Sequence record: LC727699.1
Direction: 5' to 3' (one strand)
Length of the DNA: 64,000 nucleotides
Part shown: piece after piece, positions 1-64,000 of the stretch
How the letters are laid out: every line of letters starts with the position of its first letter
How positions within the stretch are numbered: the stretch's first letter is position 1
Notes under the pieces: model-generated
Databases searched by the model: none
The model's input: only the letters and a program-made list of their open reading frames with translations
What the model was told of the DNA's origin: nothing
Translations under genes and position numbers: made by a program

Positions 1-128
1 AACGAGATGAACGTGAAGCCAGATCGGTAGCTATATTAACTGGGAGATATATCACTCGTGGGAATGGTGATGTAGTGGTAAACAGAAGGTTTGTCGATGC
101 ATATGTCGAAATGATCTCTAAGCTTTAA
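1..128 (+). CDS. 3' end of a hypothetical protein truncated by the window edge
   Basis: Open frame from nt 3 (RDEREARSVAILTGRYITRGNGDVVVNRRFVDAYVEMISKL) to TAA at 126-128; read manually. Confidence 0.6.
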   Translation, partial: RDEREARSVAILTGRYITRGNGDVVVNRRFVDAYVEMISKL

Positions 129-141
129 GAGGTAACCTATT

Positions 142-189
142 ATGCAACGTCTATTTAATCTGTGCTGGGTATATGAGTACAGTATCTGA
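142..189 (+). CDS. Possible 15-aa coupling peptide MQRLFNLCWVYEYSI
   Basis: AGAGGT SD upstream of ATG 142; TGA 187-189 overlaps the GAGGTGA SD of the next gene. Confidence 0.3.
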   Translation: MQRLFNLCWVYEYSI

Positions 190-197
190 GGTGAATA

Positions 198-809
198 ATG
201 ATTGTAGATGCACATGGTGTAGACCTCTTGGACATCTGTGCAGGTGGCCATCTTACACAGCAAACAACCCAATGGTTGGGTGAGCGTAGTCAGGCACTGC
301 GTTCAACTATGTCAACTGCTGCTGCTAGCTTTTTCAATACTGCACAAAATATGTACAGTATGATTAGTGAATCAGCTGCTGTTCAAGCACTGCGGAATCT
401 AACCACAAAGAAAGATAATTTATGGCAGTCGAACAACATTGTGTATCTTGAGACTTTAGCTGAACTACAAACAGCTGGTCCGATTATGCAACGTTGGGTT
501 ATGGCGCATGAGCGTCTAAGAACTATGTATCTTAATAATGAAGTTGATGGATATAGTGGTTCTTATAATAACATCCAAGGTGATGCAGTAGGTGAACGAC
601 AGTTTGATTATCGTCGCGTGATGGATGGAGTTATGTATACCGATAAGAAAGAATTCGGTTATAAAAACTATCACGAAGATATCAAGAGTGATCGTAAACT
701 TAGTCTGCATGAAAAAGTTGACATCATCCGTATGTGGAATGCTATTGATGGGCATCTGGACGCAGGTGAAGAAGATCCAACTTCAGTCGTAGGTAATCTT
801 CTAGGTTAA
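198..809 (+). CDS. Conserved jumbo-phage protein (position of phiKZ gp59, recalled as import specificity factor Imp3)
   Basis: 203-aa ORF with GAGGTGA SD; assignment by counting back from gp68/gp69 synteny only. Confidence 0.6.
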   Translation: MIVDAHGVDLLDICAGGHLTQQTTQWLGERSQALRSTMSTAAASFFNTAQNMYSMISESAAVQALRNLTTKKDNLWQSNNIVYLETLAELQTAGPIMQRWVMAHERLRTMYLNNEVDGYSGSYNNIQGDAVGERQFDYRRVMDGVMYTDKKEFGYKNYHEDIKSDRKLSLHEKVDIIRMWNAIDGHLDAGEEDPTSVVGNLLG

Positions 810-815
810 ATAAAT

Positions 816-838
816 GAGAGTCCCGTACAGGGGCTCTC
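816..838 (+). terminator. Intergenic hairpin GAGAGTCCC-GTACA-GGGGCTCTC
   Basis: Inverted repeat directly after stop 809, followed by TT. Confidence 0.55.
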
Positions 839-860
839 TTCTATCGTTTAGGAGAGATCT

Positions 861-1196
861 ATGTCAATTGATCTACTCGTACCAAATAAACTAAAGATGT
901 TTCAAAAAAGTCCAGATGGTACGGGATATATGTATTTTAATAGTACAGATGGAATAGAACTTAAACACGATAATCAAACACGACTATTGTATCTTCCTGA
1001 TAATGTCTATGTAACTGGTGATTATGTTTCACCTGATACTAAATTTATTTTCACAGTTATTGAAGGTGAAGTGGTCTCTATTAAATTAGATACTGGCGAG
1101 GAAATACATAGTTATAGTTTTTGTGATGAGAGTCCATTGTGGAACCATCCACATATTGCTTTTTACGTTAAGGAAAATACAGATGCTATTAATTAA
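861..1196 (+). CDS. Hypothetical protein (gp60 position)
   Basis: 111-aa ORF with AGGAG SD. Confidence 0.75.
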   Translation: MSIDLLVPNKLKMFQKSPDGTGYMYFNSTDGIELKHDNQTRLLYLPDNVYVTGDYVSPDTKFIFTVIEGEVVSIKLDTGEEIHSYSFCDESPLWNHPHIAFYVKENTDAIN

Positions 1197-1635
1197 GCGT
1201 AATGACTCATCAATGCCACTACACCCTATTCTTAAATTAACTACTGCTGTAGTTGATTCAACTCGTTTTAATCTTGAAGAATATTCTTATCTTAAAGAAG
1301 CATTTAAGAATGGCACTCTACGTATCTATGTGACTGGATATGACTATGCTTACCCATCTGAAGATGGTCATCTTGTTATTAAAGACGAATATCCTAAGGT
1401 GGCTAGCAGGCCACCATTTGTACATGTTGGTAGGGATCCAAATGGGTTAATTGATGATACCCAGTTATATGTAGCTACAACTCATTTTTCAGGGGCAGGT
1501 GCCGAGATTGCTACCAGACCCATTAGTGTACACGCATGTGTTACTGAACACGATATCGTTTTAACAAGTACACTCAAGAAAAAAGAAGGTACTGTTATCG
1601 TATACCACATTGAATTAATTGCAAGTAAATATTAG
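1183..1635 (+). CDS. Hypothetical protein (gp61 position); probable start ATG 1183
   Basis: AAGGA SD at about 1170; start overlaps the end of the upstream ORF. Confidence 0.7.
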   Translation: MLLIKRNDSSMPLHPILKLTTAVVDSTRFNLEEYSYLKEAFKNGTLRIYVTGYDYAYPSEDGHLVIKDEYPKVASRPPFVHVGRDPNGLIDDTQLYVATTHFSGAGAEIATRPISVHACVTEHDIVLTSTLKKKEGTVIVYHIELIASKY

Positions 1636-1682
1636 TACACTAGTTAATATAAGTATTTAACTGTATGTATCAAGTAATATAA

Positions 1683-2153
<471 letters not shown>

Positions 2154-2711
2154 ATGACTAGTGAAGTTGAACAAAATGAAAGCGAAGCTATGAACTCCAT
2201 GCTATTAAAACGAATTCATATGCTAGAAGTAACAGTTAGGAATCTAACGAAACATGCTAAAGTTGTAGATGAGGCTTTCCAACAATTGGTAAAAGCTAAA
2301 GCTGAAGAAACTGCAACATTTAATATTCGCGTTAGTCGAGTTCTTGCAGATATTCTTTGCAATATGGGTGAAAGTATTCGACATGAAGTTGATGACGCAA
2401 TGCGAGCTATCAGTGGTGATACTGAACCAGTATTCTCACTAGTTGAAGTAGATGGGGTTAATCAGAAAGAACATATGGAATCAGTCATTGTTCGTAAAGG
2501 CGGTGATAAAGGTTATATGTTTGCTACTGTTGGAACACCTAATAAGTTCACTACTGAAAACTGCGATGCGTTGATTGATTACCTAAATAGTAATCCTCAA
2601 CTAATGGAAAACAAAGAAGAAGCTCGTTTTAATATCATCACTACTCTGACTAAACAACAGATTGAACAAGTTATGGGTAAAGAAGATGGCAACTCCGGAA
2701 CCGAACACTAG
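2154..2711 (+). CDS. Hypothetical protein (gp63 position), coiled-coil N-terminus
   Basis: 185-aa ORF abutting the upstream stop (TAAATG). Confidence 0.75.
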   Translation: MTSEVEQNESEAMNSMLLKRIHMLEVTVRNLTKHAKVVDEAFQQLVKAKAEETATFNIRVSRVLADILCNMGESIRHEVDDAMRAISGDTEPVFSLVEVDGVNQKEHMESVIVRKGGDKGYMFATVGTPNKFTTENCDALIDYLNSNPQLMENKEEARFNIITTLTKQQIEQVMGKEDGNSGTEH

Positions 2712-3294
2712 AGTTACAGATAGCGATAACATGATCATGGATGCAATGCAAGCCATGGTTAGCATTCATCAGAAAGAGATACCTATTGTCCATGAGGACG
2801 TTTTTGTAAAGAATATATTACCGTTACTTGAATGTCCATGGGCACCAGGTGCATTAGATGAATATCGTAAATATGTTCATGAGCTATCAAATCCATTACG
2901 TGTAGCAAGTGTTAATACCAAAGAAGCAGTTGTACTTTTTACAGTTCCAGCACTTTATCCTCGTCCAAGTGTTGCAATCTCATCTGGTGAGAATGTTGCT
3001 AGTATTTCTAATGTAATGGATTATTATAATAAAGAACATAATCGCAATCCACGTGGTGGGTTTGCTAAAGAAGCGGCTCAATTCCTAGAGCGGTGTATTT
3101 ATAATGAACCATTAGAAAAACAACTTCTACAAGTGTTAATCCAAATCTTAGCAGCATATGGTCGGGTATTAAAAAATACTGATGGTACTCCGTTATATGA
3201 GTTACCGAATGCATCTTCATCTAAATCTGGAGGTGTGCAAGTAGATACACCTGAGAATGATGAATGTGTTTACGGTGACGAATATGAAGACTGA
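2686..3294 (+). CDS. Hypothetical protein (gp64 position); probable start ATG 2686
   Basis: Long ORF overlapping both neighbours; acidic C-terminus. Confidence 0.75.
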   Translation: MATPEPNTRVTDSDNMIMDAMQAMVSIHQKEIPIVHEDVFVKNILPLLECPWAPGALDEYRKYVHELSNPLRVASVNTKEAVVLFTVPALYPRPSVAISSGENVASISNVMDYYNKEHNRNPRGGFAKEAAQFLERCIYNEPLEKQLLQVLIQILAAYGRVLKNTDGTPLYELPNASSSKSGGVQVDTPENDECVYGDEYED

Positions 3295-4423
3295 TAAAAC
3301 AAAGAAACCTGGCATATTTCGATATTTAACAGTAGGCGATGTCCATATGGGGCATCGCCAAACCCCTACTGAATTAATCATCAATAACTTTTGGAAAACT
3401 GTCCCTGATACAATTTTAAAAGATATTGATATGCTGATTATTACAGGGGATTTATTTGATCGTCAATTAAACAATGGCGATCCAGCTGCATACGCAATTG
3501 ATAGATTTATTACAATACTTCTCTACAAATGTGAAATGTATAATGTAATGATCCGTATTGTCGAAGGGACCCCATCACATGACCGTGGGCAAATGCAGTT
3601 TTTCGTAGAACAAAAAAATAATGCAAATATTAAAGTTGATTTGCATTATTCAAAGATTCTCGATATTGAGTATATTGAGAAACTAGATGCATATTTCCTT
3701 TATGTCCCTGATAAATGGAATCCATCCACATCAGAGACTTTAAATCAAGTAAAAGATTTAATGCATAAGAAAGGTATATCTCAAGTTGACTTTACTATTT
3801 TACATGGTGCATTTAAACATCAGCTACCAAGTATTGTGGAAGAGCCAACACATGATCCAGACGAATATTTAGCATTAACTAAATATATGATCAATGGTGG
3901 ACATGTTCATGAGATGTCTATCTATGAACGCATTTTAGCTGCCGGTGGATTTGATCGATTAAGTCACAACGATGAAATTCCAAAAGGATTATTTGATGTT
4001 GTGGTAAAAGAAAATGGCGAATGGACTGCTACATTCCTTGAGAATAAGGGTGCGCGTAGATACGATACTTTGAATGTCCATGGAATGGATACTAAGCAAC
4101 TTAATTACACTGTTAAAGAACATATCAAGACACTACCAACTAACTCTGCAATTAGGTTAAGATGTAATCCAGGTGATGTAGCTACTGGTGATCTCGATAC
4201 ATTTCAAAATGAATATCCTAATTTTTCATGGAGTATCTTAATTGAAAAAGTTACTACAAAGAAAAATACTGTGTCAGATAGCCTAAAGAATTTTGATTTA
4301 TCAGAATTTTTGGATATAACTCCAGAAAGTATTTCTGATTTAATTATTCCAGATATTGAAAAATTTACAGCGGACGCTGCTCAGATCCAACGGGTATTGG
4401 GATTATTGACAGAGTTCAAATAA
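3284..4423 (+). CDS. sbcD: SbcD/Mre11-like metallophosphoesterase nuclease (gp65 position)
   Basis: Motifs GDVHMG, ITGDLFD, GTPSHD, ILHG and GHVH in canonical calcineurin-like phosphoesterase order. Confidence 0.88.
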   Translation: MKTDKTKKPGIFRYLTVGDVHMGHRQTPTELIINNFWKTVPDTILKDIDMLIITGDLFDRQLNNGDPAAYAIDRFITILLYKCEMYNVMIRIVEGTPSHDRGQMQFFVEQKNNANIKVDLHYSKILDIEYIEKLDAYFLYVPDKWNPSTSETLNQVKDLMHKKGISQVDFTILHGAFKHQLPSIVEEPTHDPDEYLALTKYMINGGHVHEMSIYERILAAGGFDRLSHNDEIPKGLFDVVVKENGEWTATFLENKGARRYDTLNVHGMDTKQLNYTVKEHIKTLPTNSAIRLRCNPGDVATGDLDTFQNEYPNFSWSILIEKVTTKKNTVSDSLKNFDLSEFLDITPESISDLIIPDIEKFTADAAQIQRVLGLLTEFK

Positions 4424-4435
4424 AAGGCAATAATA

Positions 4436-5266
4436 ATGGATATTATCGAGAGAGATGTAGGTGCTAATATTCCAATTAGCATTGGAACTTCTTTTGCTCT
4501 CGAAGGGCTTATAGGAACACATCCACAAAAGCCTAGACAACCAACTGATGTTAAGTCTATTAAAGAAATATGGATTAATGTCCGTACTCTTGCAAGAAAT
4601 ATGTGGCAGGCTATGAAGTCTGAACAACAAACTAATATTAACTTGGTTGCAGCAGTCGATGTTTTATTTCAAGAAGCACAAACAATCCCGGTTGCTTTAC
4701 GGCAATCGGGGATAAAAGCAACTGTAAAATATTACATTACTGGTCGAGATGCAGTGAAGTGGTTATTCCCTAAAGCTACATTTAAAGTATCACGAACACC
4801 GCAACAATTAGCTTATGATGTTTATGAACGATTTGTATCAATTGAACTATATCAGAAGTTAAAAGATACAGATTTAATTACAATGGAAATATCTAATAAA
4901 CCTCCAAAGGTTGAAGGTACTGTTTTACTATTAACCCATTTCCCACATGAATTATTATGGAAACCCCATTTTAATAGACTTCTTTTATTGGAATCCCATA
5001 CGGGCAAAATAAAGACATACAACATGTGGTATACTAAACTAAATGGTTTAAAAGAAGATACTCCATTTCCTTTTACATCATTTGCTATACAGATATTTGG
5101 CGATAAACAATTACTTGAACCACAAGACAAAGCTATTCGTGCACAGTTAAAACAATTGGCACAATCTAGAAAATGGACAGGATTAACAACACCAGATAAA
5201 GTTCATCATGACATTACTGCTTATGGTTCTAAAGAGTTAAAAGAAGCATACAAGAAATTCAAATAG
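4436..5266 (+). CDS. Conserved jumbo-phage protein, possibly PIN/5'-nuclease-like (gp66 position)
   Basis: 276-aa ORF; IWINVRTLARN and LLTHFPHEL/LLESHTG segments resemble a degenerate 5' nuclease; weak. Confidence 0.5.
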   Translation: MDIIERDVGANIPISIGTSFALEGLIGTHPQKPRQPTDVKSIKEIWINVRTLARNMWQAMKSEQQTNINLVAAVDVLFQEAQTIPVALRQSGIKATVKYYITGRDAVKWLFPKATFKVSRTPQQLAYDVYERFVSIELYQKLKDTDLITMEISNKPPKVEGTVLLLTHFPHELLWKPHFNRLLLLESHTGKIKTYNMWYTKLNGLKEDTPFPFTSFAIQIFGDKQLLEPQDKAIRAQLKQLAQSRKWTGLTTPDKVHHDITAYGSKELKEAYKKFK

Positions 5267-5353
5267 AAGAAATACTTGTTGCGATAATATTACGTAGAAA
5301 TCATTTCCCATCTAGTTAAAAAGAATCTAGTTTTAATTTGGAGTTATCACATC

Positions 5354-6094
5354 ATGTCACAACAGCAGTCTAATGCACCCGTAGTTAACCCTTTTAATGT
5401 AATGAATACTTGGCTACATGCCAAACCATGTGAGGGTTCTCAAAAACGACCGACGCTGCGTTTTGGTCTGTTTAAAAACCAACCACGGGTTACTGTTCGT
5501 ACTAATGTACCTGGTGATAAAGACCATGGTAAAATTGAGTTCAATACTGACCTAGCAACCTTTGCATGTTTCATTAAGTTTGCAATGGACTTAATTGAAG
5601 GTAAAACTGAAGATACTGAACGTGTCTTTGTTTACCGCAATAACTTCGTAGCTGGTAAGAAGCGTGATAATTTTATTGAGCTTTCTAAGCTACATGTTGG
5701 CCGTGCACAAGATGGTCGAATTTACATCGCAGTGCTAAGCACTCAACCTGATCGTCCAAAGATCAAATTCTTCTTTGGCCCATCCCAATTCCATGATATC
5801 CGCAAAGCAGATGGTAGTCAACTATCACCTAAGGAAATGTCCGATGCTTATGCATACGGTTTCCTAGACCCCGCATATAAACTAGTAATGCATCTTCTAG
5901 TAACTGAATTCGATCCAGATGCTAAAGGTGTATCTAACCCTGCTAATTTTAATCAGGGTAACGGTAATAGCGGTGGTTACAATAATGGTGGTCAGCGTAA
6001 TAACTATAACAACGGCGGTAACAATAGTTATACTAAGCCGGCTAATAATAGTTATAATGACTCAGCTTTTGATGAGGATATGCCTTCCTTCTAA
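5354..6094 (+). CDS. chmC: ChmC-like phage-nucleus-associated RNA/ssDNA-binding protein (Whirly-like fold, gp67 position)
   Basis: Directly upstream of the gp68-like and PicA genes; Asn/Gly-rich tail (NQGNGNSGGYNNGGQRNNYNNGGNNSY) and acidic end FDEDMPSF. Confidence 0.7.
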   Translation: MSQQQSNAPVVNPFNVMNTWLHAKPCEGSQKRPTLRFGLFKNQPRVTVRTNVPGDKDHGKIEFNTDLATFACFIKFAMDLIEGKTEDTERVFVYRNNFVAGKKRDNFIELSKLHVGRAQDGRIYIAVLSTQPDRPKIKFFFGPSQFHDIRKADGSQLSPKEMSDAYAYGFLDPAYKLVMHLLVTEFDPDAKGVSNPANFNQGNGNSGGYNNGGQRNNYNNGGNNSYTKPANNSYNDSAFDEDMPSF

Positions 6095-6169
6095 AACATA
6101 TTTCGGTGCTTACTCTCGAAGTAGGCACCGATATGCCCTCAGTACTAAATGCCGTTATACTAAAAAAAA

Positions 6170-6190
6170 TTTGAGATCTATATTACTAAC
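6170..6190 (+). promoter_or_regulatory. phiKZ-type early promoter (TTTGAGATCTATATTAC)
   Basis: TATATTAC core with upstream TTT, about 30 nt before the gp68-like start; matches other copies in the window. Confidence 0.55.
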
Positions 6191-6219
6191 ATGTATCTAC
6201 ATTGGTAAAAGAGGTTAAA

Positions 6220-7785
6220 ATGCAAATCATCGTTACAGGAGTTCAAGGTACTGGTTTTACTGAAGTGGCTACAGAACACAATGGTAAACGTTTAACTTGG
6301 ACAACTACGGCTTATAGTAAAATCCGTGTACAAGATCAACAACGAGTATTCCAAGAAATCAATGATTATTGGAGTGGCCTAAGTGCTGAGACACAACAAC
6401 ATATCTGGAATTGTTATGTAGAAATTCGTAAGATCATGGATATGGCTATGGATCCGATGAGGATTGCAATGAGTCTATCCTATTACATCAAAGAGATGTA
6501 TAAAGTCATGCCAATGAATAGTTTTCGGCGATGGCTACTAACTATTGGTAAACTTTATATTCCAGTAGATATTGAAGAAGTTATCACTGATGATTCACGA
6601 TATAATCGACCAGATCAAACGTATCTGAAACATGACTATATTAACCTTGCATCTGTATCACTAGCTCTTCGTCCTTTAGTACCTATTTGGGGCGAGTTTA
6701 TTGATCAGGGCACTTCTCAGGAAATGCATAAAGAATGTGAAGTAATTAGTCTCATCTCGGATTGTGAGGTTAACCATTGGCCTGTTGATGAAATATCAAT
6801 TGATGGAACCCCAGTAGAAACAGCTTATGATAAGCTAAGTGCATATGTTAAGTTTTGTGTAGAGGATGAAGCACCCACCTTAGCCAACCTTTATAGGGGT
6901 ATGAGTTCAGCTGAAGTGCCGGACATCTTACAGGCTAAAGTTATGGTTAGGCGATTAACCATCCTACCATTAAACGATGCCACCTCACATTCCATCGTTT
7001 CAAATATGTTTAGATATGTTAAGTCAAATCTAAACCCTGCTGAACGATCAACTGCTGACCGGGTTAATGATAAACGGCCAGATAAAGGTGGTATTGATGA
7101 TGATGATAAAACATCATTTATCGAATCACATAAAACTAAACAACGAGTTACCCCTGGTGATATCGTAGCTTATAACTTAGATGCTCTTGATGTAGTTAAA
7201 CTGGTTCACAAAATCGATGACACTGTCCCAGTAGAGTTAATTCAGGAATGTCTAGATTGCGTTGCAGTTACAGCTACTAAAGATATCTATCCACACCAGA
7301 TATTACTTGCACAATGGGTAATGCACAAAGCTTTTCCTGCAAGAGCATTCAGCCACATTAATAAGAATGCAGTTAACCATTTGTTGGCAGCAGCTCAGTC
7401 ACTAATGTGGCATTGGGGTTTCCAACAAGTTGCTGTATTTATGCAAGTAGAATTGTATTATAGTGGTGATCATGCAATGTCCATTCAACCACGTAATAGT
7501 ACACGTATTCAAATTAAATATAAGGATGTGATGGATGAACTTTATCCACATCAGCGACAACAACGAGCTATTAACGGTGTTCCAGTAGCACCTGTAAATA
7601 TTGCGGGCATTGCTGTGCAATCTGCACATGCATCCATTAGATCTAGTAACTGGATCTATCATGGACCCGATCGTTTATTCAAAGAAGCAGAACAGGTAAC
7701 TCAGAATAAAGTCCTTGTTGTACCGGCCACAATTAAGTCGGTGATCACCGAACTGGTAATTCATCTGGGTAAACTTAATCAGTAA
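6220..7785 (+). CDS. Non-virion RNA polymerase promoter-specificity (sigma-like) subunit, phiKZ gp68 homolog; probable start ATG 6220
   Basis: Sequence recognised as gp68-like (MQIIVTGVQGTGFTEVATEHNG...); GAGG SD; synteny with the gp71-74 RNAP genes. Confidence 0.8.
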   Translation: MQIIVTGVQGTGFTEVATEHNGKRLTWTTTAYSKIRVQDQQRVFQEINDYWSGLSAETQQHIWNCYVEIRKIMDMAMDPMRIAMSLSYYIKEMYKVMPMNSFRRWLLTIGKLYIPVDIEEVITDDSRYNRPDQTYLKHDYINLASVSLALRPLVPIWGEFIDQGTSQEMHKECEVISLISDCEVNHWPVDEISIDGTPVETAYDKLSAYVKFCVEDEAPTLANLYRGMSSAEVPDILQAKVMVRRLTILPLNDATSHSIVSNMFRYVKSNLNPAERSTADRVNDKRPDKGGIDDDDKTSFIESHKTKQRVTPGDIVAYNLDALDVVKLVHKIDDTVPVELIQECLDCVAVTATKDIYPHQILLAQWVMHKAFPARAFSHINKNAVNHLLAAAQSLMWHWGFQQVAVFMQVELYYSGDHAMSIQPRNSTRIQIKYKDVMDELYPHQRQQRAINGVPVAPVNIAGIAVQSAHASIRSSNWIYHGPDRLFKEAEQVTQNKVLVVPATIKSVITELVIHLGKLNQ

Positions 7786-7801
7786 TAATTGAGGTAGTTC
7801 T

Positions 7802-9475
7802 ATGTTAGGTTTTAATAATTCAGCAATGGGCGGTAATACTGAAGTACAGATTGAATCATTCATTCTAGTACAAACTGGTACTTATCAACCTGAACATGTT
7901 CGACCATTTACTGTAGAGGTCACTGAGAACTCTATTGAACGTTTAAAAGAAGCAACTAATGATGGTCGTAATCTAGGTGTTGCAGCTGTACAGCAAATTG
8001 CAGCTGATGTGATCGCACCACGTGCTCAAACTCAAGGCGAAGTCCCTATCGTCAATGGTTGGGGTGAACGCCGGTTTAGGTTCATGATGAAAGTATGGGA
8101 GAATAACCGTTTCTTTGGTAATACCCGTACTTGCCGGATTCTATTTGGTTGCTCTGACCATTGCTCTATTAGTCCGCTTAGCAATAGTCTAGATCCTAAC
8201 ATGCGTATCTATTTTAATAGTGAAACTGTTATTGTAGAGCGTCAACGACCAACTGAGTTTGGTGTGGTTAAACAAGCACATATCCTAGGTTCTAACCAGA
8301 TCCTTGCACCCGTCGATATCATGAGTGATATTACTATCCCTCAGAACGGGTTTAGCATGTATACTGGAACTTCATCATATCTCCAACGGCCAGAAGATGT
8401 TTTCCAGATTCAGCAAACGATGCAAGTAGCTAAACGCATTGAATCAACTGGACTACATCAAGGTGTATTTGACCGGATCATTGATCAACGTTCCAGTGTT
8501 GGTGAAGCAGGTACTTTCCAATATTCAAATCGCCGTGATACTTCTCCTACTCGTTATCTATCTAGTACTCTTAATGCATGGCAGCATTCTGTTAAAGAAG
8601 CTGAGATGGCTAATAATGATAACGATAATATCTTTGGAGGTGTCTCTGATGAAGTGATGCTAGGTGATGCATCAGCTGTACTTCGAAATCAAGATATCCA
8701 TTCCAATATGTTCATGCGCATTCTAAAAGAACGCTGCAATTACATGGAACGTGGCTTTGTTACACTGGCTGACCTACAACGAGTATTCCCTGAACTACTG
8801 GTTGATGGTGTAGTTAAAGCTGGTATGGATAATGGTAATTCTCAACGCTTCGTTAACCGAGCAGAGCATTCCATGCATTGGGGTGGTGCAGATCATCACA
8901 CTGTTGCAGCATCTCTACTTGCACAAGTAGTTCCAGCAATCATGATGGATAACTATTTCCGGGTAACCTCCTTTGCAATTACAAATGGACATGGAGCGAA
9001 TAACTATCTATTCGAAATGCATCCAAATGGTACCAGGAGTATCATGGATGGAATTGATATGACTCCACAGATTAATGACTTTGAACGTCGTCTTATTACC
9101 GATGCGATTAACAGTATCTCTTATGGTAACCAGATTCCGTTTAAAATTTCCATGCACTCTGACTTAGCTGGTGATACTGTTATTGATATCAGTCTAAATC
9201 ATGAATCGGTAGAACGATTCATCGCACCGACCTTCATTGATAGTCTGTTTAGTCCAGTCATTACTCGGGATGCATCTGCACCGGCTATGATCTCTAATGA
9301 CCTTACCTATCTTGTTAAGAATGTTATCCCAACTAAGACTCAACAAAACATTCTAAACAGTAGTGGTCAGCCGGTTAACATGCAACCGTATCAACATCCT
9401 GTAGCTCAACCTGCTCAAATCAATCCTAAATTTGGTGATAACAATGCCTACGATTTCTCTTTCCAAGTTCTATAG
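7802..9475 (+). CDS. picA: PicA/Imp1 phage-nucleus protein import factor (phiKZ gp69 homolog)
   Basis: 557-aa ORF immediately after the gp68-like gene in the conserved chimallivirus block; GAGGT SD. Confidence 0.72.
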   Translation: MLGFNNSAMGGNTEVQIESFILVQTGTYQPEHVRPFTVEVTENSIERLKEATNDGRNLGVAAVQQIAADVIAPRAQTQGEVPIVNGWGERRFRFMMKVWENNRFFGNTRTCRILFGCSDHCSISPLSNSLDPNMRIYFNSETVIVERQRPTEFGVVKQAHILGSNQILAPVDIMSDITIPQNGFSMYTGTSSYLQRPEDVFQIQQTMQVAKRIESTGLHQGVFDRIIDQRSSVGEAGTFQYSNRRDTSPTRYLSSTLNAWQHSVKEAEMANNDNDNIFGGVSDEVMLGDASAVLRNQDIHSNMFMRILKERCNYMERGFVTLADLQRVFPELLVDGVVKAGMDNGNSQRFVNRAEHSMHWGGADHHTVAASLLAQVVPAIMMDNYFRVTSFAITNGHGANNYLFEMHPNGTRSIMDGIDMTPQINDFERRLITDAINSISYGNQIPFKISMHSDLAGDTVIDISLNHESVERFIAPTFIDSLFSPVITRDASAPAMISNDLTYLVKNVIPTKTQQNILNSSGQPVNMQPYQHPVAQPAQINPKFGDNNAYDFSFQVL

Positions 9476-10823
9476 TGATCAAGTATTACCTGCTTTCCGA
9501 TACAAAGTAGGTGAAGAGGATATGATCAGTATTCTCGATCCACTTGGTCGACCTGCACCTGCAAAGGTAGATGGTAAGCGACTAGTGGTACCTACTAAAG
9601 ATTGGCTTCGTAAAGGGCTAGGCGATGATTACATCGCCTTCCACCCGCTATCTGAAAAGATCTCTCGGCTAGGTACTTCTCAAGTACTACAGCATATGCA
9701 GCGTCAAGTTAAGGCTAATCTAATGTTTACTGTGAAGTATCTTACTTCACGTATTTTAGAAGTAGCTGCCGACTCCACTCTGCATAAAGACATTCCACCA
9801 GAATGTTCAGACTTCCTAAAGAAACTATCCGGTGCTAAGCCAGATACCATTGAGTGGTTTAATAAGGTTGTCAAAGCTGCTGAAAAACGTTCACGTTTTG
9901 TAAGCGTGTATCTAAAAGCAAATGGTAAATTTGATGGGAAGACAGTTAACCGTATCTGCGTTATTCGGTTCCCTATCGTAGAGGATCTTTATTCTAAAGA
10001 TGATATCCTTGGAGTAAATGTACCTAAGAAACAGCGGCCAGTTCTAATCGAACTATTTAAACTAGTTGTACCATTTGGTGATTCACCAACTGAATATTCA
10101 GCAGGAACAGTTGAGCGGGTAGCACCTTATTTTGTATGTCTTATCCAGGCATTTAACAAAATCACTACTCAACTAAATAGTGTTATTGATAAGTATCGCC
10201 TGATCTTCGATGATGCTATTCAACCTTATTCAAAAGTTGATGAGAAGGTGATTGCTGATTTTGCAAAGATGCAACGTGAGATCCCCTCTCTTGATGGTAA
10301 TGAAGGAGTCAGCAATGAAGTAGAAGAAGAAGCTTCTGAAACTGTAAACCCAGTTGCCCAAATTCCTGTCCAGAAAAAGGATAGTGTAGTTAAAGTGGGT
10401 AATACTGCTAAAGAACAAACTACTTCTACACGTGTACCAGTAGGCACAACTGTGAATGTTAATCCATCTATGAGTCAAGCTGTAGCAATGACTCAGGCGC
10501 CTCAACGTCCCGCACAACAAGTTCAAACTAGCAATAAAGCATCTATCCAAGATCTTCTAAACGCTGGGCAGAAAAACCAATTTGCTCAACCCGGAATGAT
10601 GCAACAACCTGTTATGATGAACAATAACTTTGCAATGCCTGGGATGATGCAGCCACAGCAACCAATGATGGCTAATATGCATCCGCAAATGATGCAACTC
10701 ATGGGCAATCAAATGCCGATGGGTGGTGGATTTGCACAAGCACTAAACCCCGCTCTAGCTGGTAATGGTAACACCGCGATGATGAATCTAGGTGGAAACC
10801 AAATGATGGGTCGTCTACTGTAA
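9444..10823 (+). CDS. Conserved chimallivirus protein (gp70 position) with Met/Gln/Pro/Gly-rich C-terminal tail
   Basis: About 460-aa ORF overlapping the picA stop; low-complexity tail seen directly. Confidence 0.75.
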   Translation: MPTISLSKFYSDQVLPAFRYKVGEEDMISILDPLGRPAPAKVDGKRLVVPTKDWLRKGLGDDYIAFHPLSEKISRLGTSQVLQHMQRQVKANLMFTVKYLTSRILEVAADSTLHKDIPPECSDFLKKLSGAKPDTIEWFNKVVKAAEKRSRFVSVYLKANGKFDGKTVNRICVIRFPIVEDLYSKDDILGVNVPKKQRPVLIELFKLVVPFGDSPTEYSAGTVERVAPYFVCLIQAFNKITTQLNSVIDKYRLIFDDAIQPYSKVDEKVIADFAKMQREIPSLDGNEGVSNEVEEEASETVNPVAQIPVQKKDSVVKVGNTAKEQTTSTRVPVGTTVNVNPSMSQAVAMTQAPQRPAQQVQTSNKASIQDLLNAGQKNQFAQPGMMQQPVMMNNNFAMPGMMQPQQPMMANMHPQMMQLMGNQMPMGGGFAQALNPALAGNGNTAMMNLGGNQMMGRLL

Positions 10824-10834
10824 CACGGCATAAA

Positions 10835-10858
10835 CCAGGGGGCCTAAGGGTCCCCTGG
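10835..10858. terminator. Bidirectional hairpin between convergent genes
   Basis: CCAGGGG...CCCCTGG stem between stops at 10823 (+) and 10865 (-). Confidence 0.65.
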
Positions 10859-10864
10859 CTTGCT

Positions 10865-11239
10865 TTAAAACTTTTTAGTTTGATATAAGCTAACGAGGTG
10901 TTGAATCATGTCGTTATTCGGTATGATTAAATAGCTGGTGTAATCATTAGCTGAAGGATCCCTTAGAACTTTACCAAAATCATAAGGGCTAACTAAACCA
11001 TTAACACGCATTTGAATCCACCACATATCAGGATTGACACGGCGTTCTGCCATGTATCCATAAAAGTTTCCTTCGAACTGGTAATACAGTTCAGGTGGAA
11101 TTTGAATACGTGTGGATCTGACATTACGTAAGATATTCAAATGAGTCTCAATAATTAATCTGAACCCTGGTTCATAATAAACAGATTCACCTGAATCTGG
11201 CTGATTAGCTAACAGTGTGAATGCCATAACAAATTCCAA
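10865..11239 (-). CDS. Small protein, possibly LysM/T4 gp53-like baseplate component
   Basis: 124-aa ORF; WWIQMRVNGLVSPYDF resembles the gp53/LysM-type W-x-I-x-x-x-N motif; inference. Confidence 0.5.
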   Translation of the reverse strand: MEFVMAFTLLANQPDSGESVYYEPGFRLIIETHLNILRNVRSTRIQIPPELYYQFEGNFYGYMAERRVNPDMWWIQMRVNGLVSPYDFGKVLRDPSANDYTSYLIIPNNDMIQHLVSLYQTKKF

Positions 11240-11248
11240 TAAATTTTA

Positions 11249-11272
11249 TTTAAGATCTATATCATTGATTTG
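11249..11272 (+). promoter_or_regulatory. Early-type promoter variant TTTAAGATCTATATCATTGA
   Basis: Same TTT-x-AGATCTATAT scaffold as the 6170 copy; precedes the RNAP beta operon. Confidence 0.45.
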
Positions 11273-11291
11273 TAATTAGTAAACAGGAGGT

Positions 11292-11411
11292 ATGAGATTG
11301 GTGATACCAGACATTGAAGTCTTACAAAAGGCTATATCTAAAAACAGCGCAAATAAGAAATATAGTAGTACTGCATCTTGTCTAATTAATGGTGATAAAC
11401 AAAATGGCTGA
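11292..11411 (+). CDS. 39-aa leader ORF MRLVIPDIEVLQKAISKNSANKKYSSTASCLINGDKQNG
   Basis: Strong AGGAGG SD; TGA 11409-11411 overlaps ATG 11404 of the RNAP subunit; below the ORF-track cutoff. Confidence 0.55.
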   Translation: MRLVIPDIEVLQKAISKNSANKKYSSTASCLINGDKQNG

Positions 11412-12582
11412 ACTAGGTAAACGTGAAATTGATCTAACCCTATTAGGGCATACTGGTTTAGATCCTTGGTATGGCACTACCTCATCTGCACGGGGTGCTA
11501 TGTTTGTAACACATATTGGCCAGGCACCAGAAGTAAATGGAAATGAATCACGTTATTTCCTAACGGGTGCTGAATTAGAGTATGCCAAGTATACACATGA
11601 TGTTCGTTTTCCTGAGGATTGTCGTGTACTACATGTTCTTAGAAAATATCCAACGGGTATTGGTAAAGACAGTATTAGATCTAACCCGGTAACAACTATT
11701 ATCTACGAAAACTATTTTGACAAATATAAAACCATTGGTGTCTTACATGTTCCCGAGTACATGAGTCATCACCAAGACTTTGGTTATGAACTTGTAAAGA
11801 ATCGAGAAGTGTGGGAAACCATTGCCCCAAATGAAATGTTCTCTAAAGACACAGTGATTGCACAGTCTGGTGCAGTTAAGAAAGACGGTACTTTAGGGAT
11901 GGGTGTTAATGCTAATGTTGTATTCCTATCTGCCGCTGGTACCATTGAAGATGGATTCGTAGCTAATAAGAATTTCCTTAAAAGGATGATGCCAACTAGT
12001 TATAGCACGGCTGTAGCTAATGCTGGTAGGAAAGCTTTCTTCTTAAACATGTATGGCGATGATAAGGTCTATAAACCATTCCCAGACATTGGCGATGTTA
12101 TCCGACCAGATGGTGTAATCTTCGCCATCCGTGACCATGATGATGATCTAGCTCCTGCCGAGATGACTCCTAGGGCACTTCGTACACTAGATAGAACTTT
12201 CGATAGAGCTGTTATTGGCACACCTGGTGCGAAGGTTATTGATATTGATATTTGGCGTGATGAGCGTGTAAATCCATCCCCTACTCCAACAGGAATGGAT
12301 GCACAACTAGTTAAATATCATACTCATCTTAGCAGTTATTATCGAGAACTATTAAAGATCTATCGTGGTCTATTAGCACGTCGTAAAGATGATCTACATA
12401 TCACTGAGGAATTTGAACGTCTTATTGTAACTGCACAGATGTTCCTACCTCAACCTGATAATGTCCGTAAACTATCTCGATTCTATCGACTAGACCCACT
12501 AGATGAATGGCGAGTCGAAGTAACTTACAAAGCCCAAAAGATGCCTGCTGGTGCTTTCAAGATGACTGATTTTCATGGTGGT
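11404..12582 (+). CDS. nvRNAP beta subunit C-terminal part, exon 1 (phiKZ gp71 homolog)
   Basis: RpoB-like motifs (SSARGAMF, GTIEDG); ends ...KMTDFHGG, the first half of the RpoB GDK-x-x-x-RHG-x-KG motif. Confidence 0.9.
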
Positions 12583-12889
12583 AATTAATATCCATCCATC
12601 TCTCAGGAATGGATATTGTCAAATTGCCTGCTTGATCTCGAAAGAGTCAAGTAAATCCTCTCTAATTGCTGGGACATCTCAATGAGACAATCAGCAGCGA
12701 AGCTTTCCAGAAATGGATTGAACGTTCAACGACTATCCGGTTACGCGGAGTACACTCAAGCGAGTGGAAATGGGAGGGACCTGACCACCTAGGGTGAAGG
12801 TTAAGATATAGTCTGGTCTGCATGGTGACATGCAGCTGCCTGCAATACGAGAGGCGGGGTAAGCGTAGCGAACTTACCTGAACATAACG
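12583..12889 (+). mobile_element. Group I self-splicing intron, subclass IA2, 307 nt, no homing endonuclease ORF
   Basis: P AATTGCTGGGA 12664, Q AATCAGCAGC 12689, R GTTCAACGACTA 12724, S AAGATATAGTCT 12803; P7 GACTA/TAGTC; P3 CCTCTC/GGGAGG; P7.1 and P7.2 stems; exon ends in U, intron ends in G; splicing restores in-frame FHGG|KGVICKV. Confidence 0.93.
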
Positions 12890-13813
12890 AAGGGCGTCAT
12901 CTGTAAGGTAATGGAAGATGAAGATATGCCTATTGACGAAAATGGTAATAGGGCAGATCTAATTATCTTTGGTGGTTCAACCATGCGTCGTTCAAATTAT
13001 GGTCGAATTTATGAACATGGTTTTGGCGCAGCTGCACGAGATCTAGCTCAACGCCTACGCGTTGAAGCTGGACTAGATCGACATGCCAAACCAACCCAGC
13101 AACAACTAAATAGTGTAATGGGTAATACGCAATGGGTTGATTATGCATTTAAAGAACTATTAGGTTTCTATGAGATCATTGCTCCAACAATGCATAGTAA
13201 AATGATGGAACACCCAAATCCAGCAGAACATGTTAAAACAGTACTAATGGATGGATTCCCATATATCTACGCACCAGTTGATGATCCAGTGGATCTAATG
13301 GCAGCAGTCAACAAATTAATTAATAGCGATAAGTATCGACCACACTATGGGAAGGTATCTTATCGAGATCAAGCTGGTAAGTGGGTAACAACTAAAGATA
13401 ATGTCTTAATGGGTCCACTTTACATGATGCTACTAGAAAAGATTGGTGAAGACTGGTCAGCAGCAGCATCTGTAAAAACACAACCATTTGGTCTACCTTC
13501 TAAGTTAAACAATGCTGATAGGGCTAGCACACCTGGTCGAGAAACAGCTATCCGGTCATTCGGTGAATCTGAAACTCGGTCATATAACTGTACAGTTGGT
13601 CCAGGTCCGACTGCTGAAATCTTAGACCAAACTAATAACCCATTGGCGCATGCTGCGGTTATCGAGTCTTGGCTAACAGCAGAAAAACCTTCATCTGTAC
13701 CAGTTGCAGTTGATCGTGAAAAGATTCCATTTGGTGGATCTCGCCCAGTAGCTATGTTTGATCACCTGCTTGAATGTAGTGGTATTGCATTAGAATATGC
13801 CCCTGATCATTGA
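12890..13813 (+). CDS. nvRNAP beta subunit C-terminal part, exon 2 (phiKZ gp73 homolog); spliced product about 700 aa
   Basis: KGVICKVMEDEDMP..G..ADLII, RRSNYGRI, GPLYMMLLEK and RSFGESE match RpoB C-terminal motifs. Confidence 0.9.
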   Translation, partial: KGVICKVMEDEDMPIDENGNRADLIIFGGSTMRRSNYGRIYEHGFGAAARDLAQRLRVEAGLDRHAKPTQQQLNSVMGNTQWVDYAFKELLGFYEIIAPTMHSKMMEHPNPAEHVKTVLMDGFPYIYAPVDDPVDLMAAVNKLINSDKYRPHYGKVSYRDQAGKWVTTKDNVLMGPLYMMLLEKIGEDWSAAASVKTQPFGLPSKLNNADRASTPGRETAIRSFGESETRSYNCTVGPGPTAEILDQTNNPLAHAAVIESWLTAEKPSSVPVAVDREKIPFGGSRPVAMFDHLLECSGIALEYAPDH

Positions 13814-13843
13814 TCAGGGGTTTAATAATACAAGAGGTAAATA

Positions 13844-15877
13844 ATGAATCTTAATCGTTATAAAGCGCGTGATCTTCTAAATCTAAGTTATGATGATTTA
13901 TGGTCACTCCCTTCAGAATGGCATCTAATCGAATTTGATGATGGTAAAACGGTTGTGTCAGTTGACCGTATTACCAAATTATCCGTTCTGTGTTGGTATC
14001 CTCTTAAACATTATAAAGATTGCCCAATTCCATCTGATCACCATATCGATTTCAATCGCATCTTAACTGATAACCCTAAAGATTATCTAAATGTTGAAGG
14101 TGGCCGAGTAACATCTAAGGCCATGGTTAAGCATTTAAATAAGGCTATTTGGAACATCTATGATTGGTCAGGTGAAACAGTAGATCCTGAAGTACTATCT
14201 AAACTGGCTATTGAAGGTAAGAACTGGCTGTATAATCAGACCACTGTGAAACTGTCTGAATATCTAGCAACCTTGTCGATGTTTGATATTGCTGAAGTAT
14301 ATAATCATCCCAAGGTACGTGAGGCTAACCATAATATCGAACCAACTACTTATGGTATCGAAAAAATTAGTTATGGTAAAGTCAAAGAAGTATTTAATGA
14401 TCCTACCCAATTCATTGGTAACAGCATCATTGAAGGTCTTCGTTCTGGTACTCAGAAAACTGAACAGCTTCTACAAGCATTTGCTTGGCGGGGCTTTCCA
14501 ACTGACATTAACTCAGATATCTTTAAATATCCGGTAACAACTGGTTATATTGATGGTATTTGGAATCTGTATGAGAATATGATTGAATCTCGTTCAGGTA
14601 CTAAAGCACTACTATATAACAAAGAACTACTGCGAGTAACTGAATACTTTAACCGGAAATCTCAGCTTATTGCACAATATGTCCAAAGGCTACATCCTGG
14701 TGATTGTAAGACCACAATCTTAGCTGAGTATCCTGTAACTAAGTTAACTTTAAAAGCATTCAAAGGAAAATATTATCAAAAAGAAGATGGTAAACTAGAC
14801 TGGATCCGTGGAAATGAAACACACCTAATTGGAACTAAACAGAAATTCAGGTCTGTATTTGGATGTAATCATCCAGATAGTCAGGGTATCTGTATGACTT
14901 GTTATGGCCGACTAGGTATCAATATTCCAAAAGGAACTAATATCGGTCAGGTTGCTGCCGTATCGATGGGTGACAAAATTACTTCAGCAGTATTGTCTAC
15001 TAAACACACCGATGCGTCTTCTGCTGTAGAACAATATAAACTTGGCAAAATTGAAAGTAATTATTTAAGAACAGGTGAAATCCCAGAGACACTATATCTA
15101 AAGAAAGAACTTACTCAGAAGGATTATCGTTTAGTAATCGCACGGTCAGAGGCAGAAAACCTTGCTGACATTTTAATGATTGATGACCTTACTGCATATC
15201 CAGCTACTTCAGCTACTGAACTAACCAGCCTGGCCCTAGTCTATGATGATGAGGTGAATGGTGAATGTGGTGATGTTCTGACTGTGTCGCTGTATAACCG
15301 TAGGGCTAGTCTATCTATTGAAATGCTAAAGCATATTAAGATGGTCCGTTGGGAACTAGATCAGCGAGACAATATCGTCATTAGTCTTCGTGGTTTTGAT
15401 TTTAACCTACCATTCTTAACGCTACCAAATAAGCACGTAAACATGTATGAAGTAATGAAACGATTCCAAAGTTTCTTACATTCCGGTAGTGACTCAGCCG
15501 AGGCAGGTAAACTAAGCACTGAGAAAGTTGGATATACGTCTAAAACGTATCTTAAAAACTACAAGTCACCAATTGAAGCACTACCTGTATTTGCAACAAT
15601 GGCTAATGAAAAGATTAGCCTTAATATTTCCCATTGTGAGATCTTGATATACGCTATGATGATCCGTTCAGCTCAATATCGAGACTATCGCTTACCTAAA
15701 CCCGGTATTAATGGCCAATTTGAAAAATATAATAGGCTAATGCAATGTCGTAGTTTAGGTGGTGCGATGGCTTTCGAAAAGCAGCATGAGCCACTAAATA
15801 ACCCAGGCAGTTTCCTTAACAAGATGAGGAATGACCATCCATATGACTTACTAGTTAAAGGTGGTAAACTGCGATAG
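13844..15877 (+). CDS. nvRNAP beta' subunit C-terminal part (phiKZ gp74 homolog)
   Basis: SGT switch region, Zn site C-x-H...GICMTCYG, GQVAAVSMGDKITSAVLSTKH (bridge/trigger region); AGAGGT SD. Confidence 0.9.
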   Translation: MNLNRYKARDLLNLSYDDLWSLPSEWHLIEFDDGKTVVSVDRITKLSVLCWYPLKHYKDCPIPSDHHIDFNRILTDNPKDYLNVEGGRVTSKAMVKHLNKAIWNIYDWSGETVDPEVLSKLAIEGKNWLYNQTTVKLSEYLATLSMFDIAEVYNHPKVREANHNIEPTTYGIEKISYGKVKEVFNDPTQFIGNSIIEGLRSGTQKTEQLLQAFAWRGFPTDINSDIFKYPVTTGYIDGIWNLYENMIESRSGTKALLYNKELLRVTEYFNRKSQLIAQYVQRLHPGDCKTTILAEYPVTKLTLKAFKGKYYQKEDGKLDWIRGNETHLIGTKQKFRSVFGCNHPDSQGICMTCYGRLGINIPKGTNIGQVAAVSMGDKITSAVLSTKHTDASSAVEQYKLGKIESNYLRTGEIPETLYLKKELTQKDYRLVIARSEAENLADILMIDDLTAYPATSATELTSLALVYDDEVNGECGDVLTVSLYNRRASLSIEMLKHIKMVRWELDQRDNIVISLRGFDFNLPFLTLPNKHVNMYEVMKRFQSFLHSGSDSAEAGKLSTEKVGYTSKTYLKNYKSPIEALPVFATMANEKISLNISHCEILIYAMMIRSAQYRDYRLPKPGINGQFEKYNRLMQCRSLGGAMAFEKQHEPLNNPGSFLNKMRNDHPYDLLVKGGKLR

Positions 15878-15936
15878 ACGTGGAGGACGTGAGGTTTGGG
15901 GAGCACTGCTCCCCTTACCGATCGTTGATTTTTTTA

Positions 15937-17474
15937 TGAAACCGATTCTTACAGCAGAACGATACACCCATGGTGTTCGTTTATCCGGTTACGATCGGGA
16001 AACATACTTAAAGATGACTGGATATCTTAATAAACTGGTTTTAAAAGAACCTAAGAAGATACCTGGTCAACGCACCATAATGGAAATAAAGAAAAAATAT
16101 TATGGTGAAACAGAAGATGGTAAATCTGTATTCATCCATCGTGAATGTCTTCAAGAACTTATTAATTATCTAGCCGATAAGAATATACCATCTACTAGAA
16201 TTGAAATTGTAGATATTCCTGTACCAACAGCTGTTAAAGTAGACTATACTTTATTTGAACATTATGTTCTAAGGGATTATCAGGAAACCATCCGCGAAGA
16301 TATTCTAAGACCACATTTACATTCAGCACGTGTTGATTTACAGACTGGTAAAGGTAAAACCTTAACTAGTTTAGCTTCAGTTGCAGTAATGAAAGAACGT
16401 GGTGTTGTTATGATTCCACCTAAATATTTCGGTATTTGGGAGAAAGCATTAAAAGAAACATTTGTTGGTTATGAAGATCAGCTAGGTATAAAATATTTAA
16501 AAGTATCTGGATCTGCTGAGTTACAGAATCTAATTAATCGCGGACTAGAGAATGATTTAGAGGGTGTTGAAATTATTCTCATTAGTTCTACAACATACCG
16601 TGCATATATCGATACTTTTGAACGATTAGGTGAAAAAATCGATGTAGTTGGATTTAATGTACCACCACCTAGATTCCATGAGGTTATTGGAGCAGGTTGG
16701 CAGATCAATGATGAGATTCAAGAAGATCCAGGATTAGTATTTCGTACTGATCTATATACCAATGTCAATAAACAAATCTATTTATCAGCTACTCCATACA
16801 CTGGTAATCAGTTTGTTACTAAAATGATTGATGTCATGCTACCTGCCACTACAAAGTGTAGGTTACCTGCATATGACTCATACATCAATGTTATTGGCTT
16901 GTTATATAGTGAACCAACTATTAAACCTAAGGACTATTTAACTCCATTTAAAAATACATATAACCATGCTCGTTATGAAACAGTAATGATGAAGAATCCT
17001 AGGCGACTAGACTTCTATTTAAAGATGGTTAAACGTATTGTAGATGGCGTTTATATAAAGGATCGTATTGAAGGTCAGAAATGTTTGCTATTATGCGCGA
17101 CTGTAAACTTTATCGATGTACTGACAGCTTATCTTAAGAAACAATATCCAGATCTTCAGATTAATAGACATGTTTCGGGTAGTCCGTATGATAGATTAAT
17201 GACTAATGATATCACTGTATCAACTATTAAATCATCTGGTACTGGTGTTGATATTAGGAATTTAAGGGAAGTTATTCTATTACAAGCAACTGACTCTAAA
17301 AAGGACAGCATCCAAATTCTTGGACGACTAAGACCATTGAAGAACTGGCCTGATGTAATACCAAGGTTAACATTCATGGTTTGTAATAACATACCTCATC
17401 ATTGCAGATACGCTAGAAATAAAGAAAATCATTTCATGGGTAAAACTAAAAGTATGCGCATGATGCGTTTATAG
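15937..17474 (+). CDS. Superfamily 2 helicase (gp75 position, UvsW/RAD25-like); probable start ATG 15937
   Basis: Walker A LQTGKGKT, motif II NDEIQED, motif III LSAT, motif V GTGVDI, motif VI QILGRLR. Confidence 0.88.
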
Positions 17475-17481
17475 TAAATGG

Positions 17482-17517
17482 CATAAATGATCCCTCCCTT
17501 AGTTGGGAGGGATTATG
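17482..17517 (+). terminator. CATAA-hairpin-TTATG element with long T tail
   Basis: ATCCCTCCC-TTAGTT-GGGAGGGAT stem followed by a T-rich run. Confidence 0.75.
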
Positions 17518-17532
17518 CTTTTTTTATTTTTT

Positions 17533-17572
17533 GTATTTAAAGCATTTTAAACAGTATATCACAAATGTGATA
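17533..17572 (+). promoter_or_regulatory. Early promoter, copy 1 of a conserved about-40-bp element
   Basis: GTATTTAAAGCATTTTAAACAGTATATCACAAATGTGATA; near-identical to 55260-55299. Confidence 0.7.
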
Positions 17573-17591
17573 AAACTATAGGGTATTTACA

Positions 17592-17657
17592 ATGAAGAAA
17601 AAATTGATTATGATTACAATTGTAGTTATAGCTTATAAACTATGGGAGTGGAAATAA
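17592..17657 (+). CDS. 21-aa membrane micro-peptide MKKKLIMITIVVIAYKLWEWK
   Basis: First ORF after the early promoter; TAATG-coupled to the next gene; basic N-terminus plus hydrophobic stretch. Confidence 0.5.
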   Translation: MKKKLIMITIVVIAYKLWEWK

Positions 17658-17914
17658 TGTATACAGTTGATCAGATCTTTGGTGCAACATGGCTTCTAGT
17701 CAGTACTTTGATCTTAGTTGATATTCTTCTAACATGCATGCTGATATTTATTATTAAAACATATCTTGAGTTTAAAGATATCTTTAATAAAAGTGCATGC
17801 CAGTACGCTATGCTTTTTCTCTCCGTAAGCATTGTATTAGTTACCATATGGGTAAGTACTATTGTTAGTTGCTGGACTAACTATTCACTGACATGTACAA
17901 CTTATCTATTTTGA
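17657..17914 (+). CDS. Small two-TM membrane protein; probable start ATG 17657
   Basis: Two hydrophobic segments; TAATG overlap with the upstream peptide. Confidence 0.65.
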   Translation: MYTVDQIFGATWLLVSTLILVDILLTCMLIFIIKTYLEFKDIFNKSACQYAMLFLSVSIVLVTIWVSTIVSCWTNYSLTCTTYLF

Positions 17915-17926
17915 TGAGGTGTCTAT

Positions 17927-18118
17927 ATGGCTCGGGTATTGTTATTTTTAGTACCACTATTAATTGCATTTAGTGGATTAATAACTTCAATTATATTTCT
18001 TGCTGCTGCTAAAACAATCAAACAAAAAGCAATGATTGTAAGTGGCTTGATTTGCAGTATGTTTACCCTTATGTTAGGGTTGTGGTTATTTAATATGATA
18101 ATCATGCATATTAAATAG
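17927..18118 (+). CDS. Small two-TM membrane protein (63 aa)
   Basis: GAGGT SD; two hydrophobic helices separated by KTIKQK. Confidence 0.65.
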   Translation: MARVLLFLVPLLIAFSGLITSIIFLAAAKTIKQKAMIVSGLICSMFTLMLGLWLFNMIIMHIK

Positions 18119-18173
18119 ACATGCTATGTAAGAACAATTGATCATTGTTCTCTAATAATAAGAGCATCCCACT

Positions 18174-18368
18174 ATGGTCTTTTTGTGTCAACTTATAGTA
18201 ATAGCCCTTGTGGCTAGTATGGGATATAAAAGTTATCAGATTTATCTTTATGTCAAGTTTGACTTAGATAAAGATAGTATTAAATCCCGGTATGTTCGCC
18301 AAAAGACACTGCTTGTTGTTTTATATGGCTTCTTTGCTTTATTCCCATTAGGATATCTGATGGTTTAA
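18174..18368 (+). CDS. Small two-TM membrane protein (64 aa)
   Basis: Hydrophobic N- and C-terminal segments with a charged loop. Confidence 0.6.
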   Translation: MVFLCQLIVIALVASMGYKSYQIYLYVKFDLDKDSIKSRYVRQKTLLVVLYGFFALFPLGYLMV

Positions 18369-18463
18369 TAAATATTACCCCGCCTTTTATTGGTGGGGTA
18401 ATATGCCATCTTTATATCAAAAGACTTTTGAATATCATATCCCACCCTGATAAGGAGTAGACC

Positions 18464-18607
18464 ATGCAAGTACGAATTGAGGTAATCAATAGTGAGGGCA
18501 ATCTGGATATCGAAGAACGGGTTGATATCCGCCCAATGAAGGGGTTAACGGCCTGGATGGTCGCTCTAGCTATCAAAGGTCTTGTAGCTAGCTTTGCACG
18601 TAAGTAA
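18464..18607 (+). CDS. 47-aa protein MQVRIEVINSEGNLDIEERVDIRPMKGLTAWMVALAIKGLVASFARK
   Basis: AAGGAG SD; stop followed by a hairpin; below the ORF-track cutoff. Confidence 0.65.
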   Translation: MQVRIEVINSEGNLDIEERVDIRPMKGLTAWMVALAIKGLVASFARK

Positions 18608-18612
18608 GGCGA

Positions 18613-18660
18613 CATAAACCCCTCTCCATGTGGAGAGGGGCCTGTCTTTATTTTTTTTTT
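18613..18660. terminator. Bidirectional hairpin CCCCTCTCC-ATGT-GGAGAGGGG with T tract
   Basis: Between convergent genes; CATAA upstream, long T run downstream. Confidence 0.7.
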
Positions 18661-19156
18661 ATTTAGTTAACGGCTTGTTTAATTCATTTAACTGGTTATT
18701 GTTATTAACAGCTTCATTATGGGTAATATTTCTACATAATTCAATTATGTATTCTACCTCAGAATAAGCTAATTCAAAGAATTCAGTTAATGACATATTA
18801 GATAAGCTACCTACTTTATACTTGAAGAAATCTCTAGTCAGTCTCCTTCTCAACCCACCTTCGATAAAGTCCTCTTTAGGATTTACCTTATTTAACCACA
18901 TGGGTCCGTTTTCTGGTGAACCGATATCGTAATCAAGTAGATATGCTTCTCTTGTTAAACGTGCTGCTGTAGACGGTCTTACTGCCCCTACTGTCGATAA
19001 TAGTCTATCTAAGTGTGTATCATCTTCAGTTAACTTATCATAACCAAAGTTTGGATGTAGGATGTGACCACTATCTTCCTTGAAAGTGGCCTCAAGACGA
19101 CTATATCTCAGATCATTAACTACACCATCCGGTTTGACTTCGAGGCCGCCAAAGTA
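18659..19156 (-). CDS. gp76-position frame: 165 sense codons open, first ATG only at 18901; probable -1 frameshift extension of the upstream gene
   Basis: Frame read manually from the T7 run: YFGGLEVKPDGVVNDLRYSRLEAT...GSPENGPMWLNKVNPKEDFIEGGLRRRL...PLTK*; no ATG/GTG/TTG in the first 85 codons. Confidence 0.65.
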   Translation of the reverse strand, partial: YFGGLEVKPDGVVNDLRYSRLEATFKEDSGHILHPNFGYDKLTEDDTHLDRLLSTVGAVRPSTAARLTREAYLLDYDIGSPENGPMWLNKVNPKEDFIEGGLRRRLTRDFFKYKVGSLSNMSLTEFFELAYSEVEYIIELCRNITHNEAVNNNNQLNELNKPLTK

Positions 19157-20721
19157 AAAAAAGTTGACAGCATGTCAATAGGGATTAAGTGTGGGAAACG
19201 TTCTTTAAATTTAGTAGCAGCAGGTGACTCACATACTGGACAATTCCAACTTGTAATTGCAATCATTCCAATTAGTTGTGAATCAATGAAGTTACTCACC
19301 GCATTAATAAAGCGGTCATTATATTCCGGTGTGGATAGAATATTAGTTAAGAACTTTTCAATAGTTTCACGATTAGTGGTTGCAGTACGAATATTGTCTT
19401 CAGAACTTTCACCATCGTCATCTTCACGTACTTTAATTTCTTTAACAAAATGTGAGAACTGACGGGCAATAGAGATCTTTTGTAAACGTGCAATATACTG
19501 AGAACGTTGCGGACCATCGACTGGTTCATTAAAACTACCTTGAGTCATATCGATAATTGAGTTAATCCAACTATCACCAGACTCTCGGCGATCAGCAATT
19601 GTACACATCTCAAGAACAACACCAACGTCACCAAACATTTCAGTTACTTGAGTTTCAATACGGAATCCTTCTTTATAAGTCTTAAGATCAGATTCAGTAC
19701 ATGCATTAAACTTACGTGCAATATATTTCTTTTGTTCTTCTGAGAATGCCAGTAGATCATATTGAACAAGCGTTGACATATTAAGTTTCGCTGTTTCAAT
19801 ATGGTTACATGTATTGGCATCTGCAATGCATGGATAACTATAATTAAATCCATCTGGATACATAGTCGCCGCTAGTGCGTGATGCAAGAACGGCTCATCA
19901 GCTACTGAGATAACATGCTCTAGATCAGTTGGGGTGTTGAACTTATAGTTGGATTGAATAACACATGCAAGTGCTAAACTACTAACCATGTTAAGTAACA
20001 CAGCTGCCATGTTTGAGAACAGCATACCTTTTGATTCAGCGCCTAGCCGGATCTTTAATTGTGCTAGACGTGCTTGTAGGGCAGCTACTTCAGTACCAGT
20101 AGGTGCACGTAGTTTTACCCAAATACCTGAATGAGGTAGGAAAGTATCATATGGCGTACCGATGTTAGCTTTACGTGTTAGGAAAACTAGAGTTTCATCA
20201 TCGGTCATTTTACGACCATTGGTATTAAATACAGGTCGGCCAGGTCGAATGATCTTTTCACCATAAGGAATTTCACTAGACCATTCAGAACCTTCTCGGG
20301 CAGTTGCACCGATTGGTGCATCTTCAACAATAGAGTGAGCTAAGCCTTCCAGAATAGCAGCTGTCCACTTTACACCGTCACTAGTGTCATCTACTTTATT
20401 ATCAGCAAATGCTTTAAATAGTTCTTTATTGTGATCCAGGAAATTATAAACAGTCTGGGGATTCTCACGTAGTAAAGTAAGAATGCTAGCACTATCTTTA
20501 ATAGCCGGTTCAGAAGCATCCCGGATATTTCCAGTTTTAGCATTACGTGGAATACGTAGTTTAATTTCTTTTTGATCAGGAACGAAAGGTGGAGTTTCCA
20601 CCTCGTCATTATTTTCAATACTAGAGTCAGGATCGTGTTGCGCATTGATCTCATCAATTTGATCTAGTAAATTCTCTTCTGGAGTATCATCGTACTCATT
20701 ATCGAAGTCAGCAGTAGCCAT
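19120..20721 (-). CDS. Putative tail/baseplate assembly chaperone (gp77 position, T4 gp26-like)
   Basis: 533-aa ORF; Cys motifs YPCIADANTCNH and WNCPVCESP; family call is inference. Confidence 0.55.
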   Translation of the reverse strand: MATADFDNEYDDTPEENLLDQIDEINAQHDPDSSIENNDEVETPPFVPDQKEIKLRIPRNAKTGNIRDASEPAIKDSASILTLLRENPQTVYNFLDHNKELFKAFADNKVDDTSDGVKWTAAILEGLAHSIVEDAPIGATAREGSEWSSEIPYGEKIIRPGRPVFNTNGRKMTDDETLVFLTRKANIGTPYDTFLPHSGIWVKLRAPTGTEVAALQARLAQLKIRLGAESKGMLFSNMAAVLLNMVSSLALACVIQSNYKFNTPTDLEHVISVADEPFLHHALAATMYPDGFNYSYPCIADANTCNHIETAKLNMSTLVQYDLLAFSEEQKKYIARKFNACTESDLKTYKEGFRIETQVTEMFGDVGVVLEMCTIADRRESGDSWINSIIDMTQGSFNEPVDGPQRSQYIARLQKISIARQFSHFVKEIKVREDDDGESSEDNIRTATTNRETIEKFLTNILSTPEYNDRFINAVSNFIDSQLIGMIAITSWNCPVCESPAATKFKERFPHLIPIDMLSTFFTLAASKSNRMV

Positions 20722-20732
20722 TTAAAACTCCA

Positions 20733-21227
20733 TTATTGTTGAATTAGTTTTTCGTCCCAACCAGCTTCTCGAAGAGTGCCGATCATCGCTAGGATTACAC
20801 CATCAATACCGCGTTCAATAGCACCTTCAATACCAGTATATTTAGTAACAAGCTCACCGATGAGTTTTAGCTCATCTTCATTATTTGCCGGACCAACCTT
20901 ACCTTGATGTTGTGCATATAGGACACTGATAATTTTAGTTAGTCGATTAAGGTCAGCAATAACTGTTTGTAGGTTCTTTTGGAATCCAGTAGGATCAGAT
21001 AACGTCGGAATAATTTCATTGATCTTATTAATAACTGGATTAATGAATACTTCAGTTTGTAGAATACGCTTACCTACAGAACCTGCTAGTACATTGACAA
21101 CATCCCAACCATCGCGGTTAAGAATATGATCAGCTGCGGCAGCTGATGCTCCAACTGCACGTTCAAATAGACGTAGCGTCTTTTCCTGTTCTTTAGTTAG
21201 AGTTGGTTCTTTAGCTTTATTTGACAT
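20733..21227 (-). CDS. Hypothetical helical protein (gp78 position)
   Basis: 164-aa ORF with GGA SD. Confidence 0.7.
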   Translation of the reverse strand: MSNKAKEPTLTKEQEKTLRLFERAVGASAAAADHILNRDGWDVVNVLAGSVGKRILQTEVFINPVINKINEIIPTLSDPTGFQKNLQTVIADLNRLTKIISVLYAQHQGKVGPANNEDELKLIGELVTKYTGIEGAIERGIDGVILAMIGTLREAGWDEKLIQQ

Positions 21228-21398
21228 CTTGTTATACTCCGATAGAGGCTTAATTTAATATTTGCCAATATAAATTGACAAATGAAAAAAATGATTAGTT
21301 CAACATATATTTAACACATTTGGTAATTTTACACTATATTAAAGAATAACTATCTGTCCAACCCTATGTTAATAATTCCGTATAAAAAGGATATCGTC

Positions 21399-22256
21399 AT
21401 GAAAGATTTCATTGATAGTTATCTTACGCCTCTTATACATGAAGAGCGTAAAGAAGTTATCCTAGACTGTGTAGCATCTTTTGAAAAGATCAATTATGTT
21501 GCAGCTCTAGATGAACTAAATACAGTATGTCAGATTCAATCAGGTATCTCAGATAATGCAATGCTTCTTTCTCGCATTGATGATATCATTCGCATTGCAC
21601 AAGATGAAATTCTAAATGAACATCTTATTAAAATTAGTGATGAAGCAACTCAGGCTGAGCGGCAAGCTGTTGTTAATACACTCCTTAGTTTAGAAGATTA
21701 CATTATTCCAGATGAAGTGAATGATATTCTGTTAGCTGAATATTCACCCGAAGAGACATTAGCGCATCTGGTAGAACTTATTGATACAAGTGTAGATTTC
21801 TTAAATATCATTGACTTAATTGAAAGTGTATCGCCAACACTTATTAGTAATATTACATCATTTATTCAGTCAGTACTTACTACCCGTGGTCAAGCATATG
21901 GCAATGTAAGTAATGTCGAACGGATTAATTTAATTAATCGCCTTATTCGTATTCATACGCGTACATCGTTTAAATTAGCTATGGAACTAGTTAATGCGGG
22001 ATTACGTATTGGTAAAAGGAATATTGATGACCTATTACAAATTTCATTTGGCCCATTAGATGCTATGACACCTATTGAAGTTGCTAAAGAAATTGTCGGA
22101 TTGGTATTAATTTCAAATACTGAACAGAATGAAATTAGTAGAACCGTAATGGGTATTATAGATGATTTCACATCTAACAATATTGAACGATCTATTATGG
22201 AAAATGAAGCTAAAAAGATTTTAAATAGCATAGGTGATACTAATGAAATTACGTGA
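21399..22256 (+). CDS. Hypothetical/virion protein (gp79 position); probable start ATG 21399
   Basis: AAGGA SD; upstream TATG at 21365 fits the late-promoter motif. Confidence 0.7.
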   Translation: MKDFIDSYLTPLIHEERKEVILDCVASFEKINYVAALDELNTVCQIQSGISDNAMLLSRIDDIIRIAQDEILNEHLIKISDEATQAERQAVVNTLLSLEDYIIPDEVNDILLAEYSPEETLAHLVELIDTSVDFLNIIDLIESVSPTLISNITSFIQSVLTTRGQAYGNVSNVERINLINRLIRIHTRTSFKLAMELVNAGLRIGKRNIDDLLQISFGPLDAMTPIEVAKEIVGLVLISNTEQNEISRTVMGIIDDFTSNNIERSIMENEAKKILNSIGDTNEIT

Positions 22257-23592
22257 TTATTTTCTAATGGGTATCAATGCTGGATTAGATAAGAAACGAG
22301 CATGGGTTAACGTTTTATTTAATATCGTTTATAACCCAAATGATGGTGGTGAATATCTATACAAGCCATATTTCAAAGATGGTAAAATGTTCTTCTATAA
22401 AGAAGGCGATTCTAATGATGAAGTTGTTTATATCGACGATTATATTGAAGGTAAACAACCATTAGCATTTCGAGATGAATTCATTTTACAACCTGGTGAA
22501 ATTGAAAACTATAAAGGACCAGGTGCATTAAGAACAACTTATGGTAACGTTTTTGTTAACCATTTAGTATTATGTTTACCTTTTGGTGATCTGTTCCCAT
22601 TCCAATCTGGTTATTTCGATATTGGTAAAGTTGAGAAAGAAATTCTTAACCGCATGATCGATGATCCAATTGATGATGATAATCCACCGCGTGCAACTGA
22701 TGGTAAGTTATATGTATGGCAATATCGGATGTTTGCAGATCATTGTTTAGCATTGCCAGCATATGCCAGTACCTTGGTAACATCCATTACTGAGAAATCA
22801 ATGACCTCTGCACCAGACAGAGATAAGTTACGTAAAGAACTAGAAGAGAAATATAAAGATCGGTTAGATGATCCGGCTGTTATTGCAGAAATGGGTAATG
22901 CATTAATCAAGCTAGATGAGGACTATCTAAAAGACGATCCTTCTTATGAGTTCTATGACACTAAACATAGTAAATTATTTGGTGGCGTGCGTAAGAAAGT
23001 ATTTGGTATGTTTGGTGGGGAAGCGCCATTCCAAGATGGTACATCAGTTGAATATATCGGTAAATCATTGGAAGAAGGCATTGACACTGACCATATGCCA
23101 GTAATGAATAACTCATTACGTTATGGTTCATATAACCGTGGTGCACAAACAGCCCTTGGCGGTGAGTCAACTAAAACGATTTATCGAATGGTTGGTACAG
23201 TCAGGATTATTATGGAAGACTGCAATACATGGATAGGTATTCCAACTACTGTTCACCAATTTAATAAGAAAGATTTCATTGGCTTGTCTTATGTTAAGAA
23301 TGGGAAATCTATCCTTATTGAAGAAACTAATATTGATGAACTAGTTGGCACTGAGATTGAACTACGTGGTCCAATGACATGTAAGGCCGGTGGTGATCCA
23401 GCTAATGGTGTAATAGGTAGAGGTAAGAACGTATGTGCTGTCTGTATGGGTAAACAAATGTCAGAGAATCCTAATGGCATACCGGCAGCAGCAGCAGGTG
23501 TTGGTGGTCGATTCCTATCCATCTTCATGTCTAAAATGCACAGTGCTGTTCTTAAGACTGTTAAATGGTCTTATCGCGATCGCATCAGTTAA
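22243..23592 (+). CDS. Virion RNA polymerase beta' C-terminal subunit (phiKZ gp80 homolog)
   Basis: RTTYGNVFVN (beta' TTxGR-like), RGAQTALGG bridge-helix segment, EDC, LRGPMTC...VCAVCMG Zn site, SKMH trigger loop. Confidence 0.85.
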   Translation: MKLRDYFLMGINAGLDKKRAWVNVLFNIVYNPNDGGEYLYKPYFKDGKMFFYKEGDSNDEVVYIDDYIEGKQPLAFRDEFILQPGEIENYKGPGALRTTYGNVFVNHLVLCLPFGDLFPFQSGYFDIGKVEKEILNRMIDDPIDDDNPPRATDGKLYVWQYRMFADHCLALPAYASTLVTSITEKSMTSAPDRDKLRKELEEKYKDRLDDPAVIAEMGNALIKLDEDYLKDDPSYEFYDTKHSKLFGGVRKKVFGMFGGEAPFQDGTSVEYIGKSLEEGIDTDHMPVMNNSLRYGSYNRGAQTALGGESTKTIYRMVGTVRIIMEDCNTWIGIPTTVHQFNKKDFIGLSYVKNGKSILIEETNIDELVGTEIELRGPMTCKAGGDPANGVIGRGKNVCAVCMGKQMSENPNGIPAAAAGVGGRFLSIFMSKMHSAVLKTVKWSYRDRIS

Positions 23593-23654
23593 AATAGATG
23601 GAGAAGTTACTCAGCTTCTCCATTATTTAGATTATAACCCGAAAGGAACTAGTA

Positions 23655-25076
23655 ATGTCTAAAAAGAATCAACGATTTGGAAAGTTTCCTCAACTCAATC
23701 GTTTACCTGAAAAACCTATTGTCAAAGACGAAGTTTTATCAGAAGTAACTGAAGATAAGCCAACTTCTGAAATTGGTCGAGGATTAACAAATATTGAATT
23801 AGTATCTCCTGAGGAAGTATATGCTACAGCAGATGATATTAATTCTTCAGTTAATACAGTTAACGATACCTCAGAATTAGCTAAAGTTAATGTAAATGCA
23901 CTGCGTACTGACCATGATATTCCTGAAACATGGACAGATGAAAACGTCATTGAATGGTTTACCAATGATGGCATTGCTAAAGGTAAAACTGAACTCGGTA
24001 GCTTTGTATTTGACCCAACCCGTAAATATCGTCCTTATGATGAATGGTCAGATGATGAACTAATCGATGCTGCTAACCATCGTCTAACTGGTGTAGTTAA
24101 TGATATTGCCGATATTGCTGATGATATTTTAACTAAAAGGGCTAAAGAGAATGAGACTACTGAGGAAGTAATTGTACCGGTAGTTAATGAAGATACTCTG
24201 AAACAAGATATTCGCAATACTGAAGACAGTATCAAGCTTGAAGAATTAGTCAAGCAACTGCGTATTCACACTAGTGATATTCCACTAGATTGGTCTACCC
24301 AAGAAGTGGTTGATTTTGTTAAACAAGGTATTACTCCACCAAAAACACTACGTGGTAGTTGGGTTAATAGTGTTATTCGTGATAATGCTCCACCTACCGA
24401 TTGGACGACAGCAGAGCTTGAAGACTGGGCTGAAGGACTTATTAAAAATAGTAATCTGATAAAAGATTTTAAAATTGCTATTGAGTTACGCGATCGTTTA
24501 TTCTTACCTACCACTAGTCAAGATATTGAAACTATTGTTGAACAATGGAAAGTATTCTCTGGTAAAGATGATATTAAACCAACCGGGGAAGTTAAAATCT
24601 TGAATAGTGAATCAACATCTAATGAACCTGTACTTCGTAAAGGTATGACCAAAATGAACCAAGTATTTATCGAATCTCGTCTAGAGCAGTTTGCCACTGG
24701 TGCTAAACCTGGTGACTATATCACTATCGAACGTGGTGGCGATGCACAAAAGAAACTAGATGATGTATTCAACTACGTAATGACAATCGAAGATATTGAA
24801 GGCTTTAAATCAGGCATGGATATTATCTTTGATTTCGTTAAGAAAAATCGTAATACTCTATTTAGTGAATCTAACGCACTTCGCTTTGTTGCTACTCTAC
24901 CTACTCAGAATAACCGTCAAGAAGCACACATTAATCTTCTTACTCTATTCTGCCTATTTACTAGTGATGTATCAGATGCGCTTTATCAGGTAGATATTAA
25001 CTATCTTGCACGTTTCATCCCTGAAGGTAAACGGCAACTCGTTCTACACTTCTTCCGGCAGAAAGCTGGTATGTAA
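23655..25076 (+). CDS. Hypothetical protein (gp81 position) with an internal repeat
   Basis: 473-aa ORF; duplicated DIP-x-x-W...W-S/T-x-x-EL module. Confidence 0.75.
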   Translation: MSKKNQRFGKFPQLNRLPEKPIVKDEVLSEVTEDKPTSEIGRGLTNIELVSPEEVYATADDINSSVNTVNDTSELAKVNVNALRTDHDIPETWTDENVIEWFTNDGIAKGKTELGSFVFDPTRKYRPYDEWSDDELIDAANHRLTGVVNDIADIADDILTKRAKENETTEEVIVPVVNEDTLKQDIRNTEDSIKLEELVKQLRIHTSDIPLDWSTQEVVDFVKQGITPPKTLRGSWVNSVIRDNAPPTDWTTAELEDWAEGLIKNSNLIKDFKIAIELRDRLFLPTTSQDIETIVEQWKVFSGKDDIKPTGEVKILNSESTSNEPVLRKGMTKMNQVFIESRLEQFATGAKPGDYITIERGGDAQKKLDDVFNYVMTIEDIEGFKSGMDIIFDFVKKNRNTLFSESNALRFVATLPTQNNRQEAHINLLTLFCLFTSDVSDALYQVDINYLARFIPEGKRQLVLHFFRQKAGM

Positions 25077-25077
25077 A

Positions 25078-25107
25078 CATATCGCCTCCCCTAGGGGAGG
25101 CTTTATG
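25078..25107 (+). terminator. CATAT-hairpin-TTATG element
   Basis: GCCTCCCC-TA-GGGGAGGC stem directly after the stop. Confidence 0.65.
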
Positions 25108-25177
25108 CTGATTATTACTTTTACTAGGCACTAATATAGTACGTAGATAAATATCAATATGTGCTGAGGTTATAGCA

Positions 25178-27094
25178 ATGTCTAATGAACAACAGGTTAC
25201 AAATAAGAAAAAGATTAAGGGCATTGAAGCCAAACATATTACTTATTGTACTGATCAATTTGGTAAGTTTACAGATGCGCATTTCGTTAAAGAACGAATT
25301 CATTTTGAAGATGGTACAACTGCAAATAATTTAAGGATGTGGGAAAACTACCAGCGTCCTTTTTGGATTACCTCAAAAGGAATGCGTAACCATAAAGAAA
25401 AGAAAGATTACGAATATGAGCGTAACTTAGTTAAATACATGTCAACTCAAATTGACATGAAACGTAAGATTAGTAAAATCCTAGGTGACTATTCGGCTAG
25501 ATCTCTTCGTCAACTAGCGCGTAGTCCTTACCTATATGGCAGTGATGTTAGTTCAACCTGTTATCTGAAGCATGATTATCAAGAACGTTATCCTGGTCTA
25601 ATCTCTCTAAACACTGTTGCTGGCGGTGACATCGAGACCAACGTTTATGAAGCTGAGAACGATGGTCAGATTATCTGTATGTCAGTTACACATAAGAACA
25701 AAGCTTTCTTAGCCTATTTAAAACGATGGGTTAGTGATATTGAAGATCCAGTGAAAGAGACATTAGAACAAGCACAAAAAGAAGAGGTATTATCACATCT
25801 AATTAAAGAACGTGGTCTAGATATTGAAGTAATGGTTGTTGAAACACCAGTAGATATTATTATTGAATGTTTTAAACGACTACATACCTGGAAACCAGAT
25901 TTCTTCGCATTCTGGAATATTAGCTTCGACATTGGTAGAATCTTAAAAACATTAGAACACTATGGTGTTAATCCAGCTGATGTTTTTTCTGATCCATCGG
26001 TACCTAAGAATTATAGGTATTTCCATTTTAAGATTGATGAACCTATGACCACCACTGCATCTGGGGTCACTAAATCTAAAGGACCGGAGGATCAATGGCA
26101 TTGGATTACAGCACCCTCTAGTTTTCAATGTATCGATTCTATGTCAACTTATCGAGTAACTCGATTAGCTAAAGGACGTGATCCTAACTATCGGTTAGAG
26201 TCTATTCTTAGAAAAGAACTAAACATCGATAAATCCACGACCATTAAAAATGATAAGGACTTAGAAGATTTTATTGAAGGTTTTAATAAACAACTAGTTG
26301 ACCGACCAGGCGGCGTTATTACTAAATATATTAAAAATGTAGGTAGTAATGAATGGGTACCGGTGGATGATTTTATATTAAATGATAACTTTACCTATGG
26401 TGATTCTATTAGATATGTAATGGAATTTGGTAAGTTAACCTTTAAAGAAACTGCACATCTTGGTGGTATCGATTGGCACCGTGAGATGCAGACTAAGCAT
26501 AAAATCAAATATGGTCTTTATAACATCATCGACTCCATTCGACTAGAACAACTTGATGAACAAGTAAATGACCTTGGTCGCTCTATAAGTCTATTCTCTA
26601 AGGCATCTGACTATAAGAACTTTAGTTCTAACCCAAAACGACTATGTGACGATATGCACTTCTGGTATTTGAATAGACCAGAGCCATGTGTCATTGGTTC
26701 AAGTTCAGATCAGATGGTGCATGAACTTGATCAATATGTTATTGGCCATAATGATTGGATTGTTACACTACCATCATACATGGCAGGTCCAAATGGATTG
26801 CAGTGTGTTAAAGATTTACCGAATTATAAAACCTTAATCTTCTGTCATATCGCCGACCTTGACATCGTGTCGACATATCCTAACGTTAGTCAGATTCTAA
26901 ATATTGCACGTGAAACATGTGTGATGGAATTCTCAATGATGGAAGGAATTAGTGAACACCATCGCCGTGAAGTTGGCGTAAACTTAACAGGTGGTAGGGT
27001 TAATGCTATTGAAATCACACAGAAGATCATGGGTGCTCCTAAAATGGACACCCTGCTAGAGAAGTTTATTAATACCTATAAGAACCCAAAGTAA
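25178..27094 (+). CDS. Family B DNA polymerase N-terminal fragment: 3'-5' exonuclease plus palm motif A (gp82 homolog)
   Basis: ExoI GDIETN, ExoII WNISFDI, ExoIII YNIID, motif A DLDIVSTYPN; no motif B or YGDTDS motif C. Confidence 0.8.
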   Translation: MSNEQQVTNKKKIKGIEAKHITYCTDQFGKFTDAHFVKERIHFEDGTTANNLRMWENYQRPFWITSKGMRNHKEKKDYEYERNLVKYMSTQIDMKRKISKILGDYSARSLRQLARSPYLYGSDVSSTCYLKHDYQERYPGLISLNTVAGGDIETNVYEAENDGQIICMSVTHKNKAFLAYLKRWVSDIEDPVKETLEQAQKEEVLSHLIKERGLDIEVMVVETPVDIIIECFKRLHTWKPDFFAFWNISFDIGRILKTLEHYGVNPADVFSDPSVPKNYRYFHFKIDEPMTTTASGVTKSKGPEDQWHWITAPSSFQCIDSMSTYRVTRLAKGRDPNYRLESILRKELNIDKSTTIKNDKDLEDFIEGFNKQLVDRPGGVITKYIKNVGSNEWVPVDDFILNDNFTYGDSIRYVMEFGKLTFKETAHLGGIDWHREMQTKHKIKYGLYNIIDSIRLEQLDEQVNDLGRSISLFSKASDYKNFSSNPKRLCDDMHFWYLNRPEPCVIGSSSDQMVHELDQYVIGHNDWIVTLPSYMAGPNGLQCVKDLPNYKTLIFCHIADLDIVSTYPNVSQILNIARETCVMEFSMMEGISEHHRREVGVNLTGGRVNAIEITQKIMGAPKMDTLLEKFINTYKNPK

Positions 27095-27462
27095 TATATC
27101 AGTGGAAGCGCCGAGGAGGATATGAATGTTCATCTGTTGGTGACAAAAGATTCTCGGCTCTTTACGCAAGGCTTCCTGATGGCAGAACAATTGAGGAAGC
27201 TTGGCAGTTAGATTGTAAAGGATATCGCATATACTCCAACCATTGGAAAGCTGGTAAAGGAAAACCACCACTAGACGGGTATAATCCCAAATATGATGAT
27301 TATAAAAATCTGTGGAAAGTATGGGCGGTATCTAATAAACATCTAATGGATGAATTGCGTCAGAATGCAAAAGAACATGATAACTATCTTTCTGATGTTT
27401 TTGCTTCTACTGATATTTCACAGGCACGTGCTCTAGCAGAACTACTTAATGAAGGATATTAA
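27094..27462 (+). CDS. Unannotated 122-codon frame without ATG start, NADAR-like motif pattern
   Basis: IYQWKRRGGYECSSVGDKRFSALYARLPDGRTIEEAWQLDCKGY...KGKPP...STDISQARALAELLNEGY*; open from 27082; missed by the ORF track. Confidence 0.7.
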   Translation: MYQWKRRGGYECSSVGDKRFSALYARLPDGRTIEEAWQLDCKGYRIYSNHWKAGKGKPPLDGYNPKYDDYKNLWKVWAVSNKHLMDELRQNAKEHDNYLSDVFASTDISQARALAELLNEGY

Positions 27463-27530
27463 AAAATGGAAGGTATTCCTAATTAAATATTATCAATTGA
27501 TCATTACTGCTAACATAAACTTCGACACAT

Positions 27531-27560
27531 CATAAAACCCTCCCATTACGGGAGGGTTTA
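27531..27560. terminator. Bidirectional hairpin AACCCTCCC-ATTAC-GGGAGGGTT
   Basis: Between convergent genes; CATAA on the 5' side. Confidence 0.7.
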
Positions 27561-27565
27561 TTTCG

Positions 27566-29080
27566 TTAACTAATTTGGTATTTTAAATTCTGATTACCGT
27601 TTAGAACATAAATCTTACCGTCATTATTAAACGTATTGGCAAAACCTGCATCCACTAAACCAGTTTCTAAATTACCTAAATTTATCCATCGTGCTAATCG
27701 TGGTTCATAATACTTAATTGGTGCGTTATTTTGATTTTCACCAGCGATTACATAAAGTTCACCAGATGGGCGTATATTAATAGCTGCACCAAGAGGTATA
27801 CCTGTAGTTATTGGTTTGGACCAATTATTGTTGGTTTGATTGTACGATATGATTCCAGTGTTAACACCAGCACCAACCGTACCACCAATAACGCATACGC
27901 TATTATTATAAATACTCACTGAATAATCTTGGGTATATTCCCCAGTATCATTAAATGCTGCACCACTGGTATATGTATCTGTAGTTGGATTGTACATTAA
28001 TGTAAATCCACGATTATTTGTCGCAGTTGTATCAGCTGCACCTAATATGTAGATTAACCCATTAAGACTAGTTCCACGTGCATACCGGCAAGCTATCGTG
28101 CCTGGTGATTTTATTTCCCATGTATTAGTTGCAGGATCATAACACTGCATATCTTTAGTAAGTACACCATCTGTGGCACTTTCACCACCATAGAAATATA
28201 CTTTACCATTAAATGCAACAGCCGAGCATTGTTTAACTGCTATAGGCGTACCAGTTGGTTGTAATGTTGTTAACTTACCCGTGACTAAATTCAGTGTACG
28301 TAGAGCAGTATTAGCATTATTCTTACCACCGTAATAATAGACTAAGTTACCTATTTGGGCACCTGCTGCCATTTCGTTATCAGTTTCAAAATCAGTAAGT
28401 TTAATAACATTATCTTTAACGAATGGATATGTACCACTAGCATAAACCACTGGACGCCAACCTTGGGTTGCAGCACCCGTTTCACTACTTGACGAGCTAG
28501 TTATATCAATCGCATAGTAGCCACGATAGAGCTGGTCATTAACTGGATCACTACCTGGGTCTCTTCCCCAGTTAGTAGTACCATCAGTGCTAATACCACC
28601 AGCGACCGCTTGGTTAATACCTAAGTCATTATCTGTAAATTTATAAGGCCAGTTAGCACCATTTAAATTAGATACGTGAACATTATAAAGTAACCTTTGC
28701 CATTCTGATGTGGCACCAGCCATTGTTAATAAACCAAATTTATAAATGTTCCCCATAAATCTAACTTCATAGTCACCATTACGGAGTCCGGCATTATTAA
28801 GCCGTGATTTTTGTATTGATTTACGAGCTGGTTTCTTTGGTATGTAACAAGTAACATTTTTATTAGAGAACTTTAACCATGGTTGTCCATCATTGATTAC
28901 TGTTCCAAATGTCATATTAACTAATTTAGCTGCATCATCATAACCAAATAATTCTGAAGATGTTGTTTCACCATACAAACCTAATTCCCTTGTCCCAGCT
29001 ATCAGTGTTTTAGGACCTGGATAAGGATCGGAATATATAGGCGTATTTGTTAGTCCAGAAGACAACAATAACTCAAACAT
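27566..29080 (-). CDS. Virion (tail-associated) protein: phiKZ paralog-family N-terminal domain plus six-blade Kelch beta-propeller
   Basis: N-terminal MFELLL...GPKTLIAG...GLYGE...WLKF; Kelch blades VYYYGG, VYFYGG, IYILGA, VCVIGG, LYVIAG, IYVLNG. Confidence 0.75.
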   Translation of the reverse strand: MFELLLSSGLTNTPIYSDPYPGPKTLIAGTRELGLYGETTSSELFGYDDAAKLVNMTFGTVINDGQPWLKFSNKNVTCYIPKKPARKSIQKSRLNNAGLRNGDYEVRFMGNIYKFGLLTMAGATSEWQRLLYNVHVSNLNGANWPYKFTDNDLGINQAVAGGISTDGTTNWGRDPGSDPVNDQLYRGYYAIDITSSSSSETGAATQGWRPVVYASGTYPFVKDNVIKLTDFETDNEMAAGAQIGNLVYYYGGKNNANTALRTLNLVTGKLTTLQPTGTPIAVKQCSAVAFNGKVYFYGGESATDGVLTKDMQCYDPATNTWEIKSPGTIACRYARGTSLNGLIYILGAADTTATNNRGFTLMYNPTTDTYTSGAAFNDTGEYTQDYSVSIYNNSVCVIGGTVGAGVNTGIISYNQTNNNWSKPITTGIPLGAAINIRPSGELYVIAGENQNNAPIKYYEPRLARWINLGNLETGLVDAGFANTFNNDGKIYVLNGNQNLKYQIS

Positions 29081-29181
29081 TTTGTGTGCGCCTCTTTTAT
29101 AATACGTAGTGCATAAGATTGAATTCTATACAACGCAGCCTTATCTTTATGATTATAAATTAATACTGGTAGAGATATAAA

Positions 29182-30423
29182 ATGCTACATACGATAGAAA
29201 TCTCTAATGAAGTGTTAGATGTGAATGTTAAGCGTGACTTAGGTCCATTGATCGAAGAACATCTAACCAAGATTCGTGATAAATTAGATAATCAACAGAG
29301 AATAGATATTAATGATTTTAGGTCACTGAGTGATGATGTTTCTAAGATCCTCAATATGAATATAGAGTTTACACACCTGGATGATCAGGGTATAATGGGT
29401 GGTGCATACACATCCTTTACAGTTGGACATACTGGTAGTAAATTTGACAATATTAATCGAGTTACTTTAGCAACTGAGCAAGGTGTCAATACATTCATTA
29501 ATATTGATTTAACAAATTTAAAAGTTACGGGTGAGGCTGTTTCAACTTTTAAATACAAGGTCGGTTTATCTATTGGTTTATTATCGGCTATTAACCGTGT
29601 TAGTATAGCAGAAGCTACTGCCATTACATTACATGAAATTGGGCATTGTTGGGAAACACTGGCTACAATGGGTGACTACGTCTATCTTAACTATGCACTT
29701 ACTGAAGGTATACTTATCTTACAGGGTAGGAAAGCTAATAAGTATAAGATTCAATTATTGGATGAAACATGGTTAAAGAAAAACGTTGATCCAGCCGATT
29801 ATGAGAAGTTTGCTAATGATAGGACTGAAGGAAATATTCGTAAAGTCATTCTATCATCATTTAAGAAAGCGCAACGTCCGCATTTAACTGGTGATGTTCA
29901 ATCACGTAAACGCGATGAACAATTAGCTGATTTATTCGCCACTCGATTAGGTTATGGAAGGCCACTGGCAACGGCATTAACTAAATCAGGTCGGTATTAT
30001 AATGACCGTGAATATAAATCTGTTTCTAGCCATATTACTGCTGAGGTATTCAAAGGTCTATTTATGATCATTGGTTTACCTGTTACGCTAGGTATCATTG
30101 CCGGTAATTTAAAAGTTGGATATGATCCAATTAGTTCACGTTATGACAAACAACGACAACGTTTAATGAAAATTAAACAAGATCTAGTAGCACAACTTAA
30201 ATGGGTAAAGGACTCATCACTAAAACCAGGAATTGATGATGACATTAAAGTAATTGATTCATTGATAAATGATTTAGCTAATGAGTGGACCATTTTTGAT
30301 AAAATTTTAGATTTCCTTAGTCCCCAGCATCGTAAAGATAAACGGGCTACTGAATTAGAAGATACTTTAGAAAGTCTATTAAATAATGACTTATTTGTAA
30401 GAGCCTACCGCTTAACTAAATAG
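29182..30423 (+). CDS. Virion protein with zincin metallopeptidase motif (gp84 position)
   Basis: LHEIGH at 29632 and downstream EQLADLFA-x-x-x-GYG. Confidence 0.65.
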   Translation: MLHTIEISNEVLDVNVKRDLGPLIEEHLTKIRDKLDNQQRIDINDFRSLSDDVSKILNMNIEFTHLDDQGIMGGAYTSFTVGHTGSKFDNINRVTLATEQGVNTFINIDLTNLKVTGEAVSTFKYKVGLSIGLLSAINRVSIAEATAITLHEIGHCWETLATMGDYVYLNYALTEGILILQGRKANKYKIQLLDETWLKKNVDPADYEKFANDRTEGNIRKVILSSFKKAQRPHLTGDVQSRKRDEQLADLFATRLGYGRPLATALTKSGRYYNDREYKSVSSHITAEVFKGLFMIIGLPVTLGIIAGNLKVGYDPISSRYDKQRQRLMKIKQDLVAQLKWVKDSSLKPGIDDDIKVIDSLINDLANEWTIFDKILDFLSPQHRKDKRATELEDTLESLLNNDLFVRAYRLTK

Positions 30424-30434
30424 AGAGAAAAATC

Positions 30435-30884
30435 ATGCAACAATTAGGTTTTGAACTTTCCCGTATTCTAAAGCAACTGCCTAACTTAGGTGGTTCTGAT
30501 CGTAAAACCCGCGCAATGCTCCTAGCTAATGCGGTGGCATTACAGATTCCATTTGAGATTTTACTTGATTTCAATGAACAACAGGATAAAGCTGTTGCTA
30601 AATTTAAGAAAATCTTAAGTAAAGTTAATGAGAATATTGCAGTTGATACTAAACTAGCCGTAACATATTTTAACAATATTCTTCGCATTCGCCAAAGTCT
30701 TATCAACGGTATTACTGATCCATGTCTTGTCAAAGCTGTACTGACATCTGATACCGCTAATGATTATCTAACTGTCGATGATATCAATATTGTCTCTGCC
30801 GTTGTTAATGGCCCAGATTATAACCGTATCCAAGCAGACATGGGTAATGCATTAAATCAATTAATCGGTAGTATTGATGAGTGA
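30435..30884 (+). CDS. Virion structural protein (gp85 position)
   Basis: 149-aa ORF in the late operon. Confidence 0.7.
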   Translation: MQQLGFELSRILKQLPNLGGSDRKTRAMLLANAVALQIPFEILLDFNEQQDKAVAKFKKILSKVNENIAVDTKLAVTYFNNILRIRQSLINGITDPCLVKAVLTSDTANDYLTVDDINIVSAVVNGPDYNRIQADMGNALNQLIGSIDE

Positions 30885-32163
30885 GGTTAAACCCATGTCT
30901 CATGTTAAAGAAGTAGATGTCGAAGAGGAAAAACTTTTCTTTGATGAGAACCAACCAGAGATGGTTGAAGGCGAAGAAGAGACTGTTTCAAGTGCCTCGG
31001 CTCCTGAAATTTTAGCTAAGATGTGTGTAGCTGTCGAAGCGATTCATCAGCTATCTGATATTTATGCAATCACTAAACTTGAAGGCGTATCAAAACCAGA
31101 TGTTGATGGTATTCGAGCATTAGTTAAGCGCATGAGCACTGAAGGGTTTGAAGCTCCTAAGAAAGCAGTAGCTTCACTTGAGCAATATGCTTCTATGTTT
31201 ACACCAACCCGTAGTACTCTTAATGTGACTATTTCTCAAGAGGCAGTGATGGCTACCATCATTAATACTCTTAAGACTTGGTTTGAGAAACTAATGGAAC
31301 TATTTGCTAAGCTGATGCGTTGGATTAGTGATTTTAAGAAGCGCGATGTTGTTGTAGCAACTCGTTATGGAAAGATTGTCCGGGCAGTTGATCAAGCACG
31401 TACTCTCTTTCAAGAGTTACTAGTTAAAAATCGATTAGGTAATCGAAAGGATGCGCTACTAGAAAAGTTTGATGCAATTGCACAATCAATCATTGATGAT
31501 CCTAAAATCCTAGCTAGTCGTGTATATGCTGCTGCATTTGGTAGTGTATACTACCAGAAAGAAATCATTAATATTAATAATGAAGCACGTACTGAACTAG
31601 GTACAATGGAAAAGCTAGTTGGCACTATCATTGAATATGTTAATTACAATGGTGATGATTATCGTGCACTTATGCCTATCGCTAATATCCGTGAGATTGG
31701 TAAACTAGCTACCCGGTGCAATGAACTATCTACAGTGTATCCTGATCGTTCAAGCATTCCAGATTTCCCTGATAAGAATTTCTGGAAAAACTCACATCTG
31801 TTAAAAGATCGTTTTGTCGCACCACTTGATGATTTGTTAAAAGCATATCGCAATAGCAGTGATACTCTACGTAAGTTAAAGCAACTATCACGTAATTATA
31901 GTCAAGAAACTATTGATGCTATTGGTGAGTCTGTTCAATTAATCAACACTTCCCTTGAAGGTATGCGTCGTATTACTGATACGATGTTTGAATATTCTCA
32001 AGCACAATATCTAGCAGCTAGTTGCGTACTTAACTATTATGGTAAGTGTGCACAAGTAGTTAGTGAAGATTATAAGATCCATGGCTTCAATGATGCTATT
32101 CGCGAATGGCAGCGTCGATTTGATAAAGTCATCGATGACTTTAAACGTGGTTATGCAATGTAA
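30877..32163 (+). CDS. Internal head protein family member (gp86 position)
   Basis: Acidic N-terminal propeptide; STE, SLE and SQE protease sites. Confidence 0.7.
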   Translation: MSEVKPMSHVKEVDVEEEKLFFDENQPEMVEGEEETVSSASAPEILAKMCVAVEAIHQLSDIYAITKLEGVSKPDVDGIRALVKRMSTEGFEAPKKAVASLEQYASMFTPTRSTLNVTISQEAVMATIINTLKTWFEKLMELFAKLMRWISDFKKRDVVVATRYGKIVRAVDQARTLFQELLVKNRLGNRKDALLEKFDAIAQSIIDDPKILASRVYAAAFGSVYYQKEIININNEARTELGTMEKLVGTIIEYVNYNGDDYRALMPIANIREIGKLATRCNELSTVYPDRSSIPDFPDKNFWKNSHLLKDRFVAPLDDLLKAYRNSSDTLRKLKQLSRNYSQETIDAIGESVQLINTSLEGMRRITDTMFEYSQAQYLAASCVLNYYGKCAQVVSEDYKIHGFNDAIREWQRRFDKVIDDFKRGYAM

Positions 32164-32170
32164 AATACAA

Positions 32171-32201
32171 CATAATGCCCTCCCCTAGGGGAGGGCTTAT
32201 G
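32171..32201. terminator. CATAA-hairpin-TTATG bidirectional element
   Basis: GCCCTCCCC-TA-GGGGAGGGC between convergent stops 32163 and 32205. Confidence 0.75.
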
Positions 32202-32204
32202 ACC

Positions 32205-36176
<3,972 letters not shown>

Positions 36177-36212
36177 TTATAACTCTCTGCAAACCCATAT
36201 AGGAAGAGAAAA

Positions 36213-37376
36213 ATGCCATTACCTGTAATCGCCGGAGCAGTAAGTTCTGCTCTGATGACTGTTGCTGCTGATCAAGGTGTACGTGGTCTAATGCAGACTG
36301 TCCTACAAGCCACTAAAAATGGTGTAGAGATTTCTTCTCTAACCGATCTAGCACGTCCAACTCGTGTTGAACCATTGGTCATCGTAGACCAAACCTTAGT
36401 TGATCAACCTTACATGAAAGACGTTATGAAATTTGTTTCATCGTCTTTTACTGGTTATTATCTACAAGCTGTTAATATGCTTCTAGGTGTGGATAAGATT
36501 GATACTTTAAAAGTATTCGATACTATTAATCCTAACCGTACAGGTGTAACTCGCACTAGTGTATTCTCTGCCGAAGAGTATTCTGATGGTCTTCCTTCAT
36601 TAGAGTCTTTTGAGAAGCCTGTGCATTTACCAAATATCGTCGCTGAACACTCACATGAGCGTTGGGTAGCTTCAATGGAAGCGAATGACGAAAGTACAAG
36701 TGCACAAAGTATTTCTAGTGGTGATACACAAAAGATTTATGAAGTTGAAAACCTTGCCGTTGGTAAGCTGGTTAACGTTGATGTTAAATCAGGAAAGCAG
36801 AAAGCTAAAATTCCTGTTATGATCCGTTTAATTCCAGCCGCTGTTAGTCCTCAGATTATTGCGCACATCTTTAGTGCTGGTGGACGAGATACTTGGCTAC
36901 ATCGCCTATTTCTAGTAAAAACTGGTCAAATTAAATTCTGGCGTGACTTCGTTCTAGGTCAAGATATGATCGATGAACATTATCGCATTCTAATGAATGA
37001 TAAATCAGGTGTTTATAAACAAATCACCGATCGCCGCCGTAACAACTGGAAACAATCAGTTCGCAGTGGTACGGTTTCATTAGCAGATGCATCAAATATC
37101 GCGATTGTATCAACTTCAACTCTTAAAGCTGCTTCTAATTCTCTTTATGGTCGTATTGATGATTTCGCCACTCGGCAAAAGATCTTTGACAATAGCTATC
37201 TAATGATGCTTGTTGTTATTGATGACCGTTATGAGCGAGTAACTATTTATCATCGTGGGGTTGATCTATCTACATCTCACCGACTTGATGAAATTAAAAT
37301 GGCTGAAAAGAATAAAGGTCCGGATATCACTGAGATCTTTAAAATGATGAATAAAACCATGTCTACCAATATTTAA
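36213..37376 (+). CDS. Inner-body head protein (phiKZ gp89 homolog)
   Basis: 387 aa; SAE, SLE and SME cleavage motifs; synteny. Confidence 0.7.
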   Translation: MPLPVIAGAVSSALMTVAADQGVRGLMQTVLQATKNGVEISSLTDLARPTRVEPLVIVDQTLVDQPYMKDVMKFVSSSFTGYYLQAVNMLLGVDKIDTLKVFDTINPNRTGVTRTSVFSAEEYSDGLPSLESFEKPVHLPNIVAEHSHERWVASMEANDESTSAQSISSGDTQKIYEVENLAVGKLVNVDVKSGKQKAKIPVMIRLIPAAVSPQIIAHIFSAGGRDTWLHRLFLVKTGQIKFWRDFVLGQDMIDEHYRILMNDKSGVYKQITDRRRNNWKQSVRSGTVSLADASNIAIVSTSTLKAASNSLYGRIDDFATRQKIFDNSYLMMLVVIDDRYERVTIYHRGVDLSTSHRLDEIKMAEKNKGPDITEIFKMMNKTMSTNI

Positions 37377-37386
37377 GGACTGAGTG

Positions 37387-38316
37387 ATGAGAATTATTGA
37401 TTATGTACGTGAACTCGCACCAGTTACTGAACGTCGTGAACTATTAAATCAAATCCGTTCATTACGTGAAGAATATGATGCAACTCTCGCACCAATTATT
37501 GACGATGTAGGTGAAGTATTTGGTAATATGCAACTTAAATCAGATTTAGGTATGCGGTTATCTACTGAACTACGGCGAGCGATTAGTTTTAATACTGAAC
37601 CGATTAAACTAGTACTGGATACTCTTTCAAATATTCGTGGTAGTTTTGATATGATCGAAAGCGAAATCCGGCGTTTATTTGCTATTCAGTTTACTAACTC
37701 TAATCTAACCTTTGACCGTGCAAACATGTTACGTTTTGTTGATGGTCTTAGTTTCTATATTCGTTATGGCCGTAAACTACTACTAAATCTAATTGCACAA
37801 GAAGCAATGAAATTAGGTAAGGCTACTGAATTAAAATCATCTCGTGCTGAGAAAGAATGGCTATACACTAATATGGCGCAATTCATTACTCTGTATCCAG
37901 CAATGAGTCTTAAGACTAATGAACTGAAACAACGCTTAAGCCGTGCATCTAGTGCTGAAGTCAATGAAGGTACTTATGATGTAGCTGTGAGTGCTCTCTC
38001 TATAGCTCAACGTGATCCACTTAACATGGATGGCTTCTCACCTCGTCAGAACCCGTTCGTGCTATTTGGCAAGTTCTTAGCTGAGTATCAGGTTGAACGT
38101 TTTAAAGAAGCTGAGCAAGAATTCCTTGCACTTCAGCTACGTTTACAAGAAATGCGGGAAATGCAAAGTAATGGTAAAGTGGATGCACGCCTACAGAAGC
38201 TTATTAAAGAGTATGAAATTCGTATCTCTGATTATAACTATCGCCTAGGTATGATCCAAGATCGCGCATCTGAGTTCTTTGCTAACCATCGTGATCTACT
38301 ATCTCTTGGTCACTAA
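37387..38316 (+). CDS. Inner-body head protein (phiKZ gp90 homolog)
   Basis: About 310-aa helical protein with C-terminal coiled coil; synteny. Confidence 0.7.
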   Translation: MRIIDYVRELAPVTERRELLNQIRSLREEYDATLAPIIDDVGEVFGNMQLKSDLGMRLSTELRRAISFNTEPIKLVLDTLSNIRGSFDMIESEIRRLFAIQFTNSNLTFDRANMLRFVDGLSFYIRYGRKLLLNLIAQEAMKLGKATELKSSRAEKEWLYTNMAQFITLYPAMSLKTNELKQRLSRASSAEVNEGTYDVAVSALSIAQRDPLNMDGFSPRQNPFVLFGKFLAEYQVERFKEAEQEFLALQLRLQEMREMQSNGKVDARLQKLIKEYEIRISDYNYRLGMIQDRASEFFANHRDLLSLGH

Positions 38317-38330
38317 TGGAGGGCATTGAT

Positions 38331-38861
38331 ATGCCAGCAACTAATGCTGTACGCCCATTTGGTCGTAATTACTCAGGTGGTCAACAACAGGCCATTTCAC
38401 GGTTCACTGCTCGTCCCGGTGATCCTCAAGTTGAAGAACTATATCTTATCTTTACCAACTTTCCTGCACAAACTGCATATTGGGAATTCCATAAGAAAGT
38501 TCTAGCTTGTGCTATTCGTCTTTTTAGCGGAAACTATAATTGGTTTATTCTACAGGACAATAATAGTAATATTGATAGTTATAATTATCAATTCCTATTA
38601 GATACTGTTCGATACATTGCTACGGGTCATCGACGTATTTCAATTACCCAATGGCCAATGTTACTAGCTACTGAACCAGATGCTGGTGCACAACTCATTG
38701 AACCGCGCGCTGAAATTGCTACTCTCTTTAATGAGTTAAAATTAGATCTAGATACTGTTTCAATGATCCAGAATTGGGTTAAACACAAAAACGGTATGAA
38801 TGATCTAATGTATACCCTACATCTACTATTTGGATCTGTAGAAGTAATAGATAAGGACTGA
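38331..38861 (+). CDS. Hypothetical virion protein (gp91 position)
   Basis: GGAGG SD before ATG 38331. Confidence 0.65.
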   Translation: MPATNAVRPFGRNYSGGQQQAISRFTARPGDPQVEELYLIFTNFPAQTAYWEFHKKVLACAIRLFSGNYNWFILQDNNSNIDSYNYQFLLDTVRYIATGHRRISITQWPMLLATEPDAGAQLIEPRAEIATLFNELKLDLDTVSMIQNWVKHKNGMNDLMYTLHLLFGSVEVIDKD

Positions 38862-38870
38862 GGACTATCT

Positions 38871-40193
38871 ATGACTAATAATTCACTTAGTCATTCGGTC
38901 TTACTTGAATCAATCGACGGGGACAGCCCCGTCGATATGATCGCTACATGCGATGGATATCTAAAAGAATTATTGCCATCAATTGAAGATATTCAAAGTA
39001 GATTAGAATGCACTGAAAAAGACATTTTAGTTAAAACCTATACCGATGGCTTATTTCAAAAATATGCAGATAACCAAGATGTTGTTAGTGAACACATTCT
39101 AAAAACTGAGAATGTGTCATTAGAAGACCTATCTAAGACAGCACGAAATACCTGGGATGAAATGAAAAAATCCCAAGCAAAGCATCGAGATGAGTTAAAA
39201 GAGTATGCACGTGTTATTACACAAGGTAATCAACGTACTCTTGAACGAATAAACATGCTTTTAGAAAGAGCTGAAAATATTAAGCATGGGCCATTTAAGC
39301 AAGAATTAAAATTTAAAAATACTAAACGATTTAGTATTGATGGTAAATTCGAACCGACTACAGTTGATCCGATACTCATGCAAGTTAACAACTTGATAGC
39401 TTTCTATGATAAATCCCTACTCTTGTATATCCAATCTGTAGCGGATATCCTTAGGAAATTATCATTTGATGAAAAATGGACTGATAGAGCTGCACAAGAC
39501 TTTAGTAAGTTTAATGTTAAGAACTGGATGAAGGGTGCAGTACCTATTAAGAAAGATGATAGATTTAGAGTAAGTTCTACAGTTTATCGTAGTATGCCAG
39601 TTCAAGGTAATAAGACTTTATTTGGCGCAGGGCCAACTGAAACACAGACTGAAGAGATCAGGGATTGGGATTTTTTAGTAAATACTGTCCGTGATTTTGC
39701 CTTTAAGTTTTATACTATTCCTACTATGAAGGATGCACCTGAAGGTAACAATACCTTTAAGGTTAATGATACGAGTTCAATTGGAAGACGGTTAGTATTA
39801 TTAAGCGAAATGGCTAAACGTATAGATGCTAGAAAAGATTATGCAACTAAACTAGATTTTGAATTTGGTAGGTTAATGCAGTTAGCCGAGACTAATCGTC
39901 AACAAGCTGGTAGGATTCGGGCACAACAATCTAATATGCGAAATCGTCAAGCAAAAGTTCAAGATCCTGATGCACCTGATGGCATCCCTGCTATCTCAAA
40001 TATCATTAATTCAATTACATTAATGATCAATAATGTAAGTCGCGTTGTAACAGATTTTAGTAATGCTCTTGCTGGTTTAGTCAGAGTAATGGGTCGACTA
40101 GTATTCGTGACCGAGTTAGAATTAAAAGCTTACCAGCGTCCAATTCAAAGACCTACGCAAGAACAAGTAAATAATCCCTCCCAGGTAAGGTAA
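38871..40193 (+). CDS. Virion head protein (gp92 position)
   Basis: 440 aa; VSLEDL cleavage-type motif; GAGG SD. Confidence 0.7.
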   Translation: MTNNSLSHSVLLESIDGDSPVDMIATCDGYLKELLPSIEDIQSRLECTEKDILVKTYTDGLFQKYADNQDVVSEHILKTENVSLEDLSKTARNTWDEMKKSQAKHRDELKEYARVITQGNQRTLERINMLLERAENIKHGPFKQELKFKNTKRFSIDGKFEPTTVDPILMQVNNLIAFYDKSLLLYIQSVADILRKLSFDEKWTDRAAQDFSKFNVKNWMKGAVPIKKDDRFRVSSTVYRSMPVQGNKTLFGAGPTETQTEEIRDWDFLVNTVRDFAFKFYTIPTMKDAPEGNNTFKVNDTSSIGRRLVLLSEMAKRIDARKDYATKLDFEFGRLMQLAETNRQQAGRIRAQQSNMRNRQAKVQDPDAPDGIPAISNIINSITLMINNVSRVVTDFSNALAGLVRVMGRLVFVTELELKAYQRPIQRPTQEQVNNPSQVR

Positions 40194-40198
40194 TTAAC

Positions 40199-41506
40199 AT
40201 GTCTCTACTTAAAATGCTAGACAAACTATCACTTGAATCAATTGAAGATCAAGGCACTACGATTCATGGTGATGTTGAATTAGTCGTTGAAAATAAAACT
40301 TCTGCTGATGTATCATCCGTTTTAGCAGAAGTAGATCAGATTGAAAATAATCCCGTAGAAGAAGTTCTTGATGCAGATGATGCTATTCAACCAACTGCAT
40401 TAGATACTGAAGTAACTATTGTTCAAGCTGAAGATGAATTAGGGCTAATTGAAGATGCTAAAGAAGCACTTGAAAAGTTCCAAGGTCTTTTACTTCAAGC
40501 TGGTGAAGATGGTATCTCTCGACAAGCAGCTGCCTTCATGCATGTTGGCATGGAATCAATCGATCGTATCCTAGGTATTGAAAAATCTGGACTCACTGCC
40601 GCGCTTGAGAATTACGATGCTTCTCCACGCAGCGCTATTCAGAAAGCAGCTGTTATCTCTCTTGAGGATCTCAAAGAGAAACTAAAAGAAGCAGGTAAGA
40701 AAGCTTTAGAGATTATCAAGAAAATTGTTGCAATGATAAAGCAGAAGATTAAAGATTTTAATCCTAAGCTGATTGCACTCGATATGCGTATTACTAAAAC
40801 TATTGATGCTATTAAATCACTCAAAGCCGGTGATCTAAAGAAAGAAGAGATTAAGTTCACTCCTTCTGAGTATATGGTATCTAGTAGTGGCTTTATTGCA
40901 AATAATCCGAAGACTATTGCAGACTTCATGACTGTATTCTCAACTCAGTATGTATCTGCTCTTAGGAAATATGGCGAACTTGGAGTACGTTATCTCAAAG
41001 GTGACAAGTCTATTGATATTGATCAAGTCACCAGTGATTTACAAGCTAAGATGGCTGAAGATATTAATAAAGCCGTTGAGAAAGCTCCTGGTAATGTTAA
41101 GTTAGAAGTTACTTCTTCTAAGTCAGGTGTGAATAAGTGGGAAGTTGTTGAGGGTGATGGGGAAACGGATCTACATGAAGTTGAAGTTGATGTCCGTGCA
41201 CCGAGTAAAATCTTAGCACATCTTAATATTCTTAAAGGTCTTGTTATTAAACTACAGGACTTTAATAAGATTGATTACAAGATTGCTGAGAATCTTGAAA
41301 AGGCCCTAGCTGATTGGAATCCTGACGAAGCAGGCATGTCAAAAGAAACAGCGCGTGATGCACTGAATATTGGTGGTATTGATAATAGTGCACTAGTTAA
41401 CTATATTGCTAAATGCATCGCTGCGCAGTATACATTTATTGTTAAACATGAATTAGCTGCGTACGGCAAAGAAACTTCTAAAGCACCTGAGAATGATGAG
41501 AAGTAA
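40199..41506 (+). CDS. phiKZ-type internal head protein (gp93 homolog)
   Basis: LSLES, ALENY, ISLED motifs; GISRQAAAFMH block shared with the two following genes. Confidence 0.8.
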   Translation: MSLLKMLDKLSLESIEDQGTTIHGDVELVVENKTSADVSSVLAEVDQIENNPVEEVLDADDAIQPTALDTEVTIVQAEDELGLIEDAKEALEKFQGLLLQAGEDGISRQAAAFMHVGMESIDRILGIEKSGLTAALENYDASPRSAIQKAAVISLEDLKEKLKEAGKKALEIIKKIVAMIKQKIKDFNPKLIALDMRITKTIDAIKSLKAGDLKKEEIKFTPSEYMVSSSGFIANNPKTIADFMTVFSTQYVSALRKYGELGVRYLKGDKSIDIDQVTSDLQAKMAEDINKAVEKAPGNVKLEVTSSKSGVNKWEVVEGDGETDLHEVEVDVRAPSKILAHLNILKGLVIKLQDFNKIDYKIAENLEKALADWNPDEAGMSKETARDALNIGGIDNSALVNYIAKCIAAQYTFIVKHELAAYGKETSKAPENDEK

Positions 41507-41510
41507 CAAA

Positions 41511-41543
41511 CATAATGAGGAACCCTTCGGGGTTCCTCTTATG
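41511..41543 (+). terminator. CATAA-hairpin-TTATG element
   Basis: GAGGAACCC-TTCG-GGGTTCCTC stem with UUCG tetraloop. Confidence 0.75.
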
Positions 41544-41575
41544 CTATGTAATTAAGTATTCTTGAGGAATTGTAA

Positions 41576-43093
41576 ATGAACTTAAATAAGTTACTTGATA
41601 GTTTAGAAGGTTATGGTGTTGTCGAAGTAAAAGAAAAAGTCGCGAAAGCCAAACTAAAGCACGCTGCTACAGACGACAAGCAAATATCTAAAGAACCAGA
41701 AGAAGCTGCCAAATTAATTGATGAATTACCAAATGATGTAAAAGCAACTAATAATGGGTTAGATGTTGAAGAAGCACATAAACCTAATATCCATTGGAAA
41801 TCAGATCGTGGTTTAGTTACTGAAGTTGATTCATTTGGTAAAACATACGTCGCATCAGAAGAATATCCAGCATCACCCCATGATACCCGAGAAAGTCCTG
41901 ATAATAGACCTACACCAGTGGATGGTAAAGATTTAGATAGTGATGATGATCATTTAAATATCTTTGCGTATGATACACCTCCATCTCAAAACATGACATA
42001 TCAGCTAAATCAATTACTGCATGCGCGTACTAGTTTAGAATGTTTTATAGATTTATTAAATACCGCTGGTGATAGAGGTATTACTAAACAATCAGCTGCT
42101 TTTATGCACGTTACATTAGAATCAATTGATAAGCTTATCGGCTTTGAAAAGATTAGTATTGAAGATTTTAATGCAACCCCTAGCAGCGCTATGCGTTTTG
42201 TAAATATTTCTCAAGAAGAAATAAAAGAACGTATTGAAAGTATAGGTAAAAAGATACTTGCTTTAATAGTCCATGTTATTGAACAAGCTAAAGTAGCGGC
42301 ACAGCGTGTACTAACTGGAATCAAATCAGTTGAAGATAAAACTGATGAGTTAATTGAAAAAGCGAAAAGTTTAATCAATAAGCCAACTGTATCAAATGAA
42401 AGGGTAACACCTGATTTTGATATGTCAATTAAAATTGACAATCCTAAAATGTTATTCATTGGTGATGAATTTGTTTTAGACGATTTAACTAATGAAACAA
42501 AAGTTAGTCAATTTCTAGCTAAAGAATGGCCAAATATAGCTAGATCAAACATTGATAAAGTAGTTAAATTAATTAAAGACTACGACTTAGAAGATAATGA
42601 ACTAGATAAGTTTAAAGAGGCTTTTGAATTTATTGGTGAAGCTAATCAGTTAGATAAAGTAAAAGATACTTCTCTACCTGGTAATAGTAAACTTATATTC
42701 CAGAAAGATAAATATGCTCCACGACTTGGTGAAGATAAACATGGTGATGGTCCAGATACAATCACGATCGAGCCAAGGCCGCCTGTTGAAGTGCGTAAAA
42801 CATTAGAAGTTAATAAAGAAGCTATTCGTCGTTTAGGTGATCTATTTAAAGCTGAAAAAGATGTCCTTGAACAACTGAAGAAGGTTGCACAGGGCATTGA
42901 GGACATGGAGCTACGTAGGTCTAAAGCTATTTGGAAAGGTGCTCGTGATGATGCAAATGAGATTATATCTTTAGTTAATGGCTTTATTACCGATATGTCA
43001 CCAGAATACGCAACACTAATTAGTTACCTATTACGTATTGCAAAGCAACGAAATGCTGTTTGTAATATGGAATTAGAAAGATATGGCCAATAA
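41576..43093 (+). CDS. phiKZ-type internal head protein (gp94 homolog)
   Basis: DSLEG, TSLE, ISIED, ISQEE motifs; GITKQSAAFMH block. Confidence 0.78.
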   Translation: MNLNKLLDSLEGYGVVEVKEKVAKAKLKHAATDDKQISKEPEEAAKLIDELPNDVKATNNGLDVEEAHKPNIHWKSDRGLVTEVDSFGKTYVASEEYPASPHDTRESPDNRPTPVDGKDLDSDDDHLNIFAYDTPPSQNMTYQLNQLLHARTSLECFIDLLNTAGDRGITKQSAAFMHVTLESIDKLIGFEKISIEDFNATPSSAMRFVNISQEEIKERIESIGKKILALIVHVIEQAKVAAQRVLTGIKSVEDKTDELIEKAKSLINKPTVSNERVTPDFDMSIKIDNPKMLFIGDEFVLDDLTNETKVSQFLAKEWPNIARSNIDKVVKLIKDYDLEDNELDKFKEAFEFIGEANQLDKVKDTSLPGNSKLIFQKDKYAPRLGEDKHGDGPDTITIEPRPPVEVRKTLEVNKEAIRRLGDLFKAEKDVLEQLKKVAQGIEDMELRRSKAIWKGARDDANEIISLVNGFITDMSPEYATLISYLLRIAKQRNAVCNMELERYGQ

Positions 43094-43180
43094 ATATATC
43101 TAAGTGTTCATTTTTATCTAAGTACCTAATTCTATGGTTTATTGTTAAACGCGCGCAAAGAAATTCCTTGAGGAAATAAC

Positions 43181-44824
43181 ATGACATTTAAACTCAATGA
43201 GTATCTAGATAGTCTAGAAGACTATACTGAGGTACCTATTCCTGAAACAGCAGTTGATAAAGTAGCAGCCATGACTAGTGGCGATTGTATTTCTGAAGAC
43301 GCTGTACCTGAAAATACTATTCAAGATGTGACTGACAATAATGTTGGTGTAACACCAACTGCACCAGTGGATGCAGATACCACTATTGTTAATACTCCTA
43401 ATAATGGCGTTATTGTTGAGACTCCAGCTGCTACTCTAGTTGAACAACCAGCTGTACCAGTTACCGTAGTTGAAACAGATGTAGTAACAGAAGTACCCCC
43501 TATTCCTGAACAACCTAATATTGCTGTTGAAACAGTTATTCCAGCAGGTGCCGAAGGAGAGGAACCACAAGGTGGTGAAACAGTAACTCAGCAAATCGCT
43601 GATCAGGCTGCCAAAGATAGTTCTATTCCACTAGCGCATAATGGCGTGGTGCCACAGATCGCTGTTGCAGTGGATATGGATAAACCTACTGATTTCATGG
43701 ACATTGGTAATGCACAAGTAGTTACTACAGCAGTGCAAGATATTAATCAAGGTCTAAATACCGCATATGCCCTAGAGTCGATTAAAGCTCTTGTTCGACA
43801 AGCTGGTATTAATGGTATCAGTCAAAGTACAGCTGCATTTATTCATTCTGCACTCTTACCACATCGTCATGTACTTGGTGATAATACTTTAACTAGCTCA
43901 TTAGAAAACTATACGACTGGTGGTAAAAGTCATTTATATCCAGTTAAGATTTCAACTGAGGATATTAAAGAGTTAAGTCGTAAGGCGCTTGCTTATATCA
44001 AGAAAGCTATTGCTAAACTACGTGAAATTATTAGCCACGTATGGGATAGTCTTAAGAATAGTGTACCGCGTGTGAGCGTAAAAGTTGATGAACTCATTTT
44101 AGCTATCCAAAATGCTAAGTTTGAAAATATACCCAGTGAATTAACGGTTCCTGTTAAAAATGGTGGACCCGTATTTGCTAATGGTAAATTCATTCAGCCT
44201 TCAGCTAACGTTGGATATGGCCCTATTGTTAAATGGATGGCATCTGTATATGCAAAAGACTATGCTACCTACCTAACGAATATTGGCACTGTGCTTAAAG
44301 CTTGGGATCCAGAGCGTAATGATGCTAGCGAACTAGTTGAGAAGATGGACAAACTTCAAGATGGGCCTCTCAAACACTACGCTAGTACATCTAACACTTT
44401 ACCGGGTAATAAGCTTGTAACTACGACTGCTACTCAAGTATATCTAACGGATGATGAGACAGCCGCAGAACCTGGCGCTGAAGTGACTTTAAAGAACTTT
44501 GATAAGAGTCAAGCTAAGAAAGAAGCAGTAGCTCTACGTAATCTGGTTGATGATGCAGCTAATGTTATCACTGGCGGACGGAACATTGTTAAAGCCATTA
44601 AGCAACTTGAAGATGATGTTGATCAACTTTCACGGAAACTAGAGAGTGATAAAATCGACGATGTTTCTAAAGAACAGATCGAAGAAGTATCACGTAAGGT
44701 AGCATCTATTATTACAGATAGTGCACCTAAACATGACTCCATTATTCGTGAAGCAATGCGTTACGCAAATACTGCAACTGGACTTTATAATAGTGTAATT
44801 AACACTAAATTCCAAGCAGAATAA
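43181..44824 (+). CDS. phiKZ-type internal head protein (gp95 homolog)
   Basis: DSLED, ALES, SSLENY, ISTED motifs; GISQSTAAFIH block; Pro/Val/Thr-rich propeptide. Confidence 0.78.
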   Translation: MTFKLNEYLDSLEDYTEVPIPETAVDKVAAMTSGDCISEDAVPENTIQDVTDNNVGVTPTAPVDADTTIVNTPNNGVIVETPAATLVEQPAVPVTVVETDVVTEVPPIPEQPNIAVETVIPAGAEGEEPQGGETVTQQIADQAAKDSSIPLAHNGVVPQIAVAVDMDKPTDFMDIGNAQVVTTAVQDINQGLNTAYALESIKALVRQAGINGISQSTAAFIHSALLPHRHVLGDNTLTSSLENYTTGGKSHLYPVKISTEDIKELSRKALAYIKKAIAKLREIISHVWDSLKNSVPRVSVKVDELILAIQNAKFENIPSELTVPVKNGGPVFANGKFIQPSANVGYGPIVKWMASVYAKDYATYLTNIGTVLKAWDPERNDASELVEKMDKLQDGPLKHYASTSNTLPGNKLVTTTATQVYLTDDETAAEPGAEVTLKNFDKSQAKKEAVALRNLVDDAANVITGGRNIVKAIKQLEDDVDQLSRKLESDKIDDVSKEQIEEVSRKVASIITDSAPKHDSIIREAMRYANTATGLYNSVINTKFQAE

Positions 44825-44837
44825 TGATAGGTGACGA

Positions 44838-44872
44838 CATATTGACGGGGCTCGGAAGAGTCCCGTCTTATG
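44838..44872 (+). terminator. CATAT-hairpin-TTATG element
   Basis: GACGGG...CCCGTC stem; TTATG lies directly before the AGGAG SD of the next gene. Confidence 0.65.
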
Positions 44873-44885
44873 TTAGGAGTTAGCA

Positions 44886-46001
44886 ATGGAATTAATTGAT
44901 ATTTATAAAGATACACCAGATGAAATGATTATTGATCTTGATGAACCTAAAAGACTTGCAGATTTATTATCAGGCGATGAAGCATTAGCTAGGCGAGTGA
45001 TGGATCTATTAGGTGGTATGGAAGATTATAATCAGATCCAAGGGGTTATCAAAGAATTAGAGGATGTGGTATCTACTGAAGATATTAGTGATACTATTAA
45101 ACATGTCATTGATCGAGTTATTAAACTATTTGTCACCACTATTGAGAAACTAATGGATAGTGGAGTAGTATTAGCAGCTACAGCTGAATATGTTGCAATT
45201 CGAGCAGAAAACTTACGAGTTAACAGTCGTGCTAGAACTCGTAAAAATAAGAATCCTACATTCCTAATTACAACTCGTATTCAGAACCTAAGTGTTAGAT
45301 ATAAACCCATTACCAATAGTGCTAATTTGCTATCTCACTTACGTGTGTTAGAGACAGTAGTTGATGGGTATATTAATGGATTAGACAATGTCATCCTAAG
45401 ACCAGCTAGTATCATACCCTCGTATATGACTCCAAATGCTAGTCCAGATGCATTAGCAGAACTACTATTAAACAGTGCTCCAACTAAAATCACCACGCCA
45501 TCTATTTATCGTGATCAAGGTAATCGATTTGTATCGTTGCATTTGCTAGGCAATCATCAGATTGTAATTAACTATAATCCTGATAAGAATGCAAGTGCTT
45601 ATGATCAGTGTAGGGATATTTCTTCACGGTTAGTTCCATCTGAAGAAACCCCTAGACCACTACCAGTCGAAATAGAATTTGAACATTTCAACCATCAAGT
45701 TACTGAAAGTATTATTGATCGAGTTGTTAAGGTAGTTGATAAGATCAATCGTGCAAATGCTGCATCGATGCGTACTCGTCGAAATGAACGGTTAAGGACT
45801 CTTAAAGGTGCATTAATCAGGTTTAGAGATGAACTAACACGTGCTCGTAATGAAGGGCGACCTGATAGAGAAATACAAGAACTTGTTTCATTGGTAGAAA
45901 CATATGTTGATTGGTTGGCTATTCCTTATCACGACCTATTTAAATTAACATGTCGTAATTTGACTGCCATACTCAATGTATGCGATGAAAATCTAAAGTA
46001 A
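44886..46001 (+). CDS. Internal head protein family member (gp96 position)
   Basis: GMEDY and VSTED motifs; AGGAG SD. Confidence 0.72.
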   Translation: MELIDIYKDTPDEMIIDLDEPKRLADLLSGDEALARRVMDLLGGMEDYNQIQGVIKELEDVVSTEDISDTIKHVIDRVIKLFVTTIEKLMDSGVVLAATAEYVAIRAENLRVNSRARTRKNKNPTFLITTRIQNLSVRYKPITNSANLLSHLRVLETVVDGYINGLDNVILRPASIIPSYMTPNASPDALAELLLNSAPTKITTPSIYRDQGNRFVSLHLLGNHQIVINYNPDKNASAYDQCRDISSRLVPSEETPRPLPVEIEFEHFNHQVTESIIDRVVKVVDKINRANAASMRTRRNERLRTLKGALIRFRDELTRARNEGRPDREIQELVSLVETYVDWLAIPYHDLFKLTCRNLTAILNVCDENLK

Positions 46002-46100
46002 GATTCCAGCGCAATATTTTGAATGTTAACGTTCGTCGCTTGGAGTTATGACTAAGACGAATAGCATAACTCATAAACTCTGTACAGAAGGTATATTAAC

Positions 46101-48551
46101 ATGATGGTAAATATTCACAAATATGTAGCCAGCCTTGAGAACCAAGATGGTACGGCTGTGGAACAGGATGTATCCAAAGTCGAGACATCTGTTAAAGATG
46201 ATCATGAACTAGTTCAAGATTTAAAGAAAGATAATGATGCATCTGCAACTATTGAGAATGAAACTGTTAAAACAGATACTGATATTATCTCTGCTGAAGA
46301 ACATGAAGAAACAGCACATGCTGCTGATAAGTCAGCAGTAATTGTTGAAGAAGTTGTACCAGAAGAAACTGTTGTTGAGGAAAGTATTCCTGAACCGCTA
46401 GCTACCACTAGTGTCGAAGAAGGCGAAGAAGCAGTTAAAGTTGCTGAAGCTGAAATCGCTGAAGAAATCGGTACAATTTCTGAAGGCGGTAAAGAGGTTT
46501 TAGATTCAACCACTGAAATTATTGAAGCTGCACAAGATGCGGCTGATGATACTGAACTAGTGCCTGTTGCAGAAGCACCTGGTGAAACAGCAGTGGAATT
46601 AACTCCCACTGAAGAAACCCCACTTGGTGACGAAACTCCGCCTCCTGCACCACTGTCTGAAGAACTTCCAGCTGGTGATGAACCCGTGTCATCCACTATG
46701 GATACACTACCGGATGAAGTATTAGATGCTGGTGAAGTTGTAAGCGAAGCAGTTCCTGGTATCGATGATGATGTAACACCGGAAGAAGCCGGTGCTGAAC
46801 AGACAACTGCTGATGAAAGTTCCAATGATGAACCTGATGCAGAGATTACTGAAACTGAAGAAGTCGATGTTACTGAACCAGCTGTAGCTGATGCTGAAAC
46901 AGAAGTTGTTGAAACCGTGGAAGACACGCCGGATACAACTGATAGTGAAGTAGCTGAAGTAGTAGAGACGGAATCTGAAAGTATCCCTGCTGAAGCTGAA
47001 CCGGATGAAATCGTAGCAGTTGATGAAGAAGTAGCTGTAACTGATCCAATTGTAGAAGAAGCTGCCGAAACAGCAGAAGTAGCTGAAGACGGCTTAAGCG
47101 AATTGGAAGAAGTTCGGGATGAAGCTGAAGAAGAATTAACTAATGATGACAGTGATTCTACTGATGTATTAATTAATGAAGCTGAAACTGAAGAAACAGT
47201 TGCTGAAACTGAAACAGCATCTACTATTGCTGAACCAACAATTGAAGAAGGTGCAGTTGAAGATGATAGTGAAACAATTGTCGCTGAAGCTGATGATGAT
47301 GTCTCTGAAGATGACATCGAAGAGAAACTAGCTGAAGGTGAAATTGATATTCCAGATGTCGATGTAGAAGTAACTGAAGATGATGTTGAAGAAGCAGATG
47401 AAGCTGCTGATGAGGCAGTTGCTGAAGCTGATGATCTTGAAGATGAAGTTGAGGACAGTAAGAAGACCATTGGTCAATTACTTGAAGAGCAGGCATCAAA
47501 TGAATCAATGCTTGAGATTCTGCATTATGGACTAGAACATAAGCAGTATAGCCCTCAGTTCATCGTTCATGCTAATAGCTGCTTAGAACGTCTACACAAT
47601 GCCTTTGATGTCTATTCACCTGGTATTCCAGCAATGGAAGATTATGGTTATGGTAATCTAGAAGATTACTATAAGGCGATGGTTACTTCACTAGAATCAT
47701 TTAATAGCACTATTGGTAAGTTTGTTCGAAATATTATCGACAATATTGCTGAAGGTGCAAATGCATCCATCCATGTTAAAGCTAACCAAAAAGAACTCGC
47801 CGCAGCTAATACTAAAGCTGACCAACTTCTAGTTAAGCTTAAAGACACTGATAATTTTGAAAGTAAAGAAATCAAAATTAATGGTATTCTAAAAGGTGAT
47901 GATAATCTAGTGCGTGGTGTTGCTGGAGAGGTTCGTCGTATTAGCGATATTATTAACAAATGCTTTAAAATCGATGGTGAATACATCGAACGTTTAGTTG
48001 GTCATCTAGCAACTGCTATTGAAGCTGATAGTGAAGAAGCTATTGATAAGGCTCTAGAAGAAGCAACTAAATTAGAAGTACCTGTTAAGAAATATCCTGA
48101 AAGCGCATTCATTAGTGGAAAACTAGAAGGTAGTTTTACCTTCGAGAAGTCTGGCCGTGATGTAACTGGTCGCACTAGTAAAGATATTGAACGATTAGCT
48201 GCTATTGCACTTCCAACTGGTGAATGGGGTGCTACCGGTACTGCTACTGCTAAAGTTAGCCGTAAGGACGTTACTGAACTAATGAAACTTTCTAAAGTTC
48301 TAATTGGTCTTGGTAATGCCTCTCTAAAAGTTAGCGGTAACCGCGGTGTACGTCGTCTTGACCAAGCTAACCGTGATATCTCTAAAGTGGCTAGCATGGA
48401 TAGTAAAGCCGGTAAAAAGAAAGTCCGGCAACTAGCTAGTGCAGTATGGGAAGTTGTTGGCCAATCGGCTGAAAACCACACCGTTCTAGTTGATTACATT
48501 GTAGCTCTTACCAATGCAATTAACACTGCTGTGAATCGTGCCATTAAGTAA
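46101..48551 (+). CDS. Inner-body protein with very long acidic propeptide (gp97 homolog)
   Basis: ASLEN, PAMEDY, TSLES motifs; about 450-aa E/D/A/V/T-rich N-terminus. Confidence 0.8.
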   Translation: MMVNIHKYVASLENQDGTAVEQDVSKVETSVKDDHELVQDLKKDNDASATIENETVKTDTDIISAEEHEETAHAADKSAVIVEEVVPEETVVEESIPEPLATTSVEEGEEAVKVAEAEIAEEIGTISEGGKEVLDSTTEIIEAAQDAADDTELVPVAEAPGETAVELTPTEETPLGDETPPPAPLSEELPAGDEPVSSTMDTLPDEVLDAGEVVSEAVPGIDDDVTPEEAGAEQTTADESSNDEPDAEITETEEVDVTEPAVADAETEVVETVEDTPDTTDSEVAEVVETESESIPAEAEPDEIVAVDEEVAVTDPIVEEAAETAEVAEDGLSELEEVRDEAEEELTNDDSDSTDVLINEAETEETVAETETASTIAEPTIEEGAVEDDSETIVAEADDDVSEDDIEEKLAEGEIDIPDVDVEVTEDDVEEADEAADEAVAEADDLEDEVEDSKKTIGQLLEEQASNESMLEILHYGLEHKQYSPQFIVHANSCLERLHNAFDVYSPGIPAMEDYGYGNLEDYYKAMVTSLESFNSTIGKFVRNIIDNIAEGANASIHVKANQKELAAANTKADQLLVKLKDTDNFESKEIKINGILKGDDNLVRGVAGEVRRISDIINKCFKIDGEYIERLVGHLATAIEADSEEAIDKALEEATKLEVPVKKYPESAFISGKLEGSFTFEKSGRDVTGRTSKDIERLAAIALPTGEWGATGTATAKVSRKDVTELMKLSKVLIGLGNASLKVSGNRGVRRLDQANRDISKVASMDSKAGKKKVRQLASAVWEVVGQSAENHTVLVDYIVALTNAINTAVNRAIK

Positions 48552-48555
48552 CAAA

Positions 48556-48588
48556 CATAACGGGGAGCCTTCATGGCTCCCTTTTATG
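48556..48588 (+). terminator. CATAA-hairpin-TTATG element
   Basis: GGGAGCC-TTCAT-GGCTCCC stem after stop 48551. Confidence 0.7.
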
Positions 48589-48616
48589 CTGTTAGACCAT
48601 GATCTTATGATCTTAA

Positions 48617-51672
<3,056 letters not shown>

Positions 51673-51676
51673 TACC

Positions 51677-53650
<1,974 letters not shown>

Positions 53651-53666
53651 TTTATTTAGGTGTATT

Positions 53667-54089
53667 ATGGAACAACTATTTATACGAGTTGATGTGAGGT
53701 GGTCACAACAATTCTTTTCTGAATTAAAACAATACTTTAATTATACCGCAAAAGATGAAGATGATCTTAACTACTTGATCATTCTTTATATTAAAGAACG
53801 ACATAATTTCTTTTGGACATGTGTTCCAGATAGATACAATGATGTAATGTGTAGTTTCTATAAATCAATTTGTGGTTATCCAATAAATCCTAATATCATT
53901 GCAAATAGATTTGATCAACTCTATCGTGAGATTATGAATAGCTTATTACAAATAAAAGGTATTATCAAAGATATAGTTGCTGTTAAAACAAAAGAAGGGG
54001 ATATCGAGGGATTCATTATACATTCTGAATCACTACCTAGGTCCTATCCAAGACCTACTAATTGGAAAGGTGTATTTGAAAGATCTTAA
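53667..54089 (+). CDS. Hypothetical protein (gp102 position); probable start ATG 53667
   Basis: AGGTG SD. Confidence 0.65.
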   Translation: MEQLFIRVDVRWSQQFFSELKQYFNYTAKDEDDLNYLIILYIKERHNFFWTCVPDRYNDVMCSFYKSICGYPINPNIIANRFDQLYREIMNSLLQIKGIIKDIVAVKTKEGDIEGFIIHSESLPRSYPRPTNWKGVFERS

Positions 54090-54110
54090 ACAGTATATTA
54101 CACATATGAA
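54072..54110 (+). promoter_or_regulatory. Early promoter, copy 2
   Basis: GTATTTGAAAGATCTTAAACAGTATATTACACATATGAA; TTAAACAGTATATTAC core. Confidence 0.65.
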
Positions 54111-54128
54111 CTAATGTGGAGTATATAC

Positions 54129-54254
54129 ATGGAAAACATCCCTTTAAATAAACCTAAACAACCGGTAGTACCTGAAACATGGATAAAACTTCATCATGTG
54201 GTCGTGTTATTCATTCTCTCACTAATAGGAACTTTAATCTTCAATGGTATTTAG
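54129..54254 (+). CDS. 41-aa single-TM protein MENIPLNKPKQPVVPETWIKLHHVVVLFILSLIGTLIFNGI
   Basis: GGAG SD; first ORF after the early promoter; below the ORF-track cutoff. Confidence 0.6.
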   Translation: MENIPLNKPKQPVVPETWIKLHHVVVLFILSLIGTLIFNGI

Positions 54255-54262
54255 GAGGACAT

Positions 54263-54655
54263 ATGTCATTTATAATTGCTATATGTCTAGCAGTAATGGT
54301 AATAGGTATTTTTACTATTGGATCTAAAGTTAAAGCTTTATGGAATCTTATAAATGGTAAAACTTTAAATGAGCATAGGAAATGGCGCGCAGACTTTAAT
54401 GAAGTAATTCAATGGCTTCATGAAGGTGCCTTCTTTACTAAATCAGGTTTATTTAAAGATCAAGCTATCTCGATTAGATTGTGTGAGCTATCGCGCAGTA
54501 AGAAATTATTCCCAATGCTACGGCGTTCTAAGTTCGAAGTTATAACTGCTAAGGTATTTAGGGAAATAACTGGTGAGCCTTCAGAGTATAATTATTACTT
54601 GAAATTTAATAAGGCTTATATTGGCTTCTACAACGCTAATCCAGAAATCCAATAA
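54263..54655 (+). CDS. Signal-anchored hypothetical protein; probable start ATG 54263
   Basis: AGGAGG SD; N-terminal TM segment SFIIAICLAVMVIGIFTIG. Confidence 0.7.
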   Translation: MSFIIAICLAVMVIGIFTIGSKVKALWNLINGKTLNEHRKWRADFNEVIQWLHEGAFFTKSGLFKDQAISIRLCELSRSKKLFPMLRRSKFEVITAKVFREITGEPSEYNYYLKFNKAYIGFYNANPEIQ

Positions 54656-54735
54656 GCCTGGAAATGCACCCAATCTAATGAGAAGGTCTATGTTTTGATC
54701 TTCTCATTAGTACTCTTGTAGAAGGAGCCATTATC

Positions 54736-55224
54736 ATGGCTGAATTTATTATAGGTAAAGATATATTCAATGTACCTGGTGATCTTTATCTAATCACTGT
54801 TAATGTTGTTGGCGTCATGGGCGCTGGTTTAGCTAAATCGTTTAAAGAAAAGTATCCTGAACTTTTTGAAAGATACAAACACGATTGCAAAAAGAGAATT
54901 ATTACTATTGGTAATCCGGTTATTTACAAAGCATCCGATGGCAAACGTTTTATGATGTTTCCCACTAAGGATAATTGGCGGAACCCATCTCAAATTAGTT
55001 TCATTGAACGTGGACTAGAGTGGATGATGGAGAACGTATCGGATTCTGCGGAAAATGAAGAAGACTGTATTCATCCAGATTGGAAAATTATCATACCACC
55101 TTTAGGATGTGCTAATGGCGGACTAGATTTTTCTGATGTTAGAACTATCATTGAAGACTGGTCTAATCACATGCCTAACCAAATTGTGGTTGTTTATCCG
55201 CCGTGGATGGATTCATCGGTTTAA
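54736..55224 (+). CDS. Macrodomain ADP-ribosyl hydrolase, DarG/TARG1 (Poa1p-like) type (gp104 position)
   Basis: VNVVGVMGAGLAKSFKEKYP, FPTKDNWR, PPLGCANGGL motifs. Confidence 0.88.
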   Translation: MAEFIIGKDIFNVPGDLYLITVNVVGVMGAGLAKSFKEKYPELFERYKHDCKKRIITIGNPVIYKASDGKRFMMFPTKDNWRNPSQISFIERGLEWMMENVSDSAENEEDCIHPDWKIIIPPLGCANGGLDFSDVRTIIEDWSNHMPNQIVVVYPPWMDSSV

Positions 55225-55255
55225 CATTAGCCTTCCCATTAGGGAAGGCTTTATG
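55225..55255 (+). terminator. CATTA-hairpin-TTATG element
   Basis: AGCCTTCCC-ATTA-GGGAAGGCT stem. Confidence 0.7.
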
Positions 55256-55259
55256 CCGT

Positions 55260-55299
55260 GTATTCAAAGCATTTTAAACAGTATATTACATTTGTGATA
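55260..55299 (+). promoter_or_regulatory. Early promoter, copy 3
   Basis: GTATTCAAAGCATTTTAAACAGTATATTACATTTGTGATA; near-identical to 17533-17572. Confidence 0.72.
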
Positions 55300-55347
55300 T
55301 TACTGTAAACCATATCATACAACTTAATGTAAATAGGGGCTTTTATA

Positions 55348-55686
55348 ATGAAATTCAATACGATTGCAAAAGGTGTATCTTTTCTTCTGGCCACTGCATC
55401 ACTGGCTGGAACTGGGTATGTTATCTACAAGAAGGCTAAGGAAACTAAAGCTAACTTTGACAAACTCATGGGTTTCAGGGATCAGTTTAAAAGTATTTCA
55501 AAAGAGTATGGCGAATCAGATGAGTTCATGATGTTCGTCAATACTGCAATGACCGAGACAACGGACAGTGCTGTTGCTGAGAGCAATATTGAAAAACATC
55601 GACTGGATGTAATTCGTAATAAACTGTCGATCATTTATGGTGATGGCTATACGAATCAAGTATTCGATACAGTTCGTAAGATGTAA
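55348..55686 (+). CDS. Signal-anchored small protein (112 aa)
   Basis: Hydrophobic N-terminus followed by YKKAKETK. Confidence 0.72.
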   Translation: MKFNTIAKGVSFLLATASLAGTGYVIYKKAKETKANFDKLMGFRDQFKSISKEYGESDEFMMFVNTAMTETTDSAVAESNIEKHRLDVIRNKLSIIYGDGYTNQVFDTVRKM

Positions 55687-55795
55687 AAATGGATAGGGCC
55701 TCACTGAGGCCCCATTCAAATATGATTACGATAATAAAATTATATTTGAATGAGTTTGTTAAACCTTTAATTAATGTAAAAAAGGAAAATACAAA

Positions 55796-55957
55796 ATGAA
55801 TATTGATAAAGTTAAACTTCAAAAACTTATCGCGGATGTACCTGAGGCACCTAAACCTAAGAAGATCGGAAATGTCATCACCAAATATGTGGAGATAGCG
55901 TTAGGAGTATATGTTGGTATTGTAATAGCTAAACGTGTTCTAAATATCAAGTTTTAA
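55796..55957 (+). CDS. 53-aa protein with C-terminal TM segment (MNIDKVKLQKLIADVPEAPKPKKIGNVITKYVEIALGVYVGIVIAKRVLNIKF)
   Basis: AAGGA SD; 24-nt start region identical to that of the 56838 gene. Confidence 0.65.
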   Translation: MNIDKVKLQKLIADVPEAPKPKKIGNVITKYVEIALGVYVGIVIAKRVLNIKF

Positions 55958-56002
55958 CATAATCAAAATAAATCTACATTCATTAACTAATAGGGTATTA
56001 TC

Positions 56003-56320
56003 ATGCTTTCCATTATCGGTAATGTTGTAAAAACTGGTCTCATGCTGGCCGGCACCATCTACGTGTTCGAAGTCGGTGTGACTGTTTATAATGAGATTAA
56101 ATTAGAAAAGAATATCCGTGAAAAAGTAAAGGGCTATTCTGATTATATTAAATCTAATTCAGGTGATTGCACCGTGGAATTAATGACGGACTTTATTGAA
56201 GTAGAGCTCATGTACATCATTAATGATGGATTGGATATGTTTAACACCATCAGTGATAAACATCGAATTAAATCAAAAATCCGTAACTGGATTAAGGATG
56301 CAATTAACAATGAACTCTAA
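56003..56320 (+). CDS. Signal-anchored small protein (105 aa)
   Basis: Hydrophobic N-terminal helix; AGGG SD. Confidence 0.7.
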   Translation: MLSIIGNVVKTGLMLAGTIYVFEVGVTVYNEIKLEKNIREKVKGYSDYIKSNSGDCTVELMTDFIEVELMYIINDGLDMFNTISDKHRIKSKIRNWIKDAINNEL

Positions 56321-56750
56321 GCTATCTCTTACATTAGGGATGGTAAGTGGAGCCGTACTCGGTAAGCTTGCTTGGGATTCTAGAGAAAAACTTTATGAAT
56401 TCTATTATGGACGAATTATTATACATAGATTAAAAGCCTATCAGAAAACGATCGATGTAGATAAGCTACCTTTTCACCCTGCAACTGCAATGATTCATTA
56501 TCTTAAAGCTAGTATTAATGCTTCCAAGGAGACACTTGTGTCACTGGATCTTCTTGAGAGTATTAATGAAGTAGGGCTTAAATATATTGAGTCAGTGCGA
56601 TGCCGTTATGATACTGCATGGCATATGAGTCTGCACAGGCGGCTTGTTAAACGGCAGAAAGAGATTGAAGAAGAGAATCGTCGTATCGAAGAAGAAGAAC
56701 GACGTAATCGGAAACAACTTGATCTGTTCGATGATGTGTCAGATGTGTAA
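56310..56750 (+). CDS. Signal-anchored protein with charged coiled-coil C-terminus; probable start ATG 56310
   Basis: AAGGA SD; LSLTLGMVSGAVLGKLAW N-terminus. Confidence 0.7.
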   Translation: MNSKLSLTLGMVSGAVLGKLAWDSREKLYEFYYGRIIIHRLKAYQKTIDVDKLPFHPATAMIHYLKASINASKETLVSLDLLESINEVGLKYIESVRCRYDTAWHMSLHRRLVKRQKEIEEENRRIEEEERRNRKQLDLFDDVSDV

Positions 56751-56758
56751 CTGATAAT

Positions 56759-56780
56759 GGGAGTCTTCGGACTCCCTTTT
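56759..56780 (+). terminator. Intrinsic terminator GGGAGTC-TTCG-GACTCCC-TTTT
   Basis: UUCG tetraloop stem plus U tract. Confidence 0.8.
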
Positions 56781-56837
56781 ATTTTCTGCATCGTAATATT
56801 TTTTAATCACTTCAATAAACGTAAATAGGTATACAAA

Positions 56838-57194
56838 ATGAATATTGATAAAGTATCACTCTGTCTTGGTATTTTTGTTGGTTCAGTTACCATGTGCGCA
56901 GTTGGTAAAATCTATCACAAAACTGTTATTGATGTGAAAATCAATAAGTTGCGTAATGCTGCTTCAGTGTCTAATGAAATTCTTACAATGCTTTCTAAGC
57001 GTGCCTCAGTCATTCGTGCTGAGGTCATGCCGGCCGCAGAAGACTTTATCGATTGTGAAGGTAAAGTACACAACAAACTCACTGAAGAGTTACAGGACAT
57101 CGTTGCTGGTTTTAAAGTAGCGCCTGAACACGGGGCTAGTGTTAATACACGTATTAATGATTGGTTCCTACAAACGTTCCCAACTGTTTACTAA
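56838..57194 (+). CDS. Signal-anchored small protein (118 aa)
   Basis: VSLCLGIFVGSVTMCAVG N-terminal helix. Confidence 0.7.
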   Translation: MNIDKVSLCLGIFVGSVTMCAVGKIYHKTVIDVKINKLRNAASVSNEILTMLSKRASVIRAEVMPAAEDFIDCEGKVHNKLTEELQDIVAGFKVAPEHGASVNTRINDWFLQTFPTVY

Positions 57195-57204
57195 TAGGTG
57201 ATAT

Positions 57205-57627
57205 ATGTCAAAAGTAGTATTTCCTAATGGTCTACTAATAGCGCTCATGCAAAACTTCGATCACACTCTCGAATGTTTTGATCATGATGTTAGTGTTTTT
57301 AAAAAGGCACTCAGTGACCTAGATAATAAAATTAAAGGTGGTATTAAGTCACTTGATAATGATTACCCTAATGCTAAAATTGCATTAGAACGCATTCTTG
57401 AAGAACTTTTTAAAAGAGGATTACATATCCCTGGGCCTTCTGGAAAAGCATTTGTCATTGAAAAAGTTCACATTGTAGATAGCACAGGTGTGGCTAAGGC
57501 ATACCGTGTCAGTTACAATGATGAAAAAGCTATGCCTGAATATGTATCAGCCGATAATGTATGGGGTGCACTAATTTCATATCAAAAACGTAGTCGTAGT
57601 GCAAATCCATTCAAACCAACTGCGTGA
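57205..57627 (+). CDS. Hypothetical protein (140 aa)
   Basis: AGGTGA SD; ORF track. Confidence 0.7.
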   Translation: MSKVVFPNGLLIALMQNFDHTLECFDHDVSVFKKALSDLDNKIKGGIKSLDNDYPNAKIALERILEELFKRGLHIPGPSGKAFVIEKVHIVDSTGVAKAYRVSYNDEKAMPEYVSADNVWGALISYQKRSRSANPFKPTA

Positions 57628-57698
57628 AAAGGATCTGATGGTTAAAGCCATAATCCATTATCGTATTACATAATACCTGCAAAAGAAGGAATAAGTCA

Positions 57699-57950
57699 AT
57701 GAGCGAATCTAAAGAAGTTATCAACATGGTGGAATGTTTTATCAGTGAATCTTACATGGAGCCAGGTGTTGACCACAATCGTCGGATTTTGATGCGTGAA
57801 TACGGGATCAACCCTAACAGCGGTATACCACTTCGGGGGAACTGGGTTCTGCGTAACATGCTCACTGGGGAATTTATCGACAATGATAAATACCTCAACG
57901 ATATTGTTGAACGTAATTCCATCCAATTCGAACGCAATACCTTCGTCTAG
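57699..57950 (+). CDS. Hypothetical protein, paralog A1 (REYGINP family)
   Basis: AAGGA SD; shares motif with 58944-59219. Confidence 0.72.
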   Translation: MSESKEVINMVECFISESYMEPGVDHNRRILMREYGINPNSGIPLRGNWVLRNMLTGEFIDNDKYLNDIVERNSIQFERNTFV

Positions 57951-57985
57951 CTATAATTAATCCAAATCTGAAAATAGGTCAAACC

Positions 57986-58369
57986 ATGAACGAACACATT
58001 CAAAAGAAAATCAACCAGGGTACTGGCAGACTGGCTATGTGCAACTTCGACAAAATGAACTATGTTCAGGGTCGTGAGTACTATGCCATCTCAGATAGTG
58101 GTTTACTTGAACAAATCGTTGCTCTATGCGCAGTTCAGTGGCCTCAGGAAATGGCCAACTACCTGCATGATGAAAGCGCTCTGTTCTGGGCTCTTTTCGA
58201 CCGTGGTATCGTAGCTGATGGTAAACCTCGCGCCGACCGTAAAGACTTCATCTACGAACGCCTTGGTTTCATCCACAAGAAGAAGTTCAAAAAATACGGC
58301 TTGTCTATTCTACAGCGTGCGCGCACCCGCTCGATGGCTAGTTTTGAGAAAGCTCAAGAGACTTGCTGA
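57986..58369 (+). CDS. Hypothetical basic protein (127 aa)
   Basis: ORF track; basic C-terminus HKKKFKKYG. Confidence 0.7.
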   Translation: MNEHIQKKINQGTGRLAMCNFDKMNYVQGREYYAISDSGLLEQIVALCAVQWPQEMANYLHDESALFWALFDRGIVADGKPRADRKDFIYERLGFIHKKKFKKYGLSILQRARTRSMASFEKAQETC

Positions 58370-58404
58370 GCTATGCTGCAACACCAATACGAGGATCGTT
58401 AATT

Positions 58405-58902
58405 ATGAACCGCATGATTCCTGCAAATGAGCGTGACAGTGAACTCAGTCTCTATGGCTATTTGACCTCTGTTGTAACTGGTGGGGTTGCTTGGGATTAT
58501 AACCCTATCGTTCTGCTGGAGAAGATGTGTAATCGTGATGATGAGGCCATCTGCATGGGTGAACCCAATTACGATCAATTACGTTTGATCGGTGCAAGGG
58601 GTATGTTCGAACAGATCTCTGAAAACATCCTGTCTCGCAATGAACAAATCATGGATGGTGTTCGTGATTTCTTCAAAGATGGTCTCCAGTTGAAAACCAA
58701 TGTAGATGACATGTTGGTGAGACTGAATTATCAAACTGTGCATAACGGGACTGATATGGATGAGGTGATCATGGTAAACTTGTTCAAAAAAATTGATGGT
58801 GATTATGTGGTTGCTCATAAGTGCACATATGACCCTCAAGATTGGAAACATGCGTTATATTACTTCACCAATGCCTCCATGATCAGTCAAAAACAAAAAT
58901 AA
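58405..58902 (+). CDS. Hypothetical protein; probable start ATG 58405
   Basis: GAGGA SD. Confidence 0.7.
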   Translation: MNRMIPANERDSELSLYGYLTSVVTGGVAWDYNPIVLLEKMCNRDDEAICMGEPNYDQLRLIGARGMFEQISENILSRNEQIMDGVRDFFKDGLQLKTNVDDMLVRLNYQTVHNGTDMDEVIMVNLFKKIDGDYVVAHKCTYDPQDWKHALYYFTNASMISQKQK

Positions 58903-58943
58903 ATATCATGCATATCCCTTCAGGTAATTTTAGAGAGGTTATT

Positions 58944-59219
58944 ATGAGCAATAAAGATGTATCAATGATCCCAGTTTATGAAAATCACTTTGTCACTACT
59001 GGTGCTACTCCACGACATGAAGCAATTGTGGTATGTCGTGAATATGGTATTAATCCATTAGATGATGCACCATTTCGGGGTTCATGGGTGATGCGCTACC
59101 GAGAGACTGGCAAATTCATTGATTGTTCCAGGGATATTGATGATTTAGCTAAGAAATATAATCTGACCATTCATAAACCAACCATTGAATTATACACCAG
59201 CACGTATATTGGTCAATAG
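58944..59219 (+). CDS. Hypothetical protein, paralog A2 (REYGINP family); probable start ATG 58944
   Basis: AGAGGT SD; motif shared with 57699-57950. Confidence 0.72.
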   Translation: MSNKDVSMIPVYENHFVTTGATPRHEAIVVCREYGINPLDDAPFRGSWVMRYRETGKFIDCSRDIDDLAKKYNLTIHKPTIELYTSTYIGQ

Positions 59220-59266
59220 AAAAAAAAACCACCCTATATAAGGGTGGTTTATAAAAGAGGTGAAAT

Positions 59267-59530
59267 ATGCATAAACTTAATCCTGGTTGTTATCCATTAA
59301 CTATAAATCCTAATGGTAAGTTTCTGAATAAAGACGATTTACGGAATCTTCCCAATGGGATTTATGTAACTTCTCCGTTACATGGTCCTAGGGTATATAG
59401 CCATGATCGACGCGTTATGGTTGATGGTGATTATTGTTATCTAATCACTGCACCGAACATAAAATTCAAGGTAAGTGATTTCTTTAAATATAATGTAGTT
59501 TATTATCCGAGCATTTACCTCAAGAGGTAA
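59267..59530 (+). CDS. Hypothetical protein, paralog B1 (NLPxG...HGP family)
   Basis: GAGGTGA SD. Confidence 0.7.
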   Translation: MHKLNPGCYPLTINPNGKFLNKDDLRNLPNGIYVTSPLHGPRVYSHDRRVMVDGDYCYLITAPNIKFKVSDFFKYNVVYYPSIYLKR

Positions 59531-59537
59531 TAAATAA

Positions 59538-59822
59538 ATGGCAAACGAATGCACTCCCGGTGTCTGGGATACACTAGTTGACTCGACAAAAGAAACTGAA
59601 AACCTACGTATCCGTTCCCAACTCATGCGGGCTCTCACCCGTACTATAAAGGGCTGGGATCTTCCGCAAAAAGACGCTGCTGCTCGCCTACATGTTACGC
59701 AACCGAGATTGAATGATCTTCTCAAAGGCAAGATTGACAAGTTCTCTCTGGACGCCCTGGTAAACCTACTGGACGCGGCTGATCTGACTCTTGAGATATC
59801 AGTGATCCCACGTGCAGTATAA
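59538..59822 (+). CDS. XRE-family helix-turn-helix protein (HigA-like)
   Basis: LPQKDAAARLHVTQPRLNDLLKGKIDKFSLDALVNLL is a typical XRE/HTH_37 signature; GAGGT SD. Confidence 0.88.
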   Translation: MANECTPGVWDTLVDSTKETENLRIRSQLMRALTRTIKGWDLPQKDAAARLHVTQPRLNDLLKGKIDKFSLDALVNLLDAADLTLEISVIPRAV

Positions 59823-59885
59823 ACCATGGGGACGCAGCTTGATACGGCCACCGGGTGGTTTCATGACAGCAAGGAAATAAAGAAA

Positions 59886-60113
59886 ATGACAACTGATAAA
59901 AAGTTTAGCATTAAAGAACTCGGATGGGAAAAAGCCACTAATCTACCCGATGGTGAATACTACACTATTCCTAAACATGGACCACAAAATTGGCGGGATG
60001 ATCGTAAGATTATCAAAATAAAGAACAGTGTCAAGCTGGTTGATGCACCAGATTATAGCTGGTCAGCCCCATTCTTTTTCGAGGCAAATAACTTGTTAAT
60101 CGAAGAACCATGA
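59886..60113 (+). CDS. Hypothetical protein, paralog B2; probable start ATG 59886
   Basis: AAGGA SD; NLPDGEYYTIPKHGP motif. Confidence 0.68.
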   Translation: MTTDKKFSIKELGWEKATNLPDGEYYTIPKHGPQNWRDDRKIIKIKNSVKLVDAPDYSWSAPFFFEANNLLIEEP

Positions 60114-60271
60114 CTATGAAGCGATCATCAGGTTATTTTAAAAGAGTAGTAAAAGAACTAACTGAGCGAGAGAACATTATACATCAGAAAGTTCTTAAAT
60201 ACATCAATGATAATCCGAATATTTCTTATAAAGAAGCACGTCAAATAGTAACTAAGGAGATTATAAAGTGA
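60110..60271 (+). CDS. 53-aa basic protein MTMKRSSGYFKRVVKELTERENIIHQKVLKYINDNPNISYKEARQIVTKEIIK
   Basis: ATGA overlap upstream and GTGA overlap downstream; below the ORF-track cutoff. Confidence 0.6.
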   Translation: MTMKRSSGYFKRVVKELTERENIIHQKVLKYINDNPNISYKEARQIVTKEIIK

Positions 60272-60480
60272 CTATTTCAATTCCTGCATCAGTTCGTGGT
60301 GAGTTTGGAATTTATTACAAAAATAATAAGAATCTTCGACTGGGTCAGGCATGGCATAATTACATGCGTCTTGAAAATATCCAAAATGAAATGGATAAAG
60401 AATGGGCTGATAAACTCTGGAATGCTTCTGATAAAGAAGCAGCTGATATGGTTGATGAAGCCACTAATTGGACTATGTAA
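60268..60480 (+). CDS. Hypothetical protein (70 aa; LRLGQAWHNY motif)
   Basis: AAGGAG SD; GTG start. Confidence 0.7.
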   Translation: MTISIPASVRGEFGIYYKNNKNLRLGQAWHNYMRLENIQNEMDKEWADKLWNASDKEAADMVDEATNWTM

Positions 60481-60519
60481 CTAAACAATATTTACTATAG
60501 TAAATAAGGAGAAATACAA

Positions 60520-60663
60520 ATGACTAATGAAGAAATTATCGTAGATGAAAGTAAATGGGCCGATGACAGCGAGATGGTTGGCTGTAAACCAGTTGATCTG
60601 TTTATTGATTTTTACTGGGTAGAGCCCACTCATCATACTCAAGAAGGAAAAGAGGATAATTAA
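60520..60663 (+). CDS. 47-aa acidic protein MTNEEIIVDESKWADDSEMVGCKPVDLFIDFYWVEPTHHTQEGKEDN
   Basis: AAGGAG SD; below the ORF-track cutoff. Confidence 0.6.
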   Translation: MTNEEIIVDESKWADDSEMVGCKPVDLFIDFYWVEPTHHTQEGKEDN

Positions 60664-60664
60664 C

Positions 60665-60940
60665 ATGGGTGAATATACACAGAATGGTATTCGTCATTTT
60701 CGTCCGGATGATACCGAAGATACCTTTTATATCTTGGGTGATTGTTATGTAGCCAATACTATCGCCGATATTATCGAGATGGCAACTAAGAAATGGGGTG
60801 ATGGTATTACTCTTGATATGATTAATATCAGTACTGAATATATTCATACAAGTTGTCTAGGGTATGATGAGTACGACCCCAGCGATTACAGTAATTATTT
60901 ATGCATCTCTCGTGTTAGGGAAACATCGCTGGTTAAATAA
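60665..60940 (+). CDS. Hypothetical acidic protein (91 aa)
   Basis: GAGGA SD; followed by a hairpin. Confidence 0.7.
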   Translation: MGEYTQNGIRHFRPDDTEDTFYILGDCYVANTIADIIEMATKKWGDGITLDMINISTEYIHTSCLGYDEYDPSDYSNYLCISRVRETSLVK

Positions 60941-61105
60941 ATTAACGACATAATCCCTCTCCTTCGGGAGAGGGCATTTATTCAGTTAAACTTTTAAGAA
61001 TAAAAGAATTAGCCCTACTGTTACAGCAGTAGGGCTATATGCCGTTGAGTAAAAAATACTCAACATTTTCGCCCAAGTGGGCTTGGATTAACAAGAGGAA
61101 CAATC

Positions 61106-61411
61106 ATGTTAATTCCAGTTACCGCTAACAATGTTAGCCCTGACCTGCACAGAATGCAGGAAGTAGGTTTCTTTTTCAAGAGACCCGATGGATCAACCCA
61201 TAGCATGTCGGTTGCGAAAACGCAAGCCGATAATGTTATCCAATGTCGAGATCGTAGAGGTAACTTCATTGGTTATTGGGCTGGCCCTACAATAGGATAC
61301 GTCAACAACGCAGGTTTAGCCGTATCCATCAACCCCTTCGACAATTTCATAGTAACATACACTGACATGGATCAGAAGAAGTTCTATGTAACCGAAAGGA
61401 GAAGCCTATGA
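61106..61411 (+). CDS. Hypothetical protein (101 aa)
   Basis: GAGGA SD; upstream hairpin-TATG element at 61011-61040. Confidence 0.7.
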   Translation: MLIPVTANNVSPDLHRMQEVGFFFKRPDGSTHSMSVAKTQADNVIQCRDRRGNFIGYWAGPTIGYVNNAGLAVSINPFDNFIVTYTDMDQKKFYVTERRSL

Positions 61412-61419
61412 TAAACAAC

Positions 61420-61460
61420 CCCTCTCCTAAAGGAGAGGGACTTATCTGAATTCTTTTTTT
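61420..61460 (+). terminator. Terminator CCCTCTCC-TAAA-GGAGAGGG plus T tract
   Basis: 8-bp stem after stop 61411. Confidence 0.7.
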
Positions 61461-61915
61461 GTTTAAGTGAGAGCCGCCCGCTAAAGCGGCTCCCAAGTGG
61501 AGTTAAGTCTCCCGCTAAAGAGAAACTCCAGAATACATGGGGTAGCGACTCCTCATGTAGATATCCTAATTAATCTCTTTAGCTAGTAATCAATACCCGT
61601 TATCACTCGTTGATAATTGATTTGTTTATTAACTAATTTGACTTAATCAGAATGATCAATACATATTGTTAATAATCTAGTATATTATTACCAGTATCAT
61701 TGAGTAATACTGGTAATCAAATATTACTCATGAATCTTACCTAATGTGGAACTGAGGAATCGGATCGCCCCGTAGGGGCTTTTATTTCATAATAAACTAT
61801 ACCGAAGGTATATCCTTATTCTAATAATAAACAATATTAGCATTATTCTAATAGCGTTAGCTAATACATACTGTCTCCCTAAAAGGAGACACAGTATAGA
61901 TTATATTTTTTTTAA
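61461..61915. ncRNA. Candidate structured non-coding RNA or replication origin
   Basis: No ORF; at least nine inverted repeats, repeated CCGCTAAA loops, a complementary TAGCG loop and a pseudoknot-compatible pairing; strand undetermined. Confidence 0.45.
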
Positions 61916-62021
61916 TTAAAAATAATAAGTCTAGAGATAGACTTTCTTTATGCCTTTAATACCTTCTAATTTGCTCTATAATCGATTTTATTCGTTATTC
62001 ACTAGCATATTAGCCATACGA

Positions 62022-62051
62022 CATAAAAGCCCTCCTATGAGGGCTTAAATG
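62022..62051 (-). terminator. Hairpin AAGCCCTC-CTAT-GAGGGCTT ending the minus-strand operon
   Basis: Directly after the minus-strand stop at 62054; CATAA flank. Confidence 0.65.
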
Positions 62052-62053
62052 CT

Positions 62054-62290
62054 TTATTTTTCATTAGTCGGATATAGGAGTACAATAGACTCTGCGCATA
62101 CTTTAATAACTTGGATATTTTCACTGTCATTATTTTTTGATTGTTTATTTTTAACGCAGTATTCAAATTGTTGGGATTTGAGTTTATATACGTTATTGTT
62201 CTCTTCTCCCAGTATTCCTCCAAATACCAATCCTAGGATAAATATTAATAAACCACCAATAAAGATAATATAAATATTACCATAGTACAT
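62054..62290 (-). CDS. Small membrane-anchored protein (78 aa)
   Basis: N-terminal TM segment IYIIFIGGLLIFILGLVFGGILG; AGGAG SD. Confidence 0.65.
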   Translation of the reverse strand: MYYGNIYIIFIGGLLIFILGLVFGGILGEENNNVYKLKSQQFEYCVKNKQSKNNDSENIQVIKVCAESIVLLYPTNEK

Positions 62291-62291
62291 A

Positions 62292-62660
62292 TTACATTAA
62301 CTCCTTTACATCATCTGGAATAGATTCACACCGATCTAAATCCCAGTATATATGCGTGTAATGATCTTGATTTACAATACTGATGAAATCCCCATTAGGA
62401 TCAGGTAAAGGTTTACGGATCACATCGACATAGATAGTGTAGTACAGATATAGATCACTGATAAGTTCATCGATATTGAGGTTATTACCTTCTGCATATT
62501 TACCATATTTAAAATAATGGGCTTCTTCTGCCACAGCATAACGGATTTTATCGTAATTTTGTGATGCGGCATATACACGTGCAAATAGGGGTCGATTAAA
62601 CTTTCTACATTCACTAATATTCTTTCTTAAAGTATTTACTAAATTATCAATTGCACTCAT
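62292..62660 (-). CDS. Hypothetical protein (122 aa)
   Basis: AGGT SD; ORF track. Confidence 0.7.
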   Translation of the reverse strand: MSAIDNLVNTLRKNISECRKFNRPLFARVYAASQNYDKIRYAVAEEAHYFKYGKYAEGNNLNIDELISDLYLYYTIYVDVIRKPLPDPNGDFISIVNQDHYTHIYWDLDRCESIPDDVKELM

Positions 62661-62685
62661 TTAGATTACCTATTAAAATTATAGT

Positions 62686-62711
62686 GCTCTCCCCGAAGGG
62701 AGAGCTTTATG
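62686..62711 (-). terminator. Hairpin GCTCTCCC-CGAA-GGGAGAGC after the helicase stop
   Basis: On the minus strand it reads CATAA-hairpin with a UUCG loop. Confidence 0.7.
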
Positions 62712-62714
62712 TTG

Positions 62715-64000
62715 TTAATATCCCCAGTCATCTCCACCAGTTGCTTGCATATTACTAAGACTTGGTACGAAATCCATGTAATTGTTTTCTTCTTTATCGA
62801 TATCCCATCTAATGCCACCGATACGGTCTGGATCAAACGGCATAACAAAATAGTGATGCTTACTATCACTTACAACGTTACGGTGTTTACCACGTTGTAC
62901 AGTTAGATAATACTTACCACTTACTTTAACAATGTGGAAGAAGAATTCCAGATCAGGTTCTTGTCCAAGTCGACGACAACCATCATAGTAACCTTTGTTA
63001 GCAACTTGTTTAACAAAGTCTTCTGGTGGGATATTATCCCTGATTAGTTCTAATGCCTGAGAACTTAACTGATGCGGACTAAAGAATGTGATACCACGTG
63101 GTGCAGTATAGTTACGCATTCGCCTAAATAGGAGACGAACGTCATCACCTGCTACACTGGTCACTAATCCAGTTTTAGGCAACATGTTTAGATAATCTAC
63201 GCAGAGATATTGTAGTTCATAACCACGTGCTTGATATGTATCTAGGTAGTTAACTAAACCAGCAATCGTAAATTCAGTTGGGTCAAAACGATACATTACT
63301 GGTTCAAAACCATTTTCACGGAGACGAGCTGATACATATTCAGCTGCTTCAGCTTTACTAATAGAACTACGATCTACCTTGATACCTGTTTCATTTTCGT
63401 AAATATACTCATAAATGAAAATAAGGTTATCCGGAATCTCATTCTCAAGAGTAATAAACATTACTAATGGTTTCTTATTGATATCACGCATGTATGGTTT
63501 ATTAAATAGACACACATGGCAAAATAGACTCATAGAAACGCCAGATTTATATTGATGTTGTAGGCCACCACCGATAATAAATTCACCACGTTTTAATGCA
63601 CCCAGATCACCAAGCATCCTGTTAAAACCTTTCCATCCAGTTCGGAAAGCACCATTTGGTGAAAGAATGGTTTTAGCTTCTTCGAAGAAGCCTTCAATAG
63701 AGTCTAGATTACCAAAATCAAGTGCACCCATTTCAGCTGGGTGTTTCTCTTCAGCACGCGCGCGAATATATGGGTCAGCTCTGGTTGCCATTTCATTAAT
63801 GATTGCCGGAATATCAGCAGAGCCCCTATTGAAAAGAATTTTTGATGAACATTCTTTTACAATAGCTTTTACCTTCTCATCAGCTAAGTAGCTATTTAGA
63901 TCACGACGATATGAAGTTACACGCATGGCCAATGCCATGCCATTTGGAAATTCTTCTTCTACTGCATTTTTAACAGCATCGTATAGATAACTTTCTTCAC
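62715..64000 (-). CDS. dnaB: DnaB-like replicative helicase (phiKZ gp118 homolog), 5' end beyond the window
   Basis: TGWKGFNRMLG, Walker A variant GGGLQHQYKS, FITLEN, Walker B CVDYLNML, HQLS; frame open to the window edge. Confidence 0.82.
   Translation of the reverse strand, partial: EESYLYDAVKNAVEEEFPNGMALAMRVTSYRRDLNSYLADEKVKAIVKECSSKILFNRGSADIPAIINEMATRADPYIRARAEEKHPAEMGALDFGNLDSIEGFFEEAKTILSPNGAFRTGWKGFNRMLGDLGALKRGEFIIGGGLQHQYKSGVSMSLFCHVCLFNKPYMRDINKKPLVMFITLENEIPDNLIFIYEYIYENETGIKVDRSSISKAEAAEYVSARLRENGFEPVMYRFDPTEFTIAGLVNYLDTYQARGYELQYLCVDYLNMLPKTGLVTSVAGDDVRLLFRRMRNYTAPRGITFFSPHQLSSQALELIRDNIPPEDFVKQVANKGYYDGCRRLGQEPDLEFFFHIVKVSGKYYLTVQRGKHRNVVSDSKHHYFVMPFDPDRIGGIRWDIDKEENNYMDFVPSLSNMQATGGDDWGY

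Follow-up and report, generated by a model that had tools for sequence, protein, structure and literature searches.

Locus and gene layout

The window analysed, a stretch of 64,000 nucleotides from sequence record LC727699.1, belongs to a phiKZ-type phage. An open reading frame (ORF) encoding 533 amino acids and ending with a TAG stop codon is located on its minus strand at 19120..20721. Its translation is orthologous to phiKZ PHIKZ077 (99–100% identity) and is referred to here as gp77; it corresponds to core gene cg18 of the Chimalliviridae. The gene is surrounded by those for an nvRNAP subunit (gp74), a helicase (gp75), small ORFs, gp78, the head protein gp79 and the vRNAP gp80, and the same neighbourhood is found in phiKZ, 201phi2-1, phiPA3 and others. 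A model of gp77 generated with AF2 (pLDDT 78, pTM 0.81) places the codons discussed below in the last predicted helix, formed by residues 517–532.

An earlier note, made from the letters of this DNA, had pointed to a possible −1 frameshift close to the end of the gene. The sequence reads ACT TTT TTT ACT on the minus strand, followed by 11 sense codons and the TAG stop codon, in agreement with that note. The candidate slippery heptamer, T TTT TTT, spans 19156..19162 (minus strand) and consists of seven T, with two Phe codons for the P and A sites. On the minus strand, an open stretch of the −1 frame occupies 18659..19174, from the codon after an upstream TGA to a TAA stop codon inclusive. As the note had described, this TGA lies six codons upstream of the entry point, and 165 codons remain open past the site, down to 18659. 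These codons, from 19156 down to 18662 (minus strand), would encode the putative C-terminal extension of a trans-frame product. The earliest ATG, GTG or TTG in the −1 frame is codon 86, so that the stretch reported as start-less is indeed devoid of these codons. Codon 86 is the start of the annotated 80-residue protein PHIKZ076.4 (18659..18901, minus strand), the sole part of the −1 ORF reported by gene callers. A G+C-rich hairpin between the convergent genes (18619..18640) is terminator-like on both strands, and the gp78–gp77–076.4 transcript likely ends there.

Conservation of the candidate slippery site

Lineages were defined as representatives at ≤70% protein identity (n = 42). The earlier note had proposed the arrangement for jumbo phages and had named conservation of the T-run across the Chimalliviridae as a check. 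A T-run at the same two codons, with a −1 ORF of 150–190 codons behind it, was found in all 42 lineages and in six more distant phages (SPN3US, phiEaH2, PCH45, LAh10, JM-2012 and Bacillus phage AgentSmith). In every lineage, the downstream ORF was in frame −1, never in frame 0 or +1. Among the loci with a located site, 75 of 77 had a −1 ORF that began at the T-run and ran for 140 codons or more; of the two exceptions, one −1 ORF was cut by the end of a contig and the other was interrupted. Locus L062, missed by the scan of these 77 loci, also fits the layout.

Sequencing errors and indels typically arise in homopolymer tracts, and the two frames could reflect such an artefact or a gene that was recently broken by a frameshift mutation. 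The distribution of the layout already refutes this explanation, whose probability is negligible. Both pieces occur at 99–100% identity and in the same two frames in 47 independently sequenced phiKZ-like genomes, whose agreement excludes a sequencing error; the layout recurs in the 42 deeply diverged lineages and the six distant phages, and the downstream ORF is still conserved as a protein.

The run comprised 5–8 T at this position in every relative examined, with 7–8 T in 26 of the 42 lineages and 5–6 T in the other 16 (e.g. GAG TTT TTC or ACC GTT TTT). The heptamer phase was N TTT TTY in 40 lineages and GTT TTT in two. Thus, the P-site codon was TTT (40/42) or GTT (2/42), with T as third base in 42/42 lineages and zero entropy at this synonymous position, whereas the A-site codon was TTT in 32 lineages and TTC in 10. 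Of the other Phe codons in these genes, 266 of 759 (35%) were TTT, and some genes had 0 TTT out of 15–24 Phe codons. The naive joint probability of the codon pattern at the site is ~1e-23, a value that overstates independence because the lineages are related. The synonymous base preceding the core was T in 31/42 lineages; in the 11 lineages with another base, only the A-site tetramer re-pairs perfectly. Together, these features are the hallmarks of a genuine −1 recoding site under selection.

The earlier note had also raised RNA polymerase slippage on the T-run as an alternative. The phage RNA polymerase would stutter on the run and add one U, and the resulting mRNAs would specify the same long product. 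The middle and late genes of the Chimalliviridae are transcribed by their own unusual polymerase. The 7–8 T found in 26 of the 42 lineages are compatible with this mechanism, and runs of U7 are avoided in all frames of E. coli genes, which has partly been attributed to transcriptional slippage (PMC4066793). On the other hand, the run is reduced to 5–6 T in 16 lineages, and the strictly kept feature is the codon-phased ..TT TTY rather than run length; a TTC codon in the A site shortens the run yet preserves tRNA re-pairing. Given that several lineages retain only five T's, transcriptional slippage stands as an alternative but is unlikely, and less probable than slippage of the ribosome.

The −1-frame peptide and its missing start

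The −1 peptide is homologous in all relatives and conserved from near the site onward. Its residues F37, G38, Y72 and P85, all upstream of the first start codon, are invariant or near-invariant, and a match to phrog_12109 spans residues 26–163. The composition of the start-less stretch is coding-like (GC1 > GC2, low GC3). Since −1-frame open stretches inside these genes average 10.6 codons, the 165-codon opening is far beyond chance. The structure predicted for the −1 piece was poor (pLDDT 62) and helical, and matched only its own family.

As the earlier note had suspected, annotations split and truncate the downstream part everywhere: the corresponding database proteins comprise 74–182 amino acids, a length set by the chance place of the first start codon. 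In-frame fusions of the two pieces were found neither among the best 150 of 1684 cluster representatives, in which no protein extended more than 26 amino acids past the end of the profile, nor among 20 word-indexed homologues. Two relatives of 686–687 amino acids, from phiEaH2 and ctLnO19, were considered as fusions and rejected, as their extra length is N-terminal and both still have the T-run, with the −1 ORF apart from the upstream gene.

Alternatively, the locus could consist of two separate genes, with the downstream ORF translated by reinitiation, from a non-canonical start or from its first ATG, GTG or TTG, and with the T-run serving to encode Phe-Phe. In frame 0, the motif FF-T-L is conserved at the protein level, as is a basic residue six codons further on, and in 201phi2-1 a TTG overlaps the upstream stop codon. 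Moreover, RNA coverage of PHIKZ076.4 was ~6-fold that of PHIKZ077, so that an internal transcript may exist; this excess is a hint of a distinct 3' RNA, from which the ATG could be used for independent translation. However, a need for Phe-Phe leaves unexplained both the choice of TTT over TTC in genes otherwise avoiding TTT and the T at the preceding synonymous position. In addition, ATG, GTG and TTG are absent before the invariant F-G motif in 25 of 41 lineages, the position of the first start codon varies between codons 8 and 136, and a start with a 4-nt match to the Shine-Dalgarno sequence was present in only three lineages. Independent genes would also not account for a downstream ORF that is in frame −1 throughout. 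This explanation is therefore improbable, slightly more so than transcriptional slippage.

Stimulatory signals

A conserved downstream hairpin or pseudoknot was not found: folds of the 70 nt downstream of the site had a mean z of −0.55, with values below −2 in 7 of 42 cases. In the window, a long-range stem begins 7 nt past the heptamer (z = −0.9). Neither a conserved upstream Shine-Dalgarno-like, purine-rich element across the lineages nor an Rfam match at the site was detected. As no conserved stimulator was found, the efficiency of frameshifting may be low or depend on an undetected factor. In E. coli, U_UU.U_UU.Y belongs to the motif classes that shift most readily; the H_HH.U_UU.Y class ranked among the most efficient ones, and U_UU.U_UU.C is used by IS elements (PMC4066793).

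Proposed mechanism

The arrangement is best explained by a programmed −1 ribosomal frameshift giving products of 533 and ~687 amino acids, to which we assign a probability of about 0.75. The majority of ribosomes on the gp77 mRNA would stop at the TAG codon and release the 533-residue protein. A fraction would slip back by one base, with two tRNA-Phe re-pairing on UUU UUU within U UUU UUU, and read a further 165 codons in the −1 frame. The long product would then comprise gp77 residues 1–522, a Gly/Pro-rich linker and a conserved, mostly helical domain, and its last 80 residues would be identical to the annotated PHIKZ076.4. The two products predicted in the earlier note would thus both be obtained from the site and the open −1 frame, as far as can be read from the sequence. 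We infer the ribosomal nature of the slippage, its efficiency and its function.

The arrangement goes back to the common ancestor of the nucleus-forming jumbo phages and has been retained throughout the group, which implies a need for both isoforms, probably at a fixed proportion. In the literature, no proteomic or ribosome-profiling report of a ~687-residue form was found, and neither was any mention of PHIKZ077, PHIKZ076.4 or a frameshift in the Chimalliviridae. The proteins called 'gp77' in papers on Goslar, PCH45 and phiPA3 were considered and are other proteins.

Comparison with lambda G/GT and bacterial frameshift signals

The G/GT tail assembly chaperones of lambda, to which the earlier note had likened the locus, have very roughly 140 and 280 amino acids; other tailed phages have counterparts. 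The two products are made in a fixed ratio, and the long form binds the tape measure. Their downstream ORF lacks a proper start and is routinely mis-annotated, and the arrangement is conserved rather than the sequence. The likeness stands with respect to the mechanism: a −1 slip near the 3' end, followed by a start-less, overlapping −1 ORF, would yield one short product and a second that is extended at its C-terminus, and the downstream ORF of gp77 is likewise mis-annotated within a conserved arrangement. Membership in this chaperone family, by contrast, had to be abandoned. The gp77 gene lies among the nvRNAP, helicase, head protein and vRNAP genes instead of between those for the tail tube and the tape measure, and its products (533/687 amino acids) are much larger than G/GT. 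Furthermore, searches of Pfam, PHROGs and NCBIfam with either piece gave no tail-chaperone family, the only hits being PHROGs of 'unknown function', and the sole 'tail assembly chaperone' fold match of the gp77 model in Foldseek had an E-value of 2.8. The locus and lambda G/GT are connected by mechanistic analogy alone.

The site is also similar to the bacterial X_XX.Z_ZZ.N signals of IS3/IS1 orfA-orfB and dnaX, in that an H_HH.U_UU.Y-class heptamer would produce a fusion from two overlapping ORFs. Unlike these signals, it was associated with neither a conserved downstream structure nor an upstream Shine-Dalgarno-like stimulator in our searches, and its family spans phages of Gram-negative hosts and a Bacillus phage.

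Likeness to T4 gp26/gp51 and possible function

Comparison of the gp77 model with predicted viral structures using Foldseek yielded targets with E-values of 1.6e-4 to 3.3e-3, a probability of 1.0 and TM scores of 0.51–0.57 on the target; their names were 'baseplate hub assembly protein, T4-like', 'baseplate hub subunit' and 'hub assembly chaperone'. By eye, a Cys pair, a CPxC motif and, near the C-terminus, FFxL follow one another in gp77 as they do in T4 gp26/gp51, and gp77 is about twice the size of the T4 proteins. A Foldseek search of the PDB with the same model returned nothing (best E = 2.3), and a sequence search of solved structures with three profiles gave nothing meaningful. PF12322 (T4_baseplate) matched one of 39 gp77 members, short of its cut-off (E = 0.072), whereas T4 gp26 and gp51 scored 8.8e-64 and 3.9e-52, respectively. 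Alignment of gp77 with the T4 family using hhalign was not significant (probability 0.5%, with a T4 alignment of just 4 sequences, which makes this a weak test), and the value of 35% over 18 columns obtained with gp26 alone was not significant either. T4 gene 26 differs from the gp77 gene in that it has no T-run at FF and that its second product, 26', is annotated from an internal start. As gene 26 of T4 has gene 25 behind it in the −1 frame, an equivalence of the −1 piece to T4 gp25 was considered, and it was rejected, given the lack of Pfam support and the helical prediction. Two annotators independently gave gp77 homologues names of the baseplate-hub-assembly type.

In the records of phiKZ and 201phi2-1, the gp77 protein is not marked as virion-associated, though products of neighbouring genes are. 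With low confidence, gp77 is proposed to help assemble the tail baseplate hub without becoming part of the virion. A morphogenetic-chaperone role is possible, based on a weak likeness of predicted folds that profile comparison did not confirm. Taken further, cg18 of every nucleus-forming jumbo phage might contain an obligatory, ratio-setting −1 frameshift that appends a start-less core domain of ~160 residues, with the isoforms jointly acting as a baseplate-hub assembly factor. The system would then be an independently evolved counterpart of the G/GT logic in an unrelated protein, without a classical RNA stimulator. We put this full scheme forward tentatively, at somewhat less than even odds. 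If the T4 gp26/gp51 likeness holds, it provides a pointer to how the tail hub of these phages is assembled.

Core gene status and implications

In the supplement of a core-genome paper, phiKZ gp077 has the number cg18 and the description 'hypothetical protein'; in the part of the table covered here, the rows go from cg17 (gp075) straight to cg18, with no entry of its own for the −1 ORF (10.1101/2023.02.24.529968). The −1 ORF is as widely conserved as cg18. In transposon tables for phiKZ, PHIKZ077 and PHIKZ076.4 have almost no counts and small neighbours have thousands, the meaning of the columns being our interpretation (PMC12676376 supplement). On the basis of these tables, gp77 (cg18) is apparently essential.

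If correct, the proposed frameshift would add a family-wide recoding event, in a core and apparently essential gene, to the much-studied Chimalliviridae, and would extend the core gene set by one conserved domain. It would also correct the annotation in hundreds of genomes, in which the downstream ORF now starts at arbitrary codons or is missed. A recoding site kept from Pseudomonas to Bacillus hosts with no evident RNA stimulator would also inform on the in vivo slipperiness of U UUU UUY.

Antisense oligomers directed against PHIKZ077 are flagged 'tox' in a published table; this observation was left out of the reasoning.

The proposed slippery site and the overlapping −1 frame

The gp77 homologue (PHIKZ077) is encoded on the minus strand of the window at 20721..19120 and comprises 533 aa, followed by a TAG stop codon. 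Seven T's at 19162..19156 are read as ACT TTT TTT ACT in its frame (frame 0), with 11 codons between the T-run and TAG. The −1 frame opens past a TGA six codons upstream of this site and, counted from the site, runs on for 165 codons, reaching 18659; the first 85 of these contain no ATG, GTG or TTG. An earlier note had described this arrangement and proposed a −1 frameshift at the T-run, and its description of the site was correct in every detail when checked on the window's minus strand. The end of the −1 frame is annotated as PHIKZ076.4 (18659-18901, minus strand, 80 aa). Open −1 stretches inside gp77-type genes have a mean length of 10.6 codons, and both pieces lie in identical frames, at 99–100% identity, in 47/47 phiKZ-like genomes (100% identity to the region in Pseudomonas phage sp. 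LC, 99% in phiKZ and 45 other phiKZ-like genomes). These findings rule out chance and sequencing error, and the probability that the arrangement is an artefact is negligible.

Judged by its composition and conservation, the start-less −1 stretch is coding sequence. Its GC1/2/3 values in the window (0.56/0.44/0.25, vs a gene-body GC3 of 0.26) are typical of coding DNA, and a match to phrog_12109 spans residues 26–163 of the −1 piece, which has 165 residues in all. In tblastn searches, matches in phiPA3, PA1C, Psa21, Phabio and Noxifer start at residue 1, which corresponds to the site, and are located under two annotated genes. When 36 diverse −1 pieces were aligned, F37, G38, Y72 and P85, all upstream of the phiKZ ATG, proved invariant or near-invariant.

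Conservation of the arrangement across the family

The survey comprised 71 IMG/VR loci retrieved via the gp77 profile, nine usable GenBank phage loci and six very distant phages; a tenth GenBank locus (Churi), fetched in the opposite orientation, was excluded from the scan. The site was found in 77 loci, and in 75 of them a −1 ORF no shorter than 140 codons begins at the T-run. The run occupies the same two codons in these 75 loci, mostly Phe-Phe, close to the end of the gp77 homologue. One of the two remaining loci is truncated at the contig end and the other, from Pseudomonas phage RVTF4 (L010), has a single interruption of the downstream ORF. RVTF4 is the sole complete locus of this kind; the rest of its −1 ORF runs on in another frame, annotated as a separate short gene, and the interruption stems from either a sequencing error or a genuine change. 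One locus missed by the scan (L062) has an identical layout. The same pattern was found in SPN3US, phiEaH2, PCH45, LAh10, Halocynthia phage JM-2012 and Bacillus phage AgentSmith; in these six distant phages the run is 6–8 T long and the −1 ORF spans 153–191 codons. The +1 frame is closed within 1–20 codons past the site in most loci. The frame-0 stop lies 8–18 codons past the site in 42 lineages (see below) and about 14–20 codons past it in five distant phages, as counted from the protein tails. Compared with the 42 lineages, much longer frame-0 tails follow the T-run in PCH45 (L087; 44 codons) and in SPN3US (L083) and phiEaH2 (L082; 20 codons each), and the two frames therefore overlap over a long distance.

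Selection on nucleotides at the site

Codon usage was compared in 42 lineages, obtained by clustering the genes at ≤70% protein identity. The P-site codon is TTT in 40/42 and GTT in 2/42, its final two bases being TT in all 42, and the A-site codon is TTT in 32/42 and TTC in 10/42. At the other Phe positions of these genes, TTT accounts for 266 of 759 codons (35%), and three genes with no TTT among 15–24 other Phe codons have TTT TTT or TTT TTC at the site regardless. Computed from the codon usage of the individual genes, the joint probability is ~1e-23, a value that overstates independence, given that the lineages are related, although at such distances synonymous sites are saturated. The synonymous base preceding the core is T in 31/42 lineages, and the base following it is A in 37/42. 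The frame-0 protein is also conserved (FF-T-L plus, six codons on, a basic residue), and the site falls within the last helix of the gp77 AF2 model (residues 517–532), so that the short form carries a functional C-terminus of its own.

Probable mechanism of recoding

The site belongs to the motif class H_HH.U_UU.Y, which Sharma et al. (PMC4066793) placed in the top group of −1 motifs by efficiency in E. coli. The best tetramers after A_AA.G are U_UU.C and U_UU.U, and IS elements use U_UU.U_UU.C (PMC4066793). Polymerase slippage on the T-run is possible for runs of 7–8 T, but it is unlikely with the 5–6 T present in 16/42 lineages, and it is the codon-phased pattern that is conserved, not the run length; transcriptional slippage is thus an improbable source of the −1 product. 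Given the shift-prone motif class and the conservation of codon phasing over run length, −1 ribosomal frameshifting is the favoured mechanism, with a probability of roughly 0.75. No conserved downstream stimulator was found (z-scores of 70-nt folds averaged −0.55 and were below −2 in 7/42 lineages), nor did the 42 lineages share a conserved purine-rich upstream element. A long-range stem in the window starts 7 nt past the heptamer, but its z-score is −0.9.

The recoding logic is the same as in lambda G/GT. As a member of the G/GT family, gp77 fails on position, size and homology, and the interpretation as a G/GT-like tail chaperone offered in the earlier note is therefore supported in part, for the recoding but not for the family assignment.

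Translation and expression of the downstream ORF

Between the −1 frame opening and the invariant F-G motif, 25/41 lineages have no ATG, GTG or TTG, and only 3 lineages have a start preceded by a Shine-Dalgarno match of as little as 4 nt. The first start codons are spread over codons 8 to 136, and because of this scatter the database proteins for the downstream ORF range from 74 to 182 aa. RPKM values at 15 min are 7995 for PHIKZ076.4 and 1288 for PHIKZ077, with similar knock-down responses (PMC12571901 supplement). This ~6-fold difference in RNA coverage suggests an extra 3' RNA species over 076.4, which may arise from an internal promoter or as a stable terminator-protected 3' fragment, and is compatible with an 80-aa product being made in addition; with the start-less lineages against it, separate translation of the downstream ORF is nevertheless very unlikely to account for the −1 piece. 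A G+C-rich hairpin at 18619-18640, between the convergent PHIKZ076.4 and PHIKZ076.3, has a terminator-like score on both strands.

No in-frame fused version was detected among 20 word-indexed homologues. When 1.84 billion representatives were searched with the profile, 1684 clusters were obtained at E≤1e-3, and the best 150 of these contained no in-frame fusion, as no protein overhung the profile end by more than 26 residues. Relatives of 686–687 aa were rejected as fused versions, their added length being N-terminal only.

Literature data on expression and ESSENTIALITY were available as phiKZ transposon tables and RNA-seq (PMC12676376 and PMC12571901 supplements). In the transposon tables, whose column meaning we infer, PHIKZ077 and PHIKZ076.4 are at 0 in one data set and at 18 and 2 in the other, and PHIKZ076.2 and 076.3 have counts in the thousands (PMC12676376 supplement). 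Upon knock-down of PHIKZ054, 055 or 069, RNA over gp77 and 076.4 drops jointly, whereas the convergent early gene 076.3 responds differently (PMC12571901 supplement); this fits middle or late expression of gp77 and 076.4. None of the papers searched mentions a frameshift at this locus.

Identity of gp77

In the Chimalliviridae core-genome study, phiKZ gp077 is listed as core gene cg18, a 'hypothetical protein', and the table rows around cg18 hold no separate entry for the downstream ORF. Pfam and NCBIfam contain no family for either piece, and the PDB no relative by sequence. The AF2 model of gp77 is good (pLDDT 78, pTM 0.81). It matched no PDB structure; among predicted viral structures it matched its own family and, more weakly, 246–284-aa proteins of T4-like phages named baseplate hub assembly protein, subunit or chaperone (E 1.6e-4 to 3.3e-3, TM 0.51–0.57, between predicted structures). 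T4 gp26 and the gp77 family share the order of a Cys pair, CPxC and, at the C-terminus, FFxL. However, PF12322, to which the paralogues gp26 and gp51 of T4 both belong, matched only 1/39 members of the gp77 family (E=0.072), hhalign of the gp77 family against gp26/gp51 was not significant, and the FF of gp26, unlike that of the gp77 family, is not encoded by a T-run. A role of gp77 as a hub-assembly protein, as the predicted folds might indicate, thus stays a lead and not a result.

In T4 itself (L088 10405-11429, genes 26 and 25), gp26 has CPxC and then FFxLL at its end, resembling the gp77 family. The first base of gene 25 is the last base of the gene 26 stop codon, which places it, like the downstream ORF of gp77, in the −1 frame, but it has its own ATG and there is no T-run. 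In both the phiKZ and the 201phi2-1 record, structural or mass-spectrometry notes are attached to neighbouring genes but not to the gp77 homologue. In Churi, a 47-aa ORF adjoining the locus (gp258; L001 6065-6208) is annotated 'baseplate hub protein', a label that looks mis-assigned and may really be that of the gp77 homologue.

Gene neighbourhood

PHIKZ078 (minus strand, 164 aa, phiKZ numbering), PHIKZ077 and PHIKZ076.4 have as neighbours the helicase gp75 together with small early ORFs to one side, and the head protein gp79 together with the virion RNA polymerase gp80 to the other. The plus strand contains a group I catalytic intron at 12607-12835 (Rfam RF00028, 84 bits, E 6e-20), on the same strand as the helicase gene and ~3 kb upstream of it; judged by position, it should lie among the genes for non-virion RNA polymerase subunits.

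What the first reader, a model, noticed from the sequence alone, without database searches (positions are those of the whole stretch)
27082..27462. Hidden start-less ORF reached by C CCA AAG -1 slip at the polymerase-fragment stop, or by an ATA start
Seen: the PolB fragment ends AAC CCA AAG TAA, i.e. heptamer C CCA AAG (27085-27091) directly before the stop. The -1 frame is open from 27082 to TAA 27462 and has no canonical start for about 90 codons. Established: X XXA AAG heptamers (lambda G GGA AAG, dnaX A AAA AAG) are shift-prone in bacteria. Inference: either a polymerase-subunit fusion (...YKNPK-VIYQWKRRGGYECSS...) or a rare ATA start overlapping the stop (TAATA instead of TAATG). A point mutation or sequencing error is a third option.
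Basis: partly seen in the sequence, partly recalled or inferred. Interest (0 to 1): 0.75.

Follow-up and report, generated by a model that had tools for sequence, protein, structure and literature searches.

The report
Frameshift extension of phiKZ DNA polymerase
In phiKZ-type giant phages the DNA polymerase gene ends in a conserved slippery sequence that most likely makes some ribosomes slip back one base and add a 123-residue conserved domain of unknown function, a product that no genome record annotates.

Summary
The window is a phiKZ-type jumbo phage. The polymerase gene (phiKZ gp082 homologue, 25178-27094) ends AAC CCA AAG TAA. The -1 frame is open from 27082 to 27462 and has no ATG, GTG or TTG before 27346.

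The hidden ORF is a real, widespread phage protein family (phrog_9995, at least 500 homologues), under purifying selection.

In 16 diverged relatives the polymerase ends NNC CCA AAG, followed by a stop (one codon later in four). The domain always lies in the -1 frame. The heptamer is invariant at synonymous sites (about 6e-15 by codon usage).

The codon where free-standing homologues start is ATG or GTG in some relatives, ATA here, and GAA, ACA, ACT, GTT or GTA in others. Those last codons cannot plausibly start translation, yet the ORFs are intact.

Relatives with the domain in the +1 frame have GTG or TTG starts and no heptamer. Two metagenomic relatives encode polymerase and domain as one in-frame protein.

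The best explanation is a -1 programmed frameshift at C CCA AAG, next to a stop codon, giving a 761-aa polymerase-domain fusion. Weak ATA initiation may add a little free protein. Sequencing error is excluded and decay is very unlikely. I found no report of this. No product has been observed.

The parts
25178..27094 (+). DNA polymerase gene (homologue of phiKZ gp082, a diverged family-B-type polymerase protein), 638 aa, ending ...YKNPK, stop TAA
   Evidence: ORF list. Annotated 'DNA polymerase' in identical GenBank records. Homologues are described as T4/RB69-like in 201phi2-1 and DT01 records. No Pfam or PDB sequence hit.
27085..27091 (+). Slippery heptamer C CCA AAG in X XXY YYZ register of the polymerase frame
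   Evidence: Present at 16 diverged polymerase-domain junctions, each time after a codon ending in C. Joint codon-usage probability about 6e-15 over 10 lineages. It was the most efficient heptamer measured in E. coli (PMC4066793).
27092..27094 (+). 0-frame stop codon TAA directly after the heptamer ('shifty stop' arrangement)
   Evidence: A stop is adjacent in 12 relatives and one codon later in the 201phi2-1 group.
27091..27462 (+). -1 frame extension: 123 codons (VIYQWKRRGGYECSSVGDKRFSAL...LNEGY) plus stop TAA at 27460-27462; the conserved domain called 'X' here, family phrog_9995
   Evidence: Translation. phrog_9995 at E 1.6e-55. At least 500 homologues. AlphaFold2 pLDDT 97. Purifying selection among start-less relatives.
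27094..27096 (+). ATA codon at the position where free-standing homologues and some relatives have ATG or GTG; possible weak start, more likely an ordinary Ile codon of the fusion
   Evidence: That codon is ATG, GTG, ATA, GTA, GAA, ACA, ACT or GTT in close relatives.
27113..27128 (+). Shine-Dalgarno-like GAGGAGG (codons for Arg-Gly-Gly) followed by two ATGs (27122, 27126), both outside the domain frame. Together with the stop-bounded stretch they explain the spurious 29-aa ORF 27122-27211 annotated in some records.
   Evidence: The out-of-frame ORFs are 29 and 5 codons here and differ in length in relatives.
27346..27462 (+). Annotated 'PHIKZ082.1' (38 aa): in fact the C-terminal third of the X domain, called from the first in-frame ATG
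   Evidence: It matches phrog_33573, a 38-aa family that is this fragment.
27535..27559 (+). Intrinsic-terminator-like hairpin ending the polymerase-X transcription unit, facing the convergent gene 27566-29080 (-)
   Evidence: ORF list.

Best explanation
A fraction of ribosomes translating the polymerase mRNA shift to the -1 frame at C CCA AAG (27085-27091). The tRNAs for Pro and Lys re-pair from CCA AAG to CCC AAA. The slow step that allows this is probably the stop codon lying directly after the heptamer. Those ribosomes then read GTA ATA TAT ... to the TAA at 27460. The result is a 761-aa protein: the whole 638-aa polymerase protein plus a 123-residue C-terminal domain (X). Ribosomes that do not shift terminate and give the 638-aa protein. 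X is a compact, widespread phage domain of unknown function. In this clade it is delivered mainly, and in many members only, as a polymerase fusion.

Shown: the anatomy, its conservation, the absence of any start codon in several relatives, selection on the start-less part, and natural in-frame fusions.

Inferred: that the shift happens, its efficiency, and the role of the stop codon.
For: (1) The heptamer is in the correct register and the -1 frame is open through a conserved domain.
(2) Sixteen diverged junctions were compared (GenBank phiPA3, 201phi2-1, Viktualia, PS119XW, Phabio, and 10 metagenomic lineages). All have NNC CCA AAG, followed by a stop (one codon later in the 201phi2-1 group), with X in the -1 frame. 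The polymerase tail upstream is not conserved.
(3) The synonymous choices C / CCA / AAG are invariant. The joint probability from each lineage's own codon usage is about 6e-15 for 10 lineages, most of whose synonymous sites are saturated where tested.
(4) No ATG, GTG or TTG lies upstream of the conserved N-terminus in the window, Phabio, L016/17, L018/19, L020-22, L023, L024 or L025. The start-position codon is GAA, ACA, ACT, GTT or GTA in six of these lineages.
(5) These start-less ORFs are intact and selected. dN/dS is 0.06-0.31 where it can be computed. In the first 22 codons, window versus L025 has 15.0 of 15.7 synonymous sites changed against 4.0 of 50.3 non-synonymous sites.
(6) ATG and non-start codons alternate between sister taxa (window ATA / phiPA3 ATG; L016 GAA / L026 ATG), so the codon is not held as a start.
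(7) Natural controls. D6, Psa21 and RVTF4 have X in the +1 frame with GTG or TTG starts and lack the heptamer. EL, DT01 and Xoo-sp14 lack both X and the heptamer.
(8) Natural in-frame fusions. P0226 (698 aa) aligns to polymerase residues 47-621 at E 4e-39, with X at 561-676, on a contig next to a phiKZ-type capsid gene. P0217 has the polymerase C-terminus at 53% identity followed by X.
(9) Noxifer lacks CCCAAAG and any nearby start, but has A AAA AAG in the polymerase frame 37 nt before the stop, with the -1 frame open into X.
(10) C_CC.A_AA.G is the most efficient -1 heptamer measured in E. coli (PMC4066793; PMC5009743).
Against: No product has been observed; all evidence is comparative. No conserved downstream hairpin or pseudoknot was found (alignment fold -2.9 kcal/mol, covariation about 0; single-sequence z-score -1.8). 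No upstream Shine-Dalgarno-like stimulator is visible. Without stimulators, heptamers in E. coli gave only about 2-10 times a background of about 0.05%, so efficiency could be low. Some relatives do have ATG or GTG at the X start, and most homologues elsewhere are free-standing proteins, so X can work unfused. Whether the Pseudomonas host's Lys-tRNA set favours slippage on AAG was not checked. The lineages share ancestry, so the probability in (3) is only an approximation.
Confidence: 0.75

Rival explanations
1. X is made as a free protein from the ATA codon (27094-27096), which overlaps the polymerase stop (TAATA in place of TAATG). This would happen by weak near-cognate initiation or by termination-reinitiation coupling. 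The heptamer would be irrelevant.
For: ATA sits exactly where phiPA3 and L026 have ATG (TAATG), where 201phi2-1, Viktualia, D6 and L028 have GTG, and where most free-standing homologues have their Met. ATA recurs in L018 and PS119XW. Near-cognate starts work at low level in bacteria (own knowledge).
Against: No Shine-Dalgarno sequence lies upstream of ATA. Close relatives carry GAA, ACA, ACT, GTT or GTA at this codon with intact, selected ORFs, so initiation here cannot be the shared mechanism. This reading does not explain the synonymous-site invariance of C CCA AAG or the in-frame fusions. PS119XW has a GTG one codon upstream, so its ATA need not be a start.
Confidence: 0.12
2. X is a recently inactivated gene in phiKZ (ATG to ATA), now an untranslated remnant. 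The open frame and the heptamer are leftovers.
For: The sister phage phiPA3 has ATG at this codon. All phiKZ-type isolates are about 99% identical, so little time may have passed for decay. Genome annotators found no gene here, only fragments.
Against: At least seven other lineages lack a start, are diverged to synonymous saturation, and still keep the full ORF and its N-terminal 22 codons under purifying selection. The window's X has every invariant family residue and folds with pLDDT 97. No stop or indel occurs in any of about 47 isolates.
Confidence: 0.04
3. X is reached by another non-standard route. Examples are initiation at the strong GAGGAGG site on one of the out-of-frame ATGs (27122 or 27126) followed by an immediate frame change, or transcript-level slippage or editing that fuses the frames.
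For: GAGGAGG with ATG 6 nt downstream is a near-ideal ribosome-binding site. The GGAGG-ATG pair recurs in many relatives because it encodes Arg-Gly-Gly-Tyr-Glu-Cys. RNA over the 3' part of X is about 18 times more abundant than over the polymerase gene in published phiKZ RNA-seq.
Against: The conserved residues YxWKRxGG lie upstream of these ATGs and are under selection, so translation must begin before them. Lineages with Tyr-Asp-Gly/Ala instead of Arg-Gly-Gly have no GGAGG. No homopolymer run long enough for polymerase slippage is present. The RNA excess is also seen for another 3'-terminal mini-ORF (072.1 versus 072), so it looks like a general 3'-fragment effect.
Confidence: 0.05

Closest known systems
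E. coli copA -1 programmed frameshift
   Same: Uses the same C CCA AAG heptamer (this rests on my own recollection; the papers I read name the copA frameshift and its pseudoknot but not its slippery sequence). Two products come from one mRNA in a bacterial translation system.
   Different: In copA the shift leads quickly to a stop and gives a shorter protein, and it is driven by a downstream pseudoknot. Here the shift bypasses the stop to add a 123-residue domain, and no conserved structure was found.
Phage lambda G/GT tail-assembly chaperone frameshift (G GGA AAG) and its counterparts in other tailed phages
   Same: A -1 shift on an X XXA AAG heptamer near the end of the upstream gene gives a C-terminally extended fusion in fixed ratio with the short form. 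The arrangement is conserved by position across very diverged phages and was first recognised by comparative genomics.
   Different: The gene class differs: a replication enzyme rather than a tail chaperone. Here the extension is an independently folding domain that also exists as a free gene in other phages, and some relatives can probably make it both ways.
dnaX tau/gamma of E. coli (A AAA AAG)
   Same: A -1 frameshift in a replication gene gives two replisome proteins that differ at the C-terminus. Noxifer's candidate site is this same heptamer.
   Different: In dnaX the frameshift truncates the protein, and it uses an upstream Shine-Dalgarno-like element plus a downstream hairpin (own knowledge). 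Here the frameshift product is the longer one, and neither stimulator was seen.
IS3/IS911-family OrfA-OrfB transposase frameshift
   Same: Two overlapping ORFs, the second in the -1 frame and often without its own start, are fused on an A AAA AAG type heptamer. Frameshifting sets a low level of the fusion protein (PMC4066793).
   Different: That is a mobile-element transposase with a well-defined pseudoknot or hairpin stimulator. Here the slip site abuts the stop codon of the first ORF.
'Shifty stop' frameshifting (slippery run followed directly by a stop codon; Weiss et al. 1987, cited from memory)
   Same: The heptamer is directly followed by UAA, UAG or UGA in 12 lineages, which fits a stop-stimulated slip.
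   Different: The original cases were synthetic or low-level. Use of this arrangement as a conserved natural signal in a phage core gene has not, to my knowledge, been described.

Membership tests
Bacterial -1 programmed ribosomal frameshift site (X XXY YYZ type) | Slippery heptamer in the register of the upstream frame | tested here: met
   C CCA AAG at 27085-27091, with 0-frame codons CCA AAG. It is the top-ranked heptamer in E. coli.
Bacterial -1 programmed ribosomal frameshift site (X XXY YYZ type) | The -1 frame is open from the site and encodes a conserved, selected polypeptide that lacks its own start | tested here: met
Bacterial -1 programmed ribosomal frameshift site (X XXY YYZ type) | The heptamer is conserved across diverged relatives beyond what the encoded amino acids require | tested here: met
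   16 of 16 junctions with X in the -1 frame and CCCAAAG have NNC CCA AAG; about 6e-15 by codon usage. The heptamer is absent from relatives with X in the +1 frame or without X.
Bacterial -1 programmed ribosomal frameshift site (X XXY YYZ type) | A stimulatory element (downstream hairpin or pseudoknot 5-9 nt away, or upstream Shine-Dalgarno-like sequence) | tested here: not met
   No conserved structure and no upstream Shine-Dalgarno-like sequence. An adjacent 0-frame stop codon is conserved and may play this role. Stimulators are common but not obligatory.
Bacterial -1 programmed ribosomal frameshift site (X XXY YYZ type) | The trans-frame protein is actually produced | not testable with these tools
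   Needs mass spectrometry, western blot, ribosome profiling or a reporter assay. No paper found reports it.
Gene with a non-canonical (AUA) start codon | A near-cognate codon, preceded by a ribosome-binding site, is conserved at the start position | tested here: not met
   ATA is present in the window, but relatives have GAA, ACA, ACT, GTT or GTA there. There is no Shine-Dalgarno sequence upstream.
phrog_9995 (phage protein family of unknown function) | Full-length match to the family profile | tested here: met
   E 1.6e-55, residues 2-122 on profile positions 2-123 of 124.
NADAR / DUF4326 (YbiA-like) superfamily, considered for the X domain | Significant sequence or profile match | tested here: not met
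   No Pfam hit for any of 55 members, even at E of 10. hhalign of the family profile against E. coli YbiA gives probability 0.2%.
NADAR / DUF4326 (YbiA-like) superfamily, considered for the X domain | Shared fold | tested here: inconclusive
   Foldseek gives repeated but weak hits to NADAR and DUF4326 proteins. BFVD: E 0.27-7, TM 0.33-0.55, probability at most 0.6. PDB 8bau: TM 0.43, probability 0.08.
Family B DNA polymerase (upstream gene) | Match to polymerase or exonuclease profiles or to solved structures | tested here: inconclusive
   No Pfam or PDB sequence hit. The assignment rests on the database annotations of homologues and on a DLDxxSTYPxV stretch that resembles motif A (read by eye).

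The most novel reading that the evidence does not exclude
The polymerase-X fusion is an obligatory replisome component of nucleus-forming Pseudomonas jumbo phages. X would be a minimal NADAR-like enzyme or other DNA-damage or modification-reversing or counter-defence module, tethered to the polymerase by recoding so that it travels with the replication fork inside the phage nucleus. The same module would be delivered in other phages as a free early protein or inside giant multi-domain (possibly injected) proteins.
Probability: 0.12. Interest if true: 0.85.

Novelty: new member of a known kind. Interest (0 to 1): 0.68.

Why it matters
phiKZ is the reference model for nucleus-forming jumbo phages, and gp082 is one of its core replication genes. 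Antisense knock-down of gp082 scores among the top hits of a published screen (PMC12571901).

If the frameshift is real, every public phiKZ-type genome misannotates this locus, listing nothing or two spurious mini-ORFs. The phage would then make two forms of its polymerase protein, one carrying a widespread uncharacterised phage domain.

This gives a concrete handle on the function of a family with hundreds of members (phrog_9995). The family also occurs in N4-like phages and inside proteins of 2,000-6,000 residues.

It would also add a rare natural case of -1 frameshifting that seems to rely on a heptamer plus an adjacent stop codon rather than on an RNA structure. The claim can be tested directly with existing phiKZ proteomics or ribosome-profiling data.

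Tried and rejected
- **Sequencing error.** Rejected: the stretch is identical in about 47 isolates.
- **Downstream RNA stimulator.** Single-sequence folding (z-score -1.8) and alignment folding of 12 lineages (-2.9 kcal/mol, no covariation) gave nothing convincing. The GGAGGA...TCCTCC hairpin seen in some lineages starts about 22 nt after the heptamer and is not conserved.
- **Function of X.** Pfam gave no hit, even at E of 10 over 55 members. A PDB profile search gave only noise, uL3 at E 0.007. Foldseek against PDB gave nothing significant. Foldseek against BFVD gave only family members plus weak NADAR/DUF4326 hits. hhalign against E. coli YbiA was not significant. Pfam on four giant X-containing proteins and ten mid-size ones gave only one unrelated DUF488 hit.
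- **Literature.** Searches for phiKZ + frameshift + polymerase, jumbo phage + programmed frameshifting, PHIKZ082 and PHIKZ082.1 found no report of this recoding.
- **Transcription start and end tables.** The supplements for phiKZ and 201phi2-1 are not held, so I could not check for an internal promoter.
- **Relatives of Noxifer.** None is in GenBank phages, so the A AAA AAG site could not be tested for conservation.
- **P0238.** This 838-aa protein with a C-terminal X is not a polymerase fusion.
- **tRNA genes.** The window has none.
Full report
**What is there**

The window is a phiKZ-type jumbo phage. The region 26500-27700 is 100% identical to Pseudomonas phages PA7, SL2 and many others, and 48 records match.

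The ORF 25178..27094 (638 aa) is the homologue of phiKZ gp082, annotated 'DNA polymerase'. It ends AAG AAC CCA AAG TAA. The heptamer C CCA AAG therefore lies at 27085-27091, in X XXY YYZ register, directly before the stop at 27092-27094.

The -1 frame is open from 27082 to the TAA at 27460-27462 and reads EPKVIYQWKRRGGYECSSVGDKRFSAL...LNEGY. It has no ATG, GTG or TTG before the ATG at 27346.

GenBank records either leave this stretch empty or annotate two fragments. One is a 29-aa ORF at 27122-27211 in a different frame. The other is a 38-aa ORF at 27346-27462, named PHIKZ082.1 in phiKZ.

**The hidden ORF is a real protein domain**

From 27094 the translation matches phrog_9995 over its whole length (E 1.6e-55).

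It has at least 500 homologues in the large protein collection, most of them 120-130 aa free-standing proteins. It has 554 representatives at 50% clustering.

In an alignment of 55 members, 26 columns are invariant. Many members start M-[YF]-x-W exactly at the residue encoded by ATA 27094-27096.

AlphaFold2 with that alignment gives a compact alpha/beta domain, mean pLDDT 97.2.

tblastn finds the domain in phiPA3 (88%), 201phi2-1 (68%), the PS119XW group, Phabio, D6, Psa21 and Noxifer. It also finds it in unrelated phages: N4-like Achromobacter and Delftia phages, Sphingomonas PAU and others.

**How relatives are built**

I read the junction in 9 GenBank jumbo phages and in metagenomic contigs fetched through proteins that gene callers had truncated or called in full. 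I then analysed all junctions together.

- In 16 distinct junctions the polymerase ends NNC CCA AAG followed by a stop. In the 201phi2-1 group one sense codon comes first.
- X lies in the -1 frame, and that frame is open from the heptamer.
- The polymerase tail before Pro-Lys is not conserved. The preceding codon encodes Asn, Pro, Ser, Ala, Leu, Thr, Asp or Val, yet it always ends in C.
- The codon just before the conserved Tyr of X, where free-standing homologues have Met, varies widely:
  - ATG in phiPA3 and L026/27
  - GTG in 201phi2-1, Viktualia, L028-32
  - ATA in the window, phiKZ, L018/19 and PS119XW (PS119XW has a GTG one codon upstream)
  - GTA in Phabio
  - GAA in L016/17 and L025
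  - ACA in L020-22
  - ACT in L023
  - GTT in L024
- In the window, Phabio, L016-L025 and Noxifer there is no canonical start anywhere between the upstream stop of that frame and the conserved N-terminus. Noxifer's only candidates lie 115 or more codons upstream.

**These start-less ORFs are not decaying**

Between start-less lineages, synonymous sites are mostly saturated while dN is 0.13-0.48. dN/dS is 0.06-0.31 where it can be computed.

The first 22 codons are the part that would be lost if translation began at the first in-frame ATG. They show the same pattern: window versus L025 has 15.0 of 15.7 synonymous sites changed against 4.0 of 50.3 non-synonymous sites.

On a tree of X, start and non-start codons alternate between sister taxa inside a clade with 100/100 support (window ATA with phiPA3 ATG; L016 GAA with L026 ATG). 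That codon is therefore drifting as an ordinary residue (Met, Ile, Thr, Glu, Val). It is not held as an initiator.

**The heptamer is held at the nucleotide level**

Assume the amino acids x-Pro-Lys are fixed. Using each lineage's own codon usage, the chance that ten lineages all use NNC-CCA-AAG is about 6e-15. The lineages share ancestry, so this is approximate, but synonymous sites are saturated in most pairs for which this was computed.

CCCAAAG occurs nowhere else in the 64-kb window, against 4.8 expected.

**Natural controls**

- D6, Psa21 and RVTF4 carry X in the +1 frame, overlapping the polymerase end. They have GTG or TTG starts and no heptamer.
- EL, pPa_SNUABM_DT01 and Xoo-sp14 have no X downstream. 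Their polymerase genes end differently, and in EL and DT01 the stop is followed by palindromic, terminator-like sequence.
- Noxifer has neither CCCAAAG nor a nearby start. It does have A AAA AAG in the polymerase frame (L011 553-559, 37 nt before the stop), with the -1 frame open into X. This is a single case with no close relative to test.

**Natural in-frame fusions**

The exhaustive representative search returned two proteins in which polymerase and X are one ORF.

- **P0226** (698 aa). Residues 29-531 align to polymerase residues 47-621 (E 4e-39 and 1e-10). X lies at 561-676, with 50% identity to the window's X. The gene sits next to a phiKZ-type major capsid gene (PF25620) on its contig.
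- **P0217** (236 aa). It runs from the motif-A-like DLDVRSTYPSV stretch through the polymerase C-terminus (53% identity to residues 550-630) straight into X.

These fusions show that polymerase-X as a single polypeptide is a form that selection accepts.

**Mechanism**

The best explanation is a -1 programmed frameshift at C CCA AAG. Pro- and Lys-tRNAs re-pair to CCC AAA and decoding continues with GTA ATA TAT. The product has 638 + 123 = 761 residues.

C_CC.A_AA.G was the most efficient of all 64 heptamers in E. coli, reaching 54% with a strong pseudoknot (PMC4066793). A review also lists it as highly shift-prone (PMC5009743).

I found no conserved downstream structure and no upstream Shine-Dalgarno-like element. 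The only conserved neighbour is the 0-frame stop codon. This suggests a 'shifty stop' arrangement in which slow termination gives time for the slip; that idea comes from my own knowledge and is an inference.

Without a stimulator the efficiency may be low, so the fusion may be a minor species. Nothing here measures it.

**The rivals**

- **ATA initiation.** This remains possible as an additional, minor source of free X in phiKZ, because the position is right. It cannot be the shared route, given GAA, ACA, ACT, GTT and GTA in close relatives and the lack of a ribosome-binding site.
- **A dead gene.** This is very unlikely.
- **The strong GAGGAGG + ATG signals at 27113-27128.** They are by-products of the Arg-Gly-Gly-Tyr-Glu-Cys codons. 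They lie downstream of conserved, selected residues and are absent from the Tyr-Asp-Gly lineages.

**Function of X**

The function is unknown. There is no Pfam or PDB sequence match.

Foldseek gives only weak, though repeated, similarity to NADAR and DUF4326 proteins. A profile comparison with E. coli YbiA is not significant. I treat NADAR-likeness as a lead only.

X also occurs inside many proteins of 2,000-6,000 residues that have no Pfam domains. It also occurs as an early-region gene in N4-like phages. It is therefore a mobile module used in several delivery formats.

**Novelty**

No paper in the searchable library links phiKZ gp082, or any jumbo-phage polymerase, to recoding. Recent functional work treats gp082 simply as 'DNA polymerase'.

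The mechanism is classical, so I rate this as a new member of a known kind. It is conserved across a clade, lies in a core replication gene of a model phage, and is missing from all annotations.

**Limits**

All evidence is comparative; no protein was observed. Transcript 5'-end maps could not be consulted. The host Lys-tRNA repertoire was not examined. Frameshift efficiency is unknown.

Noticed in passing
L004 (phiPA3, HQ630627.1 73340-74914), polymerase gene upstream of the junction: The phiPA3 polymerase reading frame is open for only 255 nt before its stop. The annotated gene 085 ends about 570 nt upstream of X. tblastn covers 217 polymerase residues in two pieces spread over 995 nt, about 340 nt more than needed. 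This suggests an intron or other insertion in the phiPA3 polymerase gene. P0217, a 236-aa polymerase-tail-plus-X protein, starts at about the same place.
   Followed up: partly
window 27346-27462 (phiKZ 80128-80244, PHIKZ082.1): In the RNA-seq table of PMC12571901 (supplementary file 7), normalised RNA over PHIKZ082.1 is about 8-18 times that over PHIKZ082 (14,826 versus 832 in the first sample) and varies in parallel with it. PHIKZ072.1 versus PHIKZ072 shows a similar excess. This looks like stable 3'-end fragments next to terminators, but an internal promoter was not excluded.
   Followed up: partly
Proteins P0126, P0130, P0131, P0134, P0138, P0141, P0196 and others: The X domain (55-62% identical) is embedded in dozens of metagenomic proteins of 2,000-6,146 residues. 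The four tested have no Pfam domain at all. Their nature was not determined; they may be giant phage or mobile-element multi-domain proteins.
   Followed up: partly
L011 553-559 (Noxifer, NC_041994.1): A classical A AAA AAG heptamer lies in the polymerase frame 37 nt before the stop, and the -1 frame is open for 131 codons into a start-less X. This may be an independent solution to the same fusion. No close relative is available to test conservation.
   Followed up: partly
L005, L008, L031, L032 (201phi2-1 group), between the polymerase stop and the GTG of X: The 14-nt 'intergenic' spacer TAAGCCCAAGTATT is identical in all four phages, although the flanking coding sequence varies. This is expected if the spacer is translated in the -1 frame (Ser-Pro-Ser-Ile) as part of a fusion.
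   Followed up: no
window 27122-27211 and equivalent positions in GenBank records (e.g. PP456878.1, OQ992561.1): A 29-aa 'hypothetical protein' annotated in several phiKZ-type genomes is an out-of-frame artefact lying inside the X coding region. It is created by the GAGGAGG-ATG pair that encodes Arg-Gly-Gly-Tyr-Glu.
   Followed up: yes
PMC12571901, main text: Knock-down of phiKZ gp082 induced the Pf4 prophage locus of PAO1. The antisense oligomers target the gp082 start and would also remove any polymerase-X fusion, so that phenotype cannot be assigned to one form.
   Followed up: no

Follow-up and report, generated by a model that had tools for sequence, protein, structure and literature searches.

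The DNA polymerase N-subunit gene gp82 of phiKZ is directly followed, in another frame, by a long open stretch that lacks a start codon at its beginning, which raises the questions of what this stretch encodes and how it could be translated. We examined this locus in a window of 64,000 nucleotides from sequence record LC727699.1, which is from a phiKZ-type jumbo phage. An earlier note on the same DNA had proposed that the hidden ORF carries a NADAR/YbiA-type motif, that it may be fused to the polymerase by frameshifting, and that the phage may carry erasers for both DarT classes, as it also has a macrodomain encoded at 54736. Our answer, which as a whole we put forward tentatively and at somewhat less than an even chance, is that the stretch encodes a polymerase-tethered compact member of the NADAR superfamily, or a close structural relative, that is made by a -1 slip and likely removes ADP-ribose from DNA bases. 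No published gp82 frameshift or chimallivirus NADAR was found in the literature.

Organization of the Polymerase Gene and the Hidden Reading Frame

The role of gp82 as DNAP-N has been described (bioRxiv 10.64898/2026.09.30.755723). The 3' end of its gene reads C_CCA_AAG TAA, and frame 1 of positions 27082-27462 is open for 126 codons by translation (Table 1). The ORF is truly hidden and start-less, since the earliest ATG, GTG or TTG in the frame of the domain occurs only at 27346. The peptide on which the earlier note was based, RFSALYARLPDGRTIEEAWQLDCK, proved to be real and corresponds to residues R19-K42 of a 122-residue domain. GenBank records cut the hidden ORF into fragments of 29 and 38 codons or leave it out, and annotation-based proteomic searches therefore lack the full domain and the trans-frame junction.

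Table 1. Features of the gp82 locus and of the macrodomain gene in the window.
Feature	Position	Strand	Remarks
DNA polymerase N-subunit gene (phiKZ gp82, DNAP-N, 638 aa)	25178..27094	+	phrog_3011 DNA polymerase match, E 1.2e-241; PHIKZ082; zero frame of the proposed frameshift
Slippery heptamer C_CCA_AAG (X_XXY_YYZ)	27085..27091	+	Covers the final two sense codons of gp82
Polymerase stop TAA	27092..27094	+	Immediately 3' of the heptamer; possible "shifty stop" stimulator
-1 frame extension, 123 codons (V + 122-residue domain)	27091..27462	+	Stop TAA at 27460-27462
Compact domain of predicted NADAR-type fold, 122 aa (PHROG 9995)	27094..27459	+	
N-terminal motif RFS...DGR.IE..[WY]Q.D.K	27148..27219	+	Includes E34 (27193-27195) and K42 (27217-27219); 97-99% conserved in 147 domains
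GKGKPP basic loop (G54-P59)	27253..27270	+	K55 99% conserved; between helices as in YbiA, by eye
D101	27394..27396	+	Directly after the last beta-strand; 99% conserved
29-codon ORF in several GenBank records	27122..27211	+	Probably spurious
Annotated 38-aa "PHIKZ082.1"	27346..27462	+	Tail of the domain only, read from an internal Met; phrog_33573 matches residues 89-126
Intrinsic-terminator-like hairpin	27535..27559	+	Closes the polymerase and extension unit; faces the convergent gene gp83
Macrodomain protein gp104 (AdfM)	54736..55224	+	Pfam Macro, E 4.8e-07; length and relative position as PHIKZ104

A NADAR-Type Fold and a Candidate Active Site

The NADAR superfamily (PF08719) includes E. coli YbiA, the DarG1-type antitoxins (such as the Geobacter lovleyi NADAR, 8bat, and that of E. 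coli C7) and a Phytophthora NADAR (8bau). Sequence methods did not link the hidden domain and its family to this superfamily. Against the Pfam NADAR model, the window protein stayed without a match at a cut-off of E<=1, as did each of 54 family members at E<=10, and the model detected no canonical NADAR in the phage genome that is the nearest record (G001). An NCBIfam search returned nothing useful for the domain, a PDB sequence-profile search returned only chance matches to ribosomal protein uL3, and a search of the ESM Atlas with 201phi2-1 gp143 as query produced no usable match. Local and global comparisons by hhalign with a YbiA alignment, whose low diversity makes this a weak test, gave a probability of 0.13-0.17 (E 0.34-0.45), with only 13 columns aligned (FSAL..DGRT with FSNF..DGKT).

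The predicted structure of the domain (pLDDT 96.8) was more informative. The top Foldseek match was 8bat with a TM of 0.57 on the query, and the only other matches of comparable TM were YbiA 2b3w (0.53) and 8bau (0.43), a result in favor of the NADAR reading by the structural check that the earlier note had proposed. Weak matches ranked below the family members in a search of BFVD were enriched in NADAR proteins, and the helices and strands of the domain model follow the same order as those of a YbiA model built likewise. On these models, a NADAR/YbiA-type alpha+beta fold is supported for the domain. The claim that it is a NADAR enzyme is thereby upheld with respect to fold and element order, and also with respect to fusion partners (see below), but not with respect to family membership by sequence, and the NADAR reading as a whole is partly supported.

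A similarly divided result was obtained for the claim that the peptide follows the spacing of the NADAR/YbiA N-terminal motif. In comparison with the YbiA-family consensus built in this analysis, FSNF..LDGK.WPTSEHYFQAQK, the motif elements of the domain are in the same order, whereas their spacing is similar rather than identical: FS to DG is two residues shorter, DG to Glu is three residues shorter, and Q to K is one residue longer. Taken alone, the NADAR-type motif is without statistical significance. It is raised above chance by the fold match together with the near-invariance of its residues over 147 diverse family members, in which E34, Q38, K42, K55 and D101 are each 97-99% conserved (98% for E34 and 99% for K42).

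The arrangement of these residues in the model suggests a candidate active site. NADARs share an FS...DG...E..[aromatic]Q...K motif with an invariant Glu and Lys, which are essential for catalysis and correspond to E88/K95 in E. coli C7 and E36/K43 in AdfN (PMC11543638, PMC11257639). Helix 33-41 of the domain can be set beside helix 47-53 of YbiA, and E34 and K42, which are on or after that helix, are by eye candidate counterparts of the catalytic pair, although they are separated by seven residues and not by six as in NADARs (E-x6-K). Strand 98-100 of the domain is followed by D101, while YbiA strand 122-125 ends in E125, and from this positional match, also by eye, D101 is a candidate equivalent of the last-strand residue (Glu, Asp or His) by which NADAR subfamilies are set apart (PMC11125620). 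An Asp is the residue found in the DarT1-linked BC4488 NADAR subfamily. The GKGKPP loop appears by eye to resemble the RDRSKPL loop of YbiA, matching the basic G-K/R-x-K/R-P-L loop of NADARs, and part of the RDRSKPL-type loop in NADARs lines the ADP-ribose phosphates.

There are also clear differences to NADARs. The domain has 122 residues versus 150-230, and it has no significant sequence or profile similarity to them. Model comparison with YbiA indicates that the domain is without two of the helices of the latter, the two helices after the catalytic helix being shrunk to short turns, and that its last strand is connected to its last helix by a loop of nine residues as opposed to 18. The D..WG loop (D..WG.G in NADARs) that contacts the ADP-ribose phosphates (D130/W133 in 8bau) is absent from the domain, which has no conserved Trp-Gly.

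Family Spread, Fusion Partners and the Likely Substrate

The domain belongs to a family of 838 cluster representatives that is without a Pfam, NCBIfam or PHROG function and whose members are mostly free-standing proteins of about 122 aa. Among 87 multidomain relatives, DUF4326 is present in 19, SLOG domains in about eight and RNase H in three, with one each having an AlkB-like domain, a guanylate kinase or a PIF1 helicase; none has a Macro-domain fusion. DUF4326 and SLOG are also among the published partners of NADARs (PMC9503650, PMC7824862). Distant relatives also join the domain to replication proteins in single ORFs. In P0346, a gp82 homolog (E 8e-37) and the domain form one ORF on a contig that also has a PhiKZ_MCP gene, and in P0271 the domain is in one ORF with an Rhc-like RNase H-clamp, Rhc being a clamp-like partner of the polymerase. 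The polymerase tail and the domain also share one frame in L049/P0267, although this is weak evidence because the polymerase gene in this assembly contains a further frame break. No DarT-like or ART gene was seen beside free-standing homologs at the loci inspected and, unlike the DarG1-type NADARs, the domain is without a DarT gene partner.

If the domain is an enzyme, it would most likely cut the N-glycosidic bond between a ribose and a base, and our best guess for its substrate is ADP-ribose placed on DNA bases by DarT1-type toxins of the host. The closest phage parallel is AdfN (T4 gp30.3), a NADAR that removes the guanine ADP-ribose made by DarT1 (PMC11257639). Like AdfN, the domain is a phage-borne orphan; it shares the fold class, has candidate counterparts of the Glu and Lys, and is a plausible counter-defense eraser. 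AdfN, however, is a canonical Pfam-type NADAR with a His in the last strand that has its own gene, is produced as a free protein and is proven to be active, whereas the phiKZ domain is smaller, a putative enzyme, and would be delivered by the polymerase. Two studies also conflict as to the protection against DarT1 by the T4 NADAR (PMC11257639, PMC11125620), and for that reason fold does not predict specificity.

An alternative that deserves weighing, though we judge it unlikely, is that the fold and frameshift hold but the substrate is another N-glycosidic compound, such as a soluble immune signal derived from ADP-ribose, a nucleotide, a modified base or an adduct of RNA. YbiA acts as a small-molecule N-glycosidase on riboflavin intermediates, and comparative work predicted soluble ADP-ribose derivatives as the targets of the majority of NADAR, Macro and SLOG proteins from phages (PMC9503650). 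The commonest partners in the family, DUF4326 and SLOG, are nucleotide- or ADP-ribose-processing domains, many homologs are free-standing genes, and the missing WG loop is one that binds ADP-ribose phosphates. What weighs against this alternative is that, in different lineages, three DNA-replication proteins (the polymerase N-subunit, Rhc and the PIF1 helicase) and the AlkB-like repair domain are fused to the domain, which points to a nucleic-acid substrate. In addition, a tether to a nuclear polymerase would be ill-suited to a host signal that is presumably cytoplasmic.

Comparative Evidence for a -1 Frameshift

Programmed -1 frameshifts occur at X_XXA_AAG in E. coli dnaX (A_AAA_AAG) and lambda G/GT (G_GGA_AAG), in both of which a shift-prone Lys AAG codon is in the A site and one gene provides two products at a fixed ratio. 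The gp82 site is of the same heptamer class and also has the Lys AAG in the A site. In all 18 related loci that place the domain in the -1 frame, a heptamer of the X_XXY_YYZ type stands in frame and leaves the path open into the domain; three heptamers are in use (CCCAAAG, GGGAAAG and AAAAAAG), and 12 of the 18 contain no ATG, GTG or TTG at all. By comparison, start codons are present and the heptamer is missing in the eight loci whose domain is in the +1 frame. This pattern, together with the single-ORF fusions of relatives, strongly supports the -1 frameshift that we infer for gp82, and with it the suggestion that the domain would ride on the replisome.

Potential stimulators of the slip were less evident. 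Unlike the dnaX and lambda sites, the gp82 site abuts a stop codon, which is directly 3' of the heptamer in 11 of 12 clade A loci and one codon later in the twelfth, 201phi2-1; as the only conserved candidate, this adjacent stop may be the stimulator. No shared stimulatory RNA structure or conserved hairpin was found 3' of the heptamer, where folding was somewhat more favorable than in shuffled sequences (z -1.3 to -4.9), Rfam had no match in the downstream region, and no conserved upstream Shine-Dalgarno stimulator was identified at the heptamer. Transcriptional slippage or RNA editing was considered separately: RNA-library contigs keep the genomic sequence at the heptamer with no base inserted or deleted, which excludes a dominant RNA-level indel, rare variants still being possible.

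The heptamer could instead be coincidental, with the domain translated as a free protein by re-initiation or from a non-standard start beside the polymerase stop (ATA here), but we consider this improbable. Some lineages do have their own start codon, namely ATG overlapping the stop in PhiPA3 (TAATG), GTG in 201phi2-1, Viktualia, phiHQ and L015, and GTG or TTG in the D6/Psa21 group, which clearly uses its own start. A free form of the domain may therefore also be made, and it is as free-standing proteins that the majority of the family occurs. However, the Met position is occupied by ATA (as in the window phage), GTA, ACA, ACT or GTT in different lineages, which amounts to no conserved near-cognate start. 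The Noxifer group is without a start and has an overlap of 36-96 nt between the domain frame and the polymerase gene, with A_AAA_AAG located upstream at another position than in phiKZ. The heptamer itself is also kept more strictly than coding alone would demand, with compensatory variation: the change of CCC to GGG in one lineage (L037) preserves the X_XXY_YYZ pattern, and the codon before CCCAAAG varies (AAC, CCC, TCC, GCC, CTC, GTC) with its third base always C despite the changes of amino acid. The existence of single-ORF fusions to the polymerase likewise argues against a domain that is only ever free.

Selection on the Hidden Frame and Remaining Alternatives

Comparison of the window with phiKZ revealed nine synonymous differences and one non-synonymous difference in the hidden frame (9/10 synonymous), versus one synonymous to nine non-synonymous in the other two frames. 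Against PhiPA3, the dN/dS of the hidden frame is 0.016 upstream of any start codon. These substitution patterns indicate that purifying selection acts on the whole hidden frame.

Alternatively, the domain could be an accessory part of the polymerase that has no catalytic role and reuses a NADAR-like scaffold, for instance to contact proteins, bind DNA or aid import into the nucleus. The domain's undetectable sequence similarity to active NADARs and the partial loss of its ligand-binding loop are consistent with such a module, as is the presence of other lineage-specific inserts in the polymerase of Pseudomonas chimalliviruses, for example the LF domain (bioRxiv 10.64898/2026.09.30.755723). The single-ORF fusion of P0346 is without the LF segment, and the LF and NADAR-like domains are therefore not strictly coupled. 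We nonetheless regard an accessory module as very improbable, given that identity reaches at least 92% at 13 polar or charged positions over 147 domains from very different architectures and hosts, as is typical of an active site rather than of a surface that contacts a single partner, and given that the family is mostly found without a polymerase.

A decaying gene or sequencing error, in which a normal gene from the ATG at 27122 (with a GAGGAGG RBS) would have lost one A at 27145-27148, can be dismissed: although that ATG, 24 nt before the A run, has a strong Shine-Dalgarno-like sequence and one added base at the run joins its ORF to the domain frame, homologs keep the hidden-frame residues Y.W.R.GGYECS..GD 5' of the run, both the GGAGG and that ATG follow from the way in which the hidden frame encodes its conserved G-G-Y-E-C and are seen again in PhiPA3, purifying selection extends over the entire frame, and the identical arrangement in 48 independently sequenced phiKZ-like genomes and in RNA-library contigs means that it is not a sequencing artifact.

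Proposed Mechanism and Implications

Under the preferred reading of a polymerase-tethered, NADAR-like eraser, ribosomes ending gp82 would meet the C_CCA_AAG heptamer and then the stop codon, where some would slip back one base and read on for 123 codons. The predicted outcome is a polymerase subunit of 761 aa (638 + 123) with the domain at its C-terminus. The polymerase tether would bring the domain into the phage nucleus, to the single-stranded template at the replication fork, where it would complement the macrodomain eraser AdfM. The latter is the product of the macrodomain gene that had been proposed as an eraser from the sequence; it is gp104, which has been demonstrated experimentally to reverse the thymine-ADP-ribose modification by DarT2 (PMC13309987). 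The domain and AdfM would thus share a phage and a proposed role, the clearance of ADP-ribose from replicating DNA in the phage nucleus, but AdfM has the unrelated macrodomain fold, is encoded by a separate gene, is imported by PicA and is experimentally proven (PMC13309987).

Potentially, these features extend beyond phiKZ, although we find the following generalization doubtful in its full form. In nucleus-forming Pseudomonas phages, a set fraction of DNAP-N would carry a NADAR-type glycohydrolase added by frameshifting, which would enter the nucleus with the polymerase and clear the template at the fork of ADP-ribose or of a related N-linked adduct. Elsewhere the domain would have moved to Rhc or been fused directly, so that it would represent a general replisome-coupled form of counter-defense and a large unannotated branch of the NADARs.

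There is current interest in how the phage nucleus deals with small toxins that modify DNA (PMC13309987). Our analyses provide a testable identity for a widespread phage family and, if the proposed reading is true, phiKZ would have a second, mechanistically different eraser of ADP-ribose beside AdfM. The make-up of the DNA polymerase of phiKZ would also be altered, the structure reported for it in October 2026 being one that lacks the extension. This would be an unusual use of frameshifting by a phage: whereas the dnaX frameshift truncates a replisome subunit, the slip in gp82 would append an enzyme-like domain to a subunit of the replicative DNA polymerase. We suggest that such a fusion may be a solution to the problem of how the product of an acquired gene is to be imported into the phage nucleus.

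Hidden frame downstream of gp82

Translation of the window confirmed the hidden open frame and the peptide in which the earlier note had seen a NADAR-like motif. The gene preceding it was identified as phiKZ gp82 by protein family searches and the phiKZ record; its product, DNAP-N (638 aa), has been shown to form the N-terminal subunit of a split DNA polymerase of family B (bioRxiv 10.64898/2026.09.30.755723). By megablast, positions 26500-28000 matched 48 Pseudomonas jumbo-phage genomes, including PA7, KTN4 and SL2, with 34 of the 48 at 99% identity or above; phiKZ itself was found among the protein-search matches. What public phiKZ-group records in GenBank annotate here is limited to a 29-codon ORF read in another frame, the 38-codon tail PHIKZ082.1, or the two together; these look like annotation debris of a single 122-residue domain frame. 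N-terminally truncated versions of the domain are annotated in the records of Phabio, phiHQ, D6, Psa21 and Noxifer. PHROG 9995 (function unknown) covers the whole hidden frame end to end (E 1.8e-55).

Sequence comparison shows strong purifying selection on the hidden frame, extending to the stretch that precedes any start codon. Nine of ten differences between the window and phiKZ are synonymous in this frame, against one of ten in each other frame, and dN/dS versus PhiPA3 is 0.016 over its first 58 codons.

Features of the window and of related loci
Feature	Position	Strand	Remarks
gp82 (DNAP-N)	25178-27094	+	polymerase N-subunit
Frame 1 open	27082 to stop at 27460-27462	+	hidden ORF
Heptamer C_CCA_AAG	27085-27091	+	slip site
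NADAR-like domain	27094-27459	+	122 residues
29-codon ORF	27122-27211		another frame
Quoted peptide	27148-27219	+	confirmed
Earliest ATG/GTG/TTG of hidden frame	27346	+
38-codon ORF (PHIKZ082.1)	27346-27462	+	tail of hidden frame
Terminator-like hairpin	27535-27559		closes polymerase plus extension unit
gp83	27566-29080	-	convergent; virion structural protein, Kelch-repeat beta-propeller matches (Pfam E 1.9e-16; phrog_16120)
gp104 (AdfM)	54736-55224		macrodomain
P0290	L048:5001-17621		giant domain protein
P0271	L051:5001-6812		domain plus RNase H-clamp homologue
Polymerase frame break	L049:2940-3060		contig WPCG01120037.1

Slip-site heptamer and probable expression of the domain

The polymerase gene ends AAC CCA AAG TAA, in which the heptamer fits X_XXY_YYZ, the classic slip-site pattern, and the -1 frame from it (CCC AAA GTA ATA TAT ...) is the hidden ORF. 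Comparison of 26 related loci from GenBank, IMG/VR and ENA gave three clades. In the 12 loci of clade A (this window, phiKZ, PhiPA3, 201phi2-1, Viktualia, Phabio, phiHQ, HPP-Temi, L015, L024, L025 and L037), the heptamer adjoins the polymerase stop or precedes it by one codon, with no conservation in the rest of the polymerase tail; immediately ahead of the heptamer stands a codon for N, P, S, A, L or V, always with C as its third base. The pattern is preserved in L037, where the heptamer is G_GGA_AAG. Six clade A lineages have ATA, GTA, ACA, ACT or GTT where free-standing homologues have Met, and thus have no start codon. In the six clade B loci (Noxifer plus five relatives from metagenomes), the heptamer is A_AAA_AAG, 36-96 nt upstream of the polymerase stop, and the -1 frame passes a variable linker before reaching the domain, for which none of the six has a start codon. 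The eight clade C loci (D6, Psa21 and relatives) have the domain in the +1 frame, and all lack the heptamer and have GTG or TTG starts, from which a free domain protein is probably made. The loci that need a slip site therefore all have one, and those that do not need it lack it.

In the D6/Psa21-like loci L011, L012, L026-L028 and L031-L035, the +1-frame domain and the polymerase end share ~27 nt. At the Met position most have GTG or TTG; some have CTG, ACG or CGG and, several codons earlier, TTG or GTG. Independent initiation is assumed for these phages, a +1 or -2 event being the alternative.

In the contigs of four RNA libraries that cover the junction, no base is inserted or deleted; together with the shortness of the A run, this argues against transcriptional slippage. 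RNA downstream of the heptamer folds moderately well, and no shared structure emerged from folding comparison; the stop codon adjoining the heptamer may be the stimulator, being the one conserved candidate.

Fusions in relatives

In two relatives the domain and a replisome protein form a single ORF. P0346 (698 aa) is an uninterrupted ORF in which a gp82 homologue (E 8e-37) precedes the domain; its contig has a gene for a phiKZ-type major capsid protein as well. In P0271 (603 aa), the domain is N-terminal and the remainder is homologous over its full length to Rhc, the RNase H-clamp protein of chimalliviruses (24.5% identity to phiKZ-group 'ribonuclease H', E 6e-16), which is the accessory subunit of the chimallivirus polymerase; in some relatives the domain rides on a different replisome subunit. 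P0267 (L049) likewise keeps polymerase tail and domain in one frame, CCC AAA G being read there in the zero frame, a case given little weight because a further frame break interrupts the polymerase gene of this assembly. This break, on a chimallivirus-like contig, separates calls of 482 and 236 aa and may reflect either an indel of the assembly or an intervening sequence. Together these cases indicate that the domain has been joined repeatedly to this replisome by different genetic means. The frameshift fusion that the earlier note raised as a possibility is strongly supported comparatively, by the heptamers of clades A and B and these single-ORF fusions, and we consider it very likely.

The polymerase N-subunit gene is annotated in pieces both in PhiPA3 (L005), where gene 085 stops ~580 nt ahead of the true polymerase stop, and in HPP-Temi (L010), whose polymerase region contains an HNH endonuclease gene; this suggests that some lineages have introns or mobile insertions in the gene. 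According to the DNAP-N preprint, only some Pseudomonas chimalliviruses have the phiKZ polymerase's 'little finger' insert (bioRxiv 10.64898/2026.09.30.755723). Among chimalliviruses of the phage collection, the NADAR-like domain occurred in Pseudomonas phages only. P0346 lacks the little-finger segment (gp82 residues 350-415 compared), so insert and domain are not strictly linked.

Word-based search found 500 homologues of the domain, mostly free-standing, ~122-130 aa and without any Pfam domain; exhaustive profile search gave 838 cluster representatives. Partners in 87 multidomain relatives were DUF4326 (19), SLOG domains (YAcAr, cpYpsA, DprA-like; ~8), RNase H (3), DUF488-N3a (2), and AlkB-like dioxygenase, guanylate kinase and PIF1 helicase (one each). 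None of the 87 has a Pfam NADAR or Macro domain. DUF4326 and SLOG domains are published partners of NADAR (PMC9503650, PMC7824862), and the family therefore occupies NADAR's place in such architectures. P0290, on a 47-kb contig amid other large unannotated genes, and ~40 further representatives of 2,000-6,100 aa have the domain inside giant proteins without any Pfam match, often near the C-terminus; they are candidates for large virion proteins or injected proteins of podophage-like viruses.

Relationship to NADAR

Sequence methods did not link the domain to NADAR. The Pfam NADAR model matched neither the window protein nor 54 family members, NCBIfam gave nothing on the domain, a PDB sequence profile search returned chance matches only, and hhalign against a YbiA-family alignment was not significant (E 0.34-0.45), aligning the FS..DG motif alone. 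The AlphaFold model, which is very confident (pLDDT 96.8), is NADAR-like: in the structural comparison proposed by the earlier note, Foldseek ranked the solved NADAR 8bat first, and weak matches beyond family members in a viral model library were mostly annotated as NADAR proteins. Modelled by the same procedure, YbiA shares with the domain the order first strand, short FS turn, DG hairpin, catalytic-Glu helix then Lys, basic loop, two long helices, acidic-ended last strand, loop and C-terminal helix. Read from sequence and secondary structure without superposition, E34, K42, the GKGKPP loop and D101 are candidate counterparts of NADAR elements; E34, K42, K55 and D101 are each 98-99% conserved among 147 diverse domains. 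The NADAR Glu and Lys are essential (PMC11543638, PMC11257639), and the last-strand residue separates subfamilies: Glu in YbiA, Asp in DarT1-linked and His in T4-type proteins (PMC11125620). However, two YbiA helices are shrunk to turns in the phage domain, the D..WG loop touching the ADP-ribose phosphates is absent, and the Glu-to-Lys spacing is one residue longer. The claimed NADAR likeness thus stands for fold, motif and context, with Foldseek positive, but not for sequence membership, with profile searches negative, or for function.

Possible function

DarT1 ADP-ribosylates guanine and NADARs reverse this (PMC11543638, PMC11257639), as T4 AdfN does as a free phage protein (PMC11257639). 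The macrodomain that the earlier note took for a first ADP-ribose eraser is phiKZ gp104, a nuclear protein published as reversing DarT2 modification (PMC13309987). Caution on an eraser reading of the NADAR-like domain comes from its missing phosphate-binding loop, from the lack of a DarT gene beside the free-standing homologues inspected, whose genes belong to early or replication-recombination modules in phages and phage-plasmids, and from two studies that conflict on in-cell protection against DarT1 by the T4 NADAR (PMC11257639, PMC11125620). Our literature search found no paper reporting frameshifting in gp82 or, for chimalliviruses, a NADAR-like domain, and the DNAP-N preprint (bioRxiv 10.64898/2026.09.30.755723) mentions neither.

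Overall, our analyses support a compact NADAR-like domain, assigned to NADAR at the level of predicted fold, motif and context, that would be delivered on the DNA polymerase. We infer that the polymerase-borne domain is a putative N-glycosidase acting on template DNA, where it would remove base-linked ADP-ribose or a similar adduct, and its fusion would carry it, together with the polymerase, through the selective nuclear import route.

Follow-up and report, generated by a model that had tools for sequence, protein, structure and literature searches.

The window, the whole stretch of 64,000 nt that we analysed, is DNA of a phiKZ-species phage, a giant phage of the phiKZ type. Positions 61300–62150 are 100% identical to positions 114560–115410 of the phiKZ reference (AF399011 / NC_004629), and the non-coding island located there is, together with its flanks, 96–100% identical to 47 phiKZ-species records. 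Over the whole 64 kb the identity to NC_004629 is about 99% with indels, e.g. around 11296–11403 and 55329–55337. Because of the indels in the rest of the window, published phiKZ coordinates can be converted by an offset of +53260 only inside the island.

In the reference annotation the neighboring genes are all located on the minus strand: p39 and p40 left of the gap, p41 (117.3), 117.4 and the gene of a DnaB-like helicase right of it. The helicase gene ends at 62715, 800 nt from 61915, as the initial annotation had estimated (about 800 bp). In a six-frame scan, 61412–62034 (623 nt) contained no ORF of at least 60 aa and 61497–62034 (538 nt) none of at least 40 aa; by either cutoff, the window contains no longer one. 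The next-longest ORF-free stretches measure 322 nt (a group I intron) and 275 nt. The description of the island as a gap without ORFs between two terminators, the largest of the window, therefore holds, with 623 nt against 322 nt for the runner-up. The group I intron lies at 12607–12835 in the RNA-polymerase gene region (Rfam RF00028, 84 bits) and accounts for the second-longest ORF-free stretch, and 27272–27565 (294 nt) is the third-longest of the window. Gene 117.3 (62054–62290, minus strand, 78 aa) is absent or replaced in SL2, ANB1, OMKO1 and others, and the alignment is rich in indels precisely across this gene.

We identified the following features in and around the island, from left to right:

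61417–61460, plus strand: terminator of a plus-strand ORF of 101 aa; 8-bp GC stem, loop TAAA, CTTAT and a run of seven T
61465–61662, minus strand: ncRNA TU089, also named 5'UTR_p40, about 197 nt; published TSS and 3' end, northern blot
61663–61686, minus strand: published middle promoter P060; TACT at 61682–61679, TSS at G 61662, TATG context
61687–61717, no strand: perfect palindrome of 31 bp between the divergent promoters; 11-bp arms, 9-nt spacer
61715–61745, plus strand: predicted middle-type promoter; AT-rich stretch, TACT at 61725–61728, 17 nt, G 61746 (TAATG)
61746–61787, plus strand: predicted short RNA, about 42 nt; purine-rich 5' segment, hairpin 1 (61767–61779), TTTTATTT
61788–61913, plus strand: predicted read-through part, about 165 nt in total; AATAAAC, hairpins, direct repeats, T8
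61798–61812, plus strand: hairpin 2, within the read-through part
61852–61863, plus strand: small hairpin TAGC-GTTA-GCTA, within the read-through part
61868–61897, plus strand: hairpin 4, followed by the T8 run at 61906–61913, end of the read-through part
61914–62021, no strand: AT-rich spacer; one 7-bp hairpin with a GAGA loop at about 61929–61946
62022–62051, minus strand: terminator of canonical phiKZ type closing the operon of the DnaB-like helicase, 117.4 and 117.3

It is highly improbable that the gap hides small protein genes, e.g. the ORFs of 29–32 aa. Such ORFs of about 30 aa are annotated in ANB1, KEN19 and AttikonH10 at the equivalents of about 61499–61588 and 61950–62048, and a 32-aa ORF is present in the ORF list of the window. 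However, these ORFs are not preceded by a Shine-Dalgarno sequence, overlap with the published ncRNA or with a terminator and are omitted from most annotations, and the lengths of the indels among the relatives at the locus are not divisible by three (the relative L005, for one, has about 40 nt more). Known RNA classes were not detected either. ARAGORN found no tRNA or tmRNA in the window, and an Infernal search, proposed with the initial annotation as a check, matched the island to no Rfam family at gathering thresholds, the best permissive match reaching 22.5 bits against a threshold of 70. Sigma-70 promoters are not enriched (4 sites, 11 expected), as is usual when a phage relies on polymerases of its own.

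The flanking terminators described by the initial annotation are both present, and their stem-loops are equally stable: 61420–61439 on the plus strand with −15.4 kcal/mol and a T run at 61454–60, and 62027–62046 on the minus strand with −15.4 kcal/mol and the tail TTTTATGTCGT. The published phiKZ intrinsic terminator motif consists of a GC-rich stem-loop and a YTTATKYYGT-like tail; it is found at 62022–62051(-) as well as at 61417–61450(+). The sequence 61417–61460 is terminator-like on the minus strand, too. The loop of its hairpin (61428–61431) reads TAAA in the window. Phage Wadjak 2 has exactly the reverse-complemented loop, TTTA, and three others have TTCA; such flips of the loop may be a general trait of these terminator hairpins. 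All ten stems listed before between the terminators do fold, three of them only weakly. The strong ones (61471–92, 61498–530, 61534–59, 61687–717, 61767–79 and 61868–97) range between −7.9 and −14.1 kcal/mol, the weak ones (61588–622, 61798–812 and 61835–66) between −3 and −5 kcal/mol, and five of the ten, among them 61627–74, are more stable on the minus strand. Compared to shuffled sequences, folding of 61465–61662 gave z-scores of −5.7 on the minus and −4.7 on the plus strand, and 61663–62021 gave −3.1 and −3.8 on the two strands. The spacer 61914–62021 and its GAGA-loop hairpin show no conservation outside the phiKZ species.

A published leftward RNA and the coding strand of its flank

The left part of the island has already been described. 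By ONT-cappable-seq Putzeys et al. 2024 (PMC10914365) mapped the middle promoter P060 with its TSS at 114922(-), which is window position 61662, and a 3' end, T053, at 114725(-), window position 61465. The two ends delimit TU089, a 197-nt unit without a gene, while TU088 is a read-through unit of 715 nt reaching from 114922 to 114207 on the minus strand (PMC10914365). The Grad-seq study of Gerovac et al. 2021 (PMC8545117) contains the first 180 nt of the p40 5' UTR, confirmed by northern blot as an RNA of about 180 nt, which the ONT-cappable-seq paper (PMC10914365) refers to as 5'UTR_gp40. The TU089 sequence of the window is 100% identical to the reference. The left half is hence published, and the finding in its first wording is largely known. 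Of the claim of a structured RNA, the left 200 nt stand as a northern-confirmed RNA on the minus strand, while evidence for one RNA of 450 nt was not found.

On the minus strand TU089 folds with an MFE of −65.1 kcal/mol (z −5.7); a long hairpin at the 5' end, two hairpins in the middle and one of 12 bp at the 3' end (61468–61495) make up the structure. Several of the stems noticed before are hairpins of this RNA, and they are stronger on the minus strand due to their G-U pairs. This agrees with the earlier view that a G-U pair favors RNA, as the stronger strand is the strand of the published RNA. Behind the 3' hairpin lies an A-rich run and no U tract; since the sequencing method adds poly(A), we infer that the exact 3' end within this run is uncertain. 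Among 12 phiKZ-type genomes TU089 shows seven variable sites, four of which are unpaired, one changes U-G to C-G and two break a pair. With relatives 96–100% identical these sites are too few to assess covariation. PA1C has no counterpart of TU089.

We also compared the two possible coding strands of the left flank. The reference annotates p39 (61060–61269) and p40 (61273–61368) on the minus strand, overlapping with a plus-strand ORF of 101 aa (61106–61411), which takes the place of p39/p40 in all ten other annotations that we fetched. The plus-strand ORF has a ribosome site, AGAGGA, 4 nt upstream of its ATG and the terminator 61417–61460 downstream, is open in 12 of 12 phiKZ-type genomes and has a PHROG family of its own, whereas p39 and p40 have none. 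By contrast, p39 is interrupted by a stop in two of the 12 genomes compared, ANB1 (codon 16) and KEN19 (codon 3); p40 differs by two synonymous and two non-synonymous changes only. The ONT-cappable-seq tables list no plus-strand transcript over the 101-aa ORF, and the middle-promoter-like site upstream of it scores poorly with 0.03 bits. Judged from these comparisons of sequences, the reference annotation of p39/p40 is probably on the wrong strand and the 101-aa ORF is probably real.

This bears on the reading of the leftward transcripts. TU088 (minus strand) spans the plus-strand ORF 61106–61411, so the two overlap in cis-antisense orientation. As p39 is interrupted in relatives and the plus-strand ORF stays open, TU088 would be antisense to a real gene on the plus strand and not an mRNA. 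Likewise, since p39 and p40 look non-coding, the 197-nt RNA would not be a true 5' UTR, which suggests a stand-alone ncRNA or an attenuator. The probable strand error of p39/p40 also appears to be a new point. Correcting it would mean that a known ncRNA has to be re-read as antisense or stand-alone RNA, not as a leader.

A published and a predicted promoter around a palindrome

To the right of P060 follows the perfect 31-bp palindrome, which extends imperfectly across 61678–61726. Both sides of the palindrome show the same succession of ATACTGGTAAT, an A/T-rich stretch and TACT. Published phiKZ middle promoters, which are read by the non-virion RNA polymerase, consist of an A-rich stretch and TACT about 20–22 nt before the start. 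The plus-strand site at 61715–61745 has this composition, an A/T-rich stretch and TACT at the given spacing. We built a promoter matrix from 11 published middle promoters, holding out P060, and scanned 99.4 kb on both strands (198,754 positions). The plus-strand site scored 13.15 bits and ranked 12th of the 198,754 positions; outside the training set only one position scored higher. P060, which was held out and has been mapped experimentally, ranked below the plus-strand site (7.66 bits, rank 80 of 198,754). A stricter middle-promoter motif occurs six times in 128 kb, and two of these occurrences are the back-to-back pair described here. The plus-strand TACT is invariant in all seven aligned relatives, and the spacing is equal in 10 phages.

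The spacer of the palindrome is found in two orientations. In 12 of 47 GenBank records, namely the PA7 group, SL2, Wadjak 2 and FBPa36, the 9 nt are exactly reverse-complemented, which appears as five linked substitutions; because of the inversion BLAST reports matches at two places per record. The flip transfers one TACT box to the opposite strand. Small inversions between hairpin arms, so-called flip-flop loops, are a common neutral mutation in non-coding chloroplast DNA. As in chloroplasts, the phiKZ loop is reverse-complemented between perfect arms and polymorphic among near-identical genomes; unlike the chloroplast loops, it is situated between two divergent promoters. Since a TACT box changes strand, this inversion may have an effect. 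Such a putative two-way middle promoter, palindromic and with a flipping spacer, appears to be new, and the spacer offers a natural handle on the promoter architecture of the non-virion polymerase.

The conserved rightward unit

Outside the phiKZ species a BLAST search recovered only 61775–61832, with about 90% identity, in eight PA1C-type genomes, where the matches are placed identically beyond the 3' end of the helicase operon. Between phiKZ and PA1C this block of 58 nt is 90% identical and the helicase gene 66% at the DNA level, and nothing else in the comparison of the two aligns with an identity comparable to that of the block. Using the helicase protein to locate the loci of more distant relatives, and reading the strand that corresponds to the plus strand of the window, we found a shared architecture in 11 phages: phiKZ, PA1C, phiPA3, 201phi2-1, Viktualia and six uncultivated metagenomic relatives. 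The unit starts with TACT, 17 nt and a purine, followed by a purine-rich segment ending in GGAYC. Hairpin 1 has the core CCC-GTA-GGG or CCTCC-GGA-GGAGG and is followed by TTTTATT. Then come AATAWAC, hairpin 2, a CCTTA block, a small AGC-GNNA-GCT hairpin and a strong terminator. In the 11 phages the unit is always located at the 3' end of the helicase operon. In the window it contains two direct repeats, D4 and D6, of 13–16 nt in two copies each.

A profile of the unit detected the left-out sequences L030, L005 and L050 with E-values of 5e-20, 9e-18 and 1e-33, respectively. The unit is present in one copy in about 100 kb of phiKZ scanned. Pattern scans of IMG/VR gave no members beyond six known contigs, and a metagenome scan added one, L050. 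In Psa21 and RVTF4 the unit is absent within 4.5 kb of the helicase gene.

The surroundings of the unit differ among the relatives. In six to seven of them (L004, L005, L007, L008, L029, L030 and L032) a CCTGATCAGG palindrome lies about 40 nt upstream of TACT, a leftward late-type promoter (…CGTATG) adjoins the unit in divergent orientation, and beside it begins a minus-strand gene; in Viktualia this is a virion protein gene. As the relatives carry a different left neighbor, the rightward unit is the constant and the left neighbor the variable part of the locus. This rightward unit, conserved across genera, appears to be new.

We assessed whether the hairpins are conserved as structures, a check already named in the initial annotation. 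It came out positive for right-unit hairpins 2 and 4; the left RNA, with its seven variable sites, offers too few. Hairpin 2 shows no mismatch in 11 sequences and two to three Watson-Crick pair types at four of six positions, and hairpin 4 covaries likewise (stems counted by hand). In a MAFFT alignment with fixed columns 90.8% of the cells pair, compared to 36–51% when the partners are slid, and the covariation score of 0.274 was reached by none of 500 shuffles (0.148 ± 0.022). The MAFFT alignment misplaces the triloops of phiKZ and PA1C, which works against this result. MAFFT combined with RNAalifold recovered hairpin 1 only in the right unit, because triloop and tetraloop versions are misaligned. 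Since the stems are at the same time perfect DNA palindromes, the covariation would equally fit a dimeric DNA-binding site. A helix pairing the purine-rich 5' segment over a long range with the CCUUA block was rejected; its duplex energies did not clearly surpass those of shuffled sequences (p between 0.02 and 0.42 per sequence) and the paired positions were not homologous.

The plus strand is favored by the promoter and by the T tract following hairpin 1, both on this strand, by the minus transcripts of the helicase operon, which reach strong terminators before the conserved blocks, and by two U-G pairs. These pairs, found in L005 (hairpin 4) and in PA1C and phiPA3 (stem of hairpin 1), are the only ones informative on strand, and the right unit folds about equally on the plus and minus strands (z −3.1 and −2.6). 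The signals on the plus strand predict the right part to be a short plus-strand transcription unit of about 42 nt, or about 165 nt on read-through. The ONT-cappable-seq tables contain no plus-strand TSS, 3' end or ncRNA at phiKZ 115,000–115,199. The method misses RNAs shorter than about 80 nt (PMC10914365). Given this limit, a common RNA of 165 nt should have been detected and only the form of about 42 nt could have escaped. A preprint on transposon mutagenesis of phiKZ is silent on intergenic regions.

The same tables would also suit a cluster of terminators and promoters only, in which the stems insulate the helicase operon and an RNA from the right half has no function of its own. The locus would then be a stack of uni- and bidirectional terminators, and its conservation would reflect overlapping polymerase signals. 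Such a stack agrees with the roughly tenfold enrichment of terminator-like sites in 60500–63000 (10 sites, 1.1 ± 1.1 expected from shuffles), with the T tract after hairpin 1 on the plus strand and GTTTATTA after hairpin 2 on the minus strand. In the relatives, hairpin 4 matches the phiKZ terminator motif, with a terminator tail on both strands, and in Viktualia it lies directly against the stop codon of the minus-strand gene upstream; hairpin 1 corresponds to the motif in part only, since its stem of 4–5 bp is weak for a terminator. However, terminator stems normally drift, whereas here blocks outside the stems, such as AATAAAC and the run CCTTATTC...TAGCGTTAGCT, are about 90% identical where the helicase proteins are about 60% identical. 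Conserved, too, are the TACT box and the spacing of 17 nt, and the matrix rates the site as a strong promoter. We therefore regard an explanation by terminators and promoters only as unlikely.

Two probable transcription units and their relation to known systems

The observations are best explained if the locus is compact and non-coding and comprises two small units transcribed divergently, with their back-to-back promoters in a palindrome and terminators on the flanks; we consider this reading probable, with some reservation. Both units would be read by the non-virion RNA polymerase of the phage from middle-type promoters, and the terminators of the neighboring operons would fence the locus. 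To the left, according to the literature, P060 fires at G 61662; most transcripts end after the hairpin 61468–61495 as a stable RNA with four hairpins and about 197 nt, and the remaining ones continue to 715 nt, the read-through RNA being putatively antisense to the plus-strand gene. To the right, a mirror-image promoter with TACT at 61725 would start transcription near G 61746. The RNA would end at hairpin 1 and its U tract after about 42 nt, or, on read-through, at hairpin 4 and T8 after about 165 nt. Strong selection acts on its sequence as well as on its hairpins in several genera, so that the rightward unit probably functions as a small regulatory RNA.

It seems distinctly unlikely that the conserved block serves nucleus-forming giant phages as their origin of replication or as some other essential DNA site acting in cis. 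In that case the block would comprise the middle promoter, the purine-rich start, the palindromic hairpins and AT-rich repeats, kept in at least four lineages (phiKZ, PA1C, phiPA3 and 201phi2-1). Known transcription-dependent origins provide the model. The primary origin of T7 combines the promoters 1.1A/1.1B with an AT-rich stretch, and oriF and oriG of T4 a middle promoter with an unwinding element. As in these origins, promoters of a phage polymerase adjoin AT-rich DNA near replication genes in the island, a likeness of anatomy only; unlike there, the island promoters precede hairpin terminators, a feature that speaks against a lasting RNA-DNA hybrid.

For a transcription-activated origin in particular, middle-promoter transcripts would open or prime the AT-rich DNA and the palindrome would be extruded as a cruciform; its probability we likewise put at the low end. 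The promoters adjoin a stretch of 27.7–28.7% GC, the place at the end of the helicase operon is kept in 11 phages, and the block is more conserved at the DNA level than the helicase gene. In addition, the stems form perfect palindromes, the palindrome spacer flips and short direct repeats occur as two pairs. Neither 'origin of replication' nor 'replication origin' occurs as a term in a 2026 review of jumbo phages. However, the right half with its 27.7% GC is matched or undercut by four other windows of 300 nt, the repeats are two-copy repeats only where iterons comprise at least three spaced direct repeats, no recognizable initiator gene is located beside the locus, and inversions between hairpin arms are commonly neutral, as known from chloroplast DNA. 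The AT-rich spacer 61914–62021 is not conserved, and Psa21 and RVTF4 lack the unit at the helicase site. GC skew changes sign only where gene orientation changes; as it follows the gene strand, it is uninformative on an origin.

In the reading that we prefer, with two divergent transcription units, the rightward one is far better conserved across giant-phage genera than the adjacent essential gene. It is for this reason a good candidate for a regulatory RNA or cis-element belonging to the core of nucleus-forming phages; how these use RNA and where they start replication is poorly understood.

Both units can be compared with described phage RNAs. TU089 / 5'UTR_p40 (PMC8545117, PMC10914365) has the same sequence, promoter P060 and 3' end as 61465–61662; it spans only the left 200 nt of the island, on the strand opposite to that of the flanking plus-strand terminator. 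The right unit resembles the sRNAs of giant phages (PMC11512511) in having a phage promoter and a nearby terminator, with position and sequence conserved across genera. One of these, an sRNA generated by promoter-proximal termination, is located upstream of phiKZ gp182 and 201phi2-1 gp277 and is conserved in EL and phiPA3 (PMC11512511). The sRNAs of the gp182/gp277 type were observed as transcripts and belong to the 5' UTR of the gene that follows them, whereas the right unit has no downstream gene on its own strand and is predicted from sequence. Its homologue in 201phi2-1 may be among the three intergenic sRNAs of that phage.

Follow-up and report, generated by a model that had tools for sequence, protein, structure and literature searches.

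The three adjacent hairpins at 61471-61559 of the window (the whole analysed stretch, 64,000 nucleotides of sequence record LC727699.1) are the 3′ half, nt 104-194, of a published non-coding RNA of Pseudomonas phage phiKZ, 5'UTR_PHIKZ_p40 (TU089). The element itself is already known and is not a new class, and what is new here is modest: a loop that is repeated on two of the hairpins, a neighbouring loop that is partly complementary to it, and a second copy of this two-hairpin arrangement at another 3′ end of the same genome, T003. The explanation that we consider best, and probably correct, is that the last two hairpins (B and C) are tandem copies within a two-part 3′-end module which acts as a leaky, non-canonical terminator and/or as a nuclease-resistant 3′ cap. 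phiKZ is the model nucleus-forming jumbo phage, and its genome is transcribed entirely by the phage's own two RNA polymerases, termination by which is poorly understood.

The hairpins and the published RNA TU089

A BLAST search of region 61000-62300 against phage genomes gave 99.9-100% identity to phiKZ and its close relatives, with 47 full-length records, all of them Phikzvirus, and 61380-61900 is 100% identical to phiKZ. After conversion to NC_004629 (window coordinate + 53260), the three-hairpin block corresponds to phiKZ 114731-114819, where RefSeq carries no annotation. The site is within a 685-bp gap between the minus-strand small ORFs PHIKZ117.2 (p40) and PHIKZ117.3 (p41). A DnaB-like helicase operon ends just upstream of this gap, the other neighbours are small ORFs, and the gene blocks flanking the region are convergent. 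The p40 frame is a doubtful ORF of 31 codons, antisense to a better plus-strand ORF at 61106-61411, which is well formed, encodes 101 aa and has the Shine-Dalgarno sequence AAGAGGA. Protein homologues of this 101-aa ORF were sought to decide the coding strand and none was found outside Phikzvirus, nor did a metagenome scan yield any relative of it; counts of synonymous and non-synonymous changes are uninformative on this point, as third codon positions coincide on both strands.

By ONT-cappable-seq, the start site of promoter P060 ('middle' class) was mapped to 114922(-) and the 3′ end T053 to 114725(-), delimiting TU089, which has 197 nt and no gene (Putzeys et al. 2024, microLife, PMC10914365; supplement of bioRxiv 10.1101/2023.10.13.562163, Tables S3-S5, S7). 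Table S7 of that work gives TU089 as a 5′UTR-derived ncRNA, backed by a northern probe and Grad-seq, with an RNAfold energy of -65.10 (Putzeys et al., PMC10914365). In an earlier Grad-seq study, two non-coding RNAs of phiKZ had been described (Gerovac et al. 2021, mBio, PMC8545117); Grad-seq and northern blot revealed a ~180-nt species plus longer read-through RNAs, and the profile of the short RNA was broad, with the RNAP and 30S fractions rather than free (PMC8545117). We identify the hairpins with TU089 because 61465-61662 on the minus strand agrees with the published data on start site, 3′ end, length, northern probe and folding energy (Table 1). The published P060 string, ending in ...ACTAGATTATTAACAATATG, has a single match, at minus-strand 61662-61681. 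The northern probe JVO-18831 (PMC8545117) is the plus-strand sequence at 61596-61624, a unique site, and hence detects the minus-strand RNA. Lastly, our fold of 61465-61662 (-) has an energy of -65.1 kcal/mol (z -5.7), which equals the published one. The structured RNA supposed in the initial annotation is therefore real, since the three hairpins all fall within a 197-nt RNA that is documented by Grad-seq, northern blot and ONT-cappable-seq. Its strand had been misread: the loops had been given in the plus-strand sense, whereas the RNA is the minus strand, in which they read UUUAGCGG (twice) and AGUCGCUA.

Table 1. Positions of the hairpins, the RNA that contains them and neighbouring elements in the window.
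Feature	Position	Strand	Details
Promoter P060 ('middle')	61662-61710	-	TSS is the G at 61662
Whole ncRNA TU089	61465-61662	-	197/198 nt; TSS 61662, 3′ end 61465
5′ domain of the RNA	61560-61657	-	RNA nt 6-103; long imperfect AU-rich hairpin; holds the probe site 61596-61624
Hairpin A	61534-61559; stem 61534-61542 / 61551-61559	-	RNA nt 104-129; from the fold
Loop of hairpin A	61543-61550		minus sense AGUCGCUA; plus sense TAGCGACT
Hairpin B	61499-61529; stem 61499-61504 + 61508-61511 / 61520-61529	-	RNA nt 134-164
Loop of hairpin B	61512-61519		minus sense UUUAGCGG; plus sense CCGCTAAA
Hairpin C	61469-61494	-	RNA nt 169-194; 3′-terminal hairpin; T053 flank in Table S4 matches
Loop of hairpin C	61478-61485		minus sense UUUAGCGG; plus sense CCGCTAAA
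Palindromic hairpin, phiKZ terminator type	61417-61442		CCCTCTCC-NNNN-GGAGAGGG, then TTAT or TTTAT

To our knowledge, northern confirmation exists for very few non-coding RNAs of phiKZ, TU089 among them. A read-through RNA, TU088, shares its start with TU089 and runs for 715 nt to T051 (Putzeys et al., PMC10914365), antisense to the plus-strand ORF at 61106-61411, and phiKZ 5′UTR terminators of this kind have been described with two read-through modes (Putzeys et al. 2024, PMC10914365). The published papers call TU089 'two-stemmed' or merely structured (PMC8545117, PMC10914365), and neither says that two of the loops are identical, that a third is complementary to them or that there is a look-alike at T003. 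Our literature search found no paper that names the repeated loop or its T003 copy or that ties phiKZ RNAs to kissing loops, and none after 2024 that tests the function of TU089.

Fold and conservation of the three hairpins

RNAfold returned exactly hairpins A, B and C on either strand, with -38.2 kcal/mol (z -4.96) for the plus strand and -41.0 kcal/mol (z -4.84) for the minus strand, and 0/200 shuffles were as good; reading the sequence and these z scores of about -5 both confirm the three adjacent hairpins at the coordinates first proposed for them. The stem of hairpin A has 9 stacked positions, with one A·C mismatch among these, and that of hairpin B has 6+4 bp with a 3-nt bulge. Hairpin C has a core stem at 61471-61477 / 61486-61492 and 9 bp in all, one of them a G·U only in the minus sense. 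It had also been proposed that hairpins with different stems carry the same loop, and this holds for CCGCTAAA at 61478-61485 and 61512-61519; the word common to B and C is in fact 10 nt (CCCGCTAAAG in the plus sense), longer than the 8-nt loop. The two copies of this word are 34 bp apart and are its only sites in 281 kb, that is, the window scanned along with the rest of the phiKZ genome. Hairpins B and C also have a common outer context, UGG(G)AG ... CUC(N)CACUU, and between this and the identical 10 nt around the loop, 2/4 pairs of the inner stems differ on both sides.

Thermodynamic ensemble calculations predict U·G closure at the outer loop positions of B and C, the first pair forming ~95% and the second ~55% of the time. 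As modelled, the top of these hairpins, C-UUUAGCGG-G, may be a UAGC tetraloop on two U·G pairs, in the minus sense only. Wobble pairs that form only in the minus sense number five (two per UUUAGCGG loop and one in stem C), compared to one that forms only in the plus sense, and this excess agrees with the strand of the RNA determined experimentally.

Conservation was assessed in an alignment of 11 representative Phikzvirus genomes and by BLAST of the 100-nt hairpin domain against all phages. The 47 Phikzvirus genomes carry three haplotypes of this domain. What separates them is the linker from A to B, 3-4 nt long, and a single U-to-G substitution in stem B, after which the base pairs with the bulge C; loops A, B and C never vary. 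Conservation in relatives had been suggested as a check on the loops; their invariance carries little weight because the region is 96-100% identical. With only 0-4% divergence, invariant loops and no distant homologue, covariation of the loop-loop pairing cannot be scored. A covariance model of the three-hairpin domain gave no credible match in 33 loci of distant phiKZ-like jumbo phages (with a helicase 38-62% identical), in PA1C or elsewhere in phiKZ. Two wider scans were set aside: the three-loop DNA pattern had one match in metagenomes, a repetitive coding sequence and not a homologue, and a loop-only scan of IMG/VR (TTTAGCGG, gap, TTTAGCGG) was unspecific, with at least 117 chance loci, none of which had hairpins around the motif.

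Recurrence of the loop at a second 3′ end

The 8-mer TTTAGCGG occurs eight times in the 281 kb, about the number expected. Three of the eight copies, all in the minus sense, are the entire loop of a strong hairpin: those of B and C and that of a hairpin at phiKZ 12016-12041, in which UUUAGCGG is closed by an unrelated stem of 9 bp (CCCCAUUGG/CCAAUGGGG). This third hairpin sits at the mapped 3′ end T003, 12011(-), and 26 nt upstream of its stem there is a 9-bp hairpin with the 8-nt, GUCGC-containing loop GUCGCGAA. At T053 the arrangement is similar, as loop A (AGUCGCUA) is 25 nt upstream of loop B, and AGTCGC followed by TAGCGG within 10-60 nt is found only at the T053 and T003 sites in the 281 kb, both strands included. 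We roughly estimate the joint coincidence of whole loop, orientation, neighbouring loop word and spacing at < 1e-3. As a caution, it is not unusual genome-wide for loops of different hairpins, chiefly weak AT-rich ones, to have an 8-mer in common: there are 18 such words among 521 hairpins, mostly AT-rich.

PA1C, a more distant phage, keeps the T003 module. In Brmt and fMGyn, the T003 stem carries a compensatory change of U-A to C-G and the loop is unchanged, and in phage PA02 the upstream hairpin is missing and another loop, UUAUUAAA, is borne on a co-varied stem. The loop UUUAGCGG looks selected, as part of a recurring two-hairpin 3′-end module, because the identical 8-nt loop is found on three unrelated stems (B, C and T003) and because the T003 stem has changed in a compensatory manner with the loop fixed. 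Selection on the loop sequence, which the initial annotation had argued from B and C, thus gains from the third copy. A two-hairpin 3′-end module with a selected loop is likely to be real, as a module known from two loci only. The recurrence of the motif at two 3′ ends that are free of a U-tract provides a mutational handle on phiKZ 3′-end signals and on the role of the short RNA. Paralogy of the T003 and T053 regions on a larger scale was considered and dropped, since the local alignment of their flanks scored 31, compared to 27 +/- 5 for shuffles, which is not significant.

Possible roles of the 3′-end module

Hairpin C is the last hairpin of the RNA, and the 3′ end at 61465 is a few nt beyond it. 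The sequence after hairpin C is ACUUAAAC, with no U-tract. A consensus scan of 60900-62300 gave six terminator-like sites, all of them elsewhere, and no canonical intrinsic terminator at A, B or C; likewise, T053 is not flagged as intrinsic by ARNold in Table S4 (Putzeys et al., PMC10914365). The conserved phiKZ terminator motif is CCYCCCC-HWWD-GGGRRGG-BY-TTAT (Putzeys 2024, PMC10914365), and a by-eye comparison found no fit to it in A, B or C. Like canonical phiKZ terminators, the module has a GC-rich hairpin at a mapped 3′ end, with a 3′ arm starting GGG, but hairpins A, B and C are without the C-rich and G-rich arms and the TTAT tail, and the loop is of 8 nt or a UAGC tetraloop. The palindromic hairpin at 61417-61442, by contrast, fits the phiKZ motif well and is terminator-like on the minus strand; it lies just downstream of the 3′ end of the RNA and is passed by TU088. 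ONT 3′ ends do not distinguish termination from processing, and T053 could be a trimmed end.

In the explanation that we favour, B and C would be tandem copies of a phage-specific 3′-end stem-loop and, together with an upstream hairpin with a GUCGC loop, would make up a two-part 3′-end module that is used at least two times (T053; T003, phiKZ 12011). The middle promoter P060 fires leftward, with most transcripts ending just after hairpin C and some reading through for 715 nt, and the module would split the P060 output between an abundant short RNA and the read-through TU088. Of this reading, the RNA and both its ends, the predicted fold and the loop recurrence are shown; the role as terminator or stabiliser and any loop contact are inferred. 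Leaky termination is suggested because TU088 and TU089 start at the same site. What recognises the UUUAGCGG loop might be its partner loop, a protein or the phage polymerase, and pairing of loop A with B or C, which is sterically and energetically possible, could tune termination or stability. The module may gate antisense transcription over the plus-strand ORF at 61106-61411 rather than the expression of p40. Counting against this explanation are the lack of a U-tract at A, B and C, the ARNold result for T053 and the derivation of the module from two loci.

In the minus-strand RNA, which has two UAGCG loops and one CGCUA loop, loop A can pair with the loops of B and C as UAGCGG:UCGCUA, with five Watson-Crick pairs and one G·U, at -6.3 to -7.1 kcal/mol. 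The TAGCG first noted in the third loop (61543-61550) does therefore complement CGCTA as claimed, but marginally so with respect to chance: a run of at least five Watson-Crick pairs between two random 8-nt loops arose in 1.4-1.6% of trials, and a duplex energy as good as -6.3 kcal/mol in 2.0% of random loop-pair trials, these 1.4-2% holding per loop pair, before counting the several pairings that one could have noticed. The other TAGCG to which attention had been drawn, at 61852-61856, is present but has no part in the RNA, as it is upstream of its start and outside the transcript, and the window holds 52 copies of this word vs 64 expected. The equivalent loop pair at T003 has an A·G mismatch and an energy of -4.6 kcal/mol in phiKZ; in fMGyn, two loop transitions, with the partner loop unchanged, leave -2.7 kcal/mol. 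Pairing could accommodate changes of both kinds, so that these data speak neither for nor against it. Since the complementarity has a chance of ~1.5-2% and the T003 copy is weaker, we carry kissing of loop A with B or C, as well as multimerisation or switching, as possible hypotheses, none of which is required. As to alternative folds, a different two-state arrangement is conceivable: RNA nt 80-89 (GCUAAAGAGA) show full complementarity to nt 140-149, which comprise the 5′ arm of B and its loop. When this helix is imposed, the resulting fold lies only 3.2 kcal/mol above the MFE, and the chance of such a 10-nt match within the 198-nt RNA is ~2%.

Several known systems resemble TU089 in part. As in attenuators and riboswitch-type 5′UTR leaders, one start gives rise to an abundant short transcript and a long read-through one, a structured terminator region decides between them, and an alternative fold is within 3.2 kcal/mol of the MFE; however, TU089 has no Rfam match, and no ligand, leader-peptide logic or conserved aptamer is known for it. 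With ColE1 RNA I/II, HIV-1 DIS, TAR-TAR* and the L2-L3 contact of the purine riboswitch it shares loops of 6-8 nt with 5-6 complementary bases, and its adjacent helices are close to each other in height, which could let them pack alongside one another in the manner of the riboswitch. The partner loops of TU089, however, are on one transcript and not on a sense and an antisense RNA, and their complementarity is only marginally above chance. phi29 pRNA is likewise a phage RNA, and the loops of TU089 could in principle interlock between molecules, but the phage lineage is unrelated, there is no match to the pRNA model, the promoter is of the 'middle' class, and TU089 sediments with the RNAP and 30S fractions and has no known link to a packaging motor. 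phi29 pRNA and ColE1 RNA I/II, both invoked at the outset, are analogies only. The neighbouring genes and the promoter class of TU089 have no direct bearing on packaging.

A cmscan of 61465-61564 against Rfam (E up to 10) returned no match, phi29 pRNA included, and ARAGORN found 0 tRNA or tmRNA genes in the window. Other candidate roles were examined and rejected. The longest complementary matches to possible trans targets in the phiKZ genome are 13-16 nt, which is near chance, and the longest is in the same sense as the mRNA; an 8-mer complement inside the major head gene occurs at chance frequency. A 6S-RNA-like mimic, prompted by the co-sedimentation with RNAP, gave no model match and is speculative, and inspection of the loops by eye for RsmA/Hfq-type sites gave no consistent GGA or A-rich motif.

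An alternative to the terminator or cap is that kissing itself is the selected function, with loop A pairing with B or C on the minus strand within one molecule or between molecules, as a compact fold, dimers or chains. We regard this as unlikely, even though the contact offers six contiguous pairs (five Watson-Crick and one G·U, -6.3 to -7.1 kcal/mol), the stems of A and B, 9 and 10 bp high and joined by a 4-nt linker, would allow side-by-side packing, and T003 shows the loop pairing again at the same spacing. In TAR-TAR* and HIV DIS, loop-loop complexes of six pairs are stable in the presence of Mg2+. The chance level of ~1.5-2% per loop pair, before alternative pairings are counted, tells against it, as does the T003 pairing, which is broken by the A·G mismatch and falls to -2.7 kcal/mol in fMGyn with no compensating change. 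The loops are invariant in the 47 genomes, hence covariation support is absent, and the outermost loop positions of B and C would already be occupied by U·G closure (~95%, the next pair ~55%). Moreover, the broad Grad-seq profile, with the RNAP and 30S fractions, shows no obvious RNA-only multimer. PA02, which lacks both the partner hairpin and the loop motif, fits a coupling of the two, as if lost together, yet this is a single event. A combined form, to which we give little credence, would have the two loops of the module (GUCGC hairpin, ~25 nt, UUUAGCGG hairpin) pair into a polymerase-specific terminator or a nuclease-proof 3′ cap at two or more ends (T003 and, with a duplicated second hairpin, T053), and the two acceptors per donor at T053 could also link molecules. 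Were the loop-loop contact true, this would be a rare example of a phage terminator that incorporates a tertiary RNA contact.

The same evidence on the loops bears on two further readings. The hairpin top with UUUAGCGG, with or without the GUCGC loop, could be a site bound by an RNA-binding protein of phage or host or by the phage RNAP, with B and C in tandem providing two such sites and the complementarity of loop A being incidental. A bound site would account for one loop being closed by three unrelated stems, and for the compensatory changes in the stem; the co-sedimentation of the short RNA with RNAP and 30S rather than free would suit it too, and 2/3 loop copies coincide exactly with mapped 3′ ends free of a U-tract, as would be expected of a factor- or polymerase-specific signal. 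However, no candidate protein is known, the motif has three copies only in 280 kb, it is absent from distant phiKZ-like phages save for the T003 copy in PA1C, and PA02 dispenses with it at T003, which makes protein recognition a doubtful explanation. It is similarly improbable, in our judgement, that the loops have no function, with B duplicated from C, only the stems mattering, and the T003 match and the complementarity of A coincidental. The outer context of B and C is alike, as it would be after a duplication, the genome holds 18 shared words among 521 hairpins (mostly AT-rich), and the overall divergence is too low to reveal constraint. Yet the probability that the pre-specified word would again make up the whole loop of a GC-rich hairpin, and in the same orientation, is estimated at ~0.01, the GUCGC loop next to it at an equal spacing contributes a further ~0.005 (also an estimate), and the inner stems of B and C differ by compensatory changes with the 10 nt at the loop identical. 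Lastly, the hairpins could serve on the plus strand or as DNA, as back-up terminators of rightward transcription, or as repeated binding sites or cruciforms of a control or origin region in this AT-rich intergenic stretch, for which one could cite the position between convergent gene blocks, the folding on the plus strand and the 10-bp word repeated 34 bp apart. This is very improbable: by ONT-cappable-seq, plus-strand transcription ends at T052 (window ~60979), with reads reaching ~61042 at most, no plus-strand start or 3′ end is reported near the hairpins, the asymmetry in wobble pairs favours the minus-sense RNA, and the third copy of the loop is also at the 3′ end of a minus-strand RNA.

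A second copy of the proposed hairpin module and a possible relative

The module proposed at RNA 3′ ends, an upstream hairpin with a GUCGC loop followed by a downstream hairpin with a loop of the B/C type (B and C being the two 3′-most hairpins of the 197-nt phiKZ ncRNA TU089), is present in a second copy at the mapped 3′ end T003. There, the upstream hairpin has 9 bp and the loop GUCGCGAA; the one after it, also of 9 bp, carries UUUAGCGG, the very loop of hairpins B and C. This copy is retained in phage PA1C, and Brmt and fMGyn carry a compensatory change in a stem of the module, while PA02 has a substitute hairpin at this position, with another loop and without the upstream partner.

The sequence AGTCGCTAGGCGGCTCTC lies within T055, a mapped antisense 3′ end on the minus strand (locus L167, phiKZ 117934-117960), and brings together the loop word of hairpin A, the hairpin upstream of B, and GGCGGCTCTC, the 3′ arm of hairpin C. 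This could be due to chance or could represent a further relative of the module.

Features in and around TU089 and at T003 (window coordinates unless stated)
Feature	Position	Strand	Remarks
p39, p40 short ORFs (RefSeq phiKZ)	61060-61269 and 61273-61368	minus	
101-aa ORF	61106-61411	+	good Shine-Dalgarno, AAGAGGA; annotated in many relatives
Palindromic hairpin, canonical phiKZ terminator type	61417-61442		~25 nt past mapped 3′ end T053
13-codon ORF MRSRYPMYSGVSL	61515-61556	minus	start in hairpin A, stop in loop B
Hairpin, 11-bp stem and 9-nt loop	61687-61717		~25-55 nt upstream of P060 start site
58-nt stretch	61774-61832		UUCG-capped hairpin adjoining GC-rich terminator-like stem-loop
Second module copy	phiKZ NC_004629 12005-12075 (locus L166, outside window)	minus	at mapped 3′ end T003

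Possible alternative states of TU089

Since the terminator-type hairpin beyond T053, the 3′ end of TU089, has no reported 3′ end of its own, T053 could result from RNA processing instead of marking where transcription terminates. Within the RNA, a perfect 10-nt complementarity between nts 80-89 (window 61574-61583) and nts 140-149 (61514-61523) joins the 5′ domain to hairpin B, where it covers the 5′ arm and the loop. As enforcing this helix yields a predicted fold just 3.2 kcal/mol above the minimum-energy fold, it is a possible alternative conformation of TU089. The MRSRYPMYSGVSL ORF starts 7 nt past an AGGA, stops at the UAG of loop B and contains an internal in-frame AUG that would give a 7-codon version. 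Published screens reported no convincing small ORF; TU089 RNA was reported to co-sediment with 30S subunits, a behaviour to which this putative ORF may be linked.

Neighbouring ORFs and hairpins

The plus-strand 101-aa ORF and the minus-strand p39 and p40 are in annotation conflict. The p39/p40 frame shares its third codon positions with the 101-aa ORF, and the synonymous/non-synonymous substitutions (10/8 for the 101-aa ORF, 7/7 and 3/3 for the minus-strand ORFs) are compatible with either strand. In the published RNA data, transcription at this locus is from the minus strand only.

The 58-nt stretch has ~90% identity in the PA1C/PS119XW group of 300-kb phages, which are otherwise far more distant, and its counterpart there likewise lies downstream of a PHIKZ117.4 homologue. 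In some relatives (FBPa36, PA7 and SL2), the 9-nt loop of the hairpin upstream of P060, the TU089 promoter, is reverse-complemented compared to phiKZ, a loop-inversion polymorphism inside the promoter region.
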